Positions 1 through 64,000 of a stretch of 64,000 nt of DNA are shown here, piece by piece. The translations under genes and the position numbers were made by a program. Under the pieces are notes generated by a model. That model ran no database searches and was not told where the DNA came from. It saw nothing but the letters and a program-made list of their open reading frames with translations. Numbering within the stretch: the first letter of the stretch is position 1; every line of letters begins with the position of its first letter. Source of the stretch: an uncultured Nitrospirales bacterium (GTDB lineage: Bacteria > UBA10199 > JADGCS01). The stretch is taken from positions 265,318-329,317 of the forward strand of contig CAZSTS010000001.1 in the NCBI GenBank assembly GCA_964609965.1, in the 5' to 3' direction.

Positions 1-821
1 GAGTTGCCTTTTGTATTCTGGTAATTTTCTAATATTTGAACTGCCTGGTTATTGCTGCCAAGTTTTTCATAGCAACGTGCCATAGCGAGTGGAATAGATT
101 CATTGTATTCAAATTTTGGGTAATATTTTGAAATCAAAAGATAGTCATGTAAAGCTTCTTTATAATAGCTCTGCTTTTCTAATTTTCTGGCTCTAAAATA
201 TAATGTTTCTAGATCATGATTGTTCAATCCCCGGGACATCATTTTACGTTCTAAATCATCATCGATATTAAACCGAGAATCTTGATTATTGTGTAAACTA
301 ACGTTTGATACAAAAGAATTAATGTACTGCGCTTTTGGAGTCGCCGCTGAGGTAGGTTTAAAATAGCGCGAAACAAATTGAGTACTATCTAAAGGTGTTG
401 AATAGAGCCTTTGAACAATTGGTGATTGAGTTGTTGGCTCAAGCTGCTCAGCAGAAAAAGACGCCATGTTATTGTTATTATTTATGTTGTAATCGATTTG
501 ATACCAAACAAATGTAGAAAATACCATCAACAATATAACAGAGAAACCAAAAGAAGGCTTCATTAAATACTGCCAAAGTGATTTCTTCTTTAGAGAATTG
601 GCCTTCTCGTTGGCATAAACTAGTACTTTATTGATGCTCATTTGCGAAGGCTCGCACTCTTTTAACTCAGAAAACCTTTTTGCTATAATACTAATTTTTT
701 CTTGTTCTTTTTGACAATCAGCTACTGAAACCCCGTGTTCTTTAGCGATGTCTTCAAGAGTTTTAGAAGATTCTCCATAATAACTATCTAATATTTCGGT
801 AAATAGTTTTTCTTGTTTCAT
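1..821 (-). CDS. Putative membrane-anchored anti-sigma factor / TPR protein (3' end cut by the window edge)
   Basis: The minus-strand frame is open from the ATG at 819-821 (MKQEKLFTEILDSYYGESSKTLEDIAKEHG...) to the window edge. It lies directly downstream of the ECF sigma gene. It has one hydrophobic span (FGFSVILLMVFSTFVWYQI) and TPR-like C-terminal text. It is missing from the ORF track because there is no stop in the window. Confidence 0.4.
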   Translation of the reverse strand, partial: MKQEKLFTEILDSYYGESSKTLEDIAKEHGVSVADCQKEQEKISIIAKRFSELKECEPSQMSINKVLVYANEKANSLKKKSLWQYLMKPSFGFSVILLMVFSTFVWYQIDYNINNNNNMASFSAEQLEPTTQSPIVQRLYSTPLDSTQFVSRYFKPTSAATPKAQYINSFVSNVSLHNNQDSRFNIDDDLERKMMSRGLNNHDLETLYFRARKLEKQSYYKEALHDYLLISKYYPKFEYNESIPLAMARCYEKLGSNNQAVQILENYQNTKGN

Positions 822-854
822 GATCTTCTCCTGTTTGCATAAGCAAACTTTAAA

Positions 855-1535
855 TTAATCAGGTGTAATCCCAAGCTGCCTGAATTTTTTTTGCAAAGTC
901 ATCATAGCATAACGCATCCTTGACTTTACAGTATTGAGCGAAACGCCTGTCACTTTTGCAATTTGATCAAAAGGCAAACCTTGAAACTGCCTTAAGATAA
1001 ACACCTCTTTTTGTTCTGCATTAAGTTCATCTAAAATTCTTTTTAAATGAGCATCAATTTCTTGTGCGTTAGTAAATGAATTTGATTTTTCTTCTTCTCG
1101 AATTTCGTTTGCTTTCTTTGAGTAGTTTTCGTTACTCTGAATTTCATCCAACGAAAGATGCTGCCTAAATAAGCCTTTACGTTTTTGATCGATACAATAA
1201 TTACGTGCTATAGTATAAAGCCATGTCGTAAACCGAGCCGTTGGTTTATAATCATCTATTGATTTGATGATCCTCAAAAAAGTCTCCTGAAACGCCTCTT
1301 CTGCACTCTCAAAATTGCCTAGATTACGCTGAAGAAAATTGAACACTGGCTTATGATGTCTATCCAAGATAATCCTAAAAGCAAGATTATCGCCTTTTTG
1401 GAATAGACGTACCAACTTTTCGTCTGAAAGACTCTGAAGCATTCGTACACTAGATTTTTGTTCATTTTTTGCCAAGGTGTTGTTATTTTTACAAAAATTC
1501 CATTTTGGCAAGTCTTTTTTTATAAGTGAATTCAT
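855..1535 (-). CDS. ECF-type RNA polymerase sigma-70 family factor
   Basis: Region 2 text (FQETFLRIIKSIDDYKP..FTTWLYTIARNYCIDQKRK) and region 4 HTH (EVFILRQFQGLPFDQIAKVTGVSLNTVKSRMRYA) are present. The true start may be an internal Met. Confidence 0.85.
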   Translation of the reverse strand: MNSLIKKDLPKWNFCKNNNTLAKNEQKSSVRMLQSLSDEKLVRLFQKGDNLAFRIILDRHHKPVFNFLQRNLGNFESAEEAFQETFLRIIKSIDDYKPTARFTTWLYTIARNYCIDQKRKGLFRQHLSLDEIQSNENYSKKANEIREEEKSNSFTNAQEIDAHLKRILDELNAEQKEVFILRQFQGLPFDQIAKVTGVSLNTVKSRMRYAMMTLQKKFRQLGITPD

Positions 1536-1621
1536 TTACTACTTTTATCAACGAGTCACGAGAGGAAAAGTTTCATGGATTTTGGATTTTTTTAAGGAAT
1601 TTCTAAATAGTTACAGGATTA

Positions 1622-2137
1622 TTAGTGGTAAACTACTTCGATATTTGGACCAAATTGCAATTGTCGCCTTTTGGCCTCTCGAATGAGTTCGGTAGGCTCA
1701 CACAAAACGACTTCTTCAATAGACTTACAATCTATGAGTTTTGAAAGCAAAAGCCTGACAGCATTACGCCAATCAAATTGAGATTCAAAAAGCTGGCTGA
1801 GTGAAAAACAAACTTGTTTCATACGTTTTCTCTCAATGGTCTTTAGAAAATAATCTAGAACCTCGCTTATATGATCTTTTTCAAAGTCATCTTTGCCACC
1901 CAAACCAAGAACGAGCACTTCATTAGATTTAAAGCGGTTTTCTGATGGGATGAGCAATAACTCTTTGGCTTTGCCCGAAAATTTCTTTTGTTTTAGAAAT
2001 TCTGAAAGACGTCCGTTAATTCGCCAATCAAGAACCCCTAAATAATTTTTTAAAGGTAAATCTTTCTCATAAATCATGAGAACTATGATTTCAGTAGTTA
2101 TTTTATCAATATTTTGACTCGTAAATGTTAATTTCAT
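1622..2137 (-). CDS. Hypothetical protein resembling the N-terminal (macro-like) domain of M17 aminopeptidases
   Basis: LGVLDWRINGRLSEFLKQKKFSGKAKELLLIPS...VLVLGLGGKDDF matches my memory of the Peptidase_M17_N pattern. No catalytic domain is present. Confidence 0.4.
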   Translation of the reverse strand: MKLTFTSQNIDKITTEIIVLMIYEKDLPLKNYLGVLDWRINGRLSEFLKQKKFSGKAKELLLIPSENRFKSNEVLVLGLGGKDDFEKDHISEVLDYFLKTIERKRMKQVCFSLSQLFESQFDWRNAVRLLLSKLIDCKSIEEVVLCEPTELIREAKRRQLQFGPNIEVVYH

Positions 2138-2149
2138 AGTATTATCGAA

Positions 2150-2545
2150 TCATGCACTGATTTTATCTAAAATTCCATTAATAAAACTACTCGAATCTTC
2201 TGTGCCATATTTTTTGGCCACTTCTAGGTATTCGTTGATGGTGACATTCTTTGGAATATCATCCATGTATTTAATTTCGGCAACACCTAGCCGCAATATA
2301 TTGCGATCAACACTAGCCATTCGAGAGAGCTTCCAATTATTTGAATGCTCTTCTATAAGTTCATTTATGGGGGTTTTGTTTAAATTGTAAGTTTCTAAAA
2401 GTTTAATAGCAAAATTCTTTACTTCGACATCAGGCTTTTGTTCTAATTCGATCTGTTGAAAAACAGCTTCATAGGCTGTGCCAGTAAAATCGATTTCAAA
2501 TACGGCTTTTAGGGCTAATTCTCTCGCTTTTCTTCTAAGACCCAC
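2150..2545 (-). CDS. nusB: Transcription antitermination factor NusB
   Basis: 131 aa with RRKARELALKAVFEIDF...RMASVDRNILRLGVAEI...EYLEVAKKYG..SSSFINGILDKI. GTG start overlaps the ribH stop. The ribH-nusB order is classical. Confidence 0.9.
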   Translation of the reverse strand: MGLRRKARELALKAVFEIDFTGTAYEAVFQQIELEQKPDVEVKNFAIKLLETYNLNKTPINELIEEHSNNWKLSRMASVDRNILRLGVAEIKYMDDIPKNVTINEYLEVAKKYGTEDSSSFINGILDKISA

Positions 2546-3036
2546 TATATTTTCTCCAAAATTAGAATCGTGTCCAATAAGGCTGAGGCAGCTTCAGATC
2601 CTTTATTGTATTTGTTCTGAGAAGACCTCTCTTTTGCTTGTGCATCAGTATTTACAGTTATAACACCAAAAGCAATCGGACATCCTGTATCTAACTGAAC
2701 TCTCAAACAACCTTCAGTGACAGCTTTACAAACATAATCAAAGTGAGGTGTGTCACCTTTTATGACACAACCAATAGCAATAATACCAGCATATTTTTTT
2801 GATTCAGCAACCTTCTTAGCCACCAATGGAATTTCAAATGCCCCTGACACTTCAAACACCTGGATCTGTGACGAAGAATAACCATTTGCTTTTAAAGTTT
2901 TTAAAGCGCCCTTAAGCATGTTCTGACAAACAGTCCCATTAAAAAGGGCCACAACAATAGCTACTCTTTGTTTCTTGCTTGGTTTTCTATTTTGCTTGGA
3001 TTGTTTTGATTTTCTTTTGACCGCCTTTAAGACCAT
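2545..3036 (-). CDS. ribH: 6,7-dimethyl-8-ribityllumazine synthase
   Basis: VAIVVALFNGTV..., VSGAFEIPLVAKKVAES.KYAGIIAIGCVIKGDTPHFDYV and NKGSEAA are lumazine synthase signatures. Confidence 0.9.
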   Translation of the reverse strand: MVLKAVKRKSKQSKQNRKPSKKQRVAIVVALFNGTVCQNMLKGALKTLKANGYSSSQIQVFEVSGAFEIPLVAKKVAESKKYAGIIAIGCVIKGDTPHFDYVCKAVTEGCLRVQLDTGCPIAFGVITVNTDAQAKERSSQNKYNKGSEAASALLDTILILEKI

Positions 3037-3074
3037 TTTTGACTACCTATAAATGTTAATTGAATTTGTAAAAC

Positions 3075-4298
3075 TTAAACCTTTTTTAACAAATGTCCCA
3101 TTTTAGATTTTTTTGCCTTGAGATAATCTGTATTTGTAGCACAGGGTTCTGCTTCAATATGTACCCTATCAACAACCTCTAATCCATAACCCTTTAATCC
3201 AATAATTTTTTTAGGGTTGTTTGTGAGCAAACGAATTTTCTTTAAACCTAAAAAGGCTAAAACCTGAGCTCCAATGCCATAATCTCGTAAATCTGCTTTA
3301 AACCCCAGCTCTTCATTCGCCTGTACAGTATCAAAACCCTGATCTTGCATACCATAGGCCTTGATCTTATTTACAAGACCAATCCCTCTTCCCTCTTGTC
3401 TTACATAGAGAATAACACCCTGACCTGCGTCTTCAATTTTTTGCATGGAGGCAGCGAGCTGCGAACCACAATCACATCTAGTAGAATTAAAAATGTCTCC
3501 TGTTAGGCATTCTGAATGGACACGAACGAGCACTGGGCTGTGAGGATCAATATCGCCCATAACGAGGGCGATATGGTGATAGTCATCAACATCGTTTTCA
3601 AAAACTTTGACCTTATAAGTTCCATACTTTGTGGGGAGACTTGCCTCAGCAACTATTTTTATGAGTGACTCGTAACGCATGCGGTATTTAATAATATCTG
3701 CGATAGTGACAATGTTGAGTCCGTGTTTTTCTGCAAATTTTTCTAAATCAGGCATTCTGGCCATTGTACCATCATCATTCATAATCTCGCACATGACTCC
3801 GGCAGGCTTAAGACTAGCGAGCCTCGAAAGATCCACAGTGCCTTCAGTGTGACCTGCTCTCAATAACACGCCACCTTTCTTTGCTTGAATAGGAAATACA
3901 TGACCAGGACTGACAATCTCACCTGGTTTTATATCTTTTTTAATAGCTGTTTGTATGGTGTGTGCTCTGTCAGCAGCAGAAATACCGGTTGTGACACCGT
4001 GACTGGCCTCGATTGATACTGTAAAACCAGTTTGGTACTTGCTCAAATTTGTGTTGACCATCAACGGGATATTTAGCTCTTGAACACGTGTTTCTGTGAG
4101 GGAAAGACAAATCAACCCTCTAGCATATTTTGCCATAAAATTAATATGCTCTGGGGTTATTTTCTCGGCAGCAATAGTGATATCACCTTCGTTTTCACGA
4201 TCTTCATCATCTACCATTATGACCATTTTCCCGTTTTGATAGTCATCTATTGCCCTTTGGACGCGTTCATAAGCCTTGTTGTGTTCTGTAAAATTCAT
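3075..4298 (-). CDS. ribBA: Bifunctional 3,4-dihydroxy-2-butanone-4-phosphate synthase / GTP cyclohydrolase II
   Basis: 407 aa. N-terminal half is RibB ([18 protein letters not shown]...HTEGTVDL). C-terminal half is RibA ([29 protein letters not shown]). Confidence 0.95.
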
Positions 4299-4403
4299 GA
4301 TCAGGTGACTATATTATTTATCGGAAAATATAAAGAGGCAAAAAGCTAAAGATAAGTAAAATACTTTTTATAAGAAAACAAGATATCTAGCTGATATGAT
4401 TGA

Positions 4404-4430
4404 ATAAAAAAGGGGGGATGCCTCCCCCCT
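4404..4430 (-). terminator. Rho-independent terminator after the zincin lipoprotein gene
   Basis: GGGGGGA-TGCC-TCCCCCC hairpin (4412-4429), followed on the minus strand by a T-run (4405-4411). Confidence 0.7.
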
Positions 4431-4476
4431 TAAAGCCCCTCAGGGCCGGGTAGTTCTATTTTTGCATCAAAAAAAG

Positions 4477-6093
4477 CTATTCTTGAATAACATATCCTCC
4501 AAAATCAGCAATTGTACTCCCTATGCTAATCTCTAAAGACCCGCCATTATCAATGATATCTTGCCCTGAAATCTGCATGTAATTTATCGCAGAGCCAGAT
4601 AGCGTGTCAGTAAATGGAAAACTAGATAGTTCTTGCACAGCAGGTCCATTGAGAACAGTGCCTCGGTTATCGTCTTGTACTGTTCTTAAATTAATTCCAT
4701 TAAAACCAAAACGATTATCAGAGGACACACCTGTGTTAGACATGTATGTGGCTAATCCAAAAAGACCCATGAGATCCTTGAATTGACTCTCTGAAGCACC
4801 AGCACCATAAACAGCGTTCACAACATTCTCGACACCTGTAAGATTTGTATCCAATAGGCTCTCAATAAAACTTGCTCCATCGCCAGAAAAATTCCCTAGT
4901 TCAAATTGTTCATAGAGGTATCGTACGAACAAATAGGACCCTCCTCGTTGGTAAAGACTTGTTCCACACGAAAAACAAGTATTTTGGATGTCATCAAGAT
5001 AACCTGATACCCTTGCATAATTTTCAAGACCTGTCGTGGTCATGTAGCCACTAGCATTAATGCTATACATATCTTCTGCAAGATGAGACATAGCCTCATT
5101 CAACCAAGATTCTTCAACTGAACCTCCATTGATATTATAGTGTTGATTAAAGCTTATCATGTGCTGGTATTCATGTACCAGCACACCTGGAAAAATATTA
5201 GTTGTGGCAAAAGAATTTGTAACTGCTGTTCCATAGGCAGCATGAGGATCAGGTACAAAAGTATAGAATATTTCCATTTCATTACTAATCGGATATGTTG
5301 AATCATCAAAAAGATCTGCTGCGTAAAAGAATCCAGTGACCATGCCACCTGAACTAGCACCTAATTCATTCACAGTTTGTGTAAACAGGACAGCAAATTT
5401 TCCATCTCCATTAATATCTGATTCAGTCCCAAAAAGATCCTGCTCATCTAAAATAACATTATTAAAATCAGTAGCCATTTCTTGAATTTCTAAAGCAGAC
5501 AGATCACCGGCATTGCGATTATCAACATAGAATTGAAAGTAATCAGTTTGATATCTTAACGTAGCTGTGACGACATCATAGCTACTTGAACTCGAAAACG
5601 AGTTTAAAACTTTAAATGTTCTTTGTGAACCTGTTGAGGCAAGTTTGATGAGGTGTGAGTTTGGATTACTGTCATCTTCAGTCAACAGAGCTTCGGGATC
5701 AAGATTTTCTTCGAAAGATCTGAGAAGATCATGAAAGTCACCTGTAATATCAGGATTATCATCTTCATTTCCTTCATCTAGGAATCCATCATCTAGTAAA
5801 AAAGAACTGCTTAATGACTCACCCACCTGAAAAGCAGAAGACGAACTGCTCGTGCTATAAGAAAATAACATGAGAACTACCGTGTCTGTTGACGAGATAT
5901 CGTCAAATGAAGCTGTGCCTTCAGATCCTGAGATGCTAACAGCACTAATATTACCGCCAACTACTGTGTCTGTTGTTGATCCAGAATCACTTGAACTTGA
6001 TGAGCCCAAACCGGATCCACTACCTGAACATTGGGTAAAAAAGGTAAGAATACATACAAGTATGACGATGATGATAAATCTATTTTGATGCAT
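4477..6093 (-). CDS. Secreted/lipoprotein zincin metallopeptidase (HExxH; possibly M30 hyicolysin-like)
   Basis: Signal/lipobox-like N-terminus (MHQNRFIIIVILVCILTFFTQCSG), Ser-rich linker, HEYQHM..WLNEAMSHLAED motif. Paralogue of 6420-8054. I moved the start to the internal Met; the track ORF extends to 6132. Confidence 0.6.
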   Translation of the reverse strand: MHQNRFIIIVILVCILTFFTQCSGSGSGLGSSSSSDSGSTTDTVVGGNISAVSISGSEGTASFDDISSTDTVVLMLFSYSTSSSSSAFQVGESLSSSFLLDDGFLDEGNEDDNPDITGDFHDLLRSFEENLDPEALLTEDDSNPNSHLIKLASTGSQRTFKVLNSFSSSSSYDVVTATLRYQTDYFQFYVDNRNAGDLSALEIQEMATDFNNVILDEQDLFGTESDINGDGKFAVLFTQTVNELGASSGGMVTGFFYAADLFDDSTYPISNEMEIFYTFVPDPHAAYGTAVTNSFATTNIFPGVLVHEYQHMISFNQHYNINGGSVEESWLNEAMSHLAEDMYSINASGYMTTTGLENYARVSGYLDDIQNTCFSCGTSLYQRGGSYLFVRYLYEQFELGNFSGDGASFIESLLDTNLTGVENVVNAVYGAGASESQFKDLMGLFGLATYMSNTGVSSDNRFGFNGINLRTVQDDNRGTVLNGPAVQELSSFPFTDTLSGSAINYMQISGQDIIDNGGSLEISIGSTIADFGGYVIQE

Positions 6094-6374
6094 AGAACCC
6101 CAGCACACAAGGTGCATGGTTATAAGAAGCAATTAATGGACCAAATCACTCTTAAGGGAATAGATTATTTTTGTTTGTTATTTTAATAAGTTACAAAAGG
6201 TCTATAAAAGCGTAACAATTTGATAGGCAATATCTGCCTAATATTGAGTAGATGAATGCAAAGCTTATACATGGTTAACAATGCTTAAACATAAGAAACA
6301 GGATTATGCGATGGATAACAATGTTGGCAGAAGATAAAGGTTGCAGGTGTCAGATACGTTAATCGATAGTCAGC

Positions 6375-6416
6375 CGATATACGATATACGATATGCGCCA
6401 TTCGCTATTCGTTATA
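6375..6416. repeat. Heptad-phased pseudo-repeat (CGATATA x3 degenerating to CGCCATT/CGCTATT/CGTTATA)
   Basis: Six consecutive 7-nt words read directly, ending 4 nt from the stop of the 6420-8054 gene. Confidence 0.8.
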
Positions 6417-6419
6417 CAA

Positions 6420-8054
6420 TTAATTATCGTGAATAAGATAAGCCCCAAGTCTTTCAATAACATCATCACTGACTGTAAATGACAATTGCCCATCAGCTTG
6501 ATTTAAAAGAGTTCTTGGAACCTGCAAATAAGATATACCCGTTGAAGGAATGCTTCCAGTATAAGGGAAATCATTTATCTCAATAACGGAAGGTCCTTGT
6601 AAATAAGTCCCTCTATAGTCTTCCACTTTACCACGCATTTTAAAGCCAAAAAATTCAAATTGATTACTTTGAGCATAGCCTGAATCTGAAAGATACAGTG
6701 CCAACGAAAAGGAACCTATGAGTTTTTTAAATTCATCCTGACTTAATCCTTCACCTAAAGCAGCTGCCACGACATTACTTTTTCCTACCAAATCTGTTTG
6801 CACCAAAGATTTTAGTAAATCCATACCATCTTGAGTACCTGGAAGATTTCCTAATTCAGCCTGTTCATAAAGGTATTTTACAAAAAGATAAGAGCCCCCT
6901 CTTTGCTCCAGAGTGGTGCCACAAGTAAAACAAATATCTGATACACCTGCTAAATAGCCTGAAACCCGTGATGGGTTTTCAGATCCATATCCTGTAATAA
7001 GCGAATCAGAATTAAGAGTAGAAAAGTCTTCAGCTAAATGAGAAAGACCTTCATTGAGCCATCCAAGTTCGGCTAAGCCATCAGAAACAAAGTAATGTTG
7101 GTTAAAGTTGATCATATGCTGAAACTCATGAGGAAATACATTTGGAAGAACAGAACTCATTGTAAAGGATTTTGAAACAGGTATGCCAAATTTACCATCT
7201 TGATCTGGCACATATGCATACATAATTTCCATTTCGTTACTAAATGGGTATTTTTTTGAATCAAAAAGATCAAGAGCGTAGAAAAAACCTGTAATCATAC
7301 CTCCATATTTTTGACCCAATTCATTAATCACATGACTAAACAAGATAACGAACTTCCCATCACCATTCACATCAGACTCTTGGCCAAAAACACTTCTTTC
7401 CAATAGAAGTATCTTAGTAAAATCTTCTGCTAATGTATTGATTTCCTCATCAGTAAATATGTCATTATCGCGCTTATCAATATACACATCAAAATAGTTG
7501 TTTTGATAACGAAGCTCTGCCGACACGAATTCATAACTATCTACTGAAAAAGAATTTATTATTTTAAACTCACGCTCCTCTCCTATTTTTAAAGCCCTTG
7601 TTAAAAATGCATTTGAAGAAATTTCAGGAAGAGGTTCATTCTCACTCAGGTTGCTTTCACGATTTCTTAAAAGATTATTAAAGTTCTCAACAGGATCTTC
7701 GGTATCTAGTGTGACTTTCTGTAAGAATTGATTGCTCGTCCCAGTAGATGGATCTGCACCATTAGAAAAATCATCGAGCTTGATAGCAACATTGTCATTA
7801 GATTTTTGATAAGAATAAACTGCCAAAACAATATCCCCATCTTTTGTCCCTTCATCTATGGGTACTGTTATTTCACCATTAGAGATATTGAGTTCAGTAA
7901 TATTTCCCCCTACTGCTGTTTTGTATTCTCCTGGTTGATTTGTTGGTGTTTGAGCTGAGAGAGACTCCATAGGGCCATCATAACCGCAGTTAATGGAAAG
8001 AAATATCATTCCAAAAACTGGTAAATACCAATTTGCTGCTTTCCGAGTTTTCAT
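6420..8054 (-). CDS. Secreted/lipoprotein zincin metallopeptidase, paralogue of 4477-6093
   Basis: Signal peptide (MKTRKAANWYLPVFGMIFLSINCG), HEFQHM..WLNEGLSHLAED. Shares blocks with its neighbour (NGDGKF..LF, MEI.Y..VPD, RVSGYL, CF.CGT.L.QRGGSYLFV.YLYEQ.ELGN). Confidence 0.6.
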   Translation of the reverse strand: MKTRKAANWYLPVFGMIFLSINCGYDGPMESLSAQTPTNQPGEYKTAVGGNITELNISNGEITVPIDEGTKDGDIVLAVYSYQKSNDNVAIKLDDFSNGADPSTGTSNQFLQKVTLDTEDPVENFNNLLRNRESNLSENEPLPEISSNAFLTRALKIGEEREFKIINSFSVDSYEFVSAELRYQNNYFDVYIDKRDNDIFTDEEINTLAEDFTKILLLERSVFGQESDVNGDGKFVILFSHVINELGQKYGGMITGFFYALDLFDSKKYPFSNEMEIMYAYVPDQDGKFGIPVSKSFTMSSVLPNVFPHEFQHMINFNQHYFVSDGLAELGWLNEGLSHLAEDFSTLNSDSLITGYGSENPSRVSGYLAGVSDICFTCGTTLEQRGGSYLFVKYLYEQAELGNLPGTQDGMDLLKSLVQTDLVGKSNVVAAALGEGLSQDEFKKLIGSFSLALYLSDSGYAQSNQFEFFGFKMRGKVEDYRGTYLQGPSVIEINDFPYTGSIPSTGISYLQVPRTLLNQADGQLSFTVSDDVIERLGAYLIHDN

Positions 8055-8526
8055 GTTTACCCCTAAAATAGGTGCCTAATTACTCAGAAAGCAAAAGCCA
8101 TGCCACGGATTTTGATTATTTTATAGCGCTATATTACTCAATTATATTAACCAGATAACAAGCTTTGATTAATGACTGCATCATTTAACATGTCTTTCAT
8201 TTTTTTCTTTGAACAGTATTATGCGATTTTGTTTATCATTATGATACGCTTACGTTTTTTCGATGACGCGGTGCTTATAAACATCTAAAAAATAAGCGGT
8301 AAATTTTAGGACCTGAAGCAGGTAGAAATAACTTTCTCTCTCAGATTGATAAACCGTCAATCTTTTGTTCTTTTCTTAATAAATGAGATTGAGAATTGAA
8401 TAATTTACTATTTGAAATATTCAACCTCGTCACTTATGTCCGCCCTGTTGATATTACTGGTAAACGATTTGATATGAGTTAATTCAACATGACCTTCATA
8501 ATCCACAATAAACAATTAGAGGTGTT

Positions 8527-8880
8527 ATGACACGATCACAAAAAAAGATTCTTGTAATAGATGACGAAGGTGAACTTATAGACGTGCTGTCAACCCGACT
8601 AAAATCAGAGGGTTTTGAAGTAGACTCTGCCTTGGACGGACTCACAGGTATTGAAAAAGTTTATTCTTTTAAACCCGATGTCATCCTTCTTGATATCAGC
8701 ATGCCTGGCATCAGTGGTTGGGAAGTTTGTGAAAGACTGAGAGCTGATCCCAGGACTAAAAATGTAAAAATATTTATTATCACTGGAACCAGAGACTTGA
8801 AACAAACAAAAAAGGCTGGAGCTGATCGTGTGATTCTCAAACCTTTGAATTTTGACGAAGTCTTGAGCGCCCTAAAATAA
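8527..8880 (+). CDS. Single-domain response regulator (CheY-like receiver)
   Basis: KILVIDDEGEL...PDVILLDISMPGISGWEV...IFIITG...KP receiver motifs; 117 aa with no output domain. Confidence 0.85.
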   Translation: MTRSQKKILVIDDEGELIDVLSTRLKSEGFEVDSALDGLTGIEKVYSFKPDVILLDISMPGISGWEVCERLRADPRTKNVKIFIITGTRDLKQTKKAGADRVILKPLNFDEVLSALK

Positions 8881-8897
8881 TCAGGGAATTTTTCATC

Positions 8898-9503
8898 ATG
8901 AAAAAAATAAAATACGTGATTAAAACCGCCCTTATCGGTGGCATAACAGTGATTCTCCCTGTAGCCCTTTTGGTTATCATATTCAAATGGCTACTTAAAA
9001 TTGTCACTAATATTATCCAACCCTTTACAAACATCATCACAGCCACAGCTCACACTCAAGAGCTCATTGCAGATATTATAGTGATCATCATCCTTCTTCT
9101 CACTTGTTTTATTGTAGGGTTGGTTGTCAAAACCAAGATTGGTAAATTCATTCACCACAGCTTAGAAGATAACATTCTCAAATTCGCCCCTGGTTACAAC
9201 ATGATTAAAGAAACAATCATGCAATTTTTGGGTAAATCAAAACCGCCTTTTTCTGATGTCTGTTTAGTACAACTTTTTGAAAACAGCACAATGTGTACAG
9301 GTTTTGTCACTGACACGCACGAGGACGGAAGCTACACAGTCTTTGTACCCACAGGCCCTAACCCGACCTCAGGGCTTATTTATCACGTCAAAGGAGAATT
9401 TGTGCGTATTGTAGATGTGACTGTAGAATCTGCTATGCGCTCTATCTTAAGTTGTGGGGCTGGTTCTGAAAGACTGTTGAGTGCTGTTAAGAATTCTCAT
9501 TAA
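8898..9503 (+). CDS. DUF502-like membrane protein
   Basis: Two N-terminal TM spans, then a soluble domain with a text pattern (APGYNMIKE..., GFVT..., PTGPNPTSG) that I associate with DUF502. Confidence 0.5.
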   Translation: MKKIKYVIKTALIGGITVILPVALLVIIFKWLLKIVTNIIQPFTNIITATAHTQELIADIIVIIILLLTCFIVGLVVKTKIGKFIHHSLEDNILKFAPGYNMIKETIMQFLGKSKPPFSDVCLVQLFENSTMCTGFVTDTHEDGSYTVFVPTGPNPTSGLIYHVKGEFVRIVDVTVESAMRSILSCGAGSERLLSAVKNSH

Positions 9504-9507
9504 TATC

Positions 9508-11415
9508 TTAATACTTATCTAAGTAATCTTGAGCGTCATCATGTCTTTCTGGTCTTGCACCTGCATTAAAATCACCCATAGTAGCACTAATAGAGTTCTT
9601 GAAGCCCGAGACTGTTTCGCACATTGTTTTCAATAGTTTTCTTGCTGCTCCACCTGCTTTATAGAGATAATAAACAACTCCAGCAGCCACATCATTCTTA
9701 TGTGAATCATCAAGGCCATCAATATAAAGGAGAAGGCTAGCTGCTGCTTGTTCAGGTGATTGCAGTGCTACCTGATAAAGAGCCTTAAGCGCCATTGTAA
9801 CTTCTAATAAGTATTCATCGTCTTTAATACCTTGAAGAGTACCACCGTCGGTCTTATCTATATCACCTATCGCATCATCGATAGAATCTCTAACAACCTC
9901 ATCAACGACCTCAACGTAACCTGAATCCTGTGTTTCTTGTTTGGTCTCGAGATCTTTGAGGCACTCGTCAACACTTCCATCATCTGAAGCCCAACTGATC
10001 TGCGCAATTGTTTCTTTATAAAGAGCAAAGGCTTCTTTAAGCTGATCAATATCACTCCACTCATCCTGAAGGAACTCGACATAGGGATCTCCACCTGCTG
10101 GTTCGTTTCGGTAAAAGATATTTCCCCAAAAATCTCCTGCAGATCCATAATGACCCGCACCAGGAATTTGCAGGTTCGAAACCATAATGACCATTTGTTC
10201 GATCGCTGATAGATTTCCATCTGCTAAGAGAACATTGTGAAACTGGCCTGCGGCAGTGCCACTGAAAAAAGCCTGCCAATACGTTGATCCGCCTTTGAGA
10301 GCTAAAGTCATTATAAGTGTAGTCACAATATCTTCTTGTAGGCTCTGATCAAGACCACTGATGGATCGAATAAAATCACCCGTGCACTGGTCTGCATTAT
10401 TTAATTCGCCTTCAGACTCATTGAGAAAACCAAAAAGAGTCTCTATACCTTCTTCAACATAACCTGCTACACCACTAGAACCATTTGCTGCATACTGAGG
10501 AACCATTTCAGGAATAGAGTCCATGATGTTATCAATATTTCCAATAAAGCTTGTTTTGTTGACTTCATCTTTGTGGAGATTATCATAAACCGAGAACATA
10601 TTATCATTAAAGAAAGCAAGTTTTTGAAAGTCTGTGTCCCAGGATTTGTACTGAGATTCAGGGATTGTGTTTTCATTGCTAAAATCAAAATACACATCAA
10701 CACCATCTTGAAGACCTTCTAAATCAATAAATTTTGTCTCTCCTGTGAGTGAGTTTGTAATAGTAATTCTTGTTATGCCATCAGAAACCTTAGCCACAGA
10801 TTGCACAATATCTTCGGGCTCCAAACCAATAAAAATAGACTGGCCCAAATCAATTCTATCAAGAGCTTCATTATCTAATCGAATTTCTTCATCACGGTAT
10901 GTGAGCATACCATCACCATCTAAGTCCTCACGAGCAGTAGAGTCTACTGTTTCAAAAATACCTGGATCCCCACCTGTGGCATTAACATAAACCGTTTCAT
11001 ACTGACCAATATCACCTGAGTTTATGAAAACATCTTCATCTGTTCTTCGAAGCAATAGATTTGCCTTTGTAACACAGCCTTCAACTGCTTCAGCAAGCTC
11101 GCAATTAATCATGTCTTCGAGTTCTTTTAAATCATCAATTTCTCTTTGTATGCGCGCCGCCTTGGATGACTGTATCTCTTCATCAACCTCCTTTAATTCA
11201 TCTTTTAGACCTTCTTGTAATTCATCGAGATCATCTCTAGCTATTTCAGCACCATCACGAAAATCATCTATGAACTGCATTCGCTGTGCTTCAGTCATGT
11301 CCTTGAGATCTAACTCTAAAAAATCATATAGAGTGTCATTCTCAAAATGCTGAACAAGTTCCTCTACATCATAAGTGGTGTCACCGGCTATTATGTCTCC
11401 ATACTCTTGGCTCAT
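9508..11415 (-). CDS. Large, highly acidic hypothetical protein (635 aa, no signal peptide seen)
   Basis: Long uninterrupted ORF; the antisense ORFs in the track are shorter and low complexity. I recognise no motif. Confidence 0.6.
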   Translation of the reverse strand: MSQEYGDIIAGDTTYDVEELVQHFENDTLYDFLELDLKDMTEAQRMQFIDDFRDGAEIARDDLDELQEGLKDELKEVDEEIQSSKAARIQREIDDLKELEDMINCELAEAVEGCVTKANLLLRRTDEDVFINSGDIGQYETVYVNATGGDPGIFETVDSTAREDLDGDGMLTYRDEEIRLDNEALDRIDLGQSIFIGLEPEDIVQSVAKVSDGITRITITNSLTGETKFIDLEGLQDGVDVYFDFSNENTIPESQYKSWDTDFQKLAFFNDNMFSVYDNLHKDEVNKTSFIGNIDNIMDSIPEMVPQYAANGSSGVAGYVEEGIETLFGFLNESEGELNNADQCTGDFIRSISGLDQSLQEDIVTTLIMTLALKGGSTYWQAFFSGTAAGQFHNVLLADGNLSAIEQMVIMVSNLQIPGAGHYGSAGDFWGNIFYRNEPAGGDPYVEFLQDEWSDIDQLKEAFALYKETIAQISWASDDGSVDECLKDLETKQETQDSGYVEVVDEVVRDSIDDAIGDIDKTDGGTLQGIKDDEYLLEVTMALKALYQVALQSPEQAAASLLLYIDGLDDSHKNDVAAGVVYYLYKAGGAARKLLKTMCETVSGFKNSISATMGDFNAGARPERHDDAQDYLDKY

Positions 11416-11622
11416 AAATCTCCAAACAATAGCTTACACTACTTACTATTTTAAGCAATTTTAGTGCCAAGGGGAAGGTATTATCTTATAATCATAAAGC
11501 ATTCCATATCTGCTTGAATACATTGATTTATTTAATATGTGGCTGTATTGAGTTTCTAGAGTATTCAAGATAATAAATGCAAAAACCCCTCAAATCCTAA
11601 TATGATAGGGGACTTTAGACCT

Positions 11623-12228
11623 ATGGCACGTAAACCATTTGAAAGAAAAGACCGCTTCTATAACAAAGCCAAAAAAGAGGGCTACCCTGCCCGCTCAGCC
11701 TATAAGATCATTGAATTAGACGGAAAGTACGGTATTTTTCGCTCAAGTAACATCGTCATAGATCTTGGCGCAGCCCCTGGTGGCTGGTTTAAGGTGGGAC
11801 AAGAAAGATTGGGAAAAAAAGGAAAAATCATTGGTGTTGATCTCCTGCCTTTAGCTACGCCTCTCAATGATAGATCAATTTTCAAACAAGCAGATTTTAC
11901 AAAAACAGAAACCAAGGATTGGATAAAGAAAAACTGTGAGCACGGTGCTGATTGGGTTATTTCTGATCTTTCACCAAATATCTCAGGGATTAAATTCAAA
12001 GACACAATGGCTTCTGATGAATTAGCTCGTCAGGCCTATGATTTTGCTAAAGAGACTCTCAAACCATCAGGTTGTTTTTTGTGTAAAGTATTTCCAGGAA
12101 AAGAACTCGAAGATTTTCTTAAAGAACTAAGATCTCACTTCAAAAAAGTCTCTACATCAATCCCAGACGCAACACGAAAATCATCAACCGAAGTTTACGT
12201 CATCGCCCTAAACCCCCACCATAAGTAG
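11623..12228 (+). CDS. rlmE: 23S rRNA (uridine-2'-O)-methyltransferase RlmE/FtsJ
   Basis: RSAYKIIELD.KYGIF......VIDLGAAPGGW...DWVISDLSPNISG..., the FtsJ SAM-MTase signature. Start set at MARKPF; the track ORF starts at 11602. Confidence 0.85.
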   Translation: MARKPFERKDRFYNKAKKEGYPARSAYKIIELDGKYGIFRSSNIVIDLGAAPGGWFKVGQERLGKKGKIIGVDLLPLATPLNDRSIFKQADFTKTETKDWIKKNCEHGADWVISDLSPNISGIKFKDTMASDELARQAYDFAKETLKPSGCFLCKVFPGKELEDFLKELRSHFKKVSTSIPDATRKSSTEVYVIALNPHHK

Positions 12229-12873
12229 ATTATACATGGCTTTTACAGGAGGCCATAATACCTTGCCCAACGCCCCTGTGAGAACCAAAAGGATAAGAAC
12301 CACTGGACCAAGTCTGGTAAAAAGAGCCTCAAAACGATCATCTAGTCCTCTGGGTAAAATTGCATAGAGGATCTTTGAACCATCTAAAGGAAAGACTGGT
12401 ATGAGATTGAATAGAAATAAAATGATATTTAAGAACAGATAACTTTGAAAAGCATAATTGAGAACACTGATAAAATTATCGGGGACACTTCCGTAGAGAT
12501 GTGGCACAGCATATATAAATACCCTGTAGAGTGCAGCCAATAAAATAGCTATAGCCAAATTTGACAAAGGTCCTGCAGCTGACACCCAAAATATACCTTC
12601 TTTATATTTTTTGAACTTAAAGACATTAACAGGCACTGGTTTTCCCCACCCAAGCAAGGGCATATTAAAAACAATGATGAGAATTGGCATGAGAAGTGTC
12701 CCAATAGGATCCATATGTACAAAGGGGTTTAAAGAAACGCGCCCTTGATTGAGAGCTGTATTATCACCAAACTTATGAGCAATATAGGCATGCGCGGTTT
12801 CGTGAATAGAAATCGCCAGCAAAAGACCTGGCATTAAAATAACAAGTCGATAAATATTTGATTGTAAGTCCAT
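12208..12873 (-). CDS. Site-2 protease family (M50) membrane metalloprotease
   Basis: HETAHAYIAHKFGD motif, several TM spans, FPLDGSKIL second motif. Confidence 0.8.
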   Translation of the reverse strand: MDLQSNIYRLVILMPGLLLAISIHETAHAYIAHKFGDNTALNQGRVSLNPFVHMDPIGTLLMPILIIVFNMPLLGWGKPVPVNVFKFKKYKEGIFWVSAAGPLSNLAIAILLAALYRVFIYAVPHLYGSVPDNFISVLNYAFQSYLFLNIILFLFNLIPVFPLDGSKILYAILPRGLDDRFEALFTRLGPVVLILLVLTGALGKVLWPPVKAMYNLLMVGV

Positions 12874-12896
12874 TTATTCCTCAATTTTCAATTTAA

Positions 12897-12924
12897 CTAT
12901 CGATTATCGTCTATCGATATTCTC
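12897..12924. repeat. Heptad-phased repeat CTATCGA/TTATCGT/CTATCGA/TATTCTC
   Basis: Abuts the xerD stop codon (12925). The 20-mer CTATCGATTATCGTCTATCG (12897-12916) recurs exactly at 18838-18857. Confidence 0.85.
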
Positions 12925-13818
12925 TCATCCCCTTGGATGAAACTTTTTATGTATCTCTCTTAATCTCTCTCGAGTCACATGTGTGTAAATCTGCGTTGTC
13001 GAAATATCTGCGTGTCCTAACATGATTTGAACAGAACGGAGGTCTGCTCCATTTTCGAGTAAATGCGTTGCAAAAGAATGCCGAATCACGTGAGGGCTGA
13101 TTGTTTTCTTTATGCCACATTGCGTGGCCAACTTCTTTAAATATTTCCAAAAAGTTTGTCTTGTAATTGCCTTGCCTGACGGACCTAAAAACACATAAGG
13201 AGAAGTACGTCCCTTGAGCAGCTTTGGTCGATGCTCATTGTAATAGTCTTCAAGCACTTTAATGGCTACTTTGCCAACTGGCACATACCGTTCCTTTGAT
13301 CCCTTTCCAAAGGCCAAAACATAACCAGATTGGAGATTCACGTCATTGAGTTTGAGATTCACAAGCTCAGAAACCCTCAGCCCTGTAGCGTATAGCAATT
13401 GAAGCATGGTGTAGTTTCGTGCTTCCTTGGCAGATAGTTTTTGCCCCCTAACATCGAGAAGCAGGTCTACTTCTCGAAGAGTGAGATATTTGGGCAATTT
13501 AAAACCCAATTTTGGTAAATCCAAATTAGCCGAAGGATTACTAGAAATGTATTCTTCGTTTTTTAGGTATTGGTAAAAATTACGAATGGCCACCAAGTTT
13601 CGAGAGAGTGTCGAAGCGCTAATCTTTTCTTCTTGTCGGCGATACATGGCAAATTCTAAAAAATGGTCTTTTTCAGTTTTTTTCCAAGAAGTGATCCTTC
13701 GTTTTTTGATGAACGTAAACCAATAACCCAAATCCCGGCTATAGGCTTCTAAGGTGTTCTTGGCTAAATGTTTTTCAACTCGCAAATAGTGGAGATATTC
13801 ATCAATTCTTTCTTGCAC
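12925..13818 (-). CDS. xerD: Tyrosine recombinase XerD/XerC
   Basis: N-terminal SAM-like domain (YLRVEKHLAKNTLEAYSRDL) and catalytic text LLYATGLRVSELV..., HVIRHSFATHLLENGADLRSVQIMLGHADISTTQIYTHV. XerC versus XerD is not resolvable by eye. Confidence 0.85.
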   Translation of the reverse strand: MQERIDEYLHYLRVEKHLAKNTLEAYSRDLGYWFTFIKKRRITSWKKTEKDHFLEFAMYRRQEEKISASTLSRNLVAIRNFYQYLKNEEYISSNPSANLDLPKLGFKLPKYLTLREVDLLLDVRGQKLSAKEARNYTMLQLLYATGLRVSELVNLKLNDVNLQSGYVLAFGKGSKERYVPVGKVAIKVLEDYYNEHRPKLLKGRTSPYVFLGPSGKAITRQTFWKYLKKLATQCGIKKTISPHVIRHSFATHLLENGADLRSVQIMLGHADISTTQIYTHVTRERLREIHKKFHPRG

Positions 13819-13866
13819 GCAAGGACGATAACGTCAGTTTCTTGCAAAAACAAGGAGATTTATGGC

Positions 13867-14541
13867 ATGTGCAATGCCATGAAGTCGAAACGTCTCGAAA
13901 ATTTATACCGCCAACCTCTTTTGCCATCAGAGGAATCAAAAAAAGAACTTCCTTTAGAGCACATACTTGCAAAAGAAATGGTTTATTACCCTAGCGAGCC
14001 CTCTGATTGGAGATTTGATATTGTTGAGATTGGGCCTGGTAACGGTGATTTTCTCTTTCATTTAGCTAAGGAACATCCTGGCAAAAAGATTTTAGGAATC
14101 GAACTCGGGCAAAAACGTTTTAACAAAATTTCTAAGCGACTCGAAAAAAGAGGCATTACAAACGTCACTCTCATTCATGGTGATGCACGGATTGCTTTCT
14201 ATAATAAAATTCCTGATAGCTCGATTGCCAAATGCTACGTTCTCTTTCCAGATCCTTGGCCAAAAAATCGCCACTGTCATCGCCGCCTTCTTCAAAAAGA
14301 TTTTTGTGAACTCATCTCAAAGAAAATCAGTTCGAAAGGACGGTTTACCTTAGCAACTGATGTTAAAGATTATGCCACCTGGGCATTTGATAATTTCTCA
14401 AAAATTAATTCTTTAAATCCCTGCCCTGGGTCCGAAGATCTCAAAACCCCTCCTAAAGATATCATTCCAACCTATTTTCAGAAAAAGTGGAAAGAATGGG
14501 GACGTGATTTTAGGTATGTGAGATTTGAGAAAAAAGACTAA
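13867..14541 (+). CDS. trmB: tRNA (guanine-N7)-methyltransferase
   Basis: VEIGPGNGDFL...ILGIELGQKRF...LFPDPWPK.RH..RRLL. Start chosen at an internal Met (13867 or 13879) to avoid overlapping xerD; the track ORF starts at 13768. Confidence 0.85.
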   Translation: MCNAMKSKRLENLYRQPLLPSEESKKELPLEHILAKEMVYYPSEPSDWRFDIVEIGPGNGDFLFHLAKEHPGKKILGIELGQKRFNKISKRLEKRGITNVTLIHGDARIAFYNKIPDSSIAKCYVLFPDPWPKNRHCHRRLLQKDFCELISKKISSKGRFTLATDVKDYATWAFDNFSKINSLNPCPGSEDLKTPPKDIIPTYFQKKWKEWGRDFRYVRFEKKD

Positions 14542-14542
14542 C

Positions 14543-14809
14543 CTACGAATTGCTAATCGCCTCTTCTAATCTTAGCTTCCAATCTGACACCATTTTTTTT
14601 GCCTGATCACCCTTTGTAAATAGTTCTTCGGCAATATTAAGCGCACCTAAAATAGCTACATTTTGAGTAGAAATGGTTGCAGATCGATGTTTAATGGCAT
14701 GCATGACTTTGTTGACGTGATCTGTGACTCTCTTGACATGGTTCTCGTCATTCTCGGTCTTGAGTACAAATTTTTGATCTAGAATTTTAACTTCGAATGT
14801 TTTTTTCAT
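14543..14809 (-). CDS. zapA: Cell division protein ZapA
   Basis: MKKTFEVKILDQKFVLKTENDENHVKRVTDHVNKVM...VAILGALNIAEELF fits the ZapA pattern. Start set at MKKTF. Confidence 0.7.
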   Translation of the reverse strand: MKKTFEVKILDQKFVLKTENDENHVKRVTDHVNKVMHAIKHRSATISTQNVAILGALNIAEELFTKGDQAKKMVSDWKLRLEEAISNS

Positions 14810-14898
14810 AATTTGATAAGTAAAAAAACATACGAAATGAGTCAAGGAATGATTAAAGTTTTAGATGATACATGCTCTTTATCTCTTTGAATTATAGT

Positions 14899-16059
14899 CT
14901 AAAACGAAATGGTTAAACCTGATTGAACCTCTGGAATAATGGTGTCCGGGCTTACGAGAACAGCACCACCCACAGCAAGACGGACATCCCAAATATCTTC
15001 TATGCCAAAACCAGCACTGATTACATCAAGCGTTCCCCTGGCATAGGGCTGAACTCGGACCTGTTCATATTTCCCAGTATCTAAATCGGCTTCAAACATA
15101 ATCCCCGTCTCTAAACCAAGTTCCATAAAACGAAATCCCTTGGATTTCCACGTCATCCAAGGAAGTAACGGAGCTAATCGAAGATCATAGCCAAGAGCAG
15201 TATAAAATTCCACTGCTTCACCTTCTTCATTTCTAAGATCCCCAAAACCAATTGAGCCCATCGCTCTTAAGTAGCGACCAATCCGGTGAAGCCCCAAAGA
15301 ACTGTGCAGATGGGATCTTTTTGGGCTAAAACCTAACTCAAAATGAATTTCACTTCCTGTGTGATAATTATCAACAGGCATGGCATCATACACCTCTTCA
15401 CACCACTCATCTGCTGTTTTTCCAGTGTACTCTTGAACAATCTCATCAACTCCTTCAATGCTTGGTCTACCAATATAAAAATCCAGAGGCTGTGATTCCA
15501 TTGCAACAACCATATCAATGAGAGCCTGTTCGCCAACGGTATCTATAATGTGTGTAATAACTCTATAACTAAATCCATAACTCAAACCTTCTCTAATCAA
15601 AGAACTAGGTTGCTCAGGAAATGATTTTTCAAAATCATCCAAATCAATATTTGGCTGATTAATTGATCTTGAGGGAGTTCTTTGTGCTCCATCATACTTA
15701 TTTGCCATCCAGATGGCTAAACCTTCAGCTAAATATAAATTAGCCCCACCCACCGCCACAAGCCAACTTGTAGCCACATGCGTTAATTCATGCACAACGG
15801 TATTCATGCTAAATGGTTCACTTACATCAAAAACAATCCTTTCAGAGCAAGCACCTGATCTTTCAGAAGAACAATTTCCAGGCATATTGGCAAAAGAAAC
15901 ATCAACACCCCTAGGAAAAATAAAGCCCTGATCTTTTAAAAAACTTAAAGCCTTATCTAAATAAACTTCGGATGCCGGCCATTCTTCAGAGTATTCAACA
16001 CCTGAAAACAGATTTGTATAAATAGAATTAATCATAGATGCCCAAATACAAAACAGCAC
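14899..16059 (-). CDS. Hypothetical protein with HExxH (VVHELTHV) motif, putative zinc metallopeptidase
   Basis: Only the HELTH motif and ORF length support the call; no family recognised. Confidence 0.35.
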   Translation of the reverse strand: MLFCIWASMINSIYTNLFSGVEYSEEWPASEVYLDKALSFLKDQGFIFPRGVDVSFANMPGNCSSERSGACSERIVFDVSEPFSMNTVVHELTHVATSWLVAVGGANLYLAEGLAIWMANKYDGAQRTPSRSINQPNIDLDDFEKSFPEQPSSLIREGLSYGFSYRVITHIIDTVGEQALIDMVVAMESQPLDFYIGRPSIEGVDEIVQEYTGKTADEWCEEVYDAMPVDNYHTGSEIHFELGFSPKRSHLHSSLGLHRIGRYLRAMGSIGFGDLRNEEGEAVEFYTALGYDLRLAPLLPWMTWKSKGFRFMELGLETGIMFEADLDTGKYEQVRVQPYARGTLDVISAGFGIEDIWDVRLAVGGAVLVSPDTIIPEVQSGLTISF

Positions 16060-16089
16060 AAAGATAGAAGGTAATTTATTTAAATAATC

Positions 16090-16809
16090 TTATCTAGCGA
16101 GTTCCCCTAATTCCGCTACTGTTAAATAACGAAACTGCCCTGATCTTAGCCCTTTTAACTTAACCGGCCCAATCGCAATCCTCTTAAGCTCCTTAACAAT
16201 AATCCCCATAGCATCACACATACGTCTGATCTGACGGTTTTTTCCTTCGTGGATCACAAACTTTAATATTGTAGATGTTTTGTTTTGCCGCAGTATTTCA
16301 ATATCTGCGGGTAATGTTCTCACTCCATCTAAAACAATACCTCCTCTCAGACATTCAAGTTGCTTTTTGGTCAATCGAGACGTTGTTTTCATTTCATACA
16401 CTTTTTCGATGTGATATCTTGGGTGAGTGAGTTTGAGAATAAGTTCACCACTGTTAGTGACAATAAGAGCCCCTTGAGTATTATAATCCAAACGACCCAC
16501 AGGTTTAAGATGATGCATGTCCATGGGCAAAAGGTCGTAGATTGTTTTCCTGTCTTCTGTATCACTACGGGTGACAAGAACACGCCTTGGTTTATTTAAA
16601 AGAATTGCCACAGGCTCGTCTTGATTCTTAAACTGAAAGGCCTTCCCATCAATTTGGATTTTGTCTGTGGCTGGGTCGACCTTCTTTCCTTGTGCTGTCA
16701 CAAGAATTCCATTTACCTTGATTTTTTTATCATCAATGAGGCGTTCAACAGCTCGACGAGAATACTGCCCTGTGGAGGCTATGATTTTTTGAATGCGTTC
16801 TTTGACCAC
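16090..16809 (-). CDS. rluB: Pseudouridine synthase, RsuA/RluB family
   Basis: N-terminal S4 domain (RIQKIIASTGQYSRRAVERLI...KVNG) and catalytic GRLDYNTQGALIVTNSGEL. Confidence 0.85.
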   Translation of the reverse strand: MVKERIQKIIASTGQYSRRAVERLIDDKKIKVNGILVTAQGKKVDPATDKIQIDGKAFQFKNQDEPVAILLNKPRRVLVTRSDTEDRKTIYDLLPMDMHHLKPVGRLDYNTQGALIVTNSGELILKLTHPRYHIEKVYEMKTTSRLTKKQLECLRGGIVLDGVRTLPADIEILRQNKTSTILKFVIHEGKNRQIRRMCDAMGIIVKELKRIAIGPVKLKGLRSGQFRYLTVAELGELAR

Positions 16810-17972
16810 TATTTTGTCTCTGGGTTTTCGGTTTGTTCTTCGGGTTGTGATGAATTGATAGGAATAACGTTATCTACGACTTGTTCAGTCTGCGTTTGAT
16901 CAGGGGCACCTTCACCCAATTGGGTGTCTGCACCCAGTTGGGCGTCTGCACCCAGTTCTTCCTCTTTTTCTGTTAAGTGTTCTCTCACAATCTTTTTCTC
17001 AACTTTGCGAAGCTCTTTTATTGATTCGTTTAAATCACCTAATATGGCATTTTCTTCTGCCGAAAGAGTGTCGACTTTATCATCCATAAGATCTTCAATA
17101 TGAATACCCTTCTTAGCTTGCTCTTGATCTTGATCCTCTATCTCATCTTTTTCTTGTGATAATTTTAGCGACTTGTAGTCATTCAAGTTTGGCAGGTCTT
17201 TGAGATTATTCAGGCCAAATATTTCTAAAAACTTTCCTGAAGTCCCATAAACCAAGGATCTCCCAGGCTCATCACTGCGTCCAATAAGACGAACAATCCC
17301 TTTATCAATAAGGGTTTTGATCACGCCTCCTGAGTCTACACCTCTAATATCCTCAATTTTCTGCCTTGTAATTGGCTGTTGGTAGGCCACAATGGCAAGC
17401 GCCTCAAGAGCCGAAGGTGAAAAACGAGAAGGGATCTGCATTTTTTCATCTTTAAGATAAAGAGAAATTTCGTATTTGGTTCTAAACTGATAACCCTTAG
17501 CTACTGTGACTAGCTCGATACCATGTTCACTGCGATTGAGCTCTTCTTGGATTTCTGTAAGAATTGTCCTGACATCAGAATTGGTAATTTCATCCTCAAA
17601 TTCCATCTGCTTTTGCATGAGTTGTTCTTTGATGTCGTTAACAGTGATTTCGTCATCCTCTGAATATTCCTCTGTATCAGAATTCTTCTCTTCACCCTCT
17701 TCTTCTTGATTATCCGAACCAGGTTCCTCACTACCATCCTTTGGAGAGCCTTCACCAAATTCAGGCTCCGAAGAAACCAATTTAAGATCTGCTACATTCT
17801 CTTCTGGAATTGAGGTTTCTGCTGATTCAGCTAATTCTATTTCTTTTTGTTTTTCTTTTTTTGCAACCTGTCTGACCTTCTTGGCTATTTTCTGTAAAGG
17901 AACTGGTTGTGTTGCCACAAATAGCATTGCTTCTATTGTTGCCTTAAGTTTTGTTTTTAAATTGTAGTCCAT
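16809..17972 (-). CDS. scpB: Segregation and condensation protein B with a long acidic insertion and repeat tail
   Basis: ATIEAMLFVATQPVPLQKIA... and IELVTVAKGYQFRTK...ALEALAIVAYQQPITRQKIEDIRGVDSGGVIKTL are ScpB blocks. About 120 aa of acidic insert separates them. Located downstream of scpA. Confidence 0.8.
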   Translation of the reverse strand: MDYNLKTKLKATIEAMLFVATQPVPLQKIAKKVRQVAKKEKQKEIELAESAETSIPEENVADLKLVSSEPEFGEGSPKDGSEEPGSDNQEEEGEEKNSDTEEYSEDDEITVNDIKEQLMQKQMEFEDEITNSDVRTILTEIQEELNRSEHGIELVTVAKGYQFRTKYEISLYLKDEKMQIPSRFSPSALEALAIVAYQQPITRQKIEDIRGVDSGGVIKTLIDKGIVRLIGRSDEPGRSLVYGTSGKFLEIFGLNNLKDLPNLNDYKSLKLSQEKDEIEDQDQEQAKKGIHIEDLMDDKVDTLSAEENAILGDLNESIKELRKVEKKIVREHLTEKEEELGADAQLGADTQLGEGAPDQTQTEQVVDNVIPINSSQPEEQTENPETK

Positions 17973-17987
17973 ATTATTCTCTCGTTG

Positions 17988-18788
17988 TTATTTATAAGAT
18001 TCAACTGATTCTATGCTATCCCTATCCTCTAATAAACCTTCACTTATCTCTAAACGCCTCATAAGCCTAATGGGCTGAAACGTGTCTGTTTGATAAATCT
18101 TTGTCATTTTCAATTTTGTAAGTTCCAAAACCGCTAAGAATGTCACAACAACAGCCATGCGTGTTTTATCTCCTGTAAAGAGATCAGTAAAAAGAACTGA
18201 TTCACTTTTTTTGAGAACATCTAATATTTCATAGAGTCGATCCGAAACTGATATTCTTTCGGCCAAAATATGGTGCTCAAGCTTTTCGTTAGGGAGACGT
18301 TCTAATACTTCGGAAAAAGCTTTAATGAGTTCCATTGAATCAACATCGAAGAAATCAATGGCTCTTTCTTTCTTCTCATTATTCTCTAATTCACCCTCTT
18401 CTATAAATGAGCCACGGCAAAAAATATCTCGATTAAGCCAAGATCTCTTTTTGAGATCAGTCGCCGCCATTTTATAGCGTTCATACTCCTTGAGTTTGGC
18501 AATCAAGTCTGCTGCCATGGGATCATCATCATCTTCAATATTCTCTGCTTCATTAGGAAGAAGCGTTCTCGATTTGATGTAGGCAAGCTCCGATGCCATA
18601 AAAAGAAAATCACTTGCTAGATCAACATTGAGCTCCTTTAAGGTATCGAGGTATTTCAGATATTGATCAGTCACTTGAGCCAATGAGACTCGAGATATCT
18701 CGAGATCATTTTTTTTGATCAGATACAGGAGTAACTCAAAAGGCCCTTCAAAGACATCGAGCTGTAATGTTATTGTTTCTTGATTCAT
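17988..18788 (-). CDS. scpA: Segregation and condensation protein A
   Basis: LDVFEGPFELLLYLIKKNDLEISRVSLAQVTDQYLKYL is a ScpA signature. Adjacent to scpB. Confidence 0.85.
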   Translation of the reverse strand: MNQETITLQLDVFEGPFELLLYLIKKNDLEISRVSLAQVTDQYLKYLDTLKELNVDLASDFLFMASELAYIKSRTLLPNEAENIEDDDDPMAADLIAKLKEYERYKMAATDLKKRSWLNRDIFCRGSFIEEGELENNEKKERAIDFFDVDSMELIKAFSEVLERLPNEKLEHHILAERISVSDRLYEILDVLKKSESVLFTDLFTGDKTRMAVVVTFLAVLELTKLKMTKIYQTDTFQPIRLMRRLEISEGLLEDRDSIESVESYK

Positions 18789-18792
18789 TTTT

Positions 18793-18865
18793 GCGTCTAG
18801 CGTCTAGAGTCTCGCGTCTAGCGAGACGCCCTATCGCCTATCGATTATCGTCTATCGTATTCCCT
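18793..18865. repeat. Heptad-phased repeats (GCGTCTA-type x5, then CTATCGN-type x5)
   Basis: Read directly. It fills the scpA-trpS junction up to the trpS stop, and contains the inverted repeat GTCTCGC..GCGAGAC and TAG every 7 nt. Confidence 0.85.
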
Positions 18866-19856
18866 AAATTTTAACAGCCGCCTTTATCCTCATCATATTC
18901 TCTATTGCCACTTTTTTGGCTTTTTTGTCACCGTCATTAATGACGTCTTGAATATAATCAGGTTTTGTAGCTAATTTTAATCTCTCTTCGCGATAAGGCG
19001 CTAACTTTTCATCCATAAACTTTAAAAGCTTTTTCTTGCAATCAACACAACCAATGCCCGCCTCTGTACAACCTTTTGTTACTTCGTCTTGAGTAAGATT
19101 GTCTGAATAAATTTTATGATAAGCAAACACGGGACATTTTTTAGGATCGCCTGGATCTGTGCGACGTTGTCTTGCAGGATCTGTCATCATAGGCATGACT
19201 TTTTTATGCATTTCTTCTGATGTATCTCGTAAGAAAATACTATTGTTATAACTCTTTGACATTTTGCGACCATCTGTTCCTGGCAATACAGGAACTTGGG
19301 TCAACAATGATTGGGGCTCAACAAGAACATCTGATTTAAAAATAAAATTAAATCGGCGCACGATTTCTCTGGATAGTTCAATGTGTGGAACTTGATCTTG
19401 TCCTACAGGGACATGAGTAGCGTTGTACAAAGCTACATCAGCTGTTTGTAATACAGGGTACCCCAAGAAACCCAGAGTTGATAAATCTTTGTCTGATAAT
19501 TCTTTTTGCTGATCTTTATATGTTGGCACTCTTTCTAACCATCCAAGTGGAGCAATCATCGAAAGCAAAACATGGAGTTCTGCATGCTCAGGAACATGTG
19601 ATTGCACAAAAATAACAGATTGTTTTGGGTCTAGTCCGTAGGCTAACCAATCAATAATCATTTCTTTTGAAAATAATTGAAGCTCTTCAGTATTATCATA
19701 GCCAGTAGTCAAAGCATGCCAATCAGCCACAAAAAAATACTTAGCTTGAAAGCTCTTATCTGCTTGTAATTTCACCCAATTTTCTAGAGCTCCATGATAA
19801 TTACCCAAATGGAGAAAATTCGTAGGACGAGTTCCAGAAACAATAATCTTTTTCAT
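18864..19856 (-). CDS. trpS: Tryptophan--tRNA ligase
   Basis: Class I motifs (GTRPTNFLHLGNYHGAL; KMSKS) and TrpS-like length (330 aa). Confidence 0.95.
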   Translation of the reverse strand: MKKIIVSGTRPTNFLHLGNYHGALENWVKLQADKSFQAKYFFVADWHALTTGYDNTEELQLFSKEMIIDWLAYGLDPKQSVIFVQSHVPEHAELHVLLSMIAPLGWLERVPTYKDQQKELSDKDLSTLGFLGYPVLQTADVALYNATHVPVGQDQVPHIELSREIVRRFNFIFKSDVLVEPQSLLTQVPVLPGTDGRKMSKSYNNSIFLRDTSEEMHKKVMPMMTDPARQRRTDPGDPKKCPVFAYHKIYSDNLTQDEVTKGCTEAGIGCVDCKKKLLKFMDEKLAPYREERLKLATKPDYIQDVINDGDKKAKKVAIENMMRIKAAVKI

Positions 19857-20069
19857 AATTACCTCGGTATCACTCTCACTTGTGTTGAGTGAATCCGCCT
19901 TTGGCAGATGAATCGAAGTACTAGATGATCTCGTTAATCAAAACAAGAGTATATTGTTATTTTTAGCTTATTATATTTTAGTTGACACATGAATGTAGGC
20001 ACTTGAGAACTTTAGTTTTTTTCGAAAAATGCCTTGCCGTCTTTTCAGCAAAGGAGCATAATATTACGT

Positions 20070-20258
20070 ACAAAAGCCCTGCATTGTGCGAGGTAACATA
20101 AGATAAAATGGACCAAATATTTTATCGGGAACTGTCACTGATCTTGGTGTGCCTATCGGCGTTTTGTCCGGGAGCCTAAAGAGATTATATGGTGCCCACC
20201 TGCTTAGCAGGTTCCAATTTTAACATGTTACAAAACGGCAAAAGCGGGGTTTTTTTTT
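20070..20258 (+). ncRNA. ssrS: Candidate 6S RNA
   Basis: Sigma70-like promoter TTGCCG-17nt-CATAAT (20034-20062). Co-linear 5'/3' pairing: 20073-82 with 20244-53, 20093-99 with 20225-31, and 20104-12 with 20213-22. T9 run at the 3' end. Lies immediately upstream of 5-formyl-THF cyclo-ligase, as ssrS-ygfA does in E. coli. Confidence 0.5.
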
Positions 20259-20345
20259 ATCCTGCACTCCAGTGCTGGATAACCACGGCGTAGTCCTGAG
20301 CCTGTCGAAGGACGAAGACGGGTCTTCTCTTGCAAGCCCCACATT
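20259..20345. repeat. GC-rich REP-like insert
   Basis: A block with locally much higher GC than its flanks. It contains CCTGAGCCTGTCGAAGG (20295-20311), which recurs exactly at 54837-54853. Confidence 0.6.
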
Positions 20346-20348
20346 TCC

Positions 20349-20954
20349 TTGACCACTTCCACTTTCGCAGCTTATAAGCCGCTCGTGCTTAAGAAAGATA
20401 TTCGCCATAAATACTTAGCAAAGAGAATCAAAATGCCTCGAGAAAAGGCCGAGGAATATTCCACTTTCATCCAAGACAAAATCACAAAAGCAGCTTTTTG
20501 GCCAAAAAGTGGCCGGATTGGTCTCTATTACCCCATCAAGAATGAAGTCATGACTCAAACCATCTTCCAACGCGCTATTGAAGGAGGCCTTAAGGTTTAT
20601 TTTCCAAGGGTAGAAAAGGGAATAAATCTATACGAAGTCAATGGACCCGAGGACCTTCAAAAAGGATCCTGGGGAATATCCGAACCGAGTCGACACTGTC
20701 CAGAGCTCGCCGAAGACTCTTCACTTGATCTCCTTATTGTTCCTGGAATTGCTTTTACAGAAGATTGTTACCGTATTGGTTATGGTAAAAAGTTTTATGA
20801 CCAATTCATCCGCGACAGACTCCCCAATACACCCACAGTAGGCCTGGCCTATGAGTATCAAATGATCGATTCTTTTCTTGTTGAAGAATGGGATCAGCGC
20901 CTACAGGGCGTGATGACAGAAAACAATTTTTATTCAACTGATATTAAGATTTAA
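20349..20954 (+). CDS. 5-formyltetrahydrofolate cyclo-ligase
   Basis: LKKDIRHKYLAKR..., LLIVPGIAFTEDCYRIGYGKKFYDQF fits the MTHFS family. Exact start uncertain. Confidence 0.85.
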   Translation: MTTSTFAAYKPLVLKKDIRHKYLAKRIKMPREKAEEYSTFIQDKITKAAFWPKSGRIGLYYPIKNEVMTQTIFQRAIEGGLKVYFPRVEKGINLYEVNGPEDLQKGSWGISEPSRHCPELAEDSSLDLLIVPGIAFTEDCYRIGYGKKFYDQFIRDRLPNTPTVGLAYEYQMIDSFLVEEWDQRLQGVMTENNFYSTDIKI

Positions 20955-20965
20955 TAAACATAACT

Positions 20966-21763
20966 ATGGCATCTCATATTAAAATACTATTTCTTGGCGA
21001 TATTTTTGGAGAACCAGGCAGACGTGCCCTTTCTGAAATACTTCCTCAACTGAAAAAGGATCATAACCCTGATCTCATTTTTGCAAATTGCGAAAATGCC
21101 GCCAATGGGAGAGGGATTTCTAATCGATTGGTCTCTGAACTTCTTGCCCTCGATATCGACTTCTTTACCAGTGGCAATCACATCTTTCAGGTAAAAGATA
21201 TTTATTCCTATTTAAGCAAACAAGATGCCAAAATAATTAGGCCCTATAATTTTCCTAAAGGTTCCCCCGGACGAGGCATTGGAATCGTTGAATCAAAAAA
21301 TGGCGTTCGCGTGGGTGTGATCAATCTCATGGGAAATCTCTTTATCCAGCCTCCTGCTAATATCCCATTTGAATCAGTTAATGAAGCCCTTGCTGATCTT
21401 GAGAATTCTACGGATATCACCGTTGTTGATTTTCATGCAGAAGCCACATCAGAAAAACGTGCCATGGGTTGGCATTTGGATGGTCGAGCTCAACTGCTTG
21501 TGGGCACACACACCCATGTTCTTACTGCAGACGAAGAAATCCTCCCTGGCGGAACAGCTTTTATTACCGACATTGGCATGTGCGGACCTTACGACTCTGT
21601 TATAGGCATGGACAAAGACATTGTGCTTCATAAATTTAGGTATAATATTCCACAGCGTTTCGAAGTGGCAAAAAATGATGTTCGCATTACTGGCGTTATC
21701 TGCGAAATCGATGTAGATCAGAGAAAGGCTACTAAAATAACCCGTATTGATGAAAGACTATGA
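20966..21763 (+). CDS. YmdB-like metallophosphoesterase (TIGR00282 family)
   Basis: [13 protein letters not shown]...[13 protein letters not shown]...TSGNH...[11 protein letters not shown]...GTHTHV signature. Confidence 0.85.
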
Positions 21764-22965
21764 AAACACCCATAAACGAACAATTAGATGTCATTAAAAG
21801 AGGCATGAGCGAGCTTATTGATGAAAAAGAACTCATCAAGAAATTAGAAAAAGGAAAACCTCTTATTATTAAAGCAGGCTTTGATCCTACTGCACCGGAC
21901 TTGCACTTAGGGCATACGGTTCTTATCAACAAACTCAAACAATTCCAGGACCTGGGACACGAAGTTCACTTTATCATCGGAGATTTTACTGGCATGATAG
22001 GTGATCCTACAGGCGTTTCTGAAACACGAAAACCACTCACTCCGGAGGAAGTGAAAAAGAATGCTAAAACCTATACTGACCAAGTTTTTAAAATTCTTGA
22101 TCGTAAAAAAACCAAAGTACGGTTCAATAGCGAATGGTTAGGAAAGATGAGTATAATGGATTTTACGGAATTAGGTTCTAAACTTACTGTAGCGAGAATG
22201 CTAGAACGAAGTGACTTTAAAAAACGCTTCACAGAAAACCAAGATATCAGCATTCTTGAATTTTATTACCCTCTCATGCAAGGGTATGATTCCGTTGCCA
22301 TAAAAGCCGATGTTGAACTGGGAGGAACAGATCAAAAGTTCAACCTCCTCATGGGAAGAACAATTCAAAAGCGTTACAACATTGAATCTCAAATCGTTAT
22401 AACAATGCCTCTGCTTGAAGGAACTGACGGTATAAAGAAAATGAGTAAATCCTTAGGAAATTATATTGGTATAAAAGATGCTCCTCTGGATATGTTTGGA
22501 AAAATCTTGTCGATTTCGGACGAACTCATGTGGCGTTATTATGAGCTCTTAAGCTTCAAGTCTAATGATGACATTGCTAAACTCAAATCAGATGTTGCTG
22601 AAGGAAAGACTAATCCAAAAGAAGCTAAGGTCTTATTAGCCAAAGAGATCATTGCAAGATTCTATAATGATAAAGAGGCAGAGAAGGCTGAAGAAGATTT
22701 TAATCAGATTTTTTCCAAAAAAGAAATTCCAGATGAGATTGAAGAATTCAAAGTCTCTCTTTCAGGCGGCAAGACCGCCCTTCTCGACATCATCACCGAC
22801 TCTGGCATGACAGCCAGCAAAGGTGAAGCCCGTCGCCTCATCGCGCAAGGTGGTGTGAAGATCGATCAAGAAAAAATCACAGACGCCGCCATTTCGTTCG
22901 ACAAACCATGTGAAATGGTTATTCAAGTTGGAAAAAGAAAGTTTAGGAAAGTTGTGGTGGGTTAA
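21760..22965 (+). CDS. tyrS: Tyrosine--tRNA ligase
   Basis: HLGH and KMSKS motifs, C-terminal S4-like domain ([18 protein letters not shown]). ATGA overlap with the upstream gene. Confidence 0.95.
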
Positions 22966-22983
22966 TCTGAAAACTTGATCACA

Positions 22984-23799
22984 TCACTTTGTCACTGGAA
23001 AGAATTGAATATTAAGTTGAGCCACAAGCGTATGTTCATCTTGTGTACCTTGCAATTCCTGCTGAATCTCATCCCTGAAATCAATCACACGTTGTTTAAG
23101 CCGCTCAAACTGAGCTGTTGATAAGCTCATCGTCATGGCAGAAATATCCCTGGTCTCAGGTTTCAGCTCCAAAGCATTCACTGAAAGCCCCAACATTTCT
23201 TTATGATAATTGTGAGCCATGGAAGAGTTTATTTGAATCGGAGTTGTCAAATGTTCTTCTGACTGCTTCCATTTACTCTTCTCCCGATTAATCATTTTTA
23301 ATCTTTCTAGAGTTGCCAAGCCTTCTTTAATCAACTTTTCTTCAACACGAGGACTAATTTTTTTTGAAATCCAATTTAAATGAGGTATAAAATTCTTTAA
23401 ACTAACCATTTCTCTGAGTATGGGAAGATACCACTTGCTAAAATAAGCAAACTGATCAGAGCCAATCAAAACTCTTTTTTTTCCTAATATTTTTTCCAAA
23501 ATGAGCCTGTATGATTTTTTATCTTCCGCAGAAGAAGCCTGATTATATAATACGAGATTCTTAAAAAACTTTTTTTGATGGGCCTTCCATTTGAATCGAG
23601 ATACTATTTTGGCAACAGCATCCTGAGAAAGATTTCTTTGACCAGACACTACAAGATGCAAGTAATTTGAAGCAGCAAAACCCATTTCATCCGAAAACTG
23701 CCTGTAGGAATATTTTCCTAGAGTCAATTTACGTTGTTCGTAACAATCTTTAAGAAAAATCCTGTAATCATTGTAATCCAATATTTGTGGTTCTCTCAT
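22984..23799 (-). CDS. TIGR02147-like family protein (DUF4423-type)
   Basis: ILDYNDYRIFLKDCYEQRK......SYRQFSDEMGFAASNYLHLVVSGQRNLS matches my memory of the TIGR02147 N-terminus. Start set at MREPQ; the track ORF extends to 23841. Confidence 0.6.
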   Translation of the reverse strand: MREPQILDYNDYRIFLKDCYEQRKLTLGKYSYRQFSDEMGFAASNYLHLVVSGQRNLSQDAVAKIVSRFKWKAHQKKFFKNLVLYNQASSAEDKKSYRLILEKILGKKRVLIGSDQFAYFSKWYLPILREMVSLKNFIPHLNWISKKISPRVEEKLIKEGLATLERLKMINREKSKWKQSEEHLTTPIQINSSMAHNYHKEMLGLSVNALELKPETRDISAMTMSLSTAQFERLKQRVIDFRDEIQQELQGTQDEHTLVAQLNIQFFPVTK

Positions 23800-23922
23800 A
23801 TATACCTCATCTCTCACTAAATACGAAAAATATAACCTCATTTTAGAGCATTATGTATACATTGTATACATAAATATCAATTTGGAGTATTTTTGTTCTG
23901 TTGTTTTTCTTTTATCGCTGTT

Positions 23923-24771
23923 ATGATTTTCGTGATGACCATTCTTAGACATAAAGGCATATTCCTTCTTTTAATCTGTTGCCTCTTACTCAGTTTAAAC
24001 CGTTGTGACTGTGGTGGCGGCGGAACAACACAGGTTGGCAACCCCTCTCCTGACCCTACGCCAACAGTCACTGCTACCAAAATATCTGAGGATGATACGA
24101 CAATACTCTATATTTCTCTGGGAATCATCGGTGATGATGAAAATGACCTTCCAGAAACAACGATCGATACTTTTGTTAATGGGGACCCCTACAGCAGCGA
24201 TCTTAATGCCCTTGAAAACTATGATGCCGAAAACGAAAGGGTCGTTTTAGAAGTTAATAACGTGAACGAGGGCGATGTTATCAAGGTTATTATTCATAAA
24301 TCAGATGATACCTTTGAGACTTATATAGCTACAGCCTCTTCTACAACTGAAGCAACTGCTATTTTACGTGATTCAGGCACTGATGATGAGGCCACAGAAC
24401 CAGAACCAGAAATTGACCCAAATAACGCCGTAACCCAAATCACTGATGCTATGTGCGCAGAGATCACTGCTTGTATATCTTATATTACAGATTCATTATG
24501 TCAGTATGGATTTCTTCTTATAGATAATCTCACCGATAATTTTGGTGTTTCAGGTACTAGCTCTGATATGACACTTGGCGAACTTCAAACAGCTGTCGAA
24601 GCAGGCACATACACAGCTAATGAAGCTGCTTTAGATCAATGTATATCAGATATCGGAGACATTACCTGTACAGAAATTTCTGCACAATATTCTTACCTCG
24701 ATCCGACCAATTTTGATAATCTTCAAAATCTCATACCCAACGAAGCAACGAGCTGTCCTGGTGTTTTCTAG
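23923..24771 (+). CDS. Secreted acidic Cys-containing protein (possible lipoprotein)
   Basis: Hydrophobic N-terminus followed by CDCGGGG. Acidic, with several Cys pairs in the C-terminal half. No family recognised. Confidence 0.5.
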   Translation: MIFVMTILRHKGIFLLLICCLLLSLNRCDCGGGGTTQVGNPSPDPTPTVTATKISEDDTTILYISLGIIGDDENDLPETTIDTFVNGDPYSSDLNALENYDAENERVVLEVNNVNEGDVIKVIIHKSDDTFETYIATASSTTEATAILRDSGTDDEATEPEPEIDPNNAVTQITDAMCAEITACISYITDSLCQYGFLLIDNLTDNFGVSGTSSDMTLGELQTAVEAGTYTANEAALDQCISDIGDITCTEISAQYSYLDPTNFDNLQNLIPNEATSCPGVF

Positions 24772-24954
24772 TCTTTTTCTTAATAATAATATCAAACAAT
24801 ATTAATCTCTTACATGCTATTTTACATGGCCTGGCAAGTATACAATGTATACATGATTTCGTGAAAAAGCCCATTTAGGGGGCAGCTTTTATCAGTCAGA
24901 TTACGATAATAAGGATGTAGGTTATGATTGAAATAATATTTAATTGGAGGTTTT

Positions 24955-25818
24955 ATGAAACACTTAAAAGCAATAACAATACTTTCACTCGTCATTCTCT
25001 TTAGCAGCACTTTATTTGGTTGTGCAGCAATTCATAGCGATGAATTAGCGTCAACTCTTGCTGAGGATTTGGAAATCGAAGCAACTATCTATGAATTTTC
25101 AGATGATGATGACGCTGAGGTCAGTGCGCAAATGCAAACAGAAGCAAGTGGTGTGGGGATTGAATTCACGCAGGGAGAGACCTTGACAGTTAATTCAGAT
25201 GCAGAAGATGGACTATCACCTACTGTCTATTTATCAAATATCGAACTATTCAATCTGAATCAAGATTATGAAGGCTCAGCAACAAAGACTATTGAGGATG
25301 GTAATTACTATATTACCTACACAGACGATGTTGGCAATGAGACAACTGCCACTATACCAACTTTCATGGTGCCAGAAATCAATAACATTGAAAATGGTGA
25401 CATCGTATCAGGCACTGAAGTGACAGTAGAATGGGGTGTTGAAGAGCTTTCAGGACAGCTTGCTATTGCCATGAATTATTCTGGAAGTGGCTACTATGGT
25501 TACAGAAGACGTAATGTAAGCAATACAGGTTCTTATGATTACGACATCAGTAATTGTGTTGGTTCCGGTTCAATTAGTCTTATACACACCATGAGTTTTA
25601 GTTACATGGAAGGTTTTGGAAGTGCTAATATCACTATGAATAATGCTTCTAGACGTTATGTATCTTTTAGTAACACGCAAAGTTCTTTAGTAAAAGCGCT
25701 TACTACAGAAGTACCTCTTTCAACTGATGAACTGGTTCTGCAGTGTCAGACAGTTTGTGAAGAAGGTGAAGAGGATTACATTGTGGTTGATGATGTAACC
25801 TACGATTGCTGTATGTAA
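24955..25818 (+). CDS. Lipoprotein, unknown function
   Basis: Signal peptide with lipobox (LFSSTLFGCAA), RBS GGAGG upstream, terminator downstream. Confidence 0.6.
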   Translation: MKHLKAITILSLVILFSSTLFGCAAIHSDELASTLAEDLEIEATIYEFSDDDDAEVSAQMQTEASGVGIEFTQGETLTVNSDAEDGLSPTVYLSNIELFNLNQDYEGSATKTIEDGNYYITYTDDVGNETTATIPTFMVPEINNIENGDIVSGTEVTVEWGVEELSGQLAIAMNYSGSGYYGYRRRNVSNTGSYDYDISNCVGSGSISLIHTMSFSYMEGFGSANITMNNASRRYVSFSNTQSSLVKALTTEVPLSTDELVLQCQTVCEEGEEDYIVVDDVTYDCCM

Positions 25819-25845
25819 TAAGCATACTCAATTACAGCAACGAAA

Positions 25846-25877
25846 AGAGCCTGCTAAAAACAGGCTCTTTTTTTTTG
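25846..25877 (+). terminator. Rho-independent terminator
   Basis: AGAGCCTG-CTAAAAA-CAGGCTCT hairpin followed by a T9 run. Sits between convergent genes. Confidence 0.8.
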
Positions 25878-25881
25878 GATT

Positions 25882-27534
25882 CTAACAAATTCCTCTCAAA
25901 GGCATGAGTTGTGGACCGAGCATGGTGTTCATTCTGAGTGGATTACGTACTCCAGAGGTGAGTGAGAGCAGACCAGCTTCAGTGGCACCTGCTTGTATGG
26001 CCAATTCACGCGAACGCATCCACGTAGAACCATCCATAACACAATCATCTACAAATAATGCCCTTCGACCGTTAAGTGTTACCCCCTGGCCTTTTTCGAA
26101 TCTTAAAACATGATTCACAATCTGTAATTTGTTGTGCAAAATATGACCATCTACTCCGCGAACGCGTGGATCTCTTTCTTGCCAAGGATTCACAGTTTGC
26201 CAACCACCTCGCTCAGCGAGATTTTGTGCTAGCTGTAGGTTTGGATTTCCTGCATTCTCACAACCTGGAATCGGAACTATCACACCACCTTTTTCTCCCA
26301 TCCAATGCCTGGCTCCGGGTACAAGTAACTCAGTTACTCTCTCCATAGCTATTGCATCACCATCGCGATAAGCGTGATAGAGATCTGTAAGATCATGTGG
26401 TCTTGGCGCTCCTTCAGGGTAATAGGTAGTATGCAAATTGCCAGCTACCAAAACATTTGGCCTTTGGGGTAATTCCACCCCCTGCTCTTGCCACCTCTTT
26501 TCCCACGGTCTTGCTAATAATAGCGCATAAAGAAAAGATGGAGTTACAATTCTATCATACTTTGACTTTATCCCTTTTGGATGAGGTTCACCAAAAATGG
26601 CATGCTTAACACTCAGACCATTACAGGCATGGATAGCAAAAACGAAGGGATCAATACCTAATTCTCTAGCTAACTTTTTGAGAAGCTCGTCAGCACTTAA
26701 AAGATTATGTAATGGTTGCCCTCTAGTTACACGATCTTGTGGTTCTCCATTCCATACTTCCCATCCCTTAACAACTCGACGCCAAGTTTGCTTATACCCA
26801 CCAATCCTTTTCCCATAATCGTCTGATCTTTCGGGATCTAATATCTTTCTCACTGTCTCTGGAAAAAGTTGATTCCAAACACTTGCGGCTAGGCTCAGTG
26901 CGATCTGATAACGAACATCTGTTATCATAGAAGCCAGGACATCATAGGCCTCTGGAGCTTGCGTGCTCGTTAAACTTGATTCAGGAACATAAGCTGCTCC
27001 GCTATGAAACTGTACGTTTACAAAATCCTGACCATCCATTTCCATTCTGCCTAGCAACAACTTTCCAACACCAAATTTAGGACTAACATAGTAATCAGCA
27101 CCTAATCGTTCCAAATTCCATGAAATCTCATGATGTTTTCGCGGAACAACTAAAATATCCTGTAATTGAGTAGGAACTTCGGCAAATAATGCCTGAGCCC
27201 CTTTAAGAAACGCATTTGTTGCAACCTCTTCTGGAACATCCTGAAGATCTGTTACTAAACCTTTAATAATAGTATCAAACGAGTCTGCGCCTAATCGTCC
27301 TGCCCTAGGAATCCTTCTTTGTAAAAGTGAATAACTACTCCTTAATCGCCTGGTACTGCTATAACCCTGGCTTTCCAAATGCTGGAGAAAGGTTCTCGAT
27401 TGCCCCTGTATTGCCTCTGCAGCTGCACTCAATTCTTGTTCTGGCAAAACACTTAGAGCCTGTACAGCAGCTTGCATGTCTTCAACCGAAGCAGTGGGAT
27501 CAAAAAAGACGAATGTGTTTAGTTCTGTTGCCAT
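25882..27534 (-). CDS. 550-aa protein: unknown ~400-aa N-terminal region fused to a ComF-like phosphoribosyltransferase domain
   Basis: C-terminus has a PRPP-binding-like motif (RRALFVDDCVMDGSTW), preceded by VIVPIPG...NPNLQLAQNLAE as in ComF-type PRTases. GC is visibly higher than the neighbours. Confidence 0.6.
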   Translation of the reverse strand: MATELNTFVFFDPTASVEDMQAAVQALSVLPEQELSAAAEAIQGQSRTFLQHLESQGYSSTRRLRSSYSLLQRRIPRAGRLGADSFDTIIKGLVTDLQDVPEEVATNAFLKGAQALFAEVPTQLQDILVVPRKHHEISWNLERLGADYYVSPKFGVGKLLLGRMEMDGQDFVNVQFHSGAAYVPESSLTSTQAPEAYDVLASMITDVRYQIALSLAASVWNQLFPETVRKILDPERSDDYGKRIGGYKQTWRRVVKGWEVWNGEPQDRVTRGQPLHNLLSADELLKKLARELGIDPFVFAIHACNGLSVKHAIFGEPHPKGIKSKYDRIVTPSFLYALLLARPWEKRWQEQGVELPQRPNVLVAGNLHTTYYPEGAPRPHDLTDLYHAYRDGDAIAMERVTELLVPGARHWMGEKGGVIVPIPGCENAGNPNLQLAQNLAERGGWQTVNPWQERDPRVRGVDGHILHNKLQIVNHVLRFEKGQGVTLNGRRALFVDDCVMDGSTWMRSRELAIQAGATEAGLLSLTSGVRNPLRMNTMLGPQLMPLRGIC

Positions 27535-27600
27535 AATAATGAGTATGTAACTAAATTTATCTACGAGTTTCTAGATTTGTTTCTTATTTAGAAAAAAAAT

Positions 27601-27616
27601 GGACACAAATGTGTCC
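27601..27616. promoter_or_regulatory. 16-bp palindrome GGACAC-AAAT-GTGTCC in a divergent intergenic region
   Basis: Perfect 6+4+6 inverted repeat. Related copies at 40343-40358 and 49912-49927. Confidence 0.6.
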
Positions 27617-27777
27617 AATCAAAATCAAGTTCTAAAGTGAAAGTTTTGAAGATGGTGATAAGCGTCCTGTATCCCTCTGGATACAGCTTTGCCTCTTTTT
27701 AGCAGCCCCTCCTTCTCTTTTATTGTAAGAAAATAATTAGGGTGTACAAATAATATAATCAAAAAATGGAGGATCCT

Positions 27778-28230
27778 ATGTGTGCAGATATCATTACAGG
27801 GAATGAAGTCCAAGCAGATCCATCAAGAAATTCAGCAGCAGATGCTGTTAATCCCACGCCAACAAAGGCTGAATTGGTTCTGAGATTAGTTGAGCAAGAC
27901 TGGTTTATGTCACAGGATAACGTTACGCAAGAAACGTTGATCAGGGCCATTGTTAATGGTGAAAGAACCGATCTTGAGAGCATGCGTACTGAGATTGTTA
28001 GGGATGAAATCAGGATGGCGGCTTCTCGATATGAAGAATGTGTGTTAGACAAATTGCTTCCAAAGTTCACGACAGAAACTTTACCGACATTACAAAGTCA
28101 CATTCTCACACACGATCGGGTTCGCGTAGGCCTGGAAGAGTGTTTTCAAGAATCAATGACCCCTTTTTCACATCCACCAATTGCAGATGAGAAAATTGAA
28201 TACTCAGATCCTTTGACAGATGCGGGGTAA
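27778..28230 (+). CDS. Hypothetical protein (150 aa)
   Basis: ORF with GGAGG 5 nt before the ATG at 27778. Divergent from the PRTase-fusion gene. No family recognised. Confidence 0.5.
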   Translation: MCADIITGNEVQADPSRNSAADAVNPTPTKAELVLRLVEQDWFMSQDNVTQETLIRAIVNGERTDLESMRTEIVRDEIRMAASRYEECVLDKLLPKFTTETLPTLQSHILTHDRVRVGLEECFQESMTPFSHPPIADEKIEYSDPLTDAG

Positions 28231-28498
28231 CATCAAACACTTTCGCCATAAAACCCTATTACATCCCCTAGCATTTGTGTACACCTCCTCCTATATAAAT
28301 ACTTGTTTTGTCATCTATTTTACATGCTTATGTTTTGTCTCCCCAGTTATTTAGTGTCCATGTAGCGCCTGCACCCCTATTGATTTCTTATTATAATATC
28401 ACTCACAATATCCCCTTGTTTTTGTTGTGATTATTAAACCCCATTTTTGGCACCGCCTTTGCATTAGATAAAGCTAAACGAACTTAAAGGAGCATGTT

Positions 28499-28828
28499 AT
28501 GAAGAGACAATTTATTAAAAGCACCATTTTTGTATTATTTTTAATGATGATTTTGTTTTCAACAAAGGTTTATGCTGGCTGGTATGCCTATGGGAATCCT
28601 TATATGAACGAAAATGGAGCAATAATAGGTGGATCAGTAACTGTTGGTTATACTTGTCCTGGCGAAGAAGGTGAAAGCTTTAAAGATTACATTCACCGTG
28701 TTCTTGGCGGTAACGGTTTAGGTGATCCAGATATTCTTAATGGCGGAAATAATGGTGATGATGATGATGACGGCGGTGCTGATGGATGGGACACTGGCGG
28801 GCCTGGTGACGGTACTGGAGTTGCTTAA
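28499..28828 (+). CDS. Small secreted Gly/Asp-rich protein
   Basis: Signal peptide (FVLFLMMILFSTKVYA), RBS AAGGAG upstream, Gly/Asp-rich C-terminus. Confidence 0.45.
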   Translation: MKRQFIKSTIFVLFLMMILFSTKVYAGWYAYGNPYMNENGAIIGGSVTVGYTCPGEEGESFKDYIHRVLGGNGLGDPDILNGGNNGDDDDDGGADGWDTGGPGDGTGVA

Positions 28829-28835
28829 TCTACAC

Positions 28836-29810
28836 TCAATTCTCAATCTCGGTAATTTCTTCAAGAATTGGAATAATATAATCATATCTAAGTTTTTCAT
28901 ACTCACTAAATTCATATTCTAGGTTTTCTTTTACTTTTTCAATCAACTCAGGAGAACTTGAGGGATCAACTCCCTCATTTCCAAGTTCCTTTTTTCTATC
29001 TATTATCTTGCCACCTGCTTTATCTAAAGCTGTTAAAAAATCATCTATAAATGCATTGAGGTCTTCGGGATAACTGGCATGATCTTTTAAACTCTCTAAA
29101 ATAGTGGCCACAACGCCTATTTCTACTAACAACATGGGATGGTTTGAATAATCATGCAAAGCATCAACTGAAAAATTGATAACTTCAGTGAGATCACTCT
29201 TAGCAAGGTCAGTGGATTCAATTGAATTATAAAGACTTAAATGAAGTTTATACATTATTGAATGCTCTTTAAGCCTTGAAATCACCTTAGAATATTCTAA
29301 CCATTCAAATGGATCATCATATTCTGAAAATGAATACATGACACGCTTGGACAGTTCATCAAAATAGCGAGAGGAGCAATCTGTTTTCTTTAAAGACTTA
29401 ATCACGTCTTTAATTTTTTCTATACTATACAATGGTGGTTGTTTGGCATCTTCAGATTCAAGGCTAGGCACTGGAATGTTTTCTAACAATCTCAAACATT
29501 CTTTCCTATCTTTCTCTGCAAGTCTGAGCAGCTCTTTTAAAGGCATGGTTTTTATTGATTCTTCTGATTTAGTATTTTCTTCTTGTTTGATAGTATTTGA
29601 TTTTATGATTTTACTTGGATCTTTCTTGTCATTAATTTGCGATGAATCCTTTTCGGAGTTTGCTTTATTCCCAGAAATAGATGACACCTCTAAACTGTCT
29701 GTTTCATCAACAATTTCTTCGTAACTATTAAAATAGATATAGAGAAAAGAAATCAAAATTATAATAATCACTAATGTAATGTAGATATTTTTTGAAATGA
29801 GCTTTTTCAT
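28836..29810 (-). CDS. Membrane-anchored hypothetical protein
   Basis: N-terminal TM (IYITLVIIIILISFLYIYF), then a Lys/Glu/Ser-rich linker and a helical domain. Start set at MKKLISK. Confidence 0.5.
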   Translation of the reverse strand: MKKLISKNIYITLVIIIILISFLYIYFNSYEEIVDETDSLEVSSISGNKANSEKDSSQINDKKDPSKIIKSNTIKQEENTKSEESIKTMPLKELLRLAEKDRKECLRLLENIPVPSLESEDAKQPPLYSIEKIKDVIKSLKKTDCSSRYFDELSKRVMYSFSEYDDPFEWLEYSKVISRLKEHSIMYKLHLSLYNSIESTDLAKSDLTEVINFSVDALHDYSNHPMLLVEIGVVATILESLKDHASYPEDLNAFIDDFLTALDKAGGKIIDRKKELGNEGVDPSSSPELIEKVKENLEYEFSEYEKLRYDYIIPILEEITEIEN

Positions 29811-29822
29811 GAAAATAAAAAG

Positions 29823-29863
29823 AAAAATGACCTTGTCCACCTAGCGTGTCTAAGGTCATTTTT
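29823..29863 (-). terminator. Hairpin terminator downstream of the tRNA
   Basis: AAAAATGACCTT (29823-34) pairs with AAGGTCATTTTT (29852-63). T-runs follow on both strands. Confidence 0.65.
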
Positions 29864-29867
29864 ATTG

Positions 29868-29941
29868 TGGGCCCAGTTGGACTTGAACCAACGACCCGCC
29901 GGTTATGAGCCGGCTGCTCTAACCAACTGAGCTATGGGCCC
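29868..29941 (-). tRNA. tRNA with CAU anticodon (Met, or Ile2 if lysidine-modified); CCA not encoded
   Basis: Reverse complement reads GGGCCCATAGCTCAGTTGGTTAGAGCAGCCGGCTCATAACCGGCGGGTCGTTGGTTCAAGTCCAACTGGGCCCA. It forms a 7-bp acceptor stem and D, anticodon (CUCAUAA loop) and T arms. The T arm resembles E. coli tRNA-Ile2 as I recall it. Confidence 0.9.
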
Positions 29942-29951
29942 GAAAATTTAC
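29923..29951. repeat. 29-bp direct repeat, copy 1 (tRNA nt 1-19 plus 10 nt of 5' flank)
   Basis: CCAACTGAGCTATGGGCCCGAAAATTTAC is identical to 30160-30188. Confidence 0.95.
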
Positions 29952-30159
29952 GGAGGAAATTTTCCCTCCATTTTCAAATGCGATTTTCAAATATAAAATA
30001 AACTCAATAGCTGCTCGTCTTCGGCTTTGCTCCTGAACGTCGCTTGCCTCAGACCCACCTCAGATTGCTTTCGTTCGTTCGCTAGATCGCTTCTCTCACT
30101 TTTCCTCGCTCCTGCTCGGCGCAATCTTCGGCTCTCGTTCACTGGGCCGTTCACTCAAG

Positions 30160-30188
30160 CCAACTGAGCTATGGGCCCGAAAATTTAC
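30160..30188. repeat. 29-bp direct repeat, copy 2
   Basis: Identical to 29923-29951. Preceded by a 208-bp GC-rich segment (29952-30159). Confidence 0.95.
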
Positions 30189-30387
30189 ATCAATAAATTA
30201 GCTTAATTATGTAAGTAAATTCTCTTAAAAATGCAATTATTTACACAAGAATCTGATATTTATTAGGCTTTGCTAAATAAATTTGCTTTTCACAAACATC
30301 TAATATATGGGATTGCCCCAATGCATAAGTAATCTTTTTACTTAGGCTGGTAATTGAAAACTTAACCTTTTTAAACTCGAAAGAACT

Positions 30388-31113
30388 GTGAAAGATACAC
30401 TGATAAGCTTACTAAACCTGTCTGAAATCGATAAACAAATTCACTATATTCTCGATCAACAAAGAGAAATACCCATCATCAATCAAGAACTTAATTTCGA
30501 AATCAACACACTCGAAGAAGAAATAAACAAACTAAAAGGTGATGTGAATGAAGCAGAGACTCTAAAAAAGGACCTTTCGTCTTCTATTCAAATTAAGACT
30601 GAATGGATCAAAGATCGCGAAGAAAAAATAAACGAACTCAAGACACAAAAAGAATACCAAGCTGCTCAAAAAGAAATGACAGCAGCAAAAAAAGAAATCA
30701 AAGAAAAAGAAGCTCAACTGAATGAACTTGGCCCAAAACTTGAGTCCTTATCAACAGAATTTCTTACCACTTCAGAAAAAAATGAGCCAAAAATAGAAGA
30801 GCTTAAAAAAATCATTAGTGAAAATAACACTAAACTAAACTCCGTAAGTTCAAGCTTAGATGAGCAAAAGCAAAAGAAAGAAGAGATTCTAGCTACTATT
30901 ACTGATCAAAACACTCTTTTACATTACAATCACATCCTCAAACGTGCTGTCCCTGCACTATCAAAACTAGATCATGGCATTTGTACAGAATGTGGTACTC
31001 GCGTACTACCCAAAATAACAAACTTACTTAAAGTTGGCCAGTCAATACAATACTGCCCACGCTGTAAAAGAATTCTGTACCTCGAAGAGAATTTAGCCGC
31101 AGTAAATTCATAA
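30388..31113 (+). CDS. Coiled-coil / C4 zinc-ribbon protein (DUF164, CT398/HP0958-like)
   Basis: Long coiled coil, then CTECGTRV....YCPRCKRILY zinc ribbon. GTG start. Confidence 0.65.
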   Translation: MKDTLISLLNLSEIDKQIHYILDQQREIPIINQELNFEINTLEEEINKLKGDVNEAETLKKDLSSSIQIKTEWIKDREEKINELKTQKEYQAAQKEMTAAKKEIKEKEAQLNELGPKLESLSTEFLTTSEKNEPKIEELKKIISENNTKLNSVSSSLDEQKQKKEEILATITDQNTLLHYNHILKRAVPALSKLDHGICTECGTRVLPKITNLLKVGQSIQYCPRCKRILYLEENLAAVNS

Positions 31114-31180
31114 ACAAATTTCACTTAACCCTTAGTCTTAATAATGTTTTTGATATTTTATTGAGTGATTTCTTTGTGAC

Positions 31181-32125
31181 TTAATGAACCACAAAAGCAA
31201 GAGGATCTGTAGGAATACCGTCGACATGTACTTCGTAATGAAGATGAGGACCCGTGGTGTATCCAGTAGCACCAACTTCTGCGATGAGTTCACCTTTTTT
31301 GAGTCTTGTCCCTTTTTTGACATGAATTTTGTGCAGATGAGCATACATGCTGCTAATACCATAGCCATGTTGGATAACTAATGTTTTGCCATAACCTGAA
31401 CTACGGCCAGCATAAACAACCTTTCCACCAGCAGGCGCTTTTATGTGAGTCCCTGTTGGGCTTGCTATATCAACACCATTATGCATTTTATAATGGCGTC
31501 CAATGGGGTGTTTTCGAATACCAAAACCAGATGTAATCCATCCTTCGGTGGGGAGAGTGCTAGGTGTGGCGTTCACGTAATTGATTTTATCGCGATTCAA
31601 AGAATAAATTTCTTCGAGTTTTTTATTGATAGTCGAAACTTCATCCTTAAACCTATTTAATTTTCTGTTAAACTTATTAACTGTGAGTGATCCATTATCG
31701 GCAATCCAACTATCAATGACCTCTTCAGTAGCTACGGCATTTTCATCGTCAAAATCATCAGGTAAAGAAAAATCAAGATCTCCAATTGGGCCTGTACCAA
31801 ATCTTAAACTTTGAGGATCAATGTCCATGATTTCGCCTAAATGAGCAATACTATCGTCCATGAGAAATAGGTTCTTCTCTAACTTTGCCAACCTTCCAAT
31901 AAGAGCCTCTCTATTTTCGATGAGCTTTTGGTTCTCATAGTTATTACGCTTTAGAGCTATGACTTTGTTTTGATAGTTAATTGTAGACAGTACTGCTACA
32001 AAAAATAATGGAATAGATAAGATAAAGGTGATCATCAAGACCTTGAGAGTAAATCCCGAAACCTTAAAAGTTCGAGTTTTATTCTTATCTTTTGGGACAA
32101 AAATAATGTGATAGTCTTTAAACAT
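31181..32125 (-). CDS. M23 family peptidoglycan metalloendopeptidase
   Basis: HNGVDIASPTGTHIKAPAGGKVVYAG...GYGKTLVIQHG....SMYAHL....GATGYTTGPHLHYEV. N-terminal TM and coiled coil. Confidence 0.9.
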   Translation of the reverse strand: MFKDYHIIFVPKDKNKTRTFKVSGFTLKVLMITFILSIPLFFVAVLSTINYQNKVIALKRNNYENQKLIENREALIGRLAKLEKNLFLMDDSIAHLGEIMDIDPQSLRFGTGPIGDLDFSLPDDFDDENAVATEEVIDSWIADNGSLTVNKFNRKLNRFKDEVSTINKKLEEIYSLNRDKINYVNATPSTLPTEGWITSGFGIRKHPIGRHYKMHNGVDIASPTGTHIKAPAGGKVVYAGRSSGYGKTLVIQHGYGISSMYAHLHKIHVKKGTRLKKGELIAEVGATGYTTGPHLHYEVHVDGIPTDPLAFVVH

Positions 32126-32205
32126 ATATATTATAGGTATCGGTCAAATTAACCAAATGTTGCCAATCTTTGTAACCGCTTGATTTCGTTAACATATTGC
32201 TTTGT

Positions 32206-32958
32206 CTACACTTTGCAAACAATGACAGTAATGTTATCGTCGCCTCCTTTTTCATTGGCACTCTTGATTAGTTCTTGGCAGGATTTTATGACGTCGTTCT
32301 TCGTGACGACACCTTGGATATCCTGATCGTCTAACATATTAGTCAAACCATCTGAACAAAGCATAAGTTTATCGTTGTCTTGTAGCTCAACTTTACTCAC
32401 ATCAATCTCAACCTCTTCTTGGTATCCCACTGAACGTGTAATGATGTTTTTGAGTTTGTGTTTGCGAGCATCAATCTCCGAAATGAGACCAGCCTGCATT
32501 TGTTCTGATACTAAAGAATGATCACGGGTAAGCTGTTTGATAGTATCACCACGTATGAGATAAACCCTGGAATCACCAACATTTGCCACATAGGCTAGCT
32601 TATCTTCAATAATCACCGATGTAATTGTAGTGCCCATGCCCTTGAGATCGGGATCATACAAGGCTTGATCAAAAATCTTTTGGCCTGCCACCTCAATAGC
32701 GTATTTTAAACGGTCGCCGTATTCTGTTTCTTCGGAATTAACGCCTGATATTACTGTAGCTTCTGGGTCAGTATTCATTGAGGCTATCACTTCTTCGATA
32801 GTGGCTACAGCCAAGCGAGAGGCATATTCACCTCCAGAATGACCACCCATTCCATCAGCAACAACATAGAGATTGAGGTCTCCGCTCACAAGAAAGCTGT
32901 CTTCGTTGCGAGTGCGTTTTTTTCCAACATCTGTTAGTCCGTAAGCTTCTATTTTCAT
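32206..32958 (-). CDS. PP2C-family Ser/Thr protein phosphatase
   Basis: GLTDVGKKRTRNEDSF...VVADGMGGHSGGEYAS...CSDGL...GGDDNITVIV. Confidence 0.9.
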   Translation of the reverse strand: MKIEAYGLTDVGKKRTRNEDSFLVSGDLNLYVVADGMGGHSGGEYASRLAVATIEEVIASMNTDPEATVISGVNSEETEYGDRLKYAIEVAGQKIFDQALYDPDLKGMGTTITSVIIEDKLAYVANVGDSRVYLIRGDTIKQLTRDHSLVSEQMQAGLISEIDARKHKLKNIITRSVGYQEEVEIDVSKVELQDNDKLMLCSDGLTNMLDDQDIQGVVTKNDVIKSCQELIKSANEKGGDDNITVIVCKV

Positions 32959-33094
32959 AACTGAAATCCTTATAGACAGACTGATCGATTTGCGTCAATA
33001 ACTATTAATCGAAATTTATCAAAAAAAACAACCGACTAAATGAATGACCCCCCAGCACCCCAAGGGGTGGAGAAACAAACCCAGATTGTGGGAA

Positions 33095-34441
33095 TCATGA
33101 AATCCCGCTAATATTTGATTGATTCACCAGCAAAGACACCCCACCGTGGCTTCCATAAAATTTTTGATCATTTCCAACAGAAGCCACATCCTTTAAAAGA
33201 CGATGAAGATTATCTGTGAGAACCATATTACGCACAGCATGACCAACTTTACCAGAATCAATTTTTAGGCCTTGAATCCCTACTGAGATTTCACCTGAGA
33301 CTGTGTTTGCGGTATGTGCCCCAATCACCTTTGTGATGAGGATTCCTTGGTTTAGCTCTGAAACCAGGTCTTCTAAACTTTGATCTCCTGGTTCAAGATA
33401 GAAATTATAATTAGAAATAGCAGGTAAAGATATCATATTATTCTTTTTGGAATGACCTGTGTTTTCTTTACTTAATCGATTTGCCCAATAAAGATTATAT
33501 AGAAATCCTTTAAGAACACCTTGATCAACAAGCTCTGTTTTTTTGGTCAAACAACCCTCATCATCGAACAAAGTGCTGCCCACACGACCCATAAGCGTAG
33601 GGTCATCTACTAGACTAATCTGTTTTGCATAGATCGACTTACCTAATTGTCCTTCAAAGCTGGAATTATGATTAAACACATTATTTGCATAAAAACTAGG
33701 TGCCAAAGACTTCATAAGAGTTGAAACAACATTACTGCGCAAAATGATTGGCCCTGAATAATTGGCAAGCGTTTTCCCCCCTAGTAATTCCAAGGCATCC
33801 TCTATCGTCGTTTTAGCAAGTTGAGTATTATTAATTTTATTAAATGAAACCTGAGAATCTGAATCATAAGCTATTTCTTGTGTTTGGTTTTGATCAACAA
33901 CAACCATGACACTAGAATTATACAGGGTTCGAGTTTGAAAACGATCAAGCCCGTTCGAATTGATAATGAGCGTTGATTCTTGTTCATCTTCAAGTGAGAC
34001 ATCAGTTATGAGCTTAACTTGTGAACATGAATTCACTGCTTCTTGATTCAATTGATTAAGAAAGTCGTATTTTTGATCAAGTGTGATCTTCTGAAAATCT
34101 GAATCAAAATCTACTGGCTTTTGATAAGAATGGCTCTCTAAAGAAAAGGCATGATTCTTGTCCTGTGAATAATGAGGCAAAGAATCAATACAGAGTTTAA
34201 TCACATGGTCTATAGCCGAATTTGAAAAATCTGTTCCATAGGAAAAAGCCATTTGCTCATTCTTCAATATACGTAAACTAAATCCCAATGAATCCTTTTT
34301 TTCATAGGTTTCTTTTTTGCCTGATTTGAGATTAATATTTGTGCCCTGCTTTGATTTTAAATAAATCTCAAAATCTATGTCCTTATTTTTATTTAATCGC
34401 TCTTTGATGCCCTGAGCTAGATTGTTAAGCCTTTCTTGCAT
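33095..34441 (-). CDS. TldD/PmbA family metalloprotease
   Basis: 448 aa. The C-terminal text (FDDEG...., GAHTANTVSGEISVGIQGLKIDSGK) is typical of the PmbA/TldD fold. Confidence 0.75.
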   Translation of the reverse strand: MQERLNNLAQGIKERLNKNKDIDFEIYLKSKQGTNINLKSGKKETYEKKDSLGFSLRILKNEQMAFSYGTDFSNSAIDHVIKLCIDSLPHYSQDKNHAFSLESHSYQKPVDFDSDFQKITLDQKYDFLNQLNQEAVNSCSQVKLITDVSLEDEQESTLIINSNGLDRFQTRTLYNSSVMVVVDQNQTQEIAYDSDSQVSFNKINNTQLAKTTIEDALELLGGKTLANYSGPIILRSNVVSTLMKSLAPSFYANNVFNHNSSFEGQLGKSIYAKQISLVDDPTLMGRVGSTLFDDEGCLTKKTELVDQGVLKGFLYNLYWANRLSKENTGHSKKNNMISLPAISNYNFYLEPGDQSLEDLVSELNQGILITKVIGAHTANTVSGEISVGIQGLKIDSGKVGHAVRNMVLTDNLHRLLKDVASVGNDQKFYGSHGGVSLLVNQSNISGIS

Positions 34442-34519
34442 GCGATATTTTTAATATATGTCATGCAAAATACAAAGGATTTTTATTTTCCGTTGACATC
34501 ACGCCTCCTTTCCTGTTTT

Positions 34520-34705
34520 GCATGCGCCCATCAGGTTCCAATGGATTAAAAGGGAAGTTGGTGCAAATCCAACACGGTCCCGCCGCTGTAAGTGGGGATT
34601 GTGATAGCCACAATGTCACTGCTTATCGAAACAGATAAGTGGGAAGGCGCTAGCCACAAGGTGATCCACAAGTCAGAAGACCTACCTGCTTGCCACGCCG
34701 TAGTC
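34520..34705 (+). promoter_or_regulatory. Cobalamin (B12) riboswitch
   Basis: AAAAGGGAAGTTGGTGCAAATCCAACACGGTCCCGCCGCTGTAAGTGGGGA core, GTCACTG...GGGAAGGCG, and B12 box AAGTCAGAAGACCTACCTGC. A GTCAGC-CTGG-GCTGAC hairpin follows. Confidence 0.85.
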
Positions 34706-34826
34706 AGCCTGGGCTGACGAAGGCGGGTAATAAATTGCGAGGACAAAATGTTTTACTCTTCTTATGCTCATCCCATAAACAGATTAAATCCATCTCGTCC
34801 TCTAATACATTAACACTTTCAGTTTT

Positions 34827-34861
34827 ACGCTAGACTCTAAACGCTAGACTCTAGACGCTAA
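34827..34861. repeat. Tandem 14-nt repeat (ACGCTAGACTCTAA x2.5) in the riboswitch-to-ATG leader
   Basis: Read directly. TAG/TAA recurs every 7 nt. Confidence 0.85.
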
Positions 34862-34878
34862 ATTGTACGGAGGATACT

Positions 34879-36102
34879 ATGAAAAAAACATTTCTATTAC
34901 TAATAATCATTTCTCTCATCTCTTGTGGTCAAGTCACTTACGACACAGCTCAAAATGACACTGTAGAAAATACCGATGAATCTATCAGCGTCGAAGAGCC
35001 AAATCTCATACGCATGTTTGCCTTTGCCACAGATTATGTCTCGAGCGGACAACTTTACACTGCTACCTATGATAACACTTCTACAACCCTCGAAAATACG
35101 GGACTCACACTCTTAGGCACAGAAGCCAGAGTCAAACTCTATGCTAGTCTTCTCTATATCTTGCATGCAGGCGGTGCCTTTAATTCAATCAGCACAGACA
35201 ATCTTCAAATTGTGAATCCTTATGATGACGATGAACCTTTTATAACACTTGCCCAATACTCAACGGGTAATGGAACAAACCCACAAGACGTAGTGATCAG
35301 CGGCAAGAGAGCCTTTATCTCTCTTTATAATCCTGCAAATGATTCCGAGAATGTAACAAACGAAGGTCTCCCTGGTGACGTGATTGAGATGGACACAACA
35401 GATGGTTCTATTGTTCACCGGCATTCTTTCCAAAACTATCTCCAAGCTGATGGCGATCTCAATGCCAATGCTGCCCGCATGGCAATTTATGGCAATGTAC
35501 TTTATGTTTGTCTGCAAGATCTTGAGTCTAACACATTCTCAGCCACAGCCCCTGGACTCATTGGCATGATTAATATTTTAGATAATGAAGTCATTGGAGT
35601 GATTACGCTCCAAAGCCGAAACCCCTATGACATGGCCTTGAGCATTGATGAAAAGCGCCTTTATATCACCTCTACTTATAATTACTTTTACGACGGGACT
35701 TTTGGTGGACTCGAAATCATTGATCTCGAAACGCAAACTTCGGAACTTTTTATCCCTGATAGTGAATTTGGTGGATACATCGAACGTGTTGTCACTGCAG
35801 ATGATCAAGCCTTTGCTGTTGTCTCACTTTTTGATATGATGACCTTCACATTTCAATCAAAGCTTATCAATTTTCCTACAGCTATTGAAGCGGGCTCTGA
35901 ATCAGCTGACTTCGAAGACTTTGGGACTGATATCCGAGATATTTTCTATCAAGATGATCATCTTTGGGTGAGCTACCGTGTGATCAGCACCGAAGAAGGT
36001 GACAGCGATCCCATGATCAAACTCTTTGATCTCACAACAAACACACAAGTGGGTGATACACTTTACCCTGTGGTCACTGCTATTTCGATTGCAGGGAATT
36101 GA
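34879..36102 (+). CDS. Lipoprotein, probable beta-propeller (YncE/BtuG-like shape), B12-riboswitch controlled
   Basis: Lipobox LISC. Repeated blade-like texts (LYILHAG.., AFISLYNP.., LYVCLQD.., LYITSTY.., AFAVVSL.., LWVSYRV..). First gene after the riboswitch. Confidence 0.55.
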   Translation: MKKTFLLLIIISLISCGQVTYDTAQNDTVENTDESISVEEPNLIRMFAFATDYVSSGQLYTATYDNTSTTLENTGLTLLGTEARVKLYASLLYILHAGGAFNSISTDNLQIVNPYDDDEPFITLAQYSTGNGTNPQDVVISGKRAFISLYNPANDSENVTNEGLPGDVIEMDTTDGSIVHRHSFQNYLQADGDLNANAARMAIYGNVLYVCLQDLESNTFSATAPGLIGMINILDNEVIGVITLQSRNPYDMALSIDEKRLYITSTYNYFYDGTFGGLEIIDLETQTSELFIPDSEFGGYIERVVTADDQAFAVVSLFDMMTFTFQSKLINFPTAIEAGSESADFEDFGTDIRDIFYQDDHLWVSYRVISTEEGDSDPMIKLFDLTTNTQVGDTLYPVVTAISIAGN

Positions 36103-36111
36103 TCTATTTCT

Positions 36112-36199
36112 GATACTTGATGCTAGATGTCAGATGCCGGACAAAAATCAGACATCTGGCATCCAGTATCTAGCATCTGAGAACCTGTAACCTGTACCA
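36112..36199. repeat. Heptad-phased pseudo-repeat forming a long imperfect hairpin
   Basis: GATACTT/GATGCTA/GATGTCA/GATGCCG ... GACATCT/GGCATCC/AGTATCT/AGCATCT. 36119-36138 is about 16/20 complementary to 36158-36177. Starts 10 nt after the stop codon. Confidence 0.8.
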
Positions 36200-36368
36200 A
36201 AAAGTATCCCCCTGTTAACCCAAATCATACTACCCTCCCCTACATCAAAATAGTGTTCATTTTACAGGTCCACTATAAAAATAATATAATATAATATAGA
36301 GTCGATTTTGTCTGGGGCAATAAGAGTGTCTTACAATTTATCGTGAGGAAATTTAAAGCGAGGGGTGT

Positions 36369-39275
36369 ATGAAACCTTTAAAAGTATATCTATATTTAAT
36401 TTTTATCATTTCTATTTTTGTTTTCTTGTTACATTTTTCAGGCTCTGTTGGTTGCGGTGGTGGTTCGAGTGGCAGCGTGGCCCTTGGCTACGGTGATATC
36501 ACAGGAGGTGTGGTTCTAGAAAACCTCACTACATCTAAGTCATTTGATTCGAACGCGAGTATTTCTGTACCAAAACTCACAAGTTCTACACAAAGATACG
36601 TGACCCTAAACAATACAAACCTAAAATACCTCGCAGCAAGTTCGCCTCAAATCAAATATGCTATTGACTCCTCTGTTTCAGGAACAGCCTCACTCATTGA
36701 TTTGGAAGGAAACGTAATAGAAACAAGTGACTTTAATGGTGAGTTTAGTTTTACAAATACTCTAGAAGGAACCTATCTAGTAAAAGTAGTTATTGCTAAA
36801 CCTACAGGCCTTGCCAACTTGATGATAAAAACCTTTGTCGATGTTTCAGCAGGAGGAACAACCGTTGCAGTTCCTAATCCCCTTTCAACTGTTGTTGTCG
36901 AAAAAGCCATAGAAACAGGAAATGAACACGGCATTGTTGGTGACTCATTAAATGGTTTTAACCTTAGTATGATGATATCAATAATTGATGATTGTTTCGG
37001 ATCTCAATACTACTCCAAAGGAATAGATGACAAATTAGAGGCCAGTAATCTTGCAGACTCAAATGGCATTCCTTATGACTTGGCTACAATCGCTGATATG
37101 TTTGAAGACCTGCCAGACTCCTGCAAAACACTTGGCTACACATCATTTGCTCGCGGCAAACTTTTGGCTGCTGGTAAGGATTTTAAAAAAGTCACACAAG
37201 CCTTGGGTGAAATCTTTCTTCAATTAGGTTTTATTGTTATGCCTGATCAGCATGAATCCGTCCTCACTGAAACCCTTGGAGATTATGCGGTAGAAAATTA
37301 TTGCCAAGACCCTCAAGGTTGTGATGGCAGTGAAGAATGGAAAAAGCCTCTCGATCACACTGTCTTTGTACCCACAAGCTTTGAAAAAAATAGAAACCAC
37401 CCAGATGATGATCCCTGGTATTGGTTACCTATGATTTCGGAATATCGCATTAAATTTCTCGCTCAAGCCTATGTAGATGACTTAACAGTCACTGCTACCC
37501 AAATACATAGGGCTATTGTCGATAAAAAAGGTTTATGGATGAGTCTTTGTTTTGAGTCAGGCTTTGGTAGCCAATACTGTTTTGATACAGATGGCAAACC
37601 TGCATTAAACATGGTCTATGGCCCTGACCACGTAGACCCACTCCTTGATGAAGATGATATACAAGAACCTAGTTGTGCACAAATACTTCCCATTCTTTGT
37701 GATCCTGGAGAAACCATAGATACATTTGCCGCTAAAACCATTAATATGGCTACGATTAAAGAAGATATTATCTTCCAACGAATCCATCTTGATCATAATA
37801 TCACAGGTGGCCCCAATTTATGGGTCGTGTTTGATGGTTGGGATGGCAATAAGGACTCCAAGGCTGTAAAAGTAAACATTAACAGAGGCGATGATTTTGA
37901 GATCACGTCTGTTGTACAATCTGAGGTTGGTAAATATTACCTTACTCAACGTCACGACACATCTGAAAATGGGACTATTGGTTTTATTAAAGTCGATGAC
38001 GGTCGCTGGGTCTCTAAAGATAACGGAGAAGAACTTACATACAACATTGATAATGTCATATTACTAGAGGGTGTATCAGTAAAGGAAACAGGATCAAATA
38101 TATATGGAGGTTCTGTAATAATTAATGACATGCATTTTGGAGTTGTAGGTGATGGTTGGCAGGCTGGATCTAGCCCAATTGAAGTATATATGACGTATGA
38201 AAACGGTCAGCACTCAGCCGCCCAGATCGATGAAGGTGCTACAGGCACTCCACATTATCTTATGTGGAATGAAGATACGCATGAAAAGGCAGTCGTAAAT
38301 TTCTTGAATAGCGAAAATGGTCAATGCGTTTTAGATGATCCTTCAGATGAAGAATCAGAGGCCAACCCCTGTCTTGAGGGGGCTCTCGGAGATATCATTG
38401 GGCTCTTTGAACATGAATACCGTGACATGCATACATATATCTTTAATGGCACAGTGGACAACCCACTCTATGATAGAGAAGCAGATCCCTACTTTGATGA
38501 TCTTCCAGACACAGGTAATCTCTGCAACATTGATGCTGACGGTGATGGCAAGCAAGATCCTGGTGACGGCATTCTTTGTACAAAAACTCTTTTAGATAAA
38601 AACCTTTGCGATGCACTTGAAGATACATTTTCATGGCATATCATCCACACAAACTTAGATGCCCCTTACAGTGTCCACGAGGACTACTACAGATGGGCTG
38701 AATCAAAACAATTTGTGCGATTTAATGGAGAAGAAGATGAAGGTGAAGTCCAGACTATTGCGTGCGGGGATTCTTTTGATTGGCGGACCCTGCCACCACA
38801 TCCAGATGATAATCAAAACCTCATCCCTCCAGAGAACACTCCTGGTGATTCATTTGACTATATGAAAACCCCAGCCCAAAACGGACTTGTGCCACGCAAC
38901 TTTAGGGCCCTTGCCAATGCCTATGCAGTGGGAAGACCCAATGCCATAACCAATTTAGCATCACTGGCCTTTGGAGGACACTCAACAGTTGGTCCTACAA
39001 CAGAGTTCAACATCATCGAGGCCTTTGCCATGATCTACACAGCAATCAGTGTAGACACAAATGTGACTGTTGCGGGCTCTCTTCTCTTAGAAGACGCCTT
39101 GTATGACCACGAAACCATGCAGTACGTGGACTTGGAACTCATTGATGAAATGTTCCATGCCACATTCTATCAACCATGGATGCATAAAGAGGGGGAGCAC
39201 AAGAGTGACTATCAAAGGATATTAGAAATTTTTGGAATTAGTGAAGACTACTTGCATGATAAAGGTATTTATTAG
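36369..39275 (+). CDS. Large (968 aa) secreted/lipoprotein of unknown function
   Basis: Signal peptide with SVGC-GGG lipobox-like site. Long uninterrupted ORF with Asp-rich calcium-binding-like stretch (NIDADGDGKQDPGDG). No family recognised. Confidence 0.6.
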   Translation: MKPLKVYLYLIFIISIFVFLLHFSGSVGCGGGSSGSVALGYGDITGGVVLENLTTSKSFDSNASISVPKLTSSTQRYVTLNNTNLKYLAASSPQIKYAIDSSVSGTASLIDLEGNVIETSDFNGEFSFTNTLEGTYLVKVVIAKPTGLANLMIKTFVDVSAGGTTVAVPNPLSTVVVEKAIETGNEHGIVGDSLNGFNLSMMISIIDDCFGSQYYSKGIDDKLEASNLADSNGIPYDLATIADMFEDLPDSCKTLGYTSFARGKLLAAGKDFKKVTQALGEIFLQLGFIVMPDQHESVLTETLGDYAVENYCQDPQGCDGSEEWKKPLDHTVFVPTSFEKNRNHPDDDPWYWLPMISEYRIKFLAQAYVDDLTVTATQIHRAIVDKKGLWMSLCFESGFGSQYCFDTDGKPALNMVYGPDHVDPLLDEDDIQEPSCAQILPILCDPGETIDTFAAKTINMATIKEDIIFQRIHLDHNITGGPNLWVVFDGWDGNKDSKAVKVNINRGDDFEITSVVQSEVGKYYLTQRHDTSENGTIGFIKVDDGRWVSKDNGEELTYNIDNVILLEGVSVKETGSNIYGGSVIINDMHFGVVGDGWQAGSSPIEVYMTYENGQHSAAQIDEGATGTPHYLMWNEDTHEKAVVNFLNSENGQCVLDDPSDEESEANPCLEGALGDIIGLFEHEYRDMHTYIFNGTVDNPLYDREADPYFDDLPDTGNLCNIDADGDGKQDPGDGILCTKTLLDKNLCDALEDTFSWHIIHTNLDAPYSVHEDYYRWAESKQFVRFNGEEDEGEVQTIACGDSFDWRTLPPHPDDNQNLIPPENTPGDSFDYMKTPAQNGLVPRNFRALANAYAVGRPNAITNLASLAFGGHSTVGPTTEFNIIEAFAMIYTAISVDTNVTVAGSLLLEDALYDHETMQYVDLELIDEMFHATFYQPWMHKEGEHKSDYQRILEIFGISEDYLHDKGIY

Positions 39276-40234
39276 TCCCTGCTACCAGGAAAAGCTTGCA
39301 TAAACGCAACGAGCAGCCTTCTTTGTTGTGGCGCAGGACTCTCACCAACAAAAGCCATTAGATCTTCTCGCGTCTGATCAATTATATCTGTATTCAACCG
39401 CAAAACTTCATTACGTATCAGTCGTCTTCCTTCAAACCAAGGACGATTAATGCGCAAAGAATGATTTCTCTGTGCTACATCCACTGCTTGAACAAGAAGC
39501 TCTGGGGCACCTAAGAAAAAATCAAGATGATTGTTAATAAGATCTAAAAAGAAATCACGTCTCGTTGGTGGCATTTCATCGAGAAAATTAGTAGCAGATG
39601 GCCTCAGGAGTTGAATGAGTGTTCCTTTTTCTTGGGGTGTAAGCCTGGCTATCTCTTCATCTGAAAAGAGATTATAAACATAGGTCAAAACCGTTACTTC
39701 ATGAGGTGCACGACAGTTTCGTAAGAGCCATGGTAATAATCTGCTCCCTCGCCCTCTTTCATCATATGTCAGCAGTAACCTTTGTAAGGTTGGCATTAGG
39801 AATTTATAGGTTCCTTGACGACTTACTTCATCTGCTTGAGGGTGGTTGGGAATCACATTTTCAACCCTCAATCCTTGAGCTTGATAATGTTCAATTCCTT
39901 TATTCTTACCTTTTATCAAACGTTGTGAAGGATTAACTGAAAAGGCTTCACGAGCAGCAGCTCGAATTGAATGCCGTGCACGAAAGATTGCAACCCCACC
40001 GAAAACAACAATACCAAAAGCCAGAGCCAAATCACATGAACTCCATGTGTGTTGTGCACGAGCACCAACAGGCTCATGAACAGGAACTACTGTACGAAGC
40101 TCTTGTTCAGCTTCATCTGCTGCAAGTACTTCCGTTCCTTGAAACGCTTGTTTAAATGCAGCACAACCAGCGCCTAAAAGAGCTAAAGACGTACCTGCCA
40201 CTATGGCAGGCGAAGAATAAATTGTTGAACTCAT
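39272..40234 (-). CDS. Hypothetical protein with two N-terminal hydrophobic segments (320 aa)
   Basis: Start set at MSSTIY (RBS AAGAGG 7 nt upstream); the track ORF extends to 40402 across a regulatory palindrome. TM-like AIVAGTSLALLGAGCAAF and LALAFGIVVFGGVAIF. Higher GC than the flanks. Confidence 0.55.
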   Translation of the reverse strand: MSSTIYSSPAIVAGTSLALLGAGCAAFKQAFQGTEVLAADEAEQELRTVVPVHEPVGARAQHTWSSCDLALAFGIVVFGGVAIFRARHSIRAAAREAFSVNPSQRLIKGKNKGIEHYQAQGLRVENVIPNHPQADEVSRQGTYKFLMPTLQRLLLTYDERGRGSRLLPWLLRNCRAPHEVTVLTYVYNLFSDEEIARLTPQEKGTLIQLLRPSATNFLDEMPPTRRDFFLDLINNHLDFFLGAPELLVQAVDVAQRNHSLRINRPWFEGRRLIRNEVLRLNTDIIDQTREDLMAFVGESPAPQQRRLLVAFMQAFPGSRD

Positions 40235-40342
40235 ACGGTAACCTCTTGATTTTTCTGTATTTCTATGCACCCTGTTACCGCATTCATTATATCGCATCCT
40301 TTTAGATAAAGTTGCGTAAAAAAACAATCTTATCATAATGAT

Positions 40343-40358
40343 GGACACAGAAGTGTCC
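40343..40358. promoter_or_regulatory. 16-bp palindrome GGACAC-AGAA-GTGTCC in a divergent intergenic region
   Basis: Perfect 6+4+6 inverted repeat with the same arms as 27601-27616. Lies between the 39272-40234 (-) and 40532 (+) genes. Confidence 0.6.
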
Positions 40359-40531
40359 GGAAAATTTATTTGAAAAAACCACGAAACTTTTGTTAACCAC
40401 AAGCGATATTGGGTTAGAATTCTACAGATTAGAATTCTTTATAGGGTGCTACCCGTTCCGATTATGGGCAAATAATCACAGGGTGCAAATCAAAAAATAA
40501 AATATATCCTCCTCAACGAAAGGATTAGTTT

Positions 40532-41329
40532 ATGCTTACTAGAGCCATACAACAAAGTTTTGCTTCACTTGTAACTCCATTAGAAACCATTGCAGTTCAA
40601 GATCCAGGAGTTCAGCAAGTTATCATACAAGGACTTAATGCTGCACTGAGCGTAACTCCATTTGCAGAAGGCCATAGGGGTCAATATGCTCATCTTACAG
40701 GACAAGATGGTTCTATAGCACCAGCCTTTTTAGCGTGGAATCTGCGGAAAGCTCATGTCGCTCTTGGATACACACCGAATGACCGAGTAATCCTTGAACA
40801 AGTGGCCTTTGATATAACACATACTGACATCCCTCCTGTTGTTGGTATGGTCACATCATCATACTCATACCTGCTTGTAAATTCCGGAAATCCACGTGTG
40901 AAAGATGGTCGATCCGGCCTAACCTTACCAGGCAGTGTTGTTCACAATGCAAGTTTTCCTTTTGCAAGAGTTCATCAGCAAATTATTCAAGAAGATCGTT
41001 TTGATCTTGATGCGATTCTCATGCAAGCAGGTGTTAGCTCTGCAGCTGAGTTCAGTGAATTATGGACCAAATTTGATAAAAGCATAGATGAACTAGAATT
41101 AAGTGTAAGAACTAGAAATGCTATTCAAAATGCTAACATTGTTTATATTGGTGAACTTGTGCAAAAAACAGAAGTTGAATTACTCAAAACCAAAAACTTT
41201 GGTCGTAGATCCTTAAATGAGATTAAAGAAGTCCTTGAAGATATGTTTGGCCTTTCACTAGGCATTGATGTTGGAGAGTGGAGAGCACCAAATGTACGAC
41301 CTGCTGGCAGTAGTATTCAAGGGCATTAA
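40532..41329 (+). CDS. Orphan alpha-CTD protein A: novel N-domain + RNA polymerase alpha C-terminal domain
   Basis: C-terminus [58 protein letters not shown] closely resembles RpoA alpha-CTD. The N-terminal ~175 aa are shared only with the paralogues at 42378 and 43344. Confidence 0.75.
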
Positions 41330-41399
41330 ATTGCTAGTGTATTCTTGATTGCATCTCATCAAATCTTATGGTATTATTATTTTATATTAAGGTAATACC

Positions 41400-41681
41400 A
41401 TGATATTTAGCTTTAAACTCAGTCCTGCCCTTTTAGAAAAACTTCAAGTGTGTGCGCAAGATTTCGGTGAATCTAAAGGCACTCTTATCAGACATGCCCT
41501 CGAAGAATATCTCGAAAAGAACAAAGACTTCAAATCCCGCATCAAAAAACTTACAGACAAACTCAAAAAACCTACTAAAAAAACAAAAACAAATTGGGAA
41601 TCAATCTATAATAATACGCGTTGTGATTTAGACGAAGCTCCAGAACAAGAAGTCTTGCGCGTCCGTAGAAGGGGTTTATGA
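41400..41681 (+). CDS. Ribbon-helix-helix (CopG/VapB-like) antitoxin
   Basis: 93 aa. N-terminal RHH-like text (FKLSPALLEKLQVCAQDFGESKGTLIRHALEEYL). 4-nt ATGA overlap with the downstream PIN gene. Confidence 0.6.
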   Translation: MIFSFKLSPALLEKLQVCAQDFGESKGTLIRHALEEYLEKNKDFKSRIKKLTDKLKKPTKKTKTNWESIYNNTRCDLDEAPEQEVLRVRRRGL

Positions 41682-42124
41682 AAAAAGCCTTTATCGATTC
41701 TGACGTGTTTATTCGTGACTTGCGTTATCCAAGAGATAAAAAAACAAAAACAAACACACTTTTTCTCAAAAAAGTAAAATCAGGCAAGATTAAAGCCTAC
41801 ACTTCAATCTTTAATATCTTAGAAATCTGCGGCATTCTTTCTTATAATCTTTCCCAAGAGCAGCTCATAAAACTCTATAGTGAATTTTGTGCTCATTATG
41901 GTGTAAAAATTCTCTTCCCTGCAGATAGCACTGGGAATCTTGACTATGACATTGCCACGATCTTTAAACAAATATCTCACAAGCAATCATTCGGTGATGC
42001 TCAAATCTCTTATGTCATCGATCGCTTTAAAAACGACATTTCATCATTCATATCCTGGAATGCCAAACACTTTGAGGGTAAGATCCCTTTTCCTTGTTTA
42101 ACCCCAGAATCGTATATGAAGTAG
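41678..42124 (+). CDS. vapC: PIN-domain toxin (VapC-like)
   Basis: MKKAFIDSDVFI (first acidic residue), later D/E positions and C-terminal SWNAKHF typical of PIN. Coupled to the RHH gene. Confidence 0.6.
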   Translation: MKKAFIDSDVFIRDLRYPRDKKTKTNTLFLKKVKSGKIKAYTSIFNILEICGILSYNLSQEQLIKLYSEFCAHYGVKILFPADSTGNLDYDIATIFKQISHKQSFGDAQISYVIDRFKNDISSFISWNAKHFEGKIPFPCLTPESYMK

Positions 42125-42155
42125 GGGCAGGCCCCTGTGCCTACCCGTTTTTTTT
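42121..42155 (+). terminator. Rho-independent terminator after the TA pair
   Basis: Imperfect GC-rich hairpin GTAGGGGCAG..CTGTGCCTAC followed by a T8 run (42148-42155). Confidence 0.6.
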
Positions 42156-42377
42156 ATGATCGAAATCTTTGGGCGACCACAGGGGGTCGCCCCTACAAAA
42201 ACCTAATTTGCCGTTAGGCAAAACATTACCCCCCCCACGCTGTACCCTGTACGTAGTATGCAAGACACCCCACCCTGTGTACACTCTGAACACGAAAATT
42301 GCACATCCAACGCAACATTTTCTCAAATCTCTCTGATAACAAGCTAGACAGTTCGAAGAATTTTATTAGGAGGGAAT

Positions 42378-43142
42378 ATGGTTTCACCTGCTGTTCAAAG
42401 TAGTTTTCCTGCAATAGGAGGCTCGTTAGAGGCAATTGCTGCCCTTGATTCTAGAATTCAGGTTCAGTTCATTGATTCAATGAATACAGCACTTGATTTA
42501 GTTACCATTGGGGGAGTCCGCAGAAGTCAATTTGCTCATATGACAGGAAAATATTCTGATCCACGTCCAGTTCATCTCACTTGGGATATTAATCAAGAAC
42601 TTTCTGCCCTTGGTTTAGCTCCAGGCGATACCCTGCCCGATAGATTACGTTTTGATCTAGCACGTGAAGAGGTTCCACCAGCTGTGGCCATACTCACCGC
42701 ATCCTTTACGTACCTCGTCGTAGATTCTAATCAACACGCTATTCAGGATGGTGCATTGGGATTAAATGTACCAAGAAGACTTGGTCACGATCCAAAATTT
42801 CCTTATGTAAAAGTTCATCAACACCTGACTCATGTAGATCGTTTTGATATGAATAGATTTGTGGCAGATGCATCAGCTGGACTTACACCTGCATCTACTA
42901 GTTTTTGGAATAGCTTAGATAAATGTATAGATGATTTTGAACTAAGTGTAAGAGCTAGTAACTGTCTACAAAATGCCAATATAAAATATGTCGGTGAACT
43001 TGTGCAAAAAACAAGAACTGAATTACGTAAAATAAAGAATTTTGGAAGGAAAACCATAGACGAAGTGGTAGATGTAATTCTCACACCACTGGGTCTTTCC
43101 CTTGACATGGATGTCCGTGGCTGGACACCGCCTTCTAAATAA
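42378..43142 (+). CDS. Orphan alpha-CTD protein B (paralogue)
   Basis: C-terminus DDFELSVRASNCLQNANIKYVGELVQKTRTELRKIKNFGRKTIDEVVDVILTPLGLSLDMDVRGWTPP. N-domain is homologous to A and C (PPAVAILTASFTYLVVDSN, FPYVKVHQ, DRFDM). Strong RBS AGGAGGG. Confidence 0.75.
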   Translation: MVSPAVQSSFPAIGGSLEAIAALDSRIQVQFIDSMNTALDLVTIGGVRRSQFAHMTGKYSDPRPVHLTWDINQELSALGLAPGDTLPDRLRFDLAREEVPPAVAILTASFTYLVVDSNQHAIQDGALGLNVPRRLGHDPKFPYVKVHQHLTHVDRFDMNRFVADASAGLTPASTSFWNSLDKCIDDFELSVRASNCLQNANIKYVGELVQKTRTELRKIKNFGRKTIDEVVDVILTPLGLSLDMDVRGWTPPSK

Positions 43143-43215
43143 ATAAACTCCATTTTTCCCTGGAATCAAAATCCCAGGCTCTAGCATTTTGTCCCTCTGG
43201 GACAACAGCATAAAG

Positions 43216-43235
43216 CCGGAGACTTCAGTCTCCGG
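43216..43235. promoter_or_regulatory. 20-bp palindrome CCGGAGAC-TTCA-GTCTCCGG upstream of paralogue C
   Basis: Perfect 8+4+8 inverted repeat. Its core GGAGAC-N4-GTCTCC has the same geometry as GGACAC-N4-GTGTCC. It could alternatively be the terminator hairpin of gene B, but no T-run follows. Confidence 0.4.
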
Positions 43236-43343
43236 AACGATTGAGCTGCTTTCTCCAGAAAACAGAAACTCTCATTTTTTAGAAACATTCTCCTTAAATT
43301 CACTAATAATAAATTTGATAAATATCATTTATGGAGAAACGGC

Positions 43344-43940
43344 ATGATTTCAAAGGCTATACAACAACATCTGACTTCATTGGTCGGACCTTTAACAAGT
43401 ATTTCTAAGTTTGATAGTGGAGCACAAGAATTAATGATAAGAGGAATGAATGCTGCTCTTGGTATTGGCGTAACTCCATTTTCAGGTAAACATAGGGCTC
43501 AATATGCTCGTATTGTAGGAGAAGACAGAAGTGCTAAACCTGCCTACCTAGCCTGGAATATTGATAGATCACTAGCAGCTCTTGGATTTTCACCAGGCGA
43601 CAGAATGCCCGCAAGAGTGCATCTAGATTTAATACACGAGGAACTCCCTCCAGTTTTAGCTATAGTCACTCCATCATATTCATTTCTTTTAGCAAACTCT
43701 GGAAATGAATTTGTCCAAGACGGAGACTTAGGAATTACCCTTCCAGACTCGCTTCCCCATGATGATTCTTTTCCTTTTGTAAGAACTCATCAACTACCTC
43801 TCCAAGCAGATCGCTTTGACCTTCAAACAATCTTGGCCTTAACGGGTTTTTCAGAACTTTCGTTAGAGGACGATTCATTTTCCACTGACAGTGCCTTAAT
43901 AAAAAACTTGATAAACCAATCACTGACCTTCTTCATCTAA
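43344..43940 (+). CDS. Orphan alpha-CTD protein C, N-domain segment (frame 0; stops at 43938-40)
   Basis: The N-domain is about half identical by eye to protein A (HRAQYARIVGEDRSAKPAYLAWN, PPVLAIVTPSYSFLLANSGN, FPFVRTHQ, DRFDL). The frame ends 31 nt after an A_AAA_AAC heptamer. Confidence 0.7.
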   Translation: MISKAIQQHLTSLVGPLTSISKFDSGAQELMIRGMNAALGIGVTPFSGKHRAQYARIVGEDRSAKPAYLAWNIDRSLAALGFSPGDRMPARVHLDLIHEELPPVLAIVTPSYSFLLANSGNEFVQDGDLGITLPDSLPHDDSFPFVRTHQLPLQADRFDLQTILALTGFSELSLEDDSFSTDSALIKNLINQSLTFFI

Positions 43941-44389
43941 TAGAGGATCTTGCCCATAGAAGAATAGCACAAAAGGCTTTTGAGACACTCGAAATCCGTT
44001 ACATTGGTGACCTCATTCAACTCACAGAAAAAGAACTTCTCAAAGCACGTAACTTTGGTCGAAAATCTTTATGGAGTGTGAGAGGCACTCTAAATGAAAT
44101 GGATCTTGATCTTGGAATGTCAAATACAGAAGGTTGGTCACGGCCAGTTCAAGGAAGAGTACATTTTAACAATAAAATAGGAACACTAGATATATCTGTA
44201 AAAGCTGAAACCCTCTGTGCTCAAGCTGGCATTACCTACATCGGTGAACTTGTACAAATGACAGAAAGAAATCTTTTTCATACGAAAATCCTTGGTCGTC
44301 ATTGCATATCCGACCTCCGTGAAGCTCTTGCTGAACTAGGACTTAGCCTTAATATGGATGTTCAAGGCTGGACACCGCCAACATCCTAA
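43889..44389 (+). CDS. Orphan alpha-CTD protein C, C-terminal segment (-1 frame) with two alpha-CTD-like repeats
   Basis: The frame is open from 43889: ..KKLDKPITDLLHLIEDLAHRRIAQKAFETLEIRYIGDLIQLTEKELLKARNFGRKSLWSV.. and ..LDISVKAETLCAQAGITYIGELVQMTERNLFHTKILGRHCISDLREALAELGLSLNMDVQGWTPP. There is no plausible independent start/RBS before 44078. Confidence 0.65.
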   Translation, partial: QCLNKKLDKPITDLLHLIEDLAHRRIAQKAFETLEIRYIGDLIQLTEKELLKARNFGRKSLWSVRGTLNEMDLDLGMSNTEGWSRPVQGRVHFNNKIGTLDISVKAETLCAQAGITYIGELVQMTERNLFHTKILGRHCISDLREALAELGLSLNMDVQGWTPPTS

Positions 44390-44442
44390 ATCCTAATCAC
44401 CCCTTGATCACATATTTCATTCCCTCTATTATTCCATAAACC

Positions 44443-45195
44443 ATGAAACCCTCACACACAAAACTCATTCTCATTCTCATTCTATTAACTCTATCACCCC
44501 TTTCCCTCGCCCAAACCACAGACCTCTCCAAGCTCACGGTCGATAATTTTAATCTGGAATATGAACGGATTCAAAGCTCATATGATACGATTGTGGAAAA
44601 CAATCCCAAAACGCTGATTCGAAAATTCAAACAAGCCAAAGGCAACCACCACTTTCGCTTTACACGTGAACAGACTCAATTGAAAAAGAAATATCTGACA
44701 TTGCGCAAAGAAAAACGATTCATCGATCCTATTCACCAACTCAAAATAGCGATGATCAATCAGTATAAAGAACATTCACCCTTAGACGAAATTGAACAAG
44801 CTGAAATTGATGCTGAAGCCACAACACTCGCATTAGGTCTCTTTAACGAGATCAAATCGCTGAAGAAAAAATACAAAAGCTTTTTTCTCCCTATTATTCA
44901 TAATGCCATGCTTGCTGTGAAACTTAAAAAACGCGGGGCCTGCAAACACTGGGCAGAAGATCTCTTAGAATATCTAAAACCCATTGAACGAAAATTCTTC
45001 GATGTCACCTGGGGCGAAGCCTATCCAGGCAAAGTCATGGAACACAATGTCGCTGTCATCATCCCCAAAAACCAACCATTCAAAACCGGCCTCTTCATCG
45101 ATCCTTGGAGAACAGGCGGCAACCCCTATTGGTTAAAAGTGACGAAAGACTCTCACTATAAATGGCAAATGTGGGAGAAATATGGGAGATATTGA
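44443..45195 (+). CDS. Secreted hypothetical protein
   Basis: Signal peptide (LILILILLTLSPLSLAQT). No family recognised. Confidence 0.5.
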   Translation: MKPSHTKLILILILLTLSPLSLAQTTDLSKLTVDNFNLEYERIQSSYDTIVENNPKTLIRKFKQAKGNHHFRFTREQTQLKKKYLTLRKEKRFIDPIHQLKIAMINQYKEHSPLDEIEQAEIDAEATTLALGLFNEIKSLKKKYKSFFLPIIHNAMLAVKLKKRGACKHWAEDLLEYLKPIERKFFDVTWGEAYPGKVMEHNVAVIIPKNQPFKTGLFIDPWRTGGNPYWLKVTKDSHYKWQMWEKYGRY

Positions 45196-45282
45196 ACCTA
45201 CGCACCTAAGCGCCTACGAGCCAACGCCAGAGAATTTCTTTGTTTTTCCGTAGGAGCATAGGTGCCTAGGATCGTAGGAGCA
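45196..45282. repeat. 7/8-nt phased pseudo-repeat forming a long imperfect hairpin
   Basis: Begins right after the stop codon. 45197-45218 (CCTACGCACCTAAGCGCCTACG) is about 19/22 complementary to 45249-45270 (CGTAGGAGCATAGGTGCCTAGG). TAG recurs every 8 nt. Confidence 0.8.
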
Positions 45283-45331
45283 TCGATCTAATCTTGCCAA
45301 ATCTAAAAAGGTTGTCTATGGTTTTCGTCAT

Positions 45332-46231
45332 ATGAAACCCATTAAAGCCAGAACATTTTTCGTCCAAAACCTCCTCATTGCCCTCTCCATCTGCTTTGCT
45401 ATTTTTGGACTCATACTTTCATCAAAATCTCTCATATTTTCAGACGCTGCCTGGGGCTATCTCAGCCAAGGTGATGTGAAGCACCCTATTATCCTTGGTA
45501 TTATACCTGTCTTAAGCCTGGCCACGTTTTTAAGTTATCTCTTTATTTACCTTAACTTTGAATTTTATGGCATTAAATCCGCTATTTATTCCACAGTGAG
45601 CCTCTGTGCAATCATGGCCTTGGGCTTTATTCTCTTAAAAATCTTTCCAAGCTACACCTTAAGCCCTCTCAAAAACCCAAATGACGAGGTCATCTTACAG
45701 TTTCTCACAATCCCAGACAAAATCATTATCGCTACCATAAGCGCTATTGCTGCTGGCTTCACAGTCGCTTTTATTGTTGCTGCCTCAATGAAAAAACTCA
45801 CACGCAATTACTTTATGTTCTTTCGTTTTCCCATAGCCTCTCTCGCGGGTTTTATCCTTATTGCCATTATCCACACATATTTTGAACATCTCACCCTTTT
45901 AGCCCCACACGCTTTATTCATCCAGATAGCCACACCAGTGGGTCAATACTTAGGACTCATTATTCTTTCACTTATCCCCTTGTATGTTTTTAGATTATTA
46001 TTAGGGATTTTTCGTGGCTGGTCAGATAAAGAAGACAAATCTCTCACTCAAACTAAATCTTCTCCAAAAAAAGAACCTGGCATGTTTAAGGGAGCTGATC
46101 CCGAAGAAGTTCTCCCACCACCACCAGAAAAAACAGAAGAAGAACCTCCAAAGGAAGCCAACGACAACATTCCCAAGGAACCCACAGTGTCCGAAAAAAT
46201 TAATATTGCAGACATCAAAACACACCCATGA
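45332..46231 (+). CDS. Polytopic membrane protein with Pro/Glu/Lys-rich C-terminal tail
   Basis: About 6 hydrophobic spans. Tail KEPGMFKGADPEEVLPPPPEKTEEEPPKEAND. Family not recognised. Confidence 0.5.
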   Translation: MKPIKARTFFVQNLLIALSICFAIFGLILSSKSLIFSDAAWGYLSQGDVKHPIILGIIPVLSLATFLSYLFIYLNFEFYGIKSAIYSTVSLCAIMALGFILLKIFPSYTLSPLKNPNDEVILQFLTIPDKIIIATISAIAAGFTVAFIVAASMKKLTRNYFMFFRFPIASLAGFILIAIIHTYFEHLTLLAPHALFIQIATPVGQYLGLIILSLIPLYVFRLLLGIFRGWSDKEDKSLTQTKSSPKKEPGMFKGADPEEVLPPPPEKTEEEPPKEANDNIPKEPTVSEKINIADIKTHP

Positions 46232-46902
46232 CCAAAATTTCACCAAAAGCCTTCTTCTTTGATTTTGACGGCGTTATCTGCGACAGCGAAAAGCTCCACA
46301 TGGTTGCCACGCAAGAAGCTATCAAAAGATTTTCAATAACATTTGCAGAAGAATATTATATTGAAAACCTCTTTGGTTTTGACGACAGGCTCTTGTTCGC
46401 CCATCTTTTTGAGATCAATAACAAAGACCTCACACCTCAAATGCTCGAAGAACTCATGGAGCATAAAAACGCCGTCTTCATGGATCTTCTTAAAACAAAT
46501 GCCGAATTCTTTCCAGGCGCCATTGAACTTATAATAAAACTTCACGCTTTAAAGATACCTCTAGCTGTTGTCTCAGGATCCTTAAGTCACGAAGTTAACG
46601 AATCACTTTCTCTGGCCAAAATTAAACAATACTTTGAATTTACTGTCTGCGCCGATGATGTTAAAAATGGAAAACCAGATCCCGAAAGCTATATCAAAGC
46701 ATTCGAAGGCATGAAAAAAACACATCCCACACTAAATCCTGCCGATTGTTTTGTACTCGAAGACTCACCCGTAGGCATTGAAGCTGCAAAAGGTGCTGGA
46801 TTAAGGACAATTGGAATTACGAACACGACTAAAGCCGATAATTTAAGAAATGCTGATTATGTGGTTGAAAAATATGAAGAAATCAAGCCTTCGAAAACTT
46901 AA
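46228..46902 (+). CDS. HAD-IA family hydrolase (beta-phosphoglucomutase/phosphatase-like)
   Basis: FFFDFDGVICDSE (DxDG motif I), VVSGS (motif II), KPDPESY and LEDSPVGIEAAKGAG (motifs III/IV). ATGA overlap with the upstream gene. Confidence 0.8.
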   Translation: MTKISPKAFFFDFDGVICDSEKLHMVATQEAIKRFSITFAEEYYIENLFGFDDRLLFAHLFEINNKDLTPQMLEELMEHKNAVFMDLLKTNAEFFPGAIELIIKLHALKIPLAVVSGSLSHEVNESLSLAKIKQYFEFTVCADDVKNGKPDPESYIKAFEGMKKTHPTLNPADCFVLEDSPVGIEAAKGAGLRTIGITNTTKADNLRNADYVVEKYEEIKPSKT

Positions 46903-49180
46903 ACACCAACCCATCTTTTTTAACAGCAATCACAACATTCCCACCTTTTTCTAATTTACCAAATAGGATTTCATCAGAAAGAGGTTTTTTGATTTCTTTG
47001 TGAATGAGACGAGCTAAAGGTCTGGCTCCCATTTTTTCGTCATAGCCATTATTAGCAAGCCAGGTTTTGGCCTTGTCTGTCACTTCGATCTCGACCTTTT
47101 TCTCAATAAGCTGAATCTCAATCTGACTCAAAAACTTATCGACAATATTCAGGACAACTTCCATGGGCAAGGCATTAAAGTACACAGTCCCACTTAATCT
47201 ATTACGAAACTCTGGACTAAAAATACGTTCGATCTCTTTTTTGCTATCAGAGGCAGAACTTTGCTTGATAATGCCGATAGATGTTTTTTGCATATCTCTA
47301 GCACCAGCATTTGTTGTCATGATCAAGATCACGTTTTTAAAATCTGTTTTGCGTCCGTTATTGTCAGTGAGAGTTCCATAATCCATGATTTGGAGAAGGA
47401 TGTTGAAGAGGTCTGGATGCGCCTTTTCGATCTCGTCCAAAAGCAAAACAGCGTGCGGCGTTTTATGGAGTGCATCTGTGAGAAGACCGCCTTGATCAAA
47501 TCCTACATAACCTGGAGGAGCACCGATAAGGCGAGAGACCGTGTGTTTTTCTTGATACTCACTCATGTCAAAACGCAAGAATTCAATCCCCATGATGCGA
47601 GCCAACTCTTTTGCAAGCTCAGTCTTACCAACTCCAGTGGGACCTGCTAAAAGAAAATTACCAATAGGTTTTCCTGGATCACCGAGCCCTGAACGCGACA
47701 TTTTTATAGCTGAAACAACTTCATCAATAGCATGGTTCTGACCAAACACGGTGAGCTTGAGATCTGCATCTAAAGATTTAAGATTAACCTTGTCGTCATG
47801 TGTGACTGTTCTCACAGGTACTCGCGCCATTTTTGCTACAATGGTCTCTATATCTTTTGGGCTAAGAGATTTTTTACGCTTACTGCCTTTTTTGAGCCGA
47901 TTAGCAGAACCTGCTTCATCAATCACATCAATGGCTTTATCAGGAAGTTTTTTATCATGAATGTAGCGAACCGAGAGATCCACAGCTGTCTTTAAAGACG
48001 CATCTGTGTATTTAACTGCGTGGTGTTTTTCGAACTGTGTTTTAAGACCTTGCAGAATCTTCACAGTCTCATCATGACTGGGTTCATTGATATCGAGTTT
48101 TTGAAAGCGGCGCGCCAAGGCATGGTCTTTTTCAAATATGCGTCTAAAATCTTCGAACGTTGTGGACCCAATGCACCTGAGCTCAGAACTCGTGAGTGAT
48201 GGTTTGAGGAGATTGGATGCATCCATGGTGCCACCAGAGGTGGACCCTGCCCCAATAATCGTGTGAATCTCATCAATAAAGAGCACAGAATTGTTCTTTT
48301 TCTTTAGTCTACTCACAACAGCCTTGAGTCGTTCTTCGAAATCCCCTCTAAACTTTGTTCCTGCCAAAAGTGCTCCCATGTCTAGAGCATAGATCAGCAT
48401 GTCTTTTAATATTTCTGGCACATCTTTGTTCACAACCTTCAACGCCAAGCCCTCAACAACAGCTGTTTTGCCAACACCTGCATCACCAACCAATATGGGA
48501 TTATTTTTTCCACGGCGACACAAGATTTGAACAATGCGTTCAATCTCTGCCATGCGACCGATGAGAGGATCAATTTTACCTTCGAGCGCTTTTTCGTTAA
48601 GATTGGTTGTGAATCGAGACAAAGGATCTTTTTTTGATTTTTCTTTTACTGTGCTTTCTTCTTCTACCTGGGCCTTGTGACTTGCCAACCTGGGACTTTC
48701 TGCAACACCCTCTTTAAGCATAGCTGGTTCTTTGTCATCTTCATCAAAATCTTCTGAGGTCATGCCATGAGACACGTATTCAACAACCATCAGACGTGTG
48801 ATCTCTTGTTTTTCTAAAAAATACACGGCATGCGATTCTTTTTCGCCAAAGAGAGCAATGAGCACGTGGTGAGGAAAAACTTGGTTATTGCCACTGCTTT
48901 GCACATGAAAAACAGCTCGTTGGATAACGCGCGAAAAACCCACTGTGGTTTGGAGTTCTGTGCGAGGACCTTCTGGCACCTTTGGAAGCTTTTCAATAAA
49001 ATCTGATAGGTCTTTTTCCAAAAGTTCTACATCTGCTTCACAGGCATCAAGAACTTTGATCACATCTTTATCTTCGAGGAGAGCAAAAAGAACATGCTCC
49101 AAAGTCACATACTCATGTCGCTTTTCTGCAGCCATGCCTAACGCTTTATTGAGAGCTGATTGTAGTTCTTGTGTAATCAT
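46883..49180 (-). CDS. clpA: ATP-dependent Clp protease ATP-binding subunit ClpA
   Basis: 765 aa. Clp N-domain, two AAA+ modules (GDAGVGKTA; GPTGVGKTE), no ClpB-type middle domain. Downstream of clpS. Confidence 0.9.
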
Positions 49181-49181
49181 A

Positions 49182-49244
49182 TTGTACCTTGTAGCTAGTA
49201 GCTAGTAACTTGTATTTAACAATTATCTATCCACTATCGATAAA
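49182..49244. repeat. Heptad-phased pseudo-repeat filling the clpS-clpA junction
   Basis: CTTGTAG/CTAGTAG/CTAGTAA/CTTGTAT/TTAACAA/TTATCTA/TCCACTA/TCGATAA, read directly. Abuts the clpS stop. Confidence 0.8.
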
Positions 49245-49565
49245 TCACGCCTTTTCCATCGCACACTTCAAAGGCATGTCATTTTCTTTGGCATAGGCAT
49301 GGACTTGGGCGATTTTAGTGGTCGCCACATCATAAGGAAAAAGTCCACAATCGCCTCTGCCTTTATGATGCACATGAAGCATAATCCGATTGGCCTCGGC
49401 AAAAGTCTTGTGAAAAAACTTTTGCAGGCAATTAATCACAAAATCCATGGTTGTGTAATCATCATTGAGCATGATCACGCGGTACATGCTTGGCTCCTTC
49501 ACACGTGGTTTGGTGAGCGTACCTGCTTCTTCCTGTCCTTCATATTCTTCGTATTCTTCAGTCAT
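49245..49565 (-). CDS. clpS: ClpS adaptor protein
   Basis: YRVIMLNDDYTTMDFVINCLQKFF.....EANRIMLHVHHKGRGDCGLFPYDVATTK, the ClpS core. Confidence 0.9.
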   Translation of the reverse strand: MTEEYEEYEGQEEAGTLTKPRVKEPSMYRVIMLNDDYTTMDFVINCLQKFFHKTFAEANRIMLHVHHKGRGDCGLFPYDVATTKIAQVHAYAKENDMPLKCAMEKA

Positions 49566-49599
49566 ATTCCTCTACTTTCAACAAAGACTATTTTACATT

Positions 49600-49895
49600 A
49601 CCCCCCCTCATAAACTCAATATATTAGTTTTCCGCCCTCCCGGGTATTTTATGTTTATTCGCCCCTCATCCGGTCTTCAACTCACTACGTTCGCTCAGAC
49701 CACCTTCTCCCCAGCGGGGAGAAGGAGATTTTGCCCTCGCCCCTTTGGGGAGAGGGTGGTTCGAGTATAAACGAGAACCGGGTGAGGGGAGACAAAAAGA
49801 ACCTTTTTTTAAGACTAGATCCCTGTCTCCACAGGGATGACATGTTTGTTATTTGGAATTTGGAATTTGCTTGGAATTTGGGATTTGGGATTTTT
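49600..49895. repeat. Cluster of GC-rich REP-like hairpins plus an ATTTGGA heptad run
   Basis: CCTTCTCCCC-AGC-GGGGAGAAGG (49703-49725), ATCCCTGT-CTCC-ACAGGGAT (49820-49839) and ATTTGGA-type heptads (49851-49895). The track ORFs here look like translations of repeats. Confidence 0.7.
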
Positions 49896-49911
49896 CCCGT
49901 AAGCGCATCTT

Positions 49912-49927
49912 GGGCACAAACGTGCCC
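49912..49927. promoter_or_regulatory. 16-bp palindrome GGGCAC-AAAC-GTGCCC upstream of the 50011 gene
   Basis: Perfect 6+4+6 inverted repeat, one transition per arm away from the 27601 and 40343 copies, 84 nt before the ATG. Confidence 0.55.
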
Positions 49928-50010
49928 GTTATTTCACCCAATCTAGCAACAGATAGTGAAATACTCCGATGAGAGTAGTACTTGGGCGTAAATTAATTTG
50001 AGGAGTCTTT

Positions 50011-50772
50011 ATGTCAGCCGCCTTATGTTTAGAAGCAATCCACAGTGTAACAGCCGCATCGTTTGCAGGCTATGCTGGCATGAACCCAGGCGACCAAGCC
50101 ACAGCACTTCTAAGTGCTCATAGAGACATTTCTCAAATAACAAAGGAGCAAGGTGCCATGATCATTACAGGTCGAATGCTGGGACCACGAGGCATTGTTG
50201 GCCCTACTCTTCTTTTACTAAAACCAAATTGTGAAGTTGGCATAGGTGTTGTTCCTGTTGATGACTTTCCTTTACACATTGGATTCTACACTCAATCAGG
50301 ATCTCGCTTGACAAGCAGCTCTCTCCCAGGAAGAATGACGTTTGTCTCTCCAGGCCTTATCTCTGACGCAGCTGATCATTCCCACCCACATTTAAGAGCT
50401 GAGCAAGACCATCCATTAAGATCTCCTGATGCCAGAATTCCTTATTCAGTATTATTACAAATGCGTGTTAGTCAGGACCTACTTGTTTCTTCTGCAAGTG
50501 TATTTGGGGCATCTATGATAGATTCTGATCTACCACCACCTTTTAACATTGTACTCGAATCGCTCCCTTTTAGCCCTGATACAAAACTCAAATTGAGAGC
50601 TTCTGAACTCGAAACTGTCGCCGATCTTGTTAAACTTAGGCCCTTAGTTCTTATACAATCAGGTGTTTTTTCTCATAGCAATGTATCTGAAATACGTGAA
50701 ATCGTACACTCAGTTGGGCATCGATACGGAGTTGATGTGCATTTGGGGATGGAGGTTCCAGAGTGCCTCTAA
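50011..50772 (+). CDS. Hypothetical protein with a degenerate alpha-CTD-like (helix-hairpin-helix) C-terminus
   Basis: RBS GAGGAG. C-terminus LESLPFSPDTKLKLRASELETVADLVKLRPLVLIQSGVFSHSNVSEIREIV aligns loosely with the ELSVR..NI.YIGELVQ....L.....FG..SL.EI pattern but lacks the R265/N268 equivalents. Higher GC. Confidence 0.5.
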   Translation: MSAALCLEAIHSVTAASFAGYAGMNPGDQATALLSAHRDISQITKEQGAMIITGRMLGPRGIVGPTLLLLKPNCEVGIGVVPVDDFPLHIGFYTQSGSRLTSSSLPGRMTFVSPGLISDAADHSHPHLRAEQDHPLRSPDARIPYSVLLQMRVSQDLLVSSASVFGASMIDSDLPPPFNIVLESLPFSPDTKLKLRASELETVADLVKLRPLVLIQSGVFSHSNVSEIREIVHSVGHRYGVDVHLGMEVPECL

Positions 50773-51338
50773 ACAAACCCTATAATCTTTTCATGAATAG
50801 CTTCTATAGATAAGTTCTCATCAATTCTTAACAAAGGTTTGTCGATACTAAGAGCTTCATAAGCTTTAGTAATGGCTTTAAGATACCCATCATCTAACCC
50901 AATATCATCACATTTTTGATGCTCTGTTTTAGAATGTCTTTTCTGAATTTCGTCAGCATCAAGAGTCATGAATATAACTTTATGAGTAGCCTCACAGATA
51001 TTGTCACACATCATTTGAAAAGTCTTTGCTTGTGATTCGGTGATGTTATTGAAGATAGCTTCAACCTCAAACCACGCTTTGCCATCAAACCCACCTCTAT
51101 CAAATATAAAATAATCACATTTGTCCTCAAATTTGTAATATTCTTCTAATGTTTTAGAAATAAAAGTCGATATGTATTCAAGTCGGTTTTTAGAAGGAAT
51201 GATAATTGAACCTGCAACATCTCGATCATTTGTTGCCGCAACCTTATAACCTTTATTTTCGAGATGTTTTGTTAAAAGCTTAATTTGTGTTGTTTTCCCA
51301 GTTCGTGGAAGACCTAGGAATTCTATTATCTTGGGCAT
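50769..51338 (-). CDS. P-loop NTPase, nucleoside/nucleotide kinase-like
   Basis: Walker A GLPRTGKTTQIKLL at the N-terminus. About 190 aa, a size typical of dNK/thymidylate-kinase-like proteins. Family not resolved. Confidence 0.5.
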   Translation of the reverse strand: MPKIIEFLGLPRTGKTTQIKLLTKHLENKGYKVAATNDRDVAGSIIIPSKNRLEYISTFISKTLEEYYKFEDKCDYFIFDRGGFDGKAWFEVEAIFNNITESQAKTFQMMCDNICEATHKVIFMTLDADEIQKRHSKTEHQKCDDIGLDDGYLKAITKAYEALSIDKPLLRIDENLSIEAIHEKIIGFV

Positions 51339-51354
51339 AAAACCATCTCCTCTT

Positions 51355-51391
51355 CACATAGGCTCCTAGGAGCATAGGCGCGTAGGCTCGA
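51355..51391. repeat. 8-nt phased TAGG pseudo-repeat
   Basis: CATAGGCTCCTAGGAGCATAGGCGCGTAGGCTCG has TAG every 8 nt and includes the 12-bp palindrome GCTCCTAGGAGC. Abuts the stop of the 51392 gene. Confidence 0.8.
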
Positions 51392-52597
51392 TTAGTTCCC
51401 AACCAGCGCCCTCATAAACCCATCTCCCTCTAATGTCCCAAACACCCCTTCTTTCACAGATCGTTCATTGTATTCAGTTACTGCGTCTGGTTCTTCTCCA
51501 GGGCGATAGATGAGAAATGGGACAGCATTATGTGCGTGCGTGCGAGTCTCACATGGAGTGGGATGGTCTGGGAGAATAGCAATCGCCACAGGCTCTAACA
51601 TTTTTGTTGTTTCTTCTTTAATGTATTTTACAACACGCTCGTCAAGAGATTCGATTGTTTCCGTCTTGAGCTTTACATTACCCTCATGCCCTGCCTCATC
51701 ACTGGCCTCAATGTGGAGGTAGACGAGGTCGACATCTTTGAGCGCCTCAACAGCAGCCTTGGCCTTGCCTTCGTAATTTGTGTCATAAAGACCCGTAGCA
51801 CCTTTAACCTCTATCACCTTCATACCCGCATACTTGCCAATGCCTTTGATGAGATCGACGGCGGATATAACCGCTCCCTTTATACCATACAGTTCCTCAA
51901 ATGTTTTCATCTTGGGTTTATAACCTTGTGCCCATGGCCAAATACAATTTGCAGGATCTTTTCCTTTAAGCTGACGTTCAAGATTAATGGGATGGTCTTT
52001 TAATATTTCTTGAGATTCTAATATGAGATGATTGAGCAGAGCGGCAGTGTCTTTTCCTTCTCCGGTTTTTTCCCCAACCAAGACCTCTTCAAACAGCGTT
52101 CCTGGCATATCATGCGGTGGTGTGCATTCAATCTCGCTATTTCCATTTTTGATCACGAGAAGATGGCGATAGCTCACACCAGGATAGAATTTGATTTCAT
52201 CAGTGCCCAGTTTTTCATTTAAGAACTTGATAAGTACATGACTTTCTTCTGATGAGATATGCCCTGCTGAATGGTTTTTGATTTTTTCTTCTTCAATACA
52301 AATAAGATTGCATCTCATAGCAAGATCAGTGTCTTCTAATTTAACTCCCATGCTGGCGGCCTCAAGAACACCTCTGCCCTGATAGACTTCTTTAACATCA
52401 TAGCCCAAAACACCCAAGTTGGCGACTTCACTCCCAGCAGGCATGTCTTCGGGCACCGTGACAAGCCTACCTGTTTTGCCCTTAGCACAAAGCTCATCAA
52501 TATTTGGTTTATTCGCAACCATGAGAGGCGTCTTCCCTTCTAGTTCTTCATTAGGATAATCCGCCATTCCATCGCCTAAGATAATTATATGTTTCAT
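51392..52597 (-). CDS. Cofactor-independent phosphoglycerate mutase, archaeal-type (ApgM) / 'proposed homoserine kinase' family
   Basis: MKHIIILGDGMADYP....GKTPL..A..PN.D.L...G..G...TVPEDMPAGSEVANLGVLGYD. Adjacent to thrC, which fits the TIGR02535-type context as I recall it. Confidence 0.75.
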   Translation of the reverse strand: MKHIIILGDGMADYPNEELEGKTPLMVANKPNIDELCAKGKTGRLVTVPEDMPAGSEVANLGVLGYDVKEVYQGRGVLEAASMGVKLEDTDLAMRCNLICIEEEKIKNHSAGHISSEESHVLIKFLNEKLGTDEIKFYPGVSYRHLLVIKNGNSEIECTPPHDMPGTLFEEVLVGEKTGEGKDTAALLNHLILESQEILKDHPINLERQLKGKDPANCIWPWAQGYKPKMKTFEELYGIKGAVISAVDLIKGIGKYAGMKVIEVKGATGLYDTNYEGKAKAAVEALKDVDLVYLHIEASDEAGHEGNVKLKTETIESLDERVVKYIKEETTKMLEPVAIAILPDHPTPCETRTHAHNAVPFLIYRPGEEPDAVTEYNERSVKEGVFGTLEGDGFMRALVGN

Positions 52598-52610
52598 CTT
52601 CTAATGTAAT

Positions 52611-52679
52611 CACTAGCTACAAGCTACTAACTACTAGGTACATTATTTTCGTACCTAGTACCTAGTCGTTCGTACCTCG
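52611..52679. repeat. Heptad-phased pseudo-repeat / imperfect hairpin
   Basis: CACTAGC/TACAAGC/TACTAAC/TACTAGG ... GTACCTA/GTACCTA/GTCGTTC/GTACCTC. 52626-52641 is about 14/16 complementary to 52651-52666. Abuts the thrC stop. Confidence 0.8.
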
Positions 52680-54059
52680 TTATTTATATTTAGCACAAAG
52701 ATACTCTCTAAACTCGCTATATTTATTTTCCAACATCTCAAATGCCTCCTCCTTCTCCTCAATCCCCTCAAGACTAGGAGGCAATTCTGGATCGAATGAT
52801 AAAATCTCGCGAATCATCTCTGGAAACTTTGCTGGATGCGCTGTTTCTAATGACACAAAAACTTGTTCTTTTGAATTTTCTTCTGGATGATTTTTGAGAT
52901 ACTGCTCAAGCCCTGCCCAACCAGCAGCCCCATGAGGTTCTAAAAGAAGTTTATGATCTTGATAGGCCTTTTTTATTGTCTCTTTTGTTTGAGAATCCGA
53001 AATACTCACAGCGAACATGTCTTTATTCATTTGTGTGAGATCTGGTTTTTTAGAAACATGTCCCTGCTCATCCATGACCCCACCATAAAGCGCCACAACA
53101 CGAGCAAGATTGCTTGGATGCCCCACGTTCATTGCACTGGAGAGACAATTTTTTGAGGGGACAATCTTTTCATAAGTACCGGTGGACATGAATTTTGGAA
53201 ACTCATCATTCTCATTAGTCGCTATGATGAATTTTTTGATTGGCAGGCCCATGCGTTTTGCCAAAAGCCCACCCATCATATCTCCAAAGTTTCCTGATGG
53301 GATGGAAAAAATAATCTCATCACCAATCTTATCGACAAGATTCACGTACGCGTAAACATAATACACGATCTGTGGGATAAGTCGTCCTATATTAATAGAA
53401 TTTGCAGAAGAGAGATTGAGATCGTTAAGATCAGGATCCGTAAATGCCTCTTTAACTAATGTCTGACAATCATCAAACTTAGCATCAAGTGCAAGCACCT
53501 GGATATTCTTTCCAAGCGTAGTCATTTGCTTGCGCTGACGAGCTGTGACTTCACCTTTTGGAAACAAAACCACGACCTTGATACCATCCAAACCATAAAA
53601 CGCATTAGCAATAGCACTTCCTGTGTCACCCGAAGTAGCTGTGAGAATAAGAAGGTCTTTGCCATCTTGTTTAAGATAGTATTGCATGAGACGCCCCATC
53701 ATTCTAGCTGCAAAATCTTTGAATGATGCTGTGGGACCTTGATCAAGACGCATGACGTGTTTTTGATCGTAGATATTTTCGAGCGGCACTTCATAGTCAT
53801 AAGCATCTTGTACAAGATCGAATAATTCTTTATCGGGAATCTGTCCTTTGAGCATTTTCTTTCCTACGACAAAGGCTATTTCGTGATATTCTCTTTTTAT
53901 AAGATCTCGAAGCTCCTCTTCAGTAAAAGTAGGAATTTCTTCAGGCATGAACAGCCCTTTGTCTGGAGCAAGTCCCTTGATAAGAGCTTCTTTGAATGAA
54001 ACAGGTTTAGTTTTGAGATTTGTTGAGTAAAATAAGAGTGAATTCATCGAGCGAATCAT
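52680..54059 (-). CDS. thrC: Threonine synthase
   Basis: FYSTN.....SFKEALIKGLAPDKGLFMPE; PLP-lysine context GPTASFKDFAARMM; SGNFGD. ATGA overlap with the upstream gene. Confidence 0.9.
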   Translation of the reverse strand: MIRSMNSLLFYSTNLKTKPVSFKEALIKGLAPDKGLFMPEEIPTFTEEELRDLIKREYHEIAFVVGKKMLKGQIPDKELFDLVQDAYDYEVPLENIYDQKHVMRLDQGPTASFKDFAARMMGRLMQYYLKQDGKDLLILTATSGDTGSAIANAFYGLDGIKVVVLFPKGEVTARQRKQMTTLGKNIQVLALDAKFDDCQTLVKEAFTDPDLNDLNLSSANSINIGRLIPQIVYYVYAYVNLVDKIGDEIIFSIPSGNFGDMMGGLLAKRMGLPIKKFIIATNENDEFPKFMSTGTYEKIVPSKNCLSSAMNVGHPSNLARVVALYGGVMDEQGHVSKKPDLTQMNKDMFAVSISDSQTKETIKKAYQDHKLLLEPHGAAGWAGLEQYLKNHPEENSKEQVFVSLETAHPAKFPEMIREILSFDPELPPSLEGIEEKEEAFEMLENKYSEFREYLCAKYK

Positions 54060-55081
54060 AGATCATAACGCAAAACATTTCCATCATCTTCTGAAATGAG
54101 CATTTCGCAGCCAGGACCGATGGCCAGGCCTTCTTGATTATCTCCGTGAAGCGTCCAATCATTAAGCATATTACCAAGAATGTCGAACTCAGTAATCTTA
54201 TCATACCCATCATAAAGGGAATAAATAGTTCCTGACACTTCATCGTAATCTAGGCCTGAGATATCTGTTCGGCCAGAAACAGGGATAAAACTATCGATTA
54301 ATGTGACCGTTTCTAAGATAGAACTTGTAACTATGGGCAGCTCAAAAACATATACCCTACCTGTTGCTTGGAGCCCCGCATAGAAATAACCACCTTCTGA
54401 TGAGATGTCATTGGGGACAAACGTAAGAGCTTCGAGACCTTGATTAGACGCTCCTGTCATCCACGGTGTGAGATCAAATGTTCGTGTGACCACACCTAAA
54501 TCAATATCAAACTCTTTTACACCATCTGGATTTTCTATCCCTATGTAAACAAAATCCGAATCTGTATCTACAACAGTAATAGCCTCAAAGTCTCCCCCAA
54601 TATTCCAATCAACTACAGAACTACCATCAGAATCCATCATACTCACATAACCGCCATCACTCACTATAAAAAACATTTCTAATCCTTCGTGCCAAACAGC
54701 ACCACTTGGTTCATAACCGCTGAGAAGACCTGTGCCTACTTCAATGCCTGTAGAAACCACGGCATCATAATCAAACTCACAAGAGATTTCACCTTCACCT
54801 TCATCTTCTCCTTCACCTTCACCTTCGCCTCCCTGCCCTGAGCCTGTCGAAGGGTCACCTTCTCCTCCCTCGTCCATCGTCTCCTCGTCTATCGTCTCCT
54901 CGTCCATCGTCTCCTCGTCTCCTTCTTCATCCTCTTCTGTCGTTGAATCCGAAGCACTCTCGTTATCAGAATATCCATCAACAGGATCCAATTCTCCAGC
55001 TAAAGGAAGAGAATCCCCACACGCGGAGAACAGTAAAACGAATAAGATGAGAAGGAAATATTTAGCGATCTTGAATTCCAT
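54056..55081 (-). CDS. Lipoprotein with acidic linker and probable beta-propeller (SdiA-regulated/phytase-like?)
   Basis: Start set at MEFKIAKYFLLILFVLLFSACGD (lipobox); the track ORF extends to 55324. Acidic repeats EETMDEETIDEETMDE and GEGEGEGEDEGEGE. GLEALTF...GGYFYAG text. Confidence 0.5.
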   Translation of the reverse strand: MEFKIAKYFLLILFVLLFSACGDSLPLAGELDPVDGYSDNESASDSTTEEDEEGDEETMDEETIDEETMDEGGEGDPSTGSGQGGEGEGEGEDEGEGEISCEFDYDAVVSTGIEVGTGLLSGYEPSGAVWHEGLEMFFIVSDGGYVSMMDSDGSSVVDWNIGGDFEAITVVDTDSDFVYIGIENPDGVKEFDIDLGVVTRTFDLTPWMTGASNQGLEALTFVPNDISSEGGYFYAGLQATGRVYVFELPIVTSSILETVTLIDSFIPVSGRTDISGLDYDEVSGTIYSLYDGYDKITEFDILGNMLNDWTLHGDNQEGLAIGPGCEMLISEDDGNVLRYDL

Positions 55082-55208
55082 AAAAGCACCTAAAACCCGG
55101 AAACCACTGTCAATGCTAGCTTCTACGACATTGAGAGCAATTTCACAACTCTTTTTCTTTAACTCGACATCGTATCCACTTAGAGTTATTGGGTTTTTTA
55201 GATTATTT

Positions 55209-56168
55209 ATGGCACTATTTACAAAGTTAAATAAAAGACAAATCCAAGGTATTCTTAAGCAGTATTCGCAGCTCGATAAGAGAAGCTTTACCTTCTCCGG
55301 CGTGACCATGGGATCTGTAAACACCCATTACAAGCTAACGTTTAATAAGAAAGAAATCTATTATCTTAAGATTGTTGAACAAGTAAATGAAGCAGAACTC
55401 AAAAACGAAATCCGTATTTTTCAAAACTTTGCAGCTGAGAAATCCAAGCTAGACTTTTGTTTTCCCACCCCTCTCAAAACAAAGAACAACAAGCTCTACA
55501 TCAGGTTTCGCAATAGGTTTGCTCAGGTTTTTACCGAAGTTCCTGGAAGATCAATCTACAAAGCGCTCTCAACACCACAAGTAAAAACAATTGGAATGAA
55601 ACTAACTCAGCTCCACAAAATCAAAGCCAATCCTACTCTCAAACCTCACCCATTTAATTTAAAAGGAATGAAAAAGGTTTTTAAGCAAATCAGCGCCATA
55701 ACAAAAAAGAAAAAACCTGATCTTCATAAATTTATTTCAAATACATTGCACGAATTAGATGTTACCCAACCGAATTTAAAAAAACATGTCCTTATCCATG
55801 GTGACCTGTTTCCCGAAAATATACTTTGGAATGGAAATAGATTCTCGGGCATGATTGACTTTGAATGCGCAGGCCTTGGCGAACCTATGTTTGATATCTC
55901 AGTTTGCCTCCACAGTTTTTGCCATAATGAAAAATCGTTTGATCAGAAAAAGGTAACTAGTTTTATAAAAGGTTATTCATCCATCAGGAAAATTACGAAG
56001 CAAGAGCAAAAACATTTCATCTATTATATGAAACTAACAAGCTTGCGTTTCATGCTCACTCGGCTCAGAAATTCTGAATTCCTGAAAGTCAAAACCAACG
56101 CCAAGCACTACAAGAATTACAGAGAATATCTAATCAGATTCAATGAAATCAATAGGTTACAATTCTAA
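55209..56168 (+). CDS. Homoserine kinase type II / aminoglycoside-phosphotransferase-fold kinase
   Basis: LNKRQIQGILKQYS......F.GVTMGSVNTHYKLTF....YYLKIVE and LIHGDLFPENILW.GNRFSGMIDFECAG match the ThrB type II (APH fold) pattern. Start set at MALFTKL. Confidence 0.65.
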   Translation: MALFTKLNKRQIQGILKQYSQLDKRSFTFSGVTMGSVNTHYKLTFNKKEIYYLKIVEQVNEAELKNEIRIFQNFAAEKSKLDFCFPTPLKTKNNKLYIRFRNRFAQVFTEVPGRSIYKALSTPQVKTIGMKLTQLHKIKANPTLKPHPFNLKGMKKVFKQISAITKKKKPDLHKFISNTLHELDVTQPNLKKHVLIHGDLFPENILWNGNRFSGMIDFECAGLGEPMFDISVCLHSFCHNEKSFDQKKVTSFIKGYSSIRKITKQEQKHFIYYMKLTSLRFMLTRLRNSEFLKVKTNAKHYKNYREYLIRFNEINRLQF

Positions 56169-56334
56169 AAACCAAGATTCTATCTACTAAAAAAATCTCG
56201 AAATTCCCCCTTATTTCACGTTGCACCACAGGAAGAAAATTGTTACTTGGCCGCTAAGTTTAAATGAAAAGACTAATTTAAAACAGGGGTATTTCACTAA
56301 ATAAATTCGATATTCAAATATTAAAGGAATTACT

Positions 56335-58017
56335 ATGAGCGGTTTTCAAATGACGTACACAGTTCTGGGTGGACTTGGCATTTTCTTTTTAGGAATCAAA
56401 TACCTTTCTGAATCTTTACAGGCTATGGCTGGTGATCTTATTCGCAGAATCATCAACCTCCTCACAACAAATAGGATTATGGCTGTTCTTGTTGGAACAC
56501 TCGTTACAACCATCATTCAATCAAGTTCTATCACTACTGTGATGGTTGTGGGCATGGTCAATGCTGGTCTCATGAACCTCGTTCAAGCCATTGGCATTAT
56601 TTTTGGTGCCAACATTGGAACAACGATTACCGGTTGGATCATTGCCATTAAAGTAGGAAAATACGGGCTTCTCTTTATTGCTCTTGGTGCCATGCCCATG
56701 TTTTTTATCAACAATGATAATTGGAAGGCTATTGGCAAACTCCTTGTGGCCTTGGGTTTTGTTTTCATGGGCCTCAAATTCATGAGCGACGCCTTTCACC
56801 CTCTTCGCACTGATCCCACTTTCTTGTATTACCTACAATATTTTACAGCTGATTCTTATGCGTCCCTTTTTGGTTGTCTCCTCATTGGCTGTCTCCTCAC
56901 CTGTATAATTCAATCTTCATCAGCCATGTTAGGTATCACAATAGCCTTAGCAGGAACTGGAGCCATTAGTTTTCAAACAGCCATGGGATTGGTCATTGGC
57001 CAAAACATTGGAACAACAATCACAGCAAACCTTGCCGCAATAGGAACAAACGTTAATGCAAAGCGTACTGCTAGAGCGCACGCCTTTTTTAATATTTTTG
57101 GTGCCCTCATCATGGTTCCCATTTTTTGGTGGTATATTGACCTTGTTGACCTGCTCATCATGGGCGATCCTAACCTGGTTATTGCTGATGGCACAAAACC
57201 TGCCATGGCCACACACGTTGCCATGGGGCATACCATATTTAATATTACTATCACTATTGTCTTTATGTTCTTCCTCCACCCTTTAGCTCGTTTTGTCACA
57301 TGGATTACTCCTGGAGATAAAAAAGAGCAAAAAAGCACACTCAAGATCCTTGGAGGAACAGATATTGCCCCTGCATTAGCGTTAGAACAAGCTCAGCATG
57401 AAGTCTCGCAAATGCTCGATAACCTCAAAGACCTCCTCCAAGATACAAAAACCTATATTTCATTAGATAATGACAACGTCAGTTTATTAGATAAAATTGT
57501 ACAATCTGAAGACGAATTTGATAACCAACAAAAAGAAGTCACCATCTATCTCTGCCATGTGATGGAAGTGCCTCTAAGTCCTGAGCAATCAGCTTTAGGC
57601 TACTCACTTATCCGTACCTCTGACGAAATCGAATCAATATCTGATTATTGCGCAACGCTGGCAAAGCTTTACAAGAAAACACTGCACAAAAAAGAAAGCC
57701 GTTTAAGTGAATCCGCTAAACACGAATACAGAAGCCTTTTCAAAGAGGTCATGAATTATTATAATTCCATCAAAGAATTTTACACGACCCGTAATTTAGA
57801 AGTGACAGATGAATTCCAATTGAAAGCTCGTCAAATTCAGATACATGCTGATCGTGTGCGCAAACGTCACATGGACCGCATAAGAACGGGAGACTGCTCT
57901 GCATTGTCTGGATTAGCTTTTAGTGACATGATAGTTGCCTCAAGACGTATTGCAAATCATTCGTTAAATATTATGGACGCCGTGGCTTCTAGTATTCCAA
58001 ATATTAAGGCGGGTTGA
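56335..58017 (+). CDS. Na/Pi cotransporter family protein with PhoU-like C-terminal domain
   Basis: Duplicated QSSSITTVMVVGMVNAG / QSSSAMLGITIALAG motifs, multiple TMs, helical PhoU-like tail. Confidence 0.85.
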   Translation: MSGFQMTYTVLGGLGIFFLGIKYLSESLQAMAGDLIRRIINLLTTNRIMAVLVGTLVTTIIQSSSITTVMVVGMVNAGLMNLVQAIGIIFGANIGTTITGWIIAIKVGKYGLLFIALGAMPMFFINNDNWKAIGKLLVALGFVFMGLKFMSDAFHPLRTDPTFLYYLQYFTADSYASLFGCLLIGCLLTCIIQSSSAMLGITIALAGTGAISFQTAMGLVIGQNIGTTITANLAAIGTNVNAKRTARAHAFFNIFGALIMVPIFWWYIDLVDLLIMGDPNLVIADGTKPAMATHVAMGHTIFNITITIVFMFFLHPLARFVTWITPGDKKEQKSTLKILGGTDIAPALALEQAQHEVSQMLDNLKDLLQDTKTYISLDNDNVSLLDKIVQSEDEFDNQQKEVTIYLCHVMEVPLSPEQSALGYSLIRTSDEIESISDYCATLAKLYKKTLHKKESRLSESAKHEYRSLFKEVMNYYNSIKEFYTTRNLEVTDEFQLKARQIQIHADRVRKRHMDRIRTGDCSALSGLAFSDMIVASRRIANHSLNIMDAVASSIPNIKAG

Positions 58018-58245
58018 ATCAATTCGCTATTTTTATTTCAGATTTTATTTTTTTTATTTTTACCTAGGGTAAGTCAGCCTTCGGCTTCCTAAACCCTAGG
58101 CTAATTTATGAAGCCCTTTCAGGGCAAATTCAAAGAAACCCCAAGGGGGTTTAATATAATAGCCCAGGGTTAAGCGAAGCATTACCCTGGGTCTCAACCA
58201 CAAAATAAGATCACACCACCCTGAAGGGGTTTAATAACAAGGTAT
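58018..58245. repeat. Convergent intergenic region packed with GC-rich hairpins
   Basis: CCTAGGGT..ACCCTAGG, GCCCT-TTC-AGGGC, AAACCCC-AA-GGGGTTT, CCCAGGGT..ACCCTGGG. GGGGTTTAATA occurs twice. Confidence 0.7.
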
Positions 58246-59940
58246 TTATAACTTTAATTCCCTCGCCAGCTTCTTATCATATTCATAGATATCTCTTCGA
58301 AGATGGACGTTGTCATCCTCATCTACCCATGCTGTGACATACCTTAGAAGCACAGGGATCTTGTCTTTCAAGACAACAGTGATCACTTTGCCTGATTTGA
58401 TTGTAGAATTTATACGCTCTTCATCCCACTTTTTGCCTATCTTCACTATCAAGGGTTTAAAAAGATACGTAGCAAGCTTAAGTGGTTCTTCAACACGGAT
58501 ACAGCCATGGCTGTAAGCACGAAAATCCTTTTTAAAAAGAGATTTAACAGGCGTATCATGCAAATAAACACTAAATTTATTAGGAAAAATAAATTTTAAA
58601 CGCCCCAGAGCATTGCCACCACCAGATTTCTGACTAAATGTGTACTCTTCTGGATCTGCTTTTGACCAATCAACTTTCTCGGAATTGATCACAACAAGTT
58701 TACCCTTTTCTTTTTTATAAACAGTGAAATTATTCTTTTTAATATAAGAAGGATTTTCTATTATTTTAGGAATCGTTTCTTTTTCGATAATTTTAGGAGG
58801 AACAGTCCATTTTGGATTGATCACAACGTATTCTAACTCATCAGTAAAAACAGGGGTCTGCCATTTCTTGTTCCCCACAATAGTTCTCATCCTAAGTTTT
58901 GTCTTTCCATGATCGATCAACTGCAAATGATAATCTGGAATATTAATATAAATATATTTTTTAGGAACTTCAGTCCGAGCCACCCATCGCCTTCTTTCCA
59001 AATTAGCCTTAAGCTGCGAAATCACTTTACTGATGGGTTTATTGAGAGCTGCTCGTGTATAGCCACCAATAACACCATCATCGTTAAGACCATTTAAGCG
59101 CTGATATTTTTTGACAACTTCTTCGAGATCTGAATCATAAAACTCAGCATACTTAGCTACTTTTTGAGAGAGATGATTTGTAAATTTCAGTCGTGCCCGT
59201 AAAGCTAATATGTACGGACCTTTAAAGCCTGGCTCAACCTTTTTCCCTATCTTCGGCACAATGGGAAGAGGTCCCTTTTTTTGAATTTTTTTGTAATGAA
59301 CCAGAGCTTCCTTGAGTTTTTTATACTGTTCATCTTGAGGATAGAGTTTTTGAATCTGCCTTAATACAGAAGAAGTTTTCAAGGTTGTGCGCAACACTTC
59401 TACTACATCGATTTTTTGTGATGGTTTAAGATACCACTCATCTAAAAATTTAGTAGGAACAACTCTTCCTTGTGTAATATCTTTGGTTAACTGAAGAAAG
59501 GTATCTGTTAGCAATAGCTCTACCCGAGCAAGGTCTTTAAAAGCCCTCACCTTCCCAATAACTTCTTGCAAAAGCTCTAAATGATAGTCACTAGGGTTGA
59601 GGCCATGTTTTTCAGATTCTTTAACGGCCTTGACCAAATCTTTAATAATGCGACTTCTAGAAGAATTATGGTGATTCCACAAAGGGCGATAAACTTGTTC
59701 TTTGAAAACAGCCCTCAAAAGAGGGGTTTGTTTTAATTTAGTATTAAAAACCTTTAATTTGCCACGTGTTGAACCTAAAAGATTAGCAATTTCTGCCTGT
59801 ACAATATCAGTATCAGTGTGTGTTGGTTTTGGAAGCTTTGACTCCTTTTTGAGCATGTCTTCTTGGATGAAAAAAGCCCATGAAAGCTGAGTATAACCTA
59901 TCAATATTATGAGGATAAATATGGTTTTTAAAGTTTTCAT
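58246..59940 (-). CDS. L,D-transpeptidase (YkuD domain) with peptidoglycan-binding domain, YcbB-like
   Basis: Signal peptide; PG_binding_1-like YQRLNGLNDDGVIGGYTRAAL; catalytic YLHDTP...SHGCIRV. Confidence 0.85.
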   Translation of the reverse strand: MKTLKTIFILIILIGYTQLSWAFFIQEDMLKKESKLPKPTHTDTDIVQAEIANLLGSTRGKLKVFNTKLKQTPLLRAVFKEQVYRPLWNHHNSSRSRIIKDLVKAVKESEKHGLNPSDYHLELLQEVIGKVRAFKDLARVELLLTDTFLQLTKDITQGRVVPTKFLDEWYLKPSQKIDVVEVLRTTLKTSSVLRQIQKLYPQDEQYKKLKEALVHYKKIQKKGPLPIVPKIGKKVEPGFKGPYILALRARLKFTNHLSQKVAKYAEFYDSDLEEVVKKYQRLNGLNDDGVIGGYTRAALNKPISKVISQLKANLERRRWVARTEVPKKYIYINIPDYHLQLIDHGKTKLRMRTIVGNKKWQTPVFTDELEYVVINPKWTVPPKIIEKETIPKIIENPSYIKKNNFTVYKKEKGKLVVINSEKVDWSKADPEEYTFSQKSGGGNALGRLKFIFPNKFSVYLHDTPVKSLFKKDFRAYSHGCIRVEEPLKLATYLFKPLIVKIGKKWDEERINSTIKSGKVITVVLKDKIPVLLRYVTAWVDEDDNVHLRRDIYEYDKKLARELKL

Positions 59941-60030
59941 GTCAGTAAATACACTAAATCGCTAATCTATTTAGGAGAACTGGGATTTTGGGTCAAGGTC
60001 TAACATGGTTATGTTAACAGGATTTTGGAT

Positions 60031-60090
60031 ACGCTAGACGCCAGCTTCGCCTTCGCCGAAGCCTATGCGAAGGCGGCACTCTAGACACAA
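60031..60090. repeat. Heptad-phased pseudo-repeat with internal palindrome
   Basis: ACGCTAG/ACGCCAG/CTTCGCC/TTCGCCG/AAGCCTA/TGCGAAG/GCGGCAC/TCTAGAC, with GCCTTCGC..GCGAAGGC arms. Ends 5 nt from the yicC stop. Confidence 0.75.
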
Positions 60091-60094
60091 AACG

Positions 60095-60958
60095 TTACTC
60101 AATATTCTGAATCTGCTCCCTGATCTTTTCTAAAGCCACTTTAGCATCAACAACCAGATGAGCAATTTGGGCGTTTTGAGATTTAGAGGCAATCGTATTA
60201 AATTCACGATTGAATTCCTGAAGGAGAAAATCAATTTTTCGTCCAATGGGATCTTTTGATTCAATAAAACTCAAAATCTGTGAAAAATGGCTCTCAAGTC
60301 TTTTGAGTTCTTCAGACACATCCATACGATCAAGATAATAAACAACCTCCGTATGAAGTCTTTGTGGATCCAACTCTGCAAGCTCTTCTTTTCTTTCTTT
60401 GATCTTATTTGTTAACTTTTCATCGAGTTGCTCTTGAACCTCTGAAACCAAAGATTCGACATTTTCTTTTATTTTTTGAATGGTTGTAAGCCTCCCCTTA
60501 ATATCTTCCCTTAAGCTAAGCCCTTCTTTCTCGCGCATTTTATTTAAATCTGTGATTGCCTTTAATAATATGGGTTTTAAATCTTTCCAAGTCTTACTGA
60601 CATCTAACTCCTTGTATATCCAACCACCAACACCGGATAAAAGATGCTGAAGAGAAACAGGTTCTGCTATTTTTAATTCGGTTGTTATATTACTCAAATA
60701 CGAATGATAGTTTTTAAAAGCTGTGATTTCTGTAGGTGAAAGCTGAGCTGTTTTTTCCTCAAAAATAAAGATTTCTACACGGCCTCTATTAATATGTTCG
60801 CGTATGAATTGCTGCACAGGAATCTCTAATGGGGAATAACGCCCAGGAGCCCTAAAGTTAGTATCTAGATACCTATGGTTAACTGATTTGATTTCTAATC
60901 TGATGGGTACGTCCTGAAGCAATCCAGAAGCTTTTCCCATTCCTGTCATGGATTTCAT
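60095..60958 (-). CDS. yicC: YicC family stress-induced protein
   Basis: MKSMTGMGKA start typical of the YicC family (TIGR00255). C-terminal DUF1732-like text (DVSEELKRLESH...GRKIDFLLQEFNREFNTI). The track ORF extends to 61006. Confidence 0.8.
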   Translation of the reverse strand: MKSMTGMGKASGLLQDVPIRLEIKSVNHRYLDTNFRAPGRYSPLEIPVQQFIREHINRGRVEIFIFEEKTAQLSPTEITAFKNYHSYLSNITTELKIAEPVSLQHLLSGVGGWIYKELDVSKTWKDLKPILLKAITDLNKMREKEGLSLREDIKGRLTTIQKIKENVESLVSEVQEQLDEKLTNKIKERKEELAELDPQRLHTEVVYYLDRMDVSEELKRLESHFSQILSFIESKDPIGRKIDFLLQEFNREFNTIASKSQNAQIAHLVVDAKVALEKIREQIQNIE

Positions 60959-61050
60959 AATATTCCTTTTAAAATAATTTGGGCAGCCATAAAGACTGCC
61001 CCTCACATTATCGGGCGGGTACGGGGACCCGCCCCTACTATAAATTATTA

Positions 61051-61088
61051 ATTCACGGACCCACTATTCACTATTCACGATTCACGAG
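61051..61088. repeat. Heptad repeat ATTCACG/GACCCAC/TATTCAC/TATTCAC/GATTCAC
   Basis: Read directly. On the minus strand it gives TGA every 7 nt. Abuts the stop of the FHA gene. Confidence 0.85.
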
Positions 61089-61766
61089 TTAATACAAGCT
61101 CACCTTCATACTCACGACGCCAAGACTGATCACATCATTGTGCCTGAGACGGCATGACTCAACCTCATAGCCATTTACAAATGACCCGTTTTTGCTAAAC
61201 AGATCTAATAAATTAAGACCATCATCATCCTGATAAATGACAGAATGTGCTCGAGATATAGAAGGATCACCGACTAGGAAATCAGGGTTACGAACAAAAT
61301 TACCGAGCAACTTATTGTTTGGTGAATAGGCTTGATCTGGAGCAATCGGTTTTCGCTGCCCCTTTGAAAGGTACTTTTCAATCAATTGTTGGTTATGAGA
61401 ATCAAGGTTTGAATACATCATCTGAGCAGGTTTAACCACCACGGTCACATCCATATTTAAGTCTGGGTTTATTTTTCGACCCATCACAATACAATGACCG
61501 TATTTGACTTCAAAAGATTTATCTTTGTCCTCACCCATAAGAATGGTGACGACTGCATGAATCCCTTTTGCTTTACCTCTCAGTTTGTTTTTAAAAGAAA
61601 TAGCGTATTCAAGACGAAAATCAGGTATACCATTTTGCATGCGGTAACCCGTAAAACAATCCTGGCAAATAATGATCTTTTCCTTGGTAGGAATCAATCG
61701 GCTTGCTCCACACGACGGACAAATTAAAGCCTCGGCGTATTGTCTAGGTAACGACTGTTTTATCAT
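61089..61766 (-). CDS. Zinc-ribbon (Trm112-like) + FHA domain protein
   Basis: N-terminal CPSCG...CQDC...GIPDF ribbon. C-terminal FHA text (VGDPSISRAHSVIYQDDDG..LLDLFSKNGSFVNG). Confidence 0.7.
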   Translation of the reverse strand: MIKQSLPRQYAEALICPSCGASRLIPTKEKIIICQDCFTGYRMQNGIPDFRLEYAISFKNKLRGKAKGIHAVVTILMGEDKDKSFEVKYGHCIVMGRKINPDLNMDVTVVVKPAQMMYSNLDSHNQQLIEKYLSKGQRKPIAPDQAYSPNNKLLGNFVRNPDFLVGDPSISRAHSVIYQDDDGLNLLDLFSKNGSFVNGYEVESCRLRHNDVISLGVVSMKVSLY

Positions 61767-61778
61767 GTCCTAAATGAG

Positions 61779-62312
61779 TTATCTGCGTTTGTTATAAGCT
61801 GCTATGACTTTGCTCGTAATATCTGTAGCTCCCTTAGAATAGAGAACTGTTTCTGCTGAGTTTTCTATTACTAAAGTATAACCTTCTTTTTTTGAAAGAG
61901 TAACTACAATGTTACGTAAAGAAGTTAGAATTTTTTTTGCGCTTTCAGCTTCCTTCGTTTTTAATTCCCTTTCAAAAGTGGCAGCCTTATTTTGAAGGTC
62001 AAGAAACTTTGCCTGAAGCTCTTTTCTCTTTTTATTCATGGCATCTGCAGAAAGCACCATTTGTTGTTTTTCGACCTTTTTTGACATGCTTTCTAACTCA
62101 GACTTCATGGCATCAATTTTCTTCTTTTTAGATTCATACTCTTTTTTTAGTGATTCTTTTGCTTTTTTACCTTCGTTCACCTGATTGAGAGCTGATTGCA
62201 AACTAACCAAGGCTATTTTTTCTTGGGCATAAGAAATATTTACGCTACCTATTACGAATAAGAGTGCCAATACAGCTGAAATAATTATCCTTTTTCTCAT
62301 ATCATTCTCCAT
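61779..62312 (-). CDS. skp: Periplasmic chaperone Skp/OmpH
   Basis: Signal peptide, Lys/Glu-rich coiled-coil text, position immediately downstream of bamA. Confidence 0.8.
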   Translation of the reverse strand: MENDMRKRIIISAVLALLFVIGSVNISYAQEKIALVSLQSALNQVNEGKKAKESLKKEYESKKKKIDAMKSELESMSKKVEKQQMVLSADAMNKKRKELQAKFLDLQNKAATFERELKTKEAESAKKILTSLRNIVVTLSKKEGYTLVIENSAETVLYSKGATDITSKVIAAYNKRR

Positions 62313-62565
62313 TTATTATTATCTAATACCTCGATTCCAAATTAACTTAATAAGTTAATTTATCTCTCGGCATTAGTACTGAGTGAGCAAATAAAGTAAT
62401 TTATTTAAATTACATAATTTGCGAATCGAAGTACTAAGATTAATTTTGCATCTTTTGTCTTTAAAGATGCTTCATTTAACGTTCCATTTATTAAGAAGTT
62501 TTAGTATTTTTAAAAATCAATTAAGATTTTAGAGTGTTACAAAAACCACATAAAGAGATCAAGCA

Positions 62566-64000
62566 TCAAAAGCTCTGACCAATCGTAAAATTAAATACTA
62601 CCCCTGATTCCCCTGCCTGTTTATTGATGGGAAAACCCCATTCAAACCGCAAAGGCCCAAAGGGTGAATGCCATCGAATGCCAAAACCATAATCATATCT
62701 CAAACTTGAAAGATCGATGTTTTCTGTTTCTCCATAGGCATTCCCACCATCCATAAAACCAACCACAAAAAAACCACCTTTAGCATAGACGGGAATTTCA
62801 AGTTCAACATTAAAAAGCAACATCTTGTTTCCACCATATACAAAAGGCAAATCTCCACCTGTTACGGTTTGAGGCACACTAATCTCTGGACCAATTGAAT
62901 TAAGATCAAAACCTCGCAATGTATTCACGCCACCCAGAAAAAAACGATTAAACAAAGGAACTGTTCTATTATCTAATGAATTGATATACCCAAACATCCC
63001 ACGACCTTTGAGCACAAAATCTAGAGGTAATTTAAAATATATTCTATTGTCAGTTGTGAGTTTAAGATATTTATTAGATGCGCCTAAGTATTCCGTAGAA
63101 TATTCTGATTTGACTGAAGAATAAAAACCTTTCTTTGTCGACATTCTATTGTCTCGCCGATCGTATGTTAAAGATCCAAAAACAGCACTTGTGAGACCCG
63201 ATGAATAGTCCTGAAAAAATTGAGGCACTTGTGTAGAAAAGTTAATAACCTCAACATCATCTATCATGTAGCCAAATCTGAGATGCAGAAAATCAATGAG
63301 TTCTCTTCCAAACGAAACAGAACCACCAAAGCGATTTTGATCAAAATCTCTGTTCATTTGAGATTGAAATCTCTGAAAGGTCAGACCCAGGAACCATTTA
63401 GAATCTAGAAAATATTGATCGGACATTGACACCATAATGTCCTGTCGTAACTTAGAGATATTTGCCGAAATGCCACCTCGCCAACCACGACCAAAGAAAT
63501 TTTCTTTTTGGACTGTTGCTGTAAAAATAAAGCTTTCTAAAGTCGAAAAACCAGCCCCAACGCTAATTGTACCGGTATTTTTTTCTTTAACGTCTATAAC
63601 AATATTAACGCTATTGTCCGCTGATCCTCGAGGCGTTGATATATTGATTTCTTCAAAATACCCTAATTGATAAAGTCTGGCTCGTGATAATTCTACAGCT
63701 GACTGACTAAAATAAGAATTTTCGATAATTTTCATCTCACGACGAATGACCTTATCCCTAGTGACTTCATTACCTTTGATAATGATGCGATCAACCTTAA
63801 CCTTTGGACCTTTTTGTATGTAATAAATAACCTTTGCTGTTTTGGTTCTGTCATCAGCCTCGATGTGAGGATAAATATTAGCAAAGGCATAGGACTGATC
63901 ACCATAGATCTTTTCTAACTGTTGGAGATCTTGGATTTCTAGAGACTTTTGATAGATCTTACCCTCTGCCATATTGAGCCGGCTTCGAAGCTCTGCTGTT
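62566..64000 (-). CDS. bamA: Outer membrane protein assembly factor BamA (5' part outside the window)
   Basis: POTRA text, then beta-barrel with FFLGGVNTLRGF and terminal ...FNFTIGQSF. The frame stays open upstream of the listed Met to position 64000. Confidence 0.9.
   Translation of the reverse strand, partial: TAELRSRLNMAEGKIYQKSLEIQDLQQLEKIYGDQSYAFANIYPHIEADDRTKTAKVIYYIQKGPKVKVDRIIIKGNEVTRDKVIRREMKIIENSYFSQSAVELSRARLYQLGYFEEINISTPRGSADNSVNIVIDVKEKNTGTISVGAGFSTLESFIFTATVQKENFFGRGWRGGISANISKLRQDIMVSMSDQYFLDSKWFLGLTFQRFQSQMNRDFDQNRFGGSVSFGRELIDFLHLRFGYMIDDVEVINFSTQVPQFFQDYSSGLTSAVFGSLTYDRRDNRMSTKKGFYSSVKSEYSTEYLGASNKYLKLTTDNRIYFKLPLDFVLKGRGMFGYINSLDNRTVPLFNRFFLGGVNTLRGFDLNSIGPEISVPQTVTGGDLPFVYGGNKMLLFNVELEIPVYAKGGFFVVGFMDGGNAYGETENIDLSSLRYDYGFGIRWHSPFGPLRFEWGFPINKQAGESGVVFNFTIGQSF

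Follow-up and report, generated by a model that had tools for sequence, protein, structure and literature searches.

A rare intergenic palindrome beside species-restricted genes, including alpha-CTD fusions, in an uncultured marine bacterium

Orphan genes and alpha-CTD paralogues at the locus

The window, which is the whole 64-kb stretch of DNA analysed here, is chromosomal DNA of a diderm bacterium with a G+C content of ~39%. It carries genes for BamA, ClpS/ClpA, TrpS, TyrS and XerD as well as a 6S RNA, a cobalamin riboswitch and a tRNA-Met, and its sequence recurs in assemblies of several marine metagenomes. The GTDB representatives do not include the species; the closest ClpA (73% identity) is encoded in a MAG that carries the label Nitrospirales. 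Among six copies of the locus in metagenomes, the sequence is either identical or departs by 1 SNP in 21 kb. The genes and sequence elements discussed below are listed in Table 1.

Scattered among the housekeeping genes are several genes that stand beside copies of one palindrome (sites s1 to s4 in Table 1) and for which we found next to no relatives. The 550-aa protein has no Pfam match and no homologues, and the two-TM protein, when searched against 5.8 billion proteins, retrieves itself only. Three further genes, paralogues A, B and C, encode an RNA polymerase alpha-subunit C-terminal domain (alpha-CTD) behind an N-domain of their own, with Pfam RNA_pol_A_CTD scores of 81.3, 77.4 and 37.1 bits, respectively, against a curated cut-off of 23.8. 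Paralogue C is frameshifted in every assembly. By eye, all three keep the equivalents of the Escherichia coli ‘265 determinant’ (R265, N268, N294, G296, K298/R, S299 and E302), which binds DNA. Unlike RNA polymerase alpha, however, they are without the alpha N-terminal (assembly) domain and have a unique 170-aa domain in its place, and these proteins are putative binders of the palindrome or of UP-like DNA. An AF2 model of A, built on a 3-sequence alignment, gave a pLDDT of 80–87 for the alpha-CTD and below 50 for the N-domain.

The N-domain of A, B and C had no Pfam or PDB sequence match and no recognisable DNA-binding fold. A profile of the N-domain was run against 15 billion proteins in the form of 1.84 billion cluster representatives and recovered A, B and C; the sole other matches, two eukaryotic repeat proteins, were artefacts. 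Word-indexed searches with the A, 550-aa and two-TM proteins yielded nothing further, no relatives of the N-domain were found in GTDB genomes, and the literature on the half-site and on stand-alone alpha-CTD proteins held nothing relevant that we could find. The neighbours of the palindromes are strict orphans, confined to one uncultured marine bacterium. We also considered P0076 as the RpoA of the host and set it aside, as it comes from other samples and probably from another organism.

The gene at 50011 is a more distant case. Its product scored 9.7 bits against the A/B/C family profile, where the best of 2000 shuffles reached 5.8, but hhalign gave a probability of only 3.8% for the same relationship and the Pfam alpha-CTD was not detected. 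Going by these comparisons, it is probably related to A, B and C as a remote, degenerate paralogue. In the closest relative found, apgM lies 95 nt from clpS; here, the 50011 gene, a 189-aa kinase-like gene and a 445-nt region with s3 are inserted between the two.

The orphan genes had been described from the letters alone as GC-richer, a label that does not mark them as foreign. Their G+C content is indeed 0.40–0.44, yet their GC3 is 0.23–0.35, at or under the genome norm. Because GC3 is low, the raised G+C reflects amino-acid content, and the genes are not compositionally foreign. Nor did we find support for an origin in defence systems or phage: PADLOC gave no more than a weak, alpha-CTD-like match to a section of PglW, and the orphan genes had no match in PHROGs.

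Table 1. Coordinates of the palindromes, neighbouring genes and associated sequence elements in the window
Feature	Position	Strand	Remarks
Site s1	27600..27617		TGGACACA-AA-TGTGTCCA, core GGACAC-AAAT-GTGTCC; motif match GGACACAAATGTGTCC at 27601-27616; between 550-aa gene (-) and 150-aa gene (+)
Site s2	40343..40358		GGACAC-AGAA-GTGTCC; motif match GGACACAGAAGTGTCC; between two-TM gene (-) and paralogue A (+)
Site s3	49912..49927		GGGCAC-AAAC-GTGCCC; motif match GGGCACAAACGTGCCC; 83 nt upstream of 50011 gene, 346 nt from clpS start
Site s4 (variant)	43216..43235		CCGGAGAC-TTCA-GTCTCCGG; half-site GGAGAC, same geometry
550-aa orphan gene	25882..27534	-	C-terminus faintly PRTase-like; best PDB E = 0.76
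150-aa orphan gene	27778..28230	+
Two-TM orphan gene, 320 aa	39272..40234	-
Paralogue A	40532..41329	+	Orphan 170-aa N-domain and alpha-CTD; Pfam PF03118, E = 4e-23
Paralogue B	42378..43142	+	Architecture as A
Paralogue C	43344..44389	+	N-domain ORF 43344-43940, then two tandem alpha-CTD copies in other frame
50011 gene, 253 aa	50011..50772	+
Candidate sigma-70-like promoter of two-TM gene	40332..40359	-	CGGACA-16-TATGAT; consensus scan only
Putative promoter-like element	40312..40339	+	TTGCGT-16-CATAAT; picked out by eye
A/T tract	40361..40378	+	1 mismatch to UP-element consensus AAAWWTWTTTTNNNAAA; directly after s2
ECF-type promoter-like element	40383..40407	+	GAAACTTTT-N12-CGAT; sequence match
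ACAGGGTG	40268..40275	-	39 nt upstream of two-TM ATG
ACAGGGTG	40478..40485	+	47-54 nt upstream of paralogue A ATG
ACAGGGTG, third copy	42271..42278	-	Upstream of paralogue B, adjoining GTGTACAC (42277-42284)
AGGGTGTACAAAT	27739..27751	+	39 nt upstream of 27778 ATG

Occurrence and rarity of the palindrome

The sequence-only reading had singled out three perfect 6+4+6 inverted repeats, beginning at 27601, 40343 and 49912. We found that the motif GGRCACNNNNGTGYCC (GGRCAC-N4-GTGYCC) matches exactly at these three places, s1 to s3, and nowhere else in the 64-kb window. The variant of the same geometry that had been reported alongside them was likewise found at its position, and is here called s4. 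All four sites are perfectly symmetric, and the two variants are altered on both arms at once: s3 departs from s1 and s2 by a change of A to G on one arm and of T to C on the other (GGGCAC/GTGCCC), and s4 reads GGAGAC/GTCTCC.

GGRCAC-N4-GTGYCC is rare. It had 0 matches in each of 100 dinucleotide-preserving shuffles of the window (100/100), and it is absent both from the 9.1 kb and 8.3 kb of genome that flank the window (17.5 kb; 81.5 kb in all) and from 85 unrelated bacterial loci totalling 1.01 Mb. Allowing up to 2 mismatches raised the count in the window to 7 sites, against 0.71 expected; three extra near matches (4723, 46177 and 63427), none of them palindromic, fall within coding sequence, and the scan recovered no imperfect copies of the palindrome in intergenic DNA. 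Outside the palindromes, isolated half-sites are not enriched: of 36 observed, 6 belong to palindromes, and 25 are expected. A metagenome scan with an extended s2/s4 consensus returned two chance matches in an unrelated L25/Pth locus and missed even the contigs from which the sites themselves come.

One account of such a set is coincidence, a chance resemblance among a few palindromes that contain G+C in an AT-rich genome. It gains some force from the way the motif came about: it was defined post hoc, after the sites had been noticed, and we therefore added a test that does not depend on naming a motif. In this test, the half-sites of all perfect 6-4-6 palindromes in the window (n = 38) were clustered at up to one mismatch, and the best cluster was given a composition-weighted score. 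The observed score was reached in 32 of 2000 first-order Markov shuffles (p ~0.016), which argues against coincidence. An unweighted version, the score of which is dominated by AT-rich palindromes, was not significant, a cluster of 4 being reached in 35 of 400 shuffles, and GGACAC taken as a plain 6-mer is only ninth among those enriched in the orphan intergenic regions (p = 1e-3, uncorrected); these two results would fit chance. Against it also stand the complete lack of matches in the 1.01 Mb from other genomes, the co-occurrence of other enriched words in the same regions (see below) and the placement of the sites, which are intergenic in 4 of 4 cases when only 14 of the 38 perfect 6-4-6 palindromes (37%) are so. 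We conclude that the palindromes are real, non-random and shared, and that chance is unlikely; as a full explanation of the set, coincidence is the one we hold least probable.

The sites are also placed in a regular manner. Three of the ten divergent (-+) intergenic regions in the window are occupied by s1, s2 and s3, and s4 lies 74 nt past the stop codon of paralogue B and about 108–111 nt before paralogue C. In two divergent regions, the palindrome is 66 nt and 108 nt from the minus-strand ATG and 161 nt and 173 nt from the plus-strand ATG, within 1–2 nt of the distances first given for them. The nearest orphan-gene ATG is always found in a narrow range, 66–111 nt away.

Flanks, shared words and hairpins around the sites

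The arm sequence of the palindrome, and not only its capacity to pair, is kept across intergenic regions that are otherwise not alignable. Over 28 flanking positions, s1 and s3 agree with the other sites at only 4–11 and give no alignment. The flanks of s2 and s4 are alike at 13/28 positions, where 14 or more was reached with a frequency of 0.009 in the null. Local alignment between the orphan regions was no better than between control regions and the flanking proteins are unrelated, so that duplicated intergenic DNA can be set aside: the orphan regions share short motifs rather than duplicated DNA, with the modest s2/s4 similarity as the exception.

These comparisons bear on the idea that the palindrome is a small palindromic repeat of the REP or MITE kind, or a relic of duplicated upstream regions of the paralogues, and that it persists by descent or self-propagation without regulating its neighbours. 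Such an origin would suit the adjoining genes, which are lineage-specific additions (the 50011 and kinase-like genes between apgM and clpS among them), and the resemblance between the flanks of s2 and s4, which lie upstream of A and C. Other odd repeats share these regions: a long hairpin at 49693-49766, in a stretch with a folding z of -5.8; repeated heptamers; and, on either side of the 550-aa gene, the arms of a 20-nt inverted repeat. Like REP/BIME elements, the sites are short, sequence-conserved extragenic palindromes present in more than one copy. Unlike them, they are very few (3–4 copies in 81.5 kb), do not lie at gene 3' ends and are never found downstream of convergent genes, where REPs accumulate. 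They also share no flanking tetranucleotide common to all copies, and neither a RAYT nor a transposase gene was seen among the annotated genes of the window and its flanks. With the flanks of s1 and s3 unalignable, no larger element extends beyond the palindrome, and a 6+6 palindrome that stays intact amid randomised surroundings argues for selection. We regard a repeat or relic as unlikely.

Short words other than the palindrome are shared by these regions as well. We compared 6-mer counts between the five orphan intergenic regions, 1439 nt in all, and the window as a whole and found ACAGGG to be the most enriched, with 8 of its 29 occurrences in the orphan regions (p = 1.8e-7), and AGGGTG to be third, with 6 of 20 (p = 3.8e-6). 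An AGGGTG(T)ACAAAT / CACAGGGTGCAAAT pair had been noted just upstream of the 27778 and 40532 genes and is present there; it had been ranked as a weaker motif than the palindrome, a ranking that does not survive, since ACAGGG/AGGGTG is the strongest shared word. The word ACAGGGTG has three copies in the window, all three of them in orphan intergenic regions (Table 1), and the related AGGGTG also occurs at 40443. The first two copies are contained in a 25-nt inverted repeat (40251-40275 / 40478-40502). The orientation between these repeats is identical in every assembly, and we rejected an invertible promoter on that ground. AGGGTG and the palindrome's centre are 130 nt apart in the s1 region (27739..27751) and equally so in the s2 region (40480). 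The enriched words and the equal 130 nt spacing together suggest that these intergenic stretches are common control regions. Another proposed link, the 8-mer GTGTACAC, does occur twice as reported, but by our estimate, which is not a computed value, two copies are not significant.

A third property of the sites is that each can fold as RNA. Predicted hairpins at s1 to s4 have stems of 6–8 bp and energies of -9.6 to -14.8 kcal/mol (-9.7 at s1, -9.6 at s2 and -11.7 at s3). This raises the possibility that the palindrome acts as RNA. The nearest orphan gene could carry it in its 5' leader as a stem-loop of conserved sequence, or it could be an attenuator or terminate a short transcript upstream; such a hairpin would stop or stabilise transcripts or bind an RNA-binding protein. 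In keeping with this, the minus strand of s1 has a 7 bp stem followed by T8 (TTTTTTTT), a terminator-like arrangement oriented toward the 550-aa gene, and the plus strand of s3 has a weak, terminator-like T-rich tail oriented toward 50011. The two-sided changes at s3 and s4 preserve pairing, the spacing to the nearest orphan ATG is constant in range, and s4 closes a tandem row of three hairpins (43159-43235) past a stop codon. Perfect G+C hairpins are, moreover, frequent in the orphan intergenic regions, which hold 10 of the 22 intergenic ones in 16% of the intergenic length.

Other observations fit a transcribed hairpin poorly. A U-tract or terminator tail is found on neither strand of s2, and none is present at s4. 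The sites s1 to s3 share a short G+C stem and a 4-nt loop with intrinsic terminators and leader attenuators, but unlike these they lie in divergent regions, with nothing upstream on the same strand to terminate; only s4 follows a stop codon. Plain terminators would not be expected to keep their stem sequence across unrelated genes, as the sites do between loci. The central 4 nt are AAAT at s1, AGAA at s2 and AAAC at s3, none of which is a stable GNRA or UNCG tetraloop. Wider folds are unremarkable, not significant around s1 (z = -1.9) and modest around s2 (z = -2.9), and no Rfam family reached its threshold at any of the four sites. The best Rfam score was that of Acido-Lenti-1 (RF01687) at s4 (43190-43235; 26.1 bits on the minus strand and 19.9 on the plus strand, with a gathering threshold of 37). 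There, two hairpins on the minus strand, one of 8 bp closing a CUGA-like loop and one of 5 bp, are joined by a 12-nt linker, as in that family; the score is below threshold, and the likeness is limited to s4 and does not extend to s1 to s3. Lastly, the predicted promoters at s2 (see below) would set the palindrome upstream of or across start sites rather than within transcripts. We consider an RNA hairpin somewhat unlikely as the function of these sites, and a stronger contender than a repeat.

Promoter-like context and a possible operator

The surroundings of s2 are dense in promoter-like sequence. On the minus strand, the s2 palindrome makes up the -35 element and the spacer of the CGGACA-16-TATGAT promoter predicted for the two-TM gene. 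On the plus strand, TTGCGT-16-CATAAT resembles the 6S RNA promoter of the same genome (TTGCCG-17-CATAAT) and, if used, would start transcription within the left arm of s2. The palindrome is then followed directly by the UP-like A/T tract, which is one of only 3 distinct UP-consensus-like sites in the window, roughly as many as expected overall, and by the ECF-type element. The window contains an ECF sigma gene at 855-1535, assigned via Pfam, and upstream of this gene, at 1550-1574, is GAAACTTTT-N12-CGTT, with -35 and spacing equal to those of 40383-40407. Measured against the ECF consensus that we used (GAAAC at -35, a 16-nt spacer and CGT at -10), the element beside s2 reads CGA, not CGT, at -10.

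No convincing promoter match was found at s1 or s3, the nearest look-alikes, GAAAG-N19-CGTC and GAAAC-N13-CGTA, being wrongly spaced. Inspection also led us to reject a sigma-54 promoter (GG-N10-GC, TGGCAC-N5-TTGC): the spacing is wrong, s1 and s2 carry GT rather than GC at -12, and at s3 either GGCAC/TGC falls short by one base or the -24 element is TGGGCA.

We tentatively favour the reading that the palindromes are DNA operators for a homodimeric protein, or for closely related ones, and we place it at a little short of an even chance. GGRCAC-N4-GTGYCC would be a double-stranded operator in the shared control regions of divergent, species-restricted genes. As the half-site centres of s1 to s3 are 10 bp apart, about one helical turn, a dimer would contact both half-sites on one face of the DNA. 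At s2, such a site would overlap the -35 element and spacer of the predicted two-TM promoter and the predicted start of the sigma-70-like promoter of paralogue A, so that one dimer could control both divergent genes in the manner of tetR/tetA. The same site would be centred ~63–67 bp upstream of the ECF-type promoter-like element, with the UP-like A/T tract between them. The promoters, the binding and the direction of regulation in this scheme are all putative.

Several of the results above speak for an operator. The motif is rare and exact, and the motif-agnostic test points the same way. Its arm sequence is kept across non-homologous regions, which generic hairpins and terminators do not do for their stems. 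Divergent intergenic regions are promoter territory with no upstream gene to terminate, and s2 overlaps a promoter-like site and abuts the UP-like tract and the ECF-like -35/-10 elements. The sites have A-rich centres in place of stable tetraloops, and A/T-rich dyad centres are common in operators. The further enriched words ACAGGG and AGGGTG, with their 130 nt spacing, occur in the same intergenic regions. In these respects s2 resembles known dimeric operators in divergent promoters, such as tetR/tetA, and class I activator sites near -61.5 with the alpha-CTD on adjacent DNA: it is a perfect inverted repeat with centres 10 bp apart, lies between divergent genes, overlaps or adjoins promoter-like hexamers, and has a UP-like tract before a -35-like element.

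The comparison also has its differences, and these weigh against an operator. No regulator gene of a known family adjoins the sites, and the N-domain of the paralogues is without a recognisable DNA-binding fold. The promoter geometry is seen at one site only, the context of s2 not being repeated at s1 or s3. Protein operator families usually show asymmetric degeneracy; here, the perfect symmetry and the paired changes of the arms are what selection for base-pairing would predict, and the minus strand of s1 is a textbook stem with T8. The sites number only 3–4 and have no orthologous promoters for comparison.

If the palindromes are operators, the candidate binders would be the alpha-CTD fusion paralogues themselves, which are encoded beside three of the four sites and could thereby be autoregulated. 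The RHH antitoxin encoded downstream of A is unlikely as a binder, having an inverted repeat of its own of different sequence, GGTATTA (41370-41376) / TAATACC (41393-41399). A more specific proposal is that A, B, C and the 50011 product form a new, species-restricted class of transcription factor, in which the N-domain would dimerise on the palindrome and the alpha-CTD would either sit on the UP-like tract or capture alpha partners, mimicking or competing with the alpha-CTD of RNA polymerase. The half-site variants would then have co-evolved with the paralogues; by locus, A and the 550-aa/150-aa pair have GGACAC, C has GGAGAC and 50011 has GGGCAC. We think this full scheme distinctly improbable, less probable than a repeat or relic origin and ranking just above coincidence.

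The claim that a common site ties these separate loci into one system is thus upheld in part. A shared cis-element linking the loci is a fair reading because the palindromes are real, non-random and beside lineage-specific genes; the s4 variant at 43216 is a weak member of the set, its flanks agreeing with those of s2 at no more than the 13/28 positions given above.

As a candidate operator or hairpin, the element is nothing out of the ordinary; its setting, among genes confined to one species and including free-standing alpha-CTD fusions, is unusual. Should it be no more than a hairpin or a relic repeat, the finding would be a routine one. If it is an operator, it would define a small private regulon, all genes of which are confined to one uncultured marine lineage, and the 16-bp sites together with two or three small proteins would offer a synthesisable handle on the function of an orphan alpha-CTD fusion. 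The gene family beside the palindrome is of greater interest than the palindrome itself.

Shared words and repeats around the orphan genes

The most enriched words in the intergenic regions that hold the palindrome sites beside the species-only orphan genes were ACAGGG and AGGGTG (see table). Within only 1.4 kb of this DNA lie 8 of the 29 occurrences of ACAGGG in the window, and 6 of the 20 of AGGGTG. All three window copies of ACAGGGTG fall in these regions, mostly 39-54 nt upstream of a start codon. Together, the 550-aa orphan gene and s1, the palindrome copy at 27600-27617, are flanked by a 20-nt inverted repeat with 85% complementarity (25846-25865 and 27691-27710), whose left copy belongs to a bidirectional terminator-like hairpin with an 11-bp stem. 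Octamers of the form TAGGNNCN are repeated in tandem in each of two distinct intergenic regions (45251-45282 and 51359-51390). We also found a 46-nt duplication comprising the 5' part of tRNA-Met and upstream DNA (29906-29951 and 30143-30188, 237 nt apart, 85% identity), which could represent either a fragment of a tRNA or the scar of an old integration.

Feature coordinates in the window
Feature	Position	Strand	Detail
ECF sigma factor gene	855-1535	-	
6S RNA gene	20073-20254		readable promoter TTGCCG-17-CATAAT
Cobalamin riboswitch	34516-34703		106 bits
ACAGGG/AGGGTG word site	27739-27744		
ACAGGG/AGGGTG word site	40268-40275	-	
ACAGGG/AGGGTG word site	40443-40448		
ACAGGG/AGGGTG word site	40478-40485		
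ACAGGG/AGGGTG word site	42271-42278	-	
ACAGGG/AGGGTG word site	49753-49758		
ACAGGG/AGGGTG word site	49821-49836		

Promoters and regulatory RNAs

The 6S RNA promoter served as the local promoter standard in this analysis. Upstream of the ECF sigma factor gene is a classic TGAAAC-N16-CGTT element (1550-1574, minus strand), and a gene just past the window's left end may encode its anti-sigma factor. Two neighbouring paralogous genes (4477-6132 and 6420-8054; about 550 aa each, 42% identity) are without family assignment, as are the 407-aa and 968-aa proteins encoded downstream of the cobalamin riboswitch.

The insertion between apgM and clpS

Compared with positions 5589-5684 of L006, the locus of the closest relative found (its ClpA shares 73% identity), two genes are inserted in the apgM-clpS interval (50011-51338): the 50011 gene itself and one of 189 aa that is P-loop kinase-like. 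The 445 nt separating clpS from the 50011 gene, also missing in this relative, contain a long imperfect hairpin (49693-49766), part of a region that folds with z = -5.8, and heptamer repeats TTTGGAA/TTTGGGA (49853-49895).

Paralogues B and C

Between the alpha-CTD fusion paralogues A and B, an inverted repeat, GGTATTA-N16-TAATACC (41370-41399), directly precedes an RHH-PIN toxin-antitoxin pair (41400-42124) and is probably the antitoxin's own operator. Three tandem hairpins lie 3' of the paralogue B stop codon (43159-43235), where Rfam Acido-Lenti-1 gave matches on both strands that, at 26.1 and 19.9 bits, stay below its gathering score of 37. Paralogue C (43344-44389) is in two pieces: its N-domain ORF stops at 43940, and two tandem alpha-CTD copies are encoded in a different reading frame from about 43888. 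Because this split is identical across all assemblies, paralogue C is either a pseudogene or a gene that requires a frameshift.
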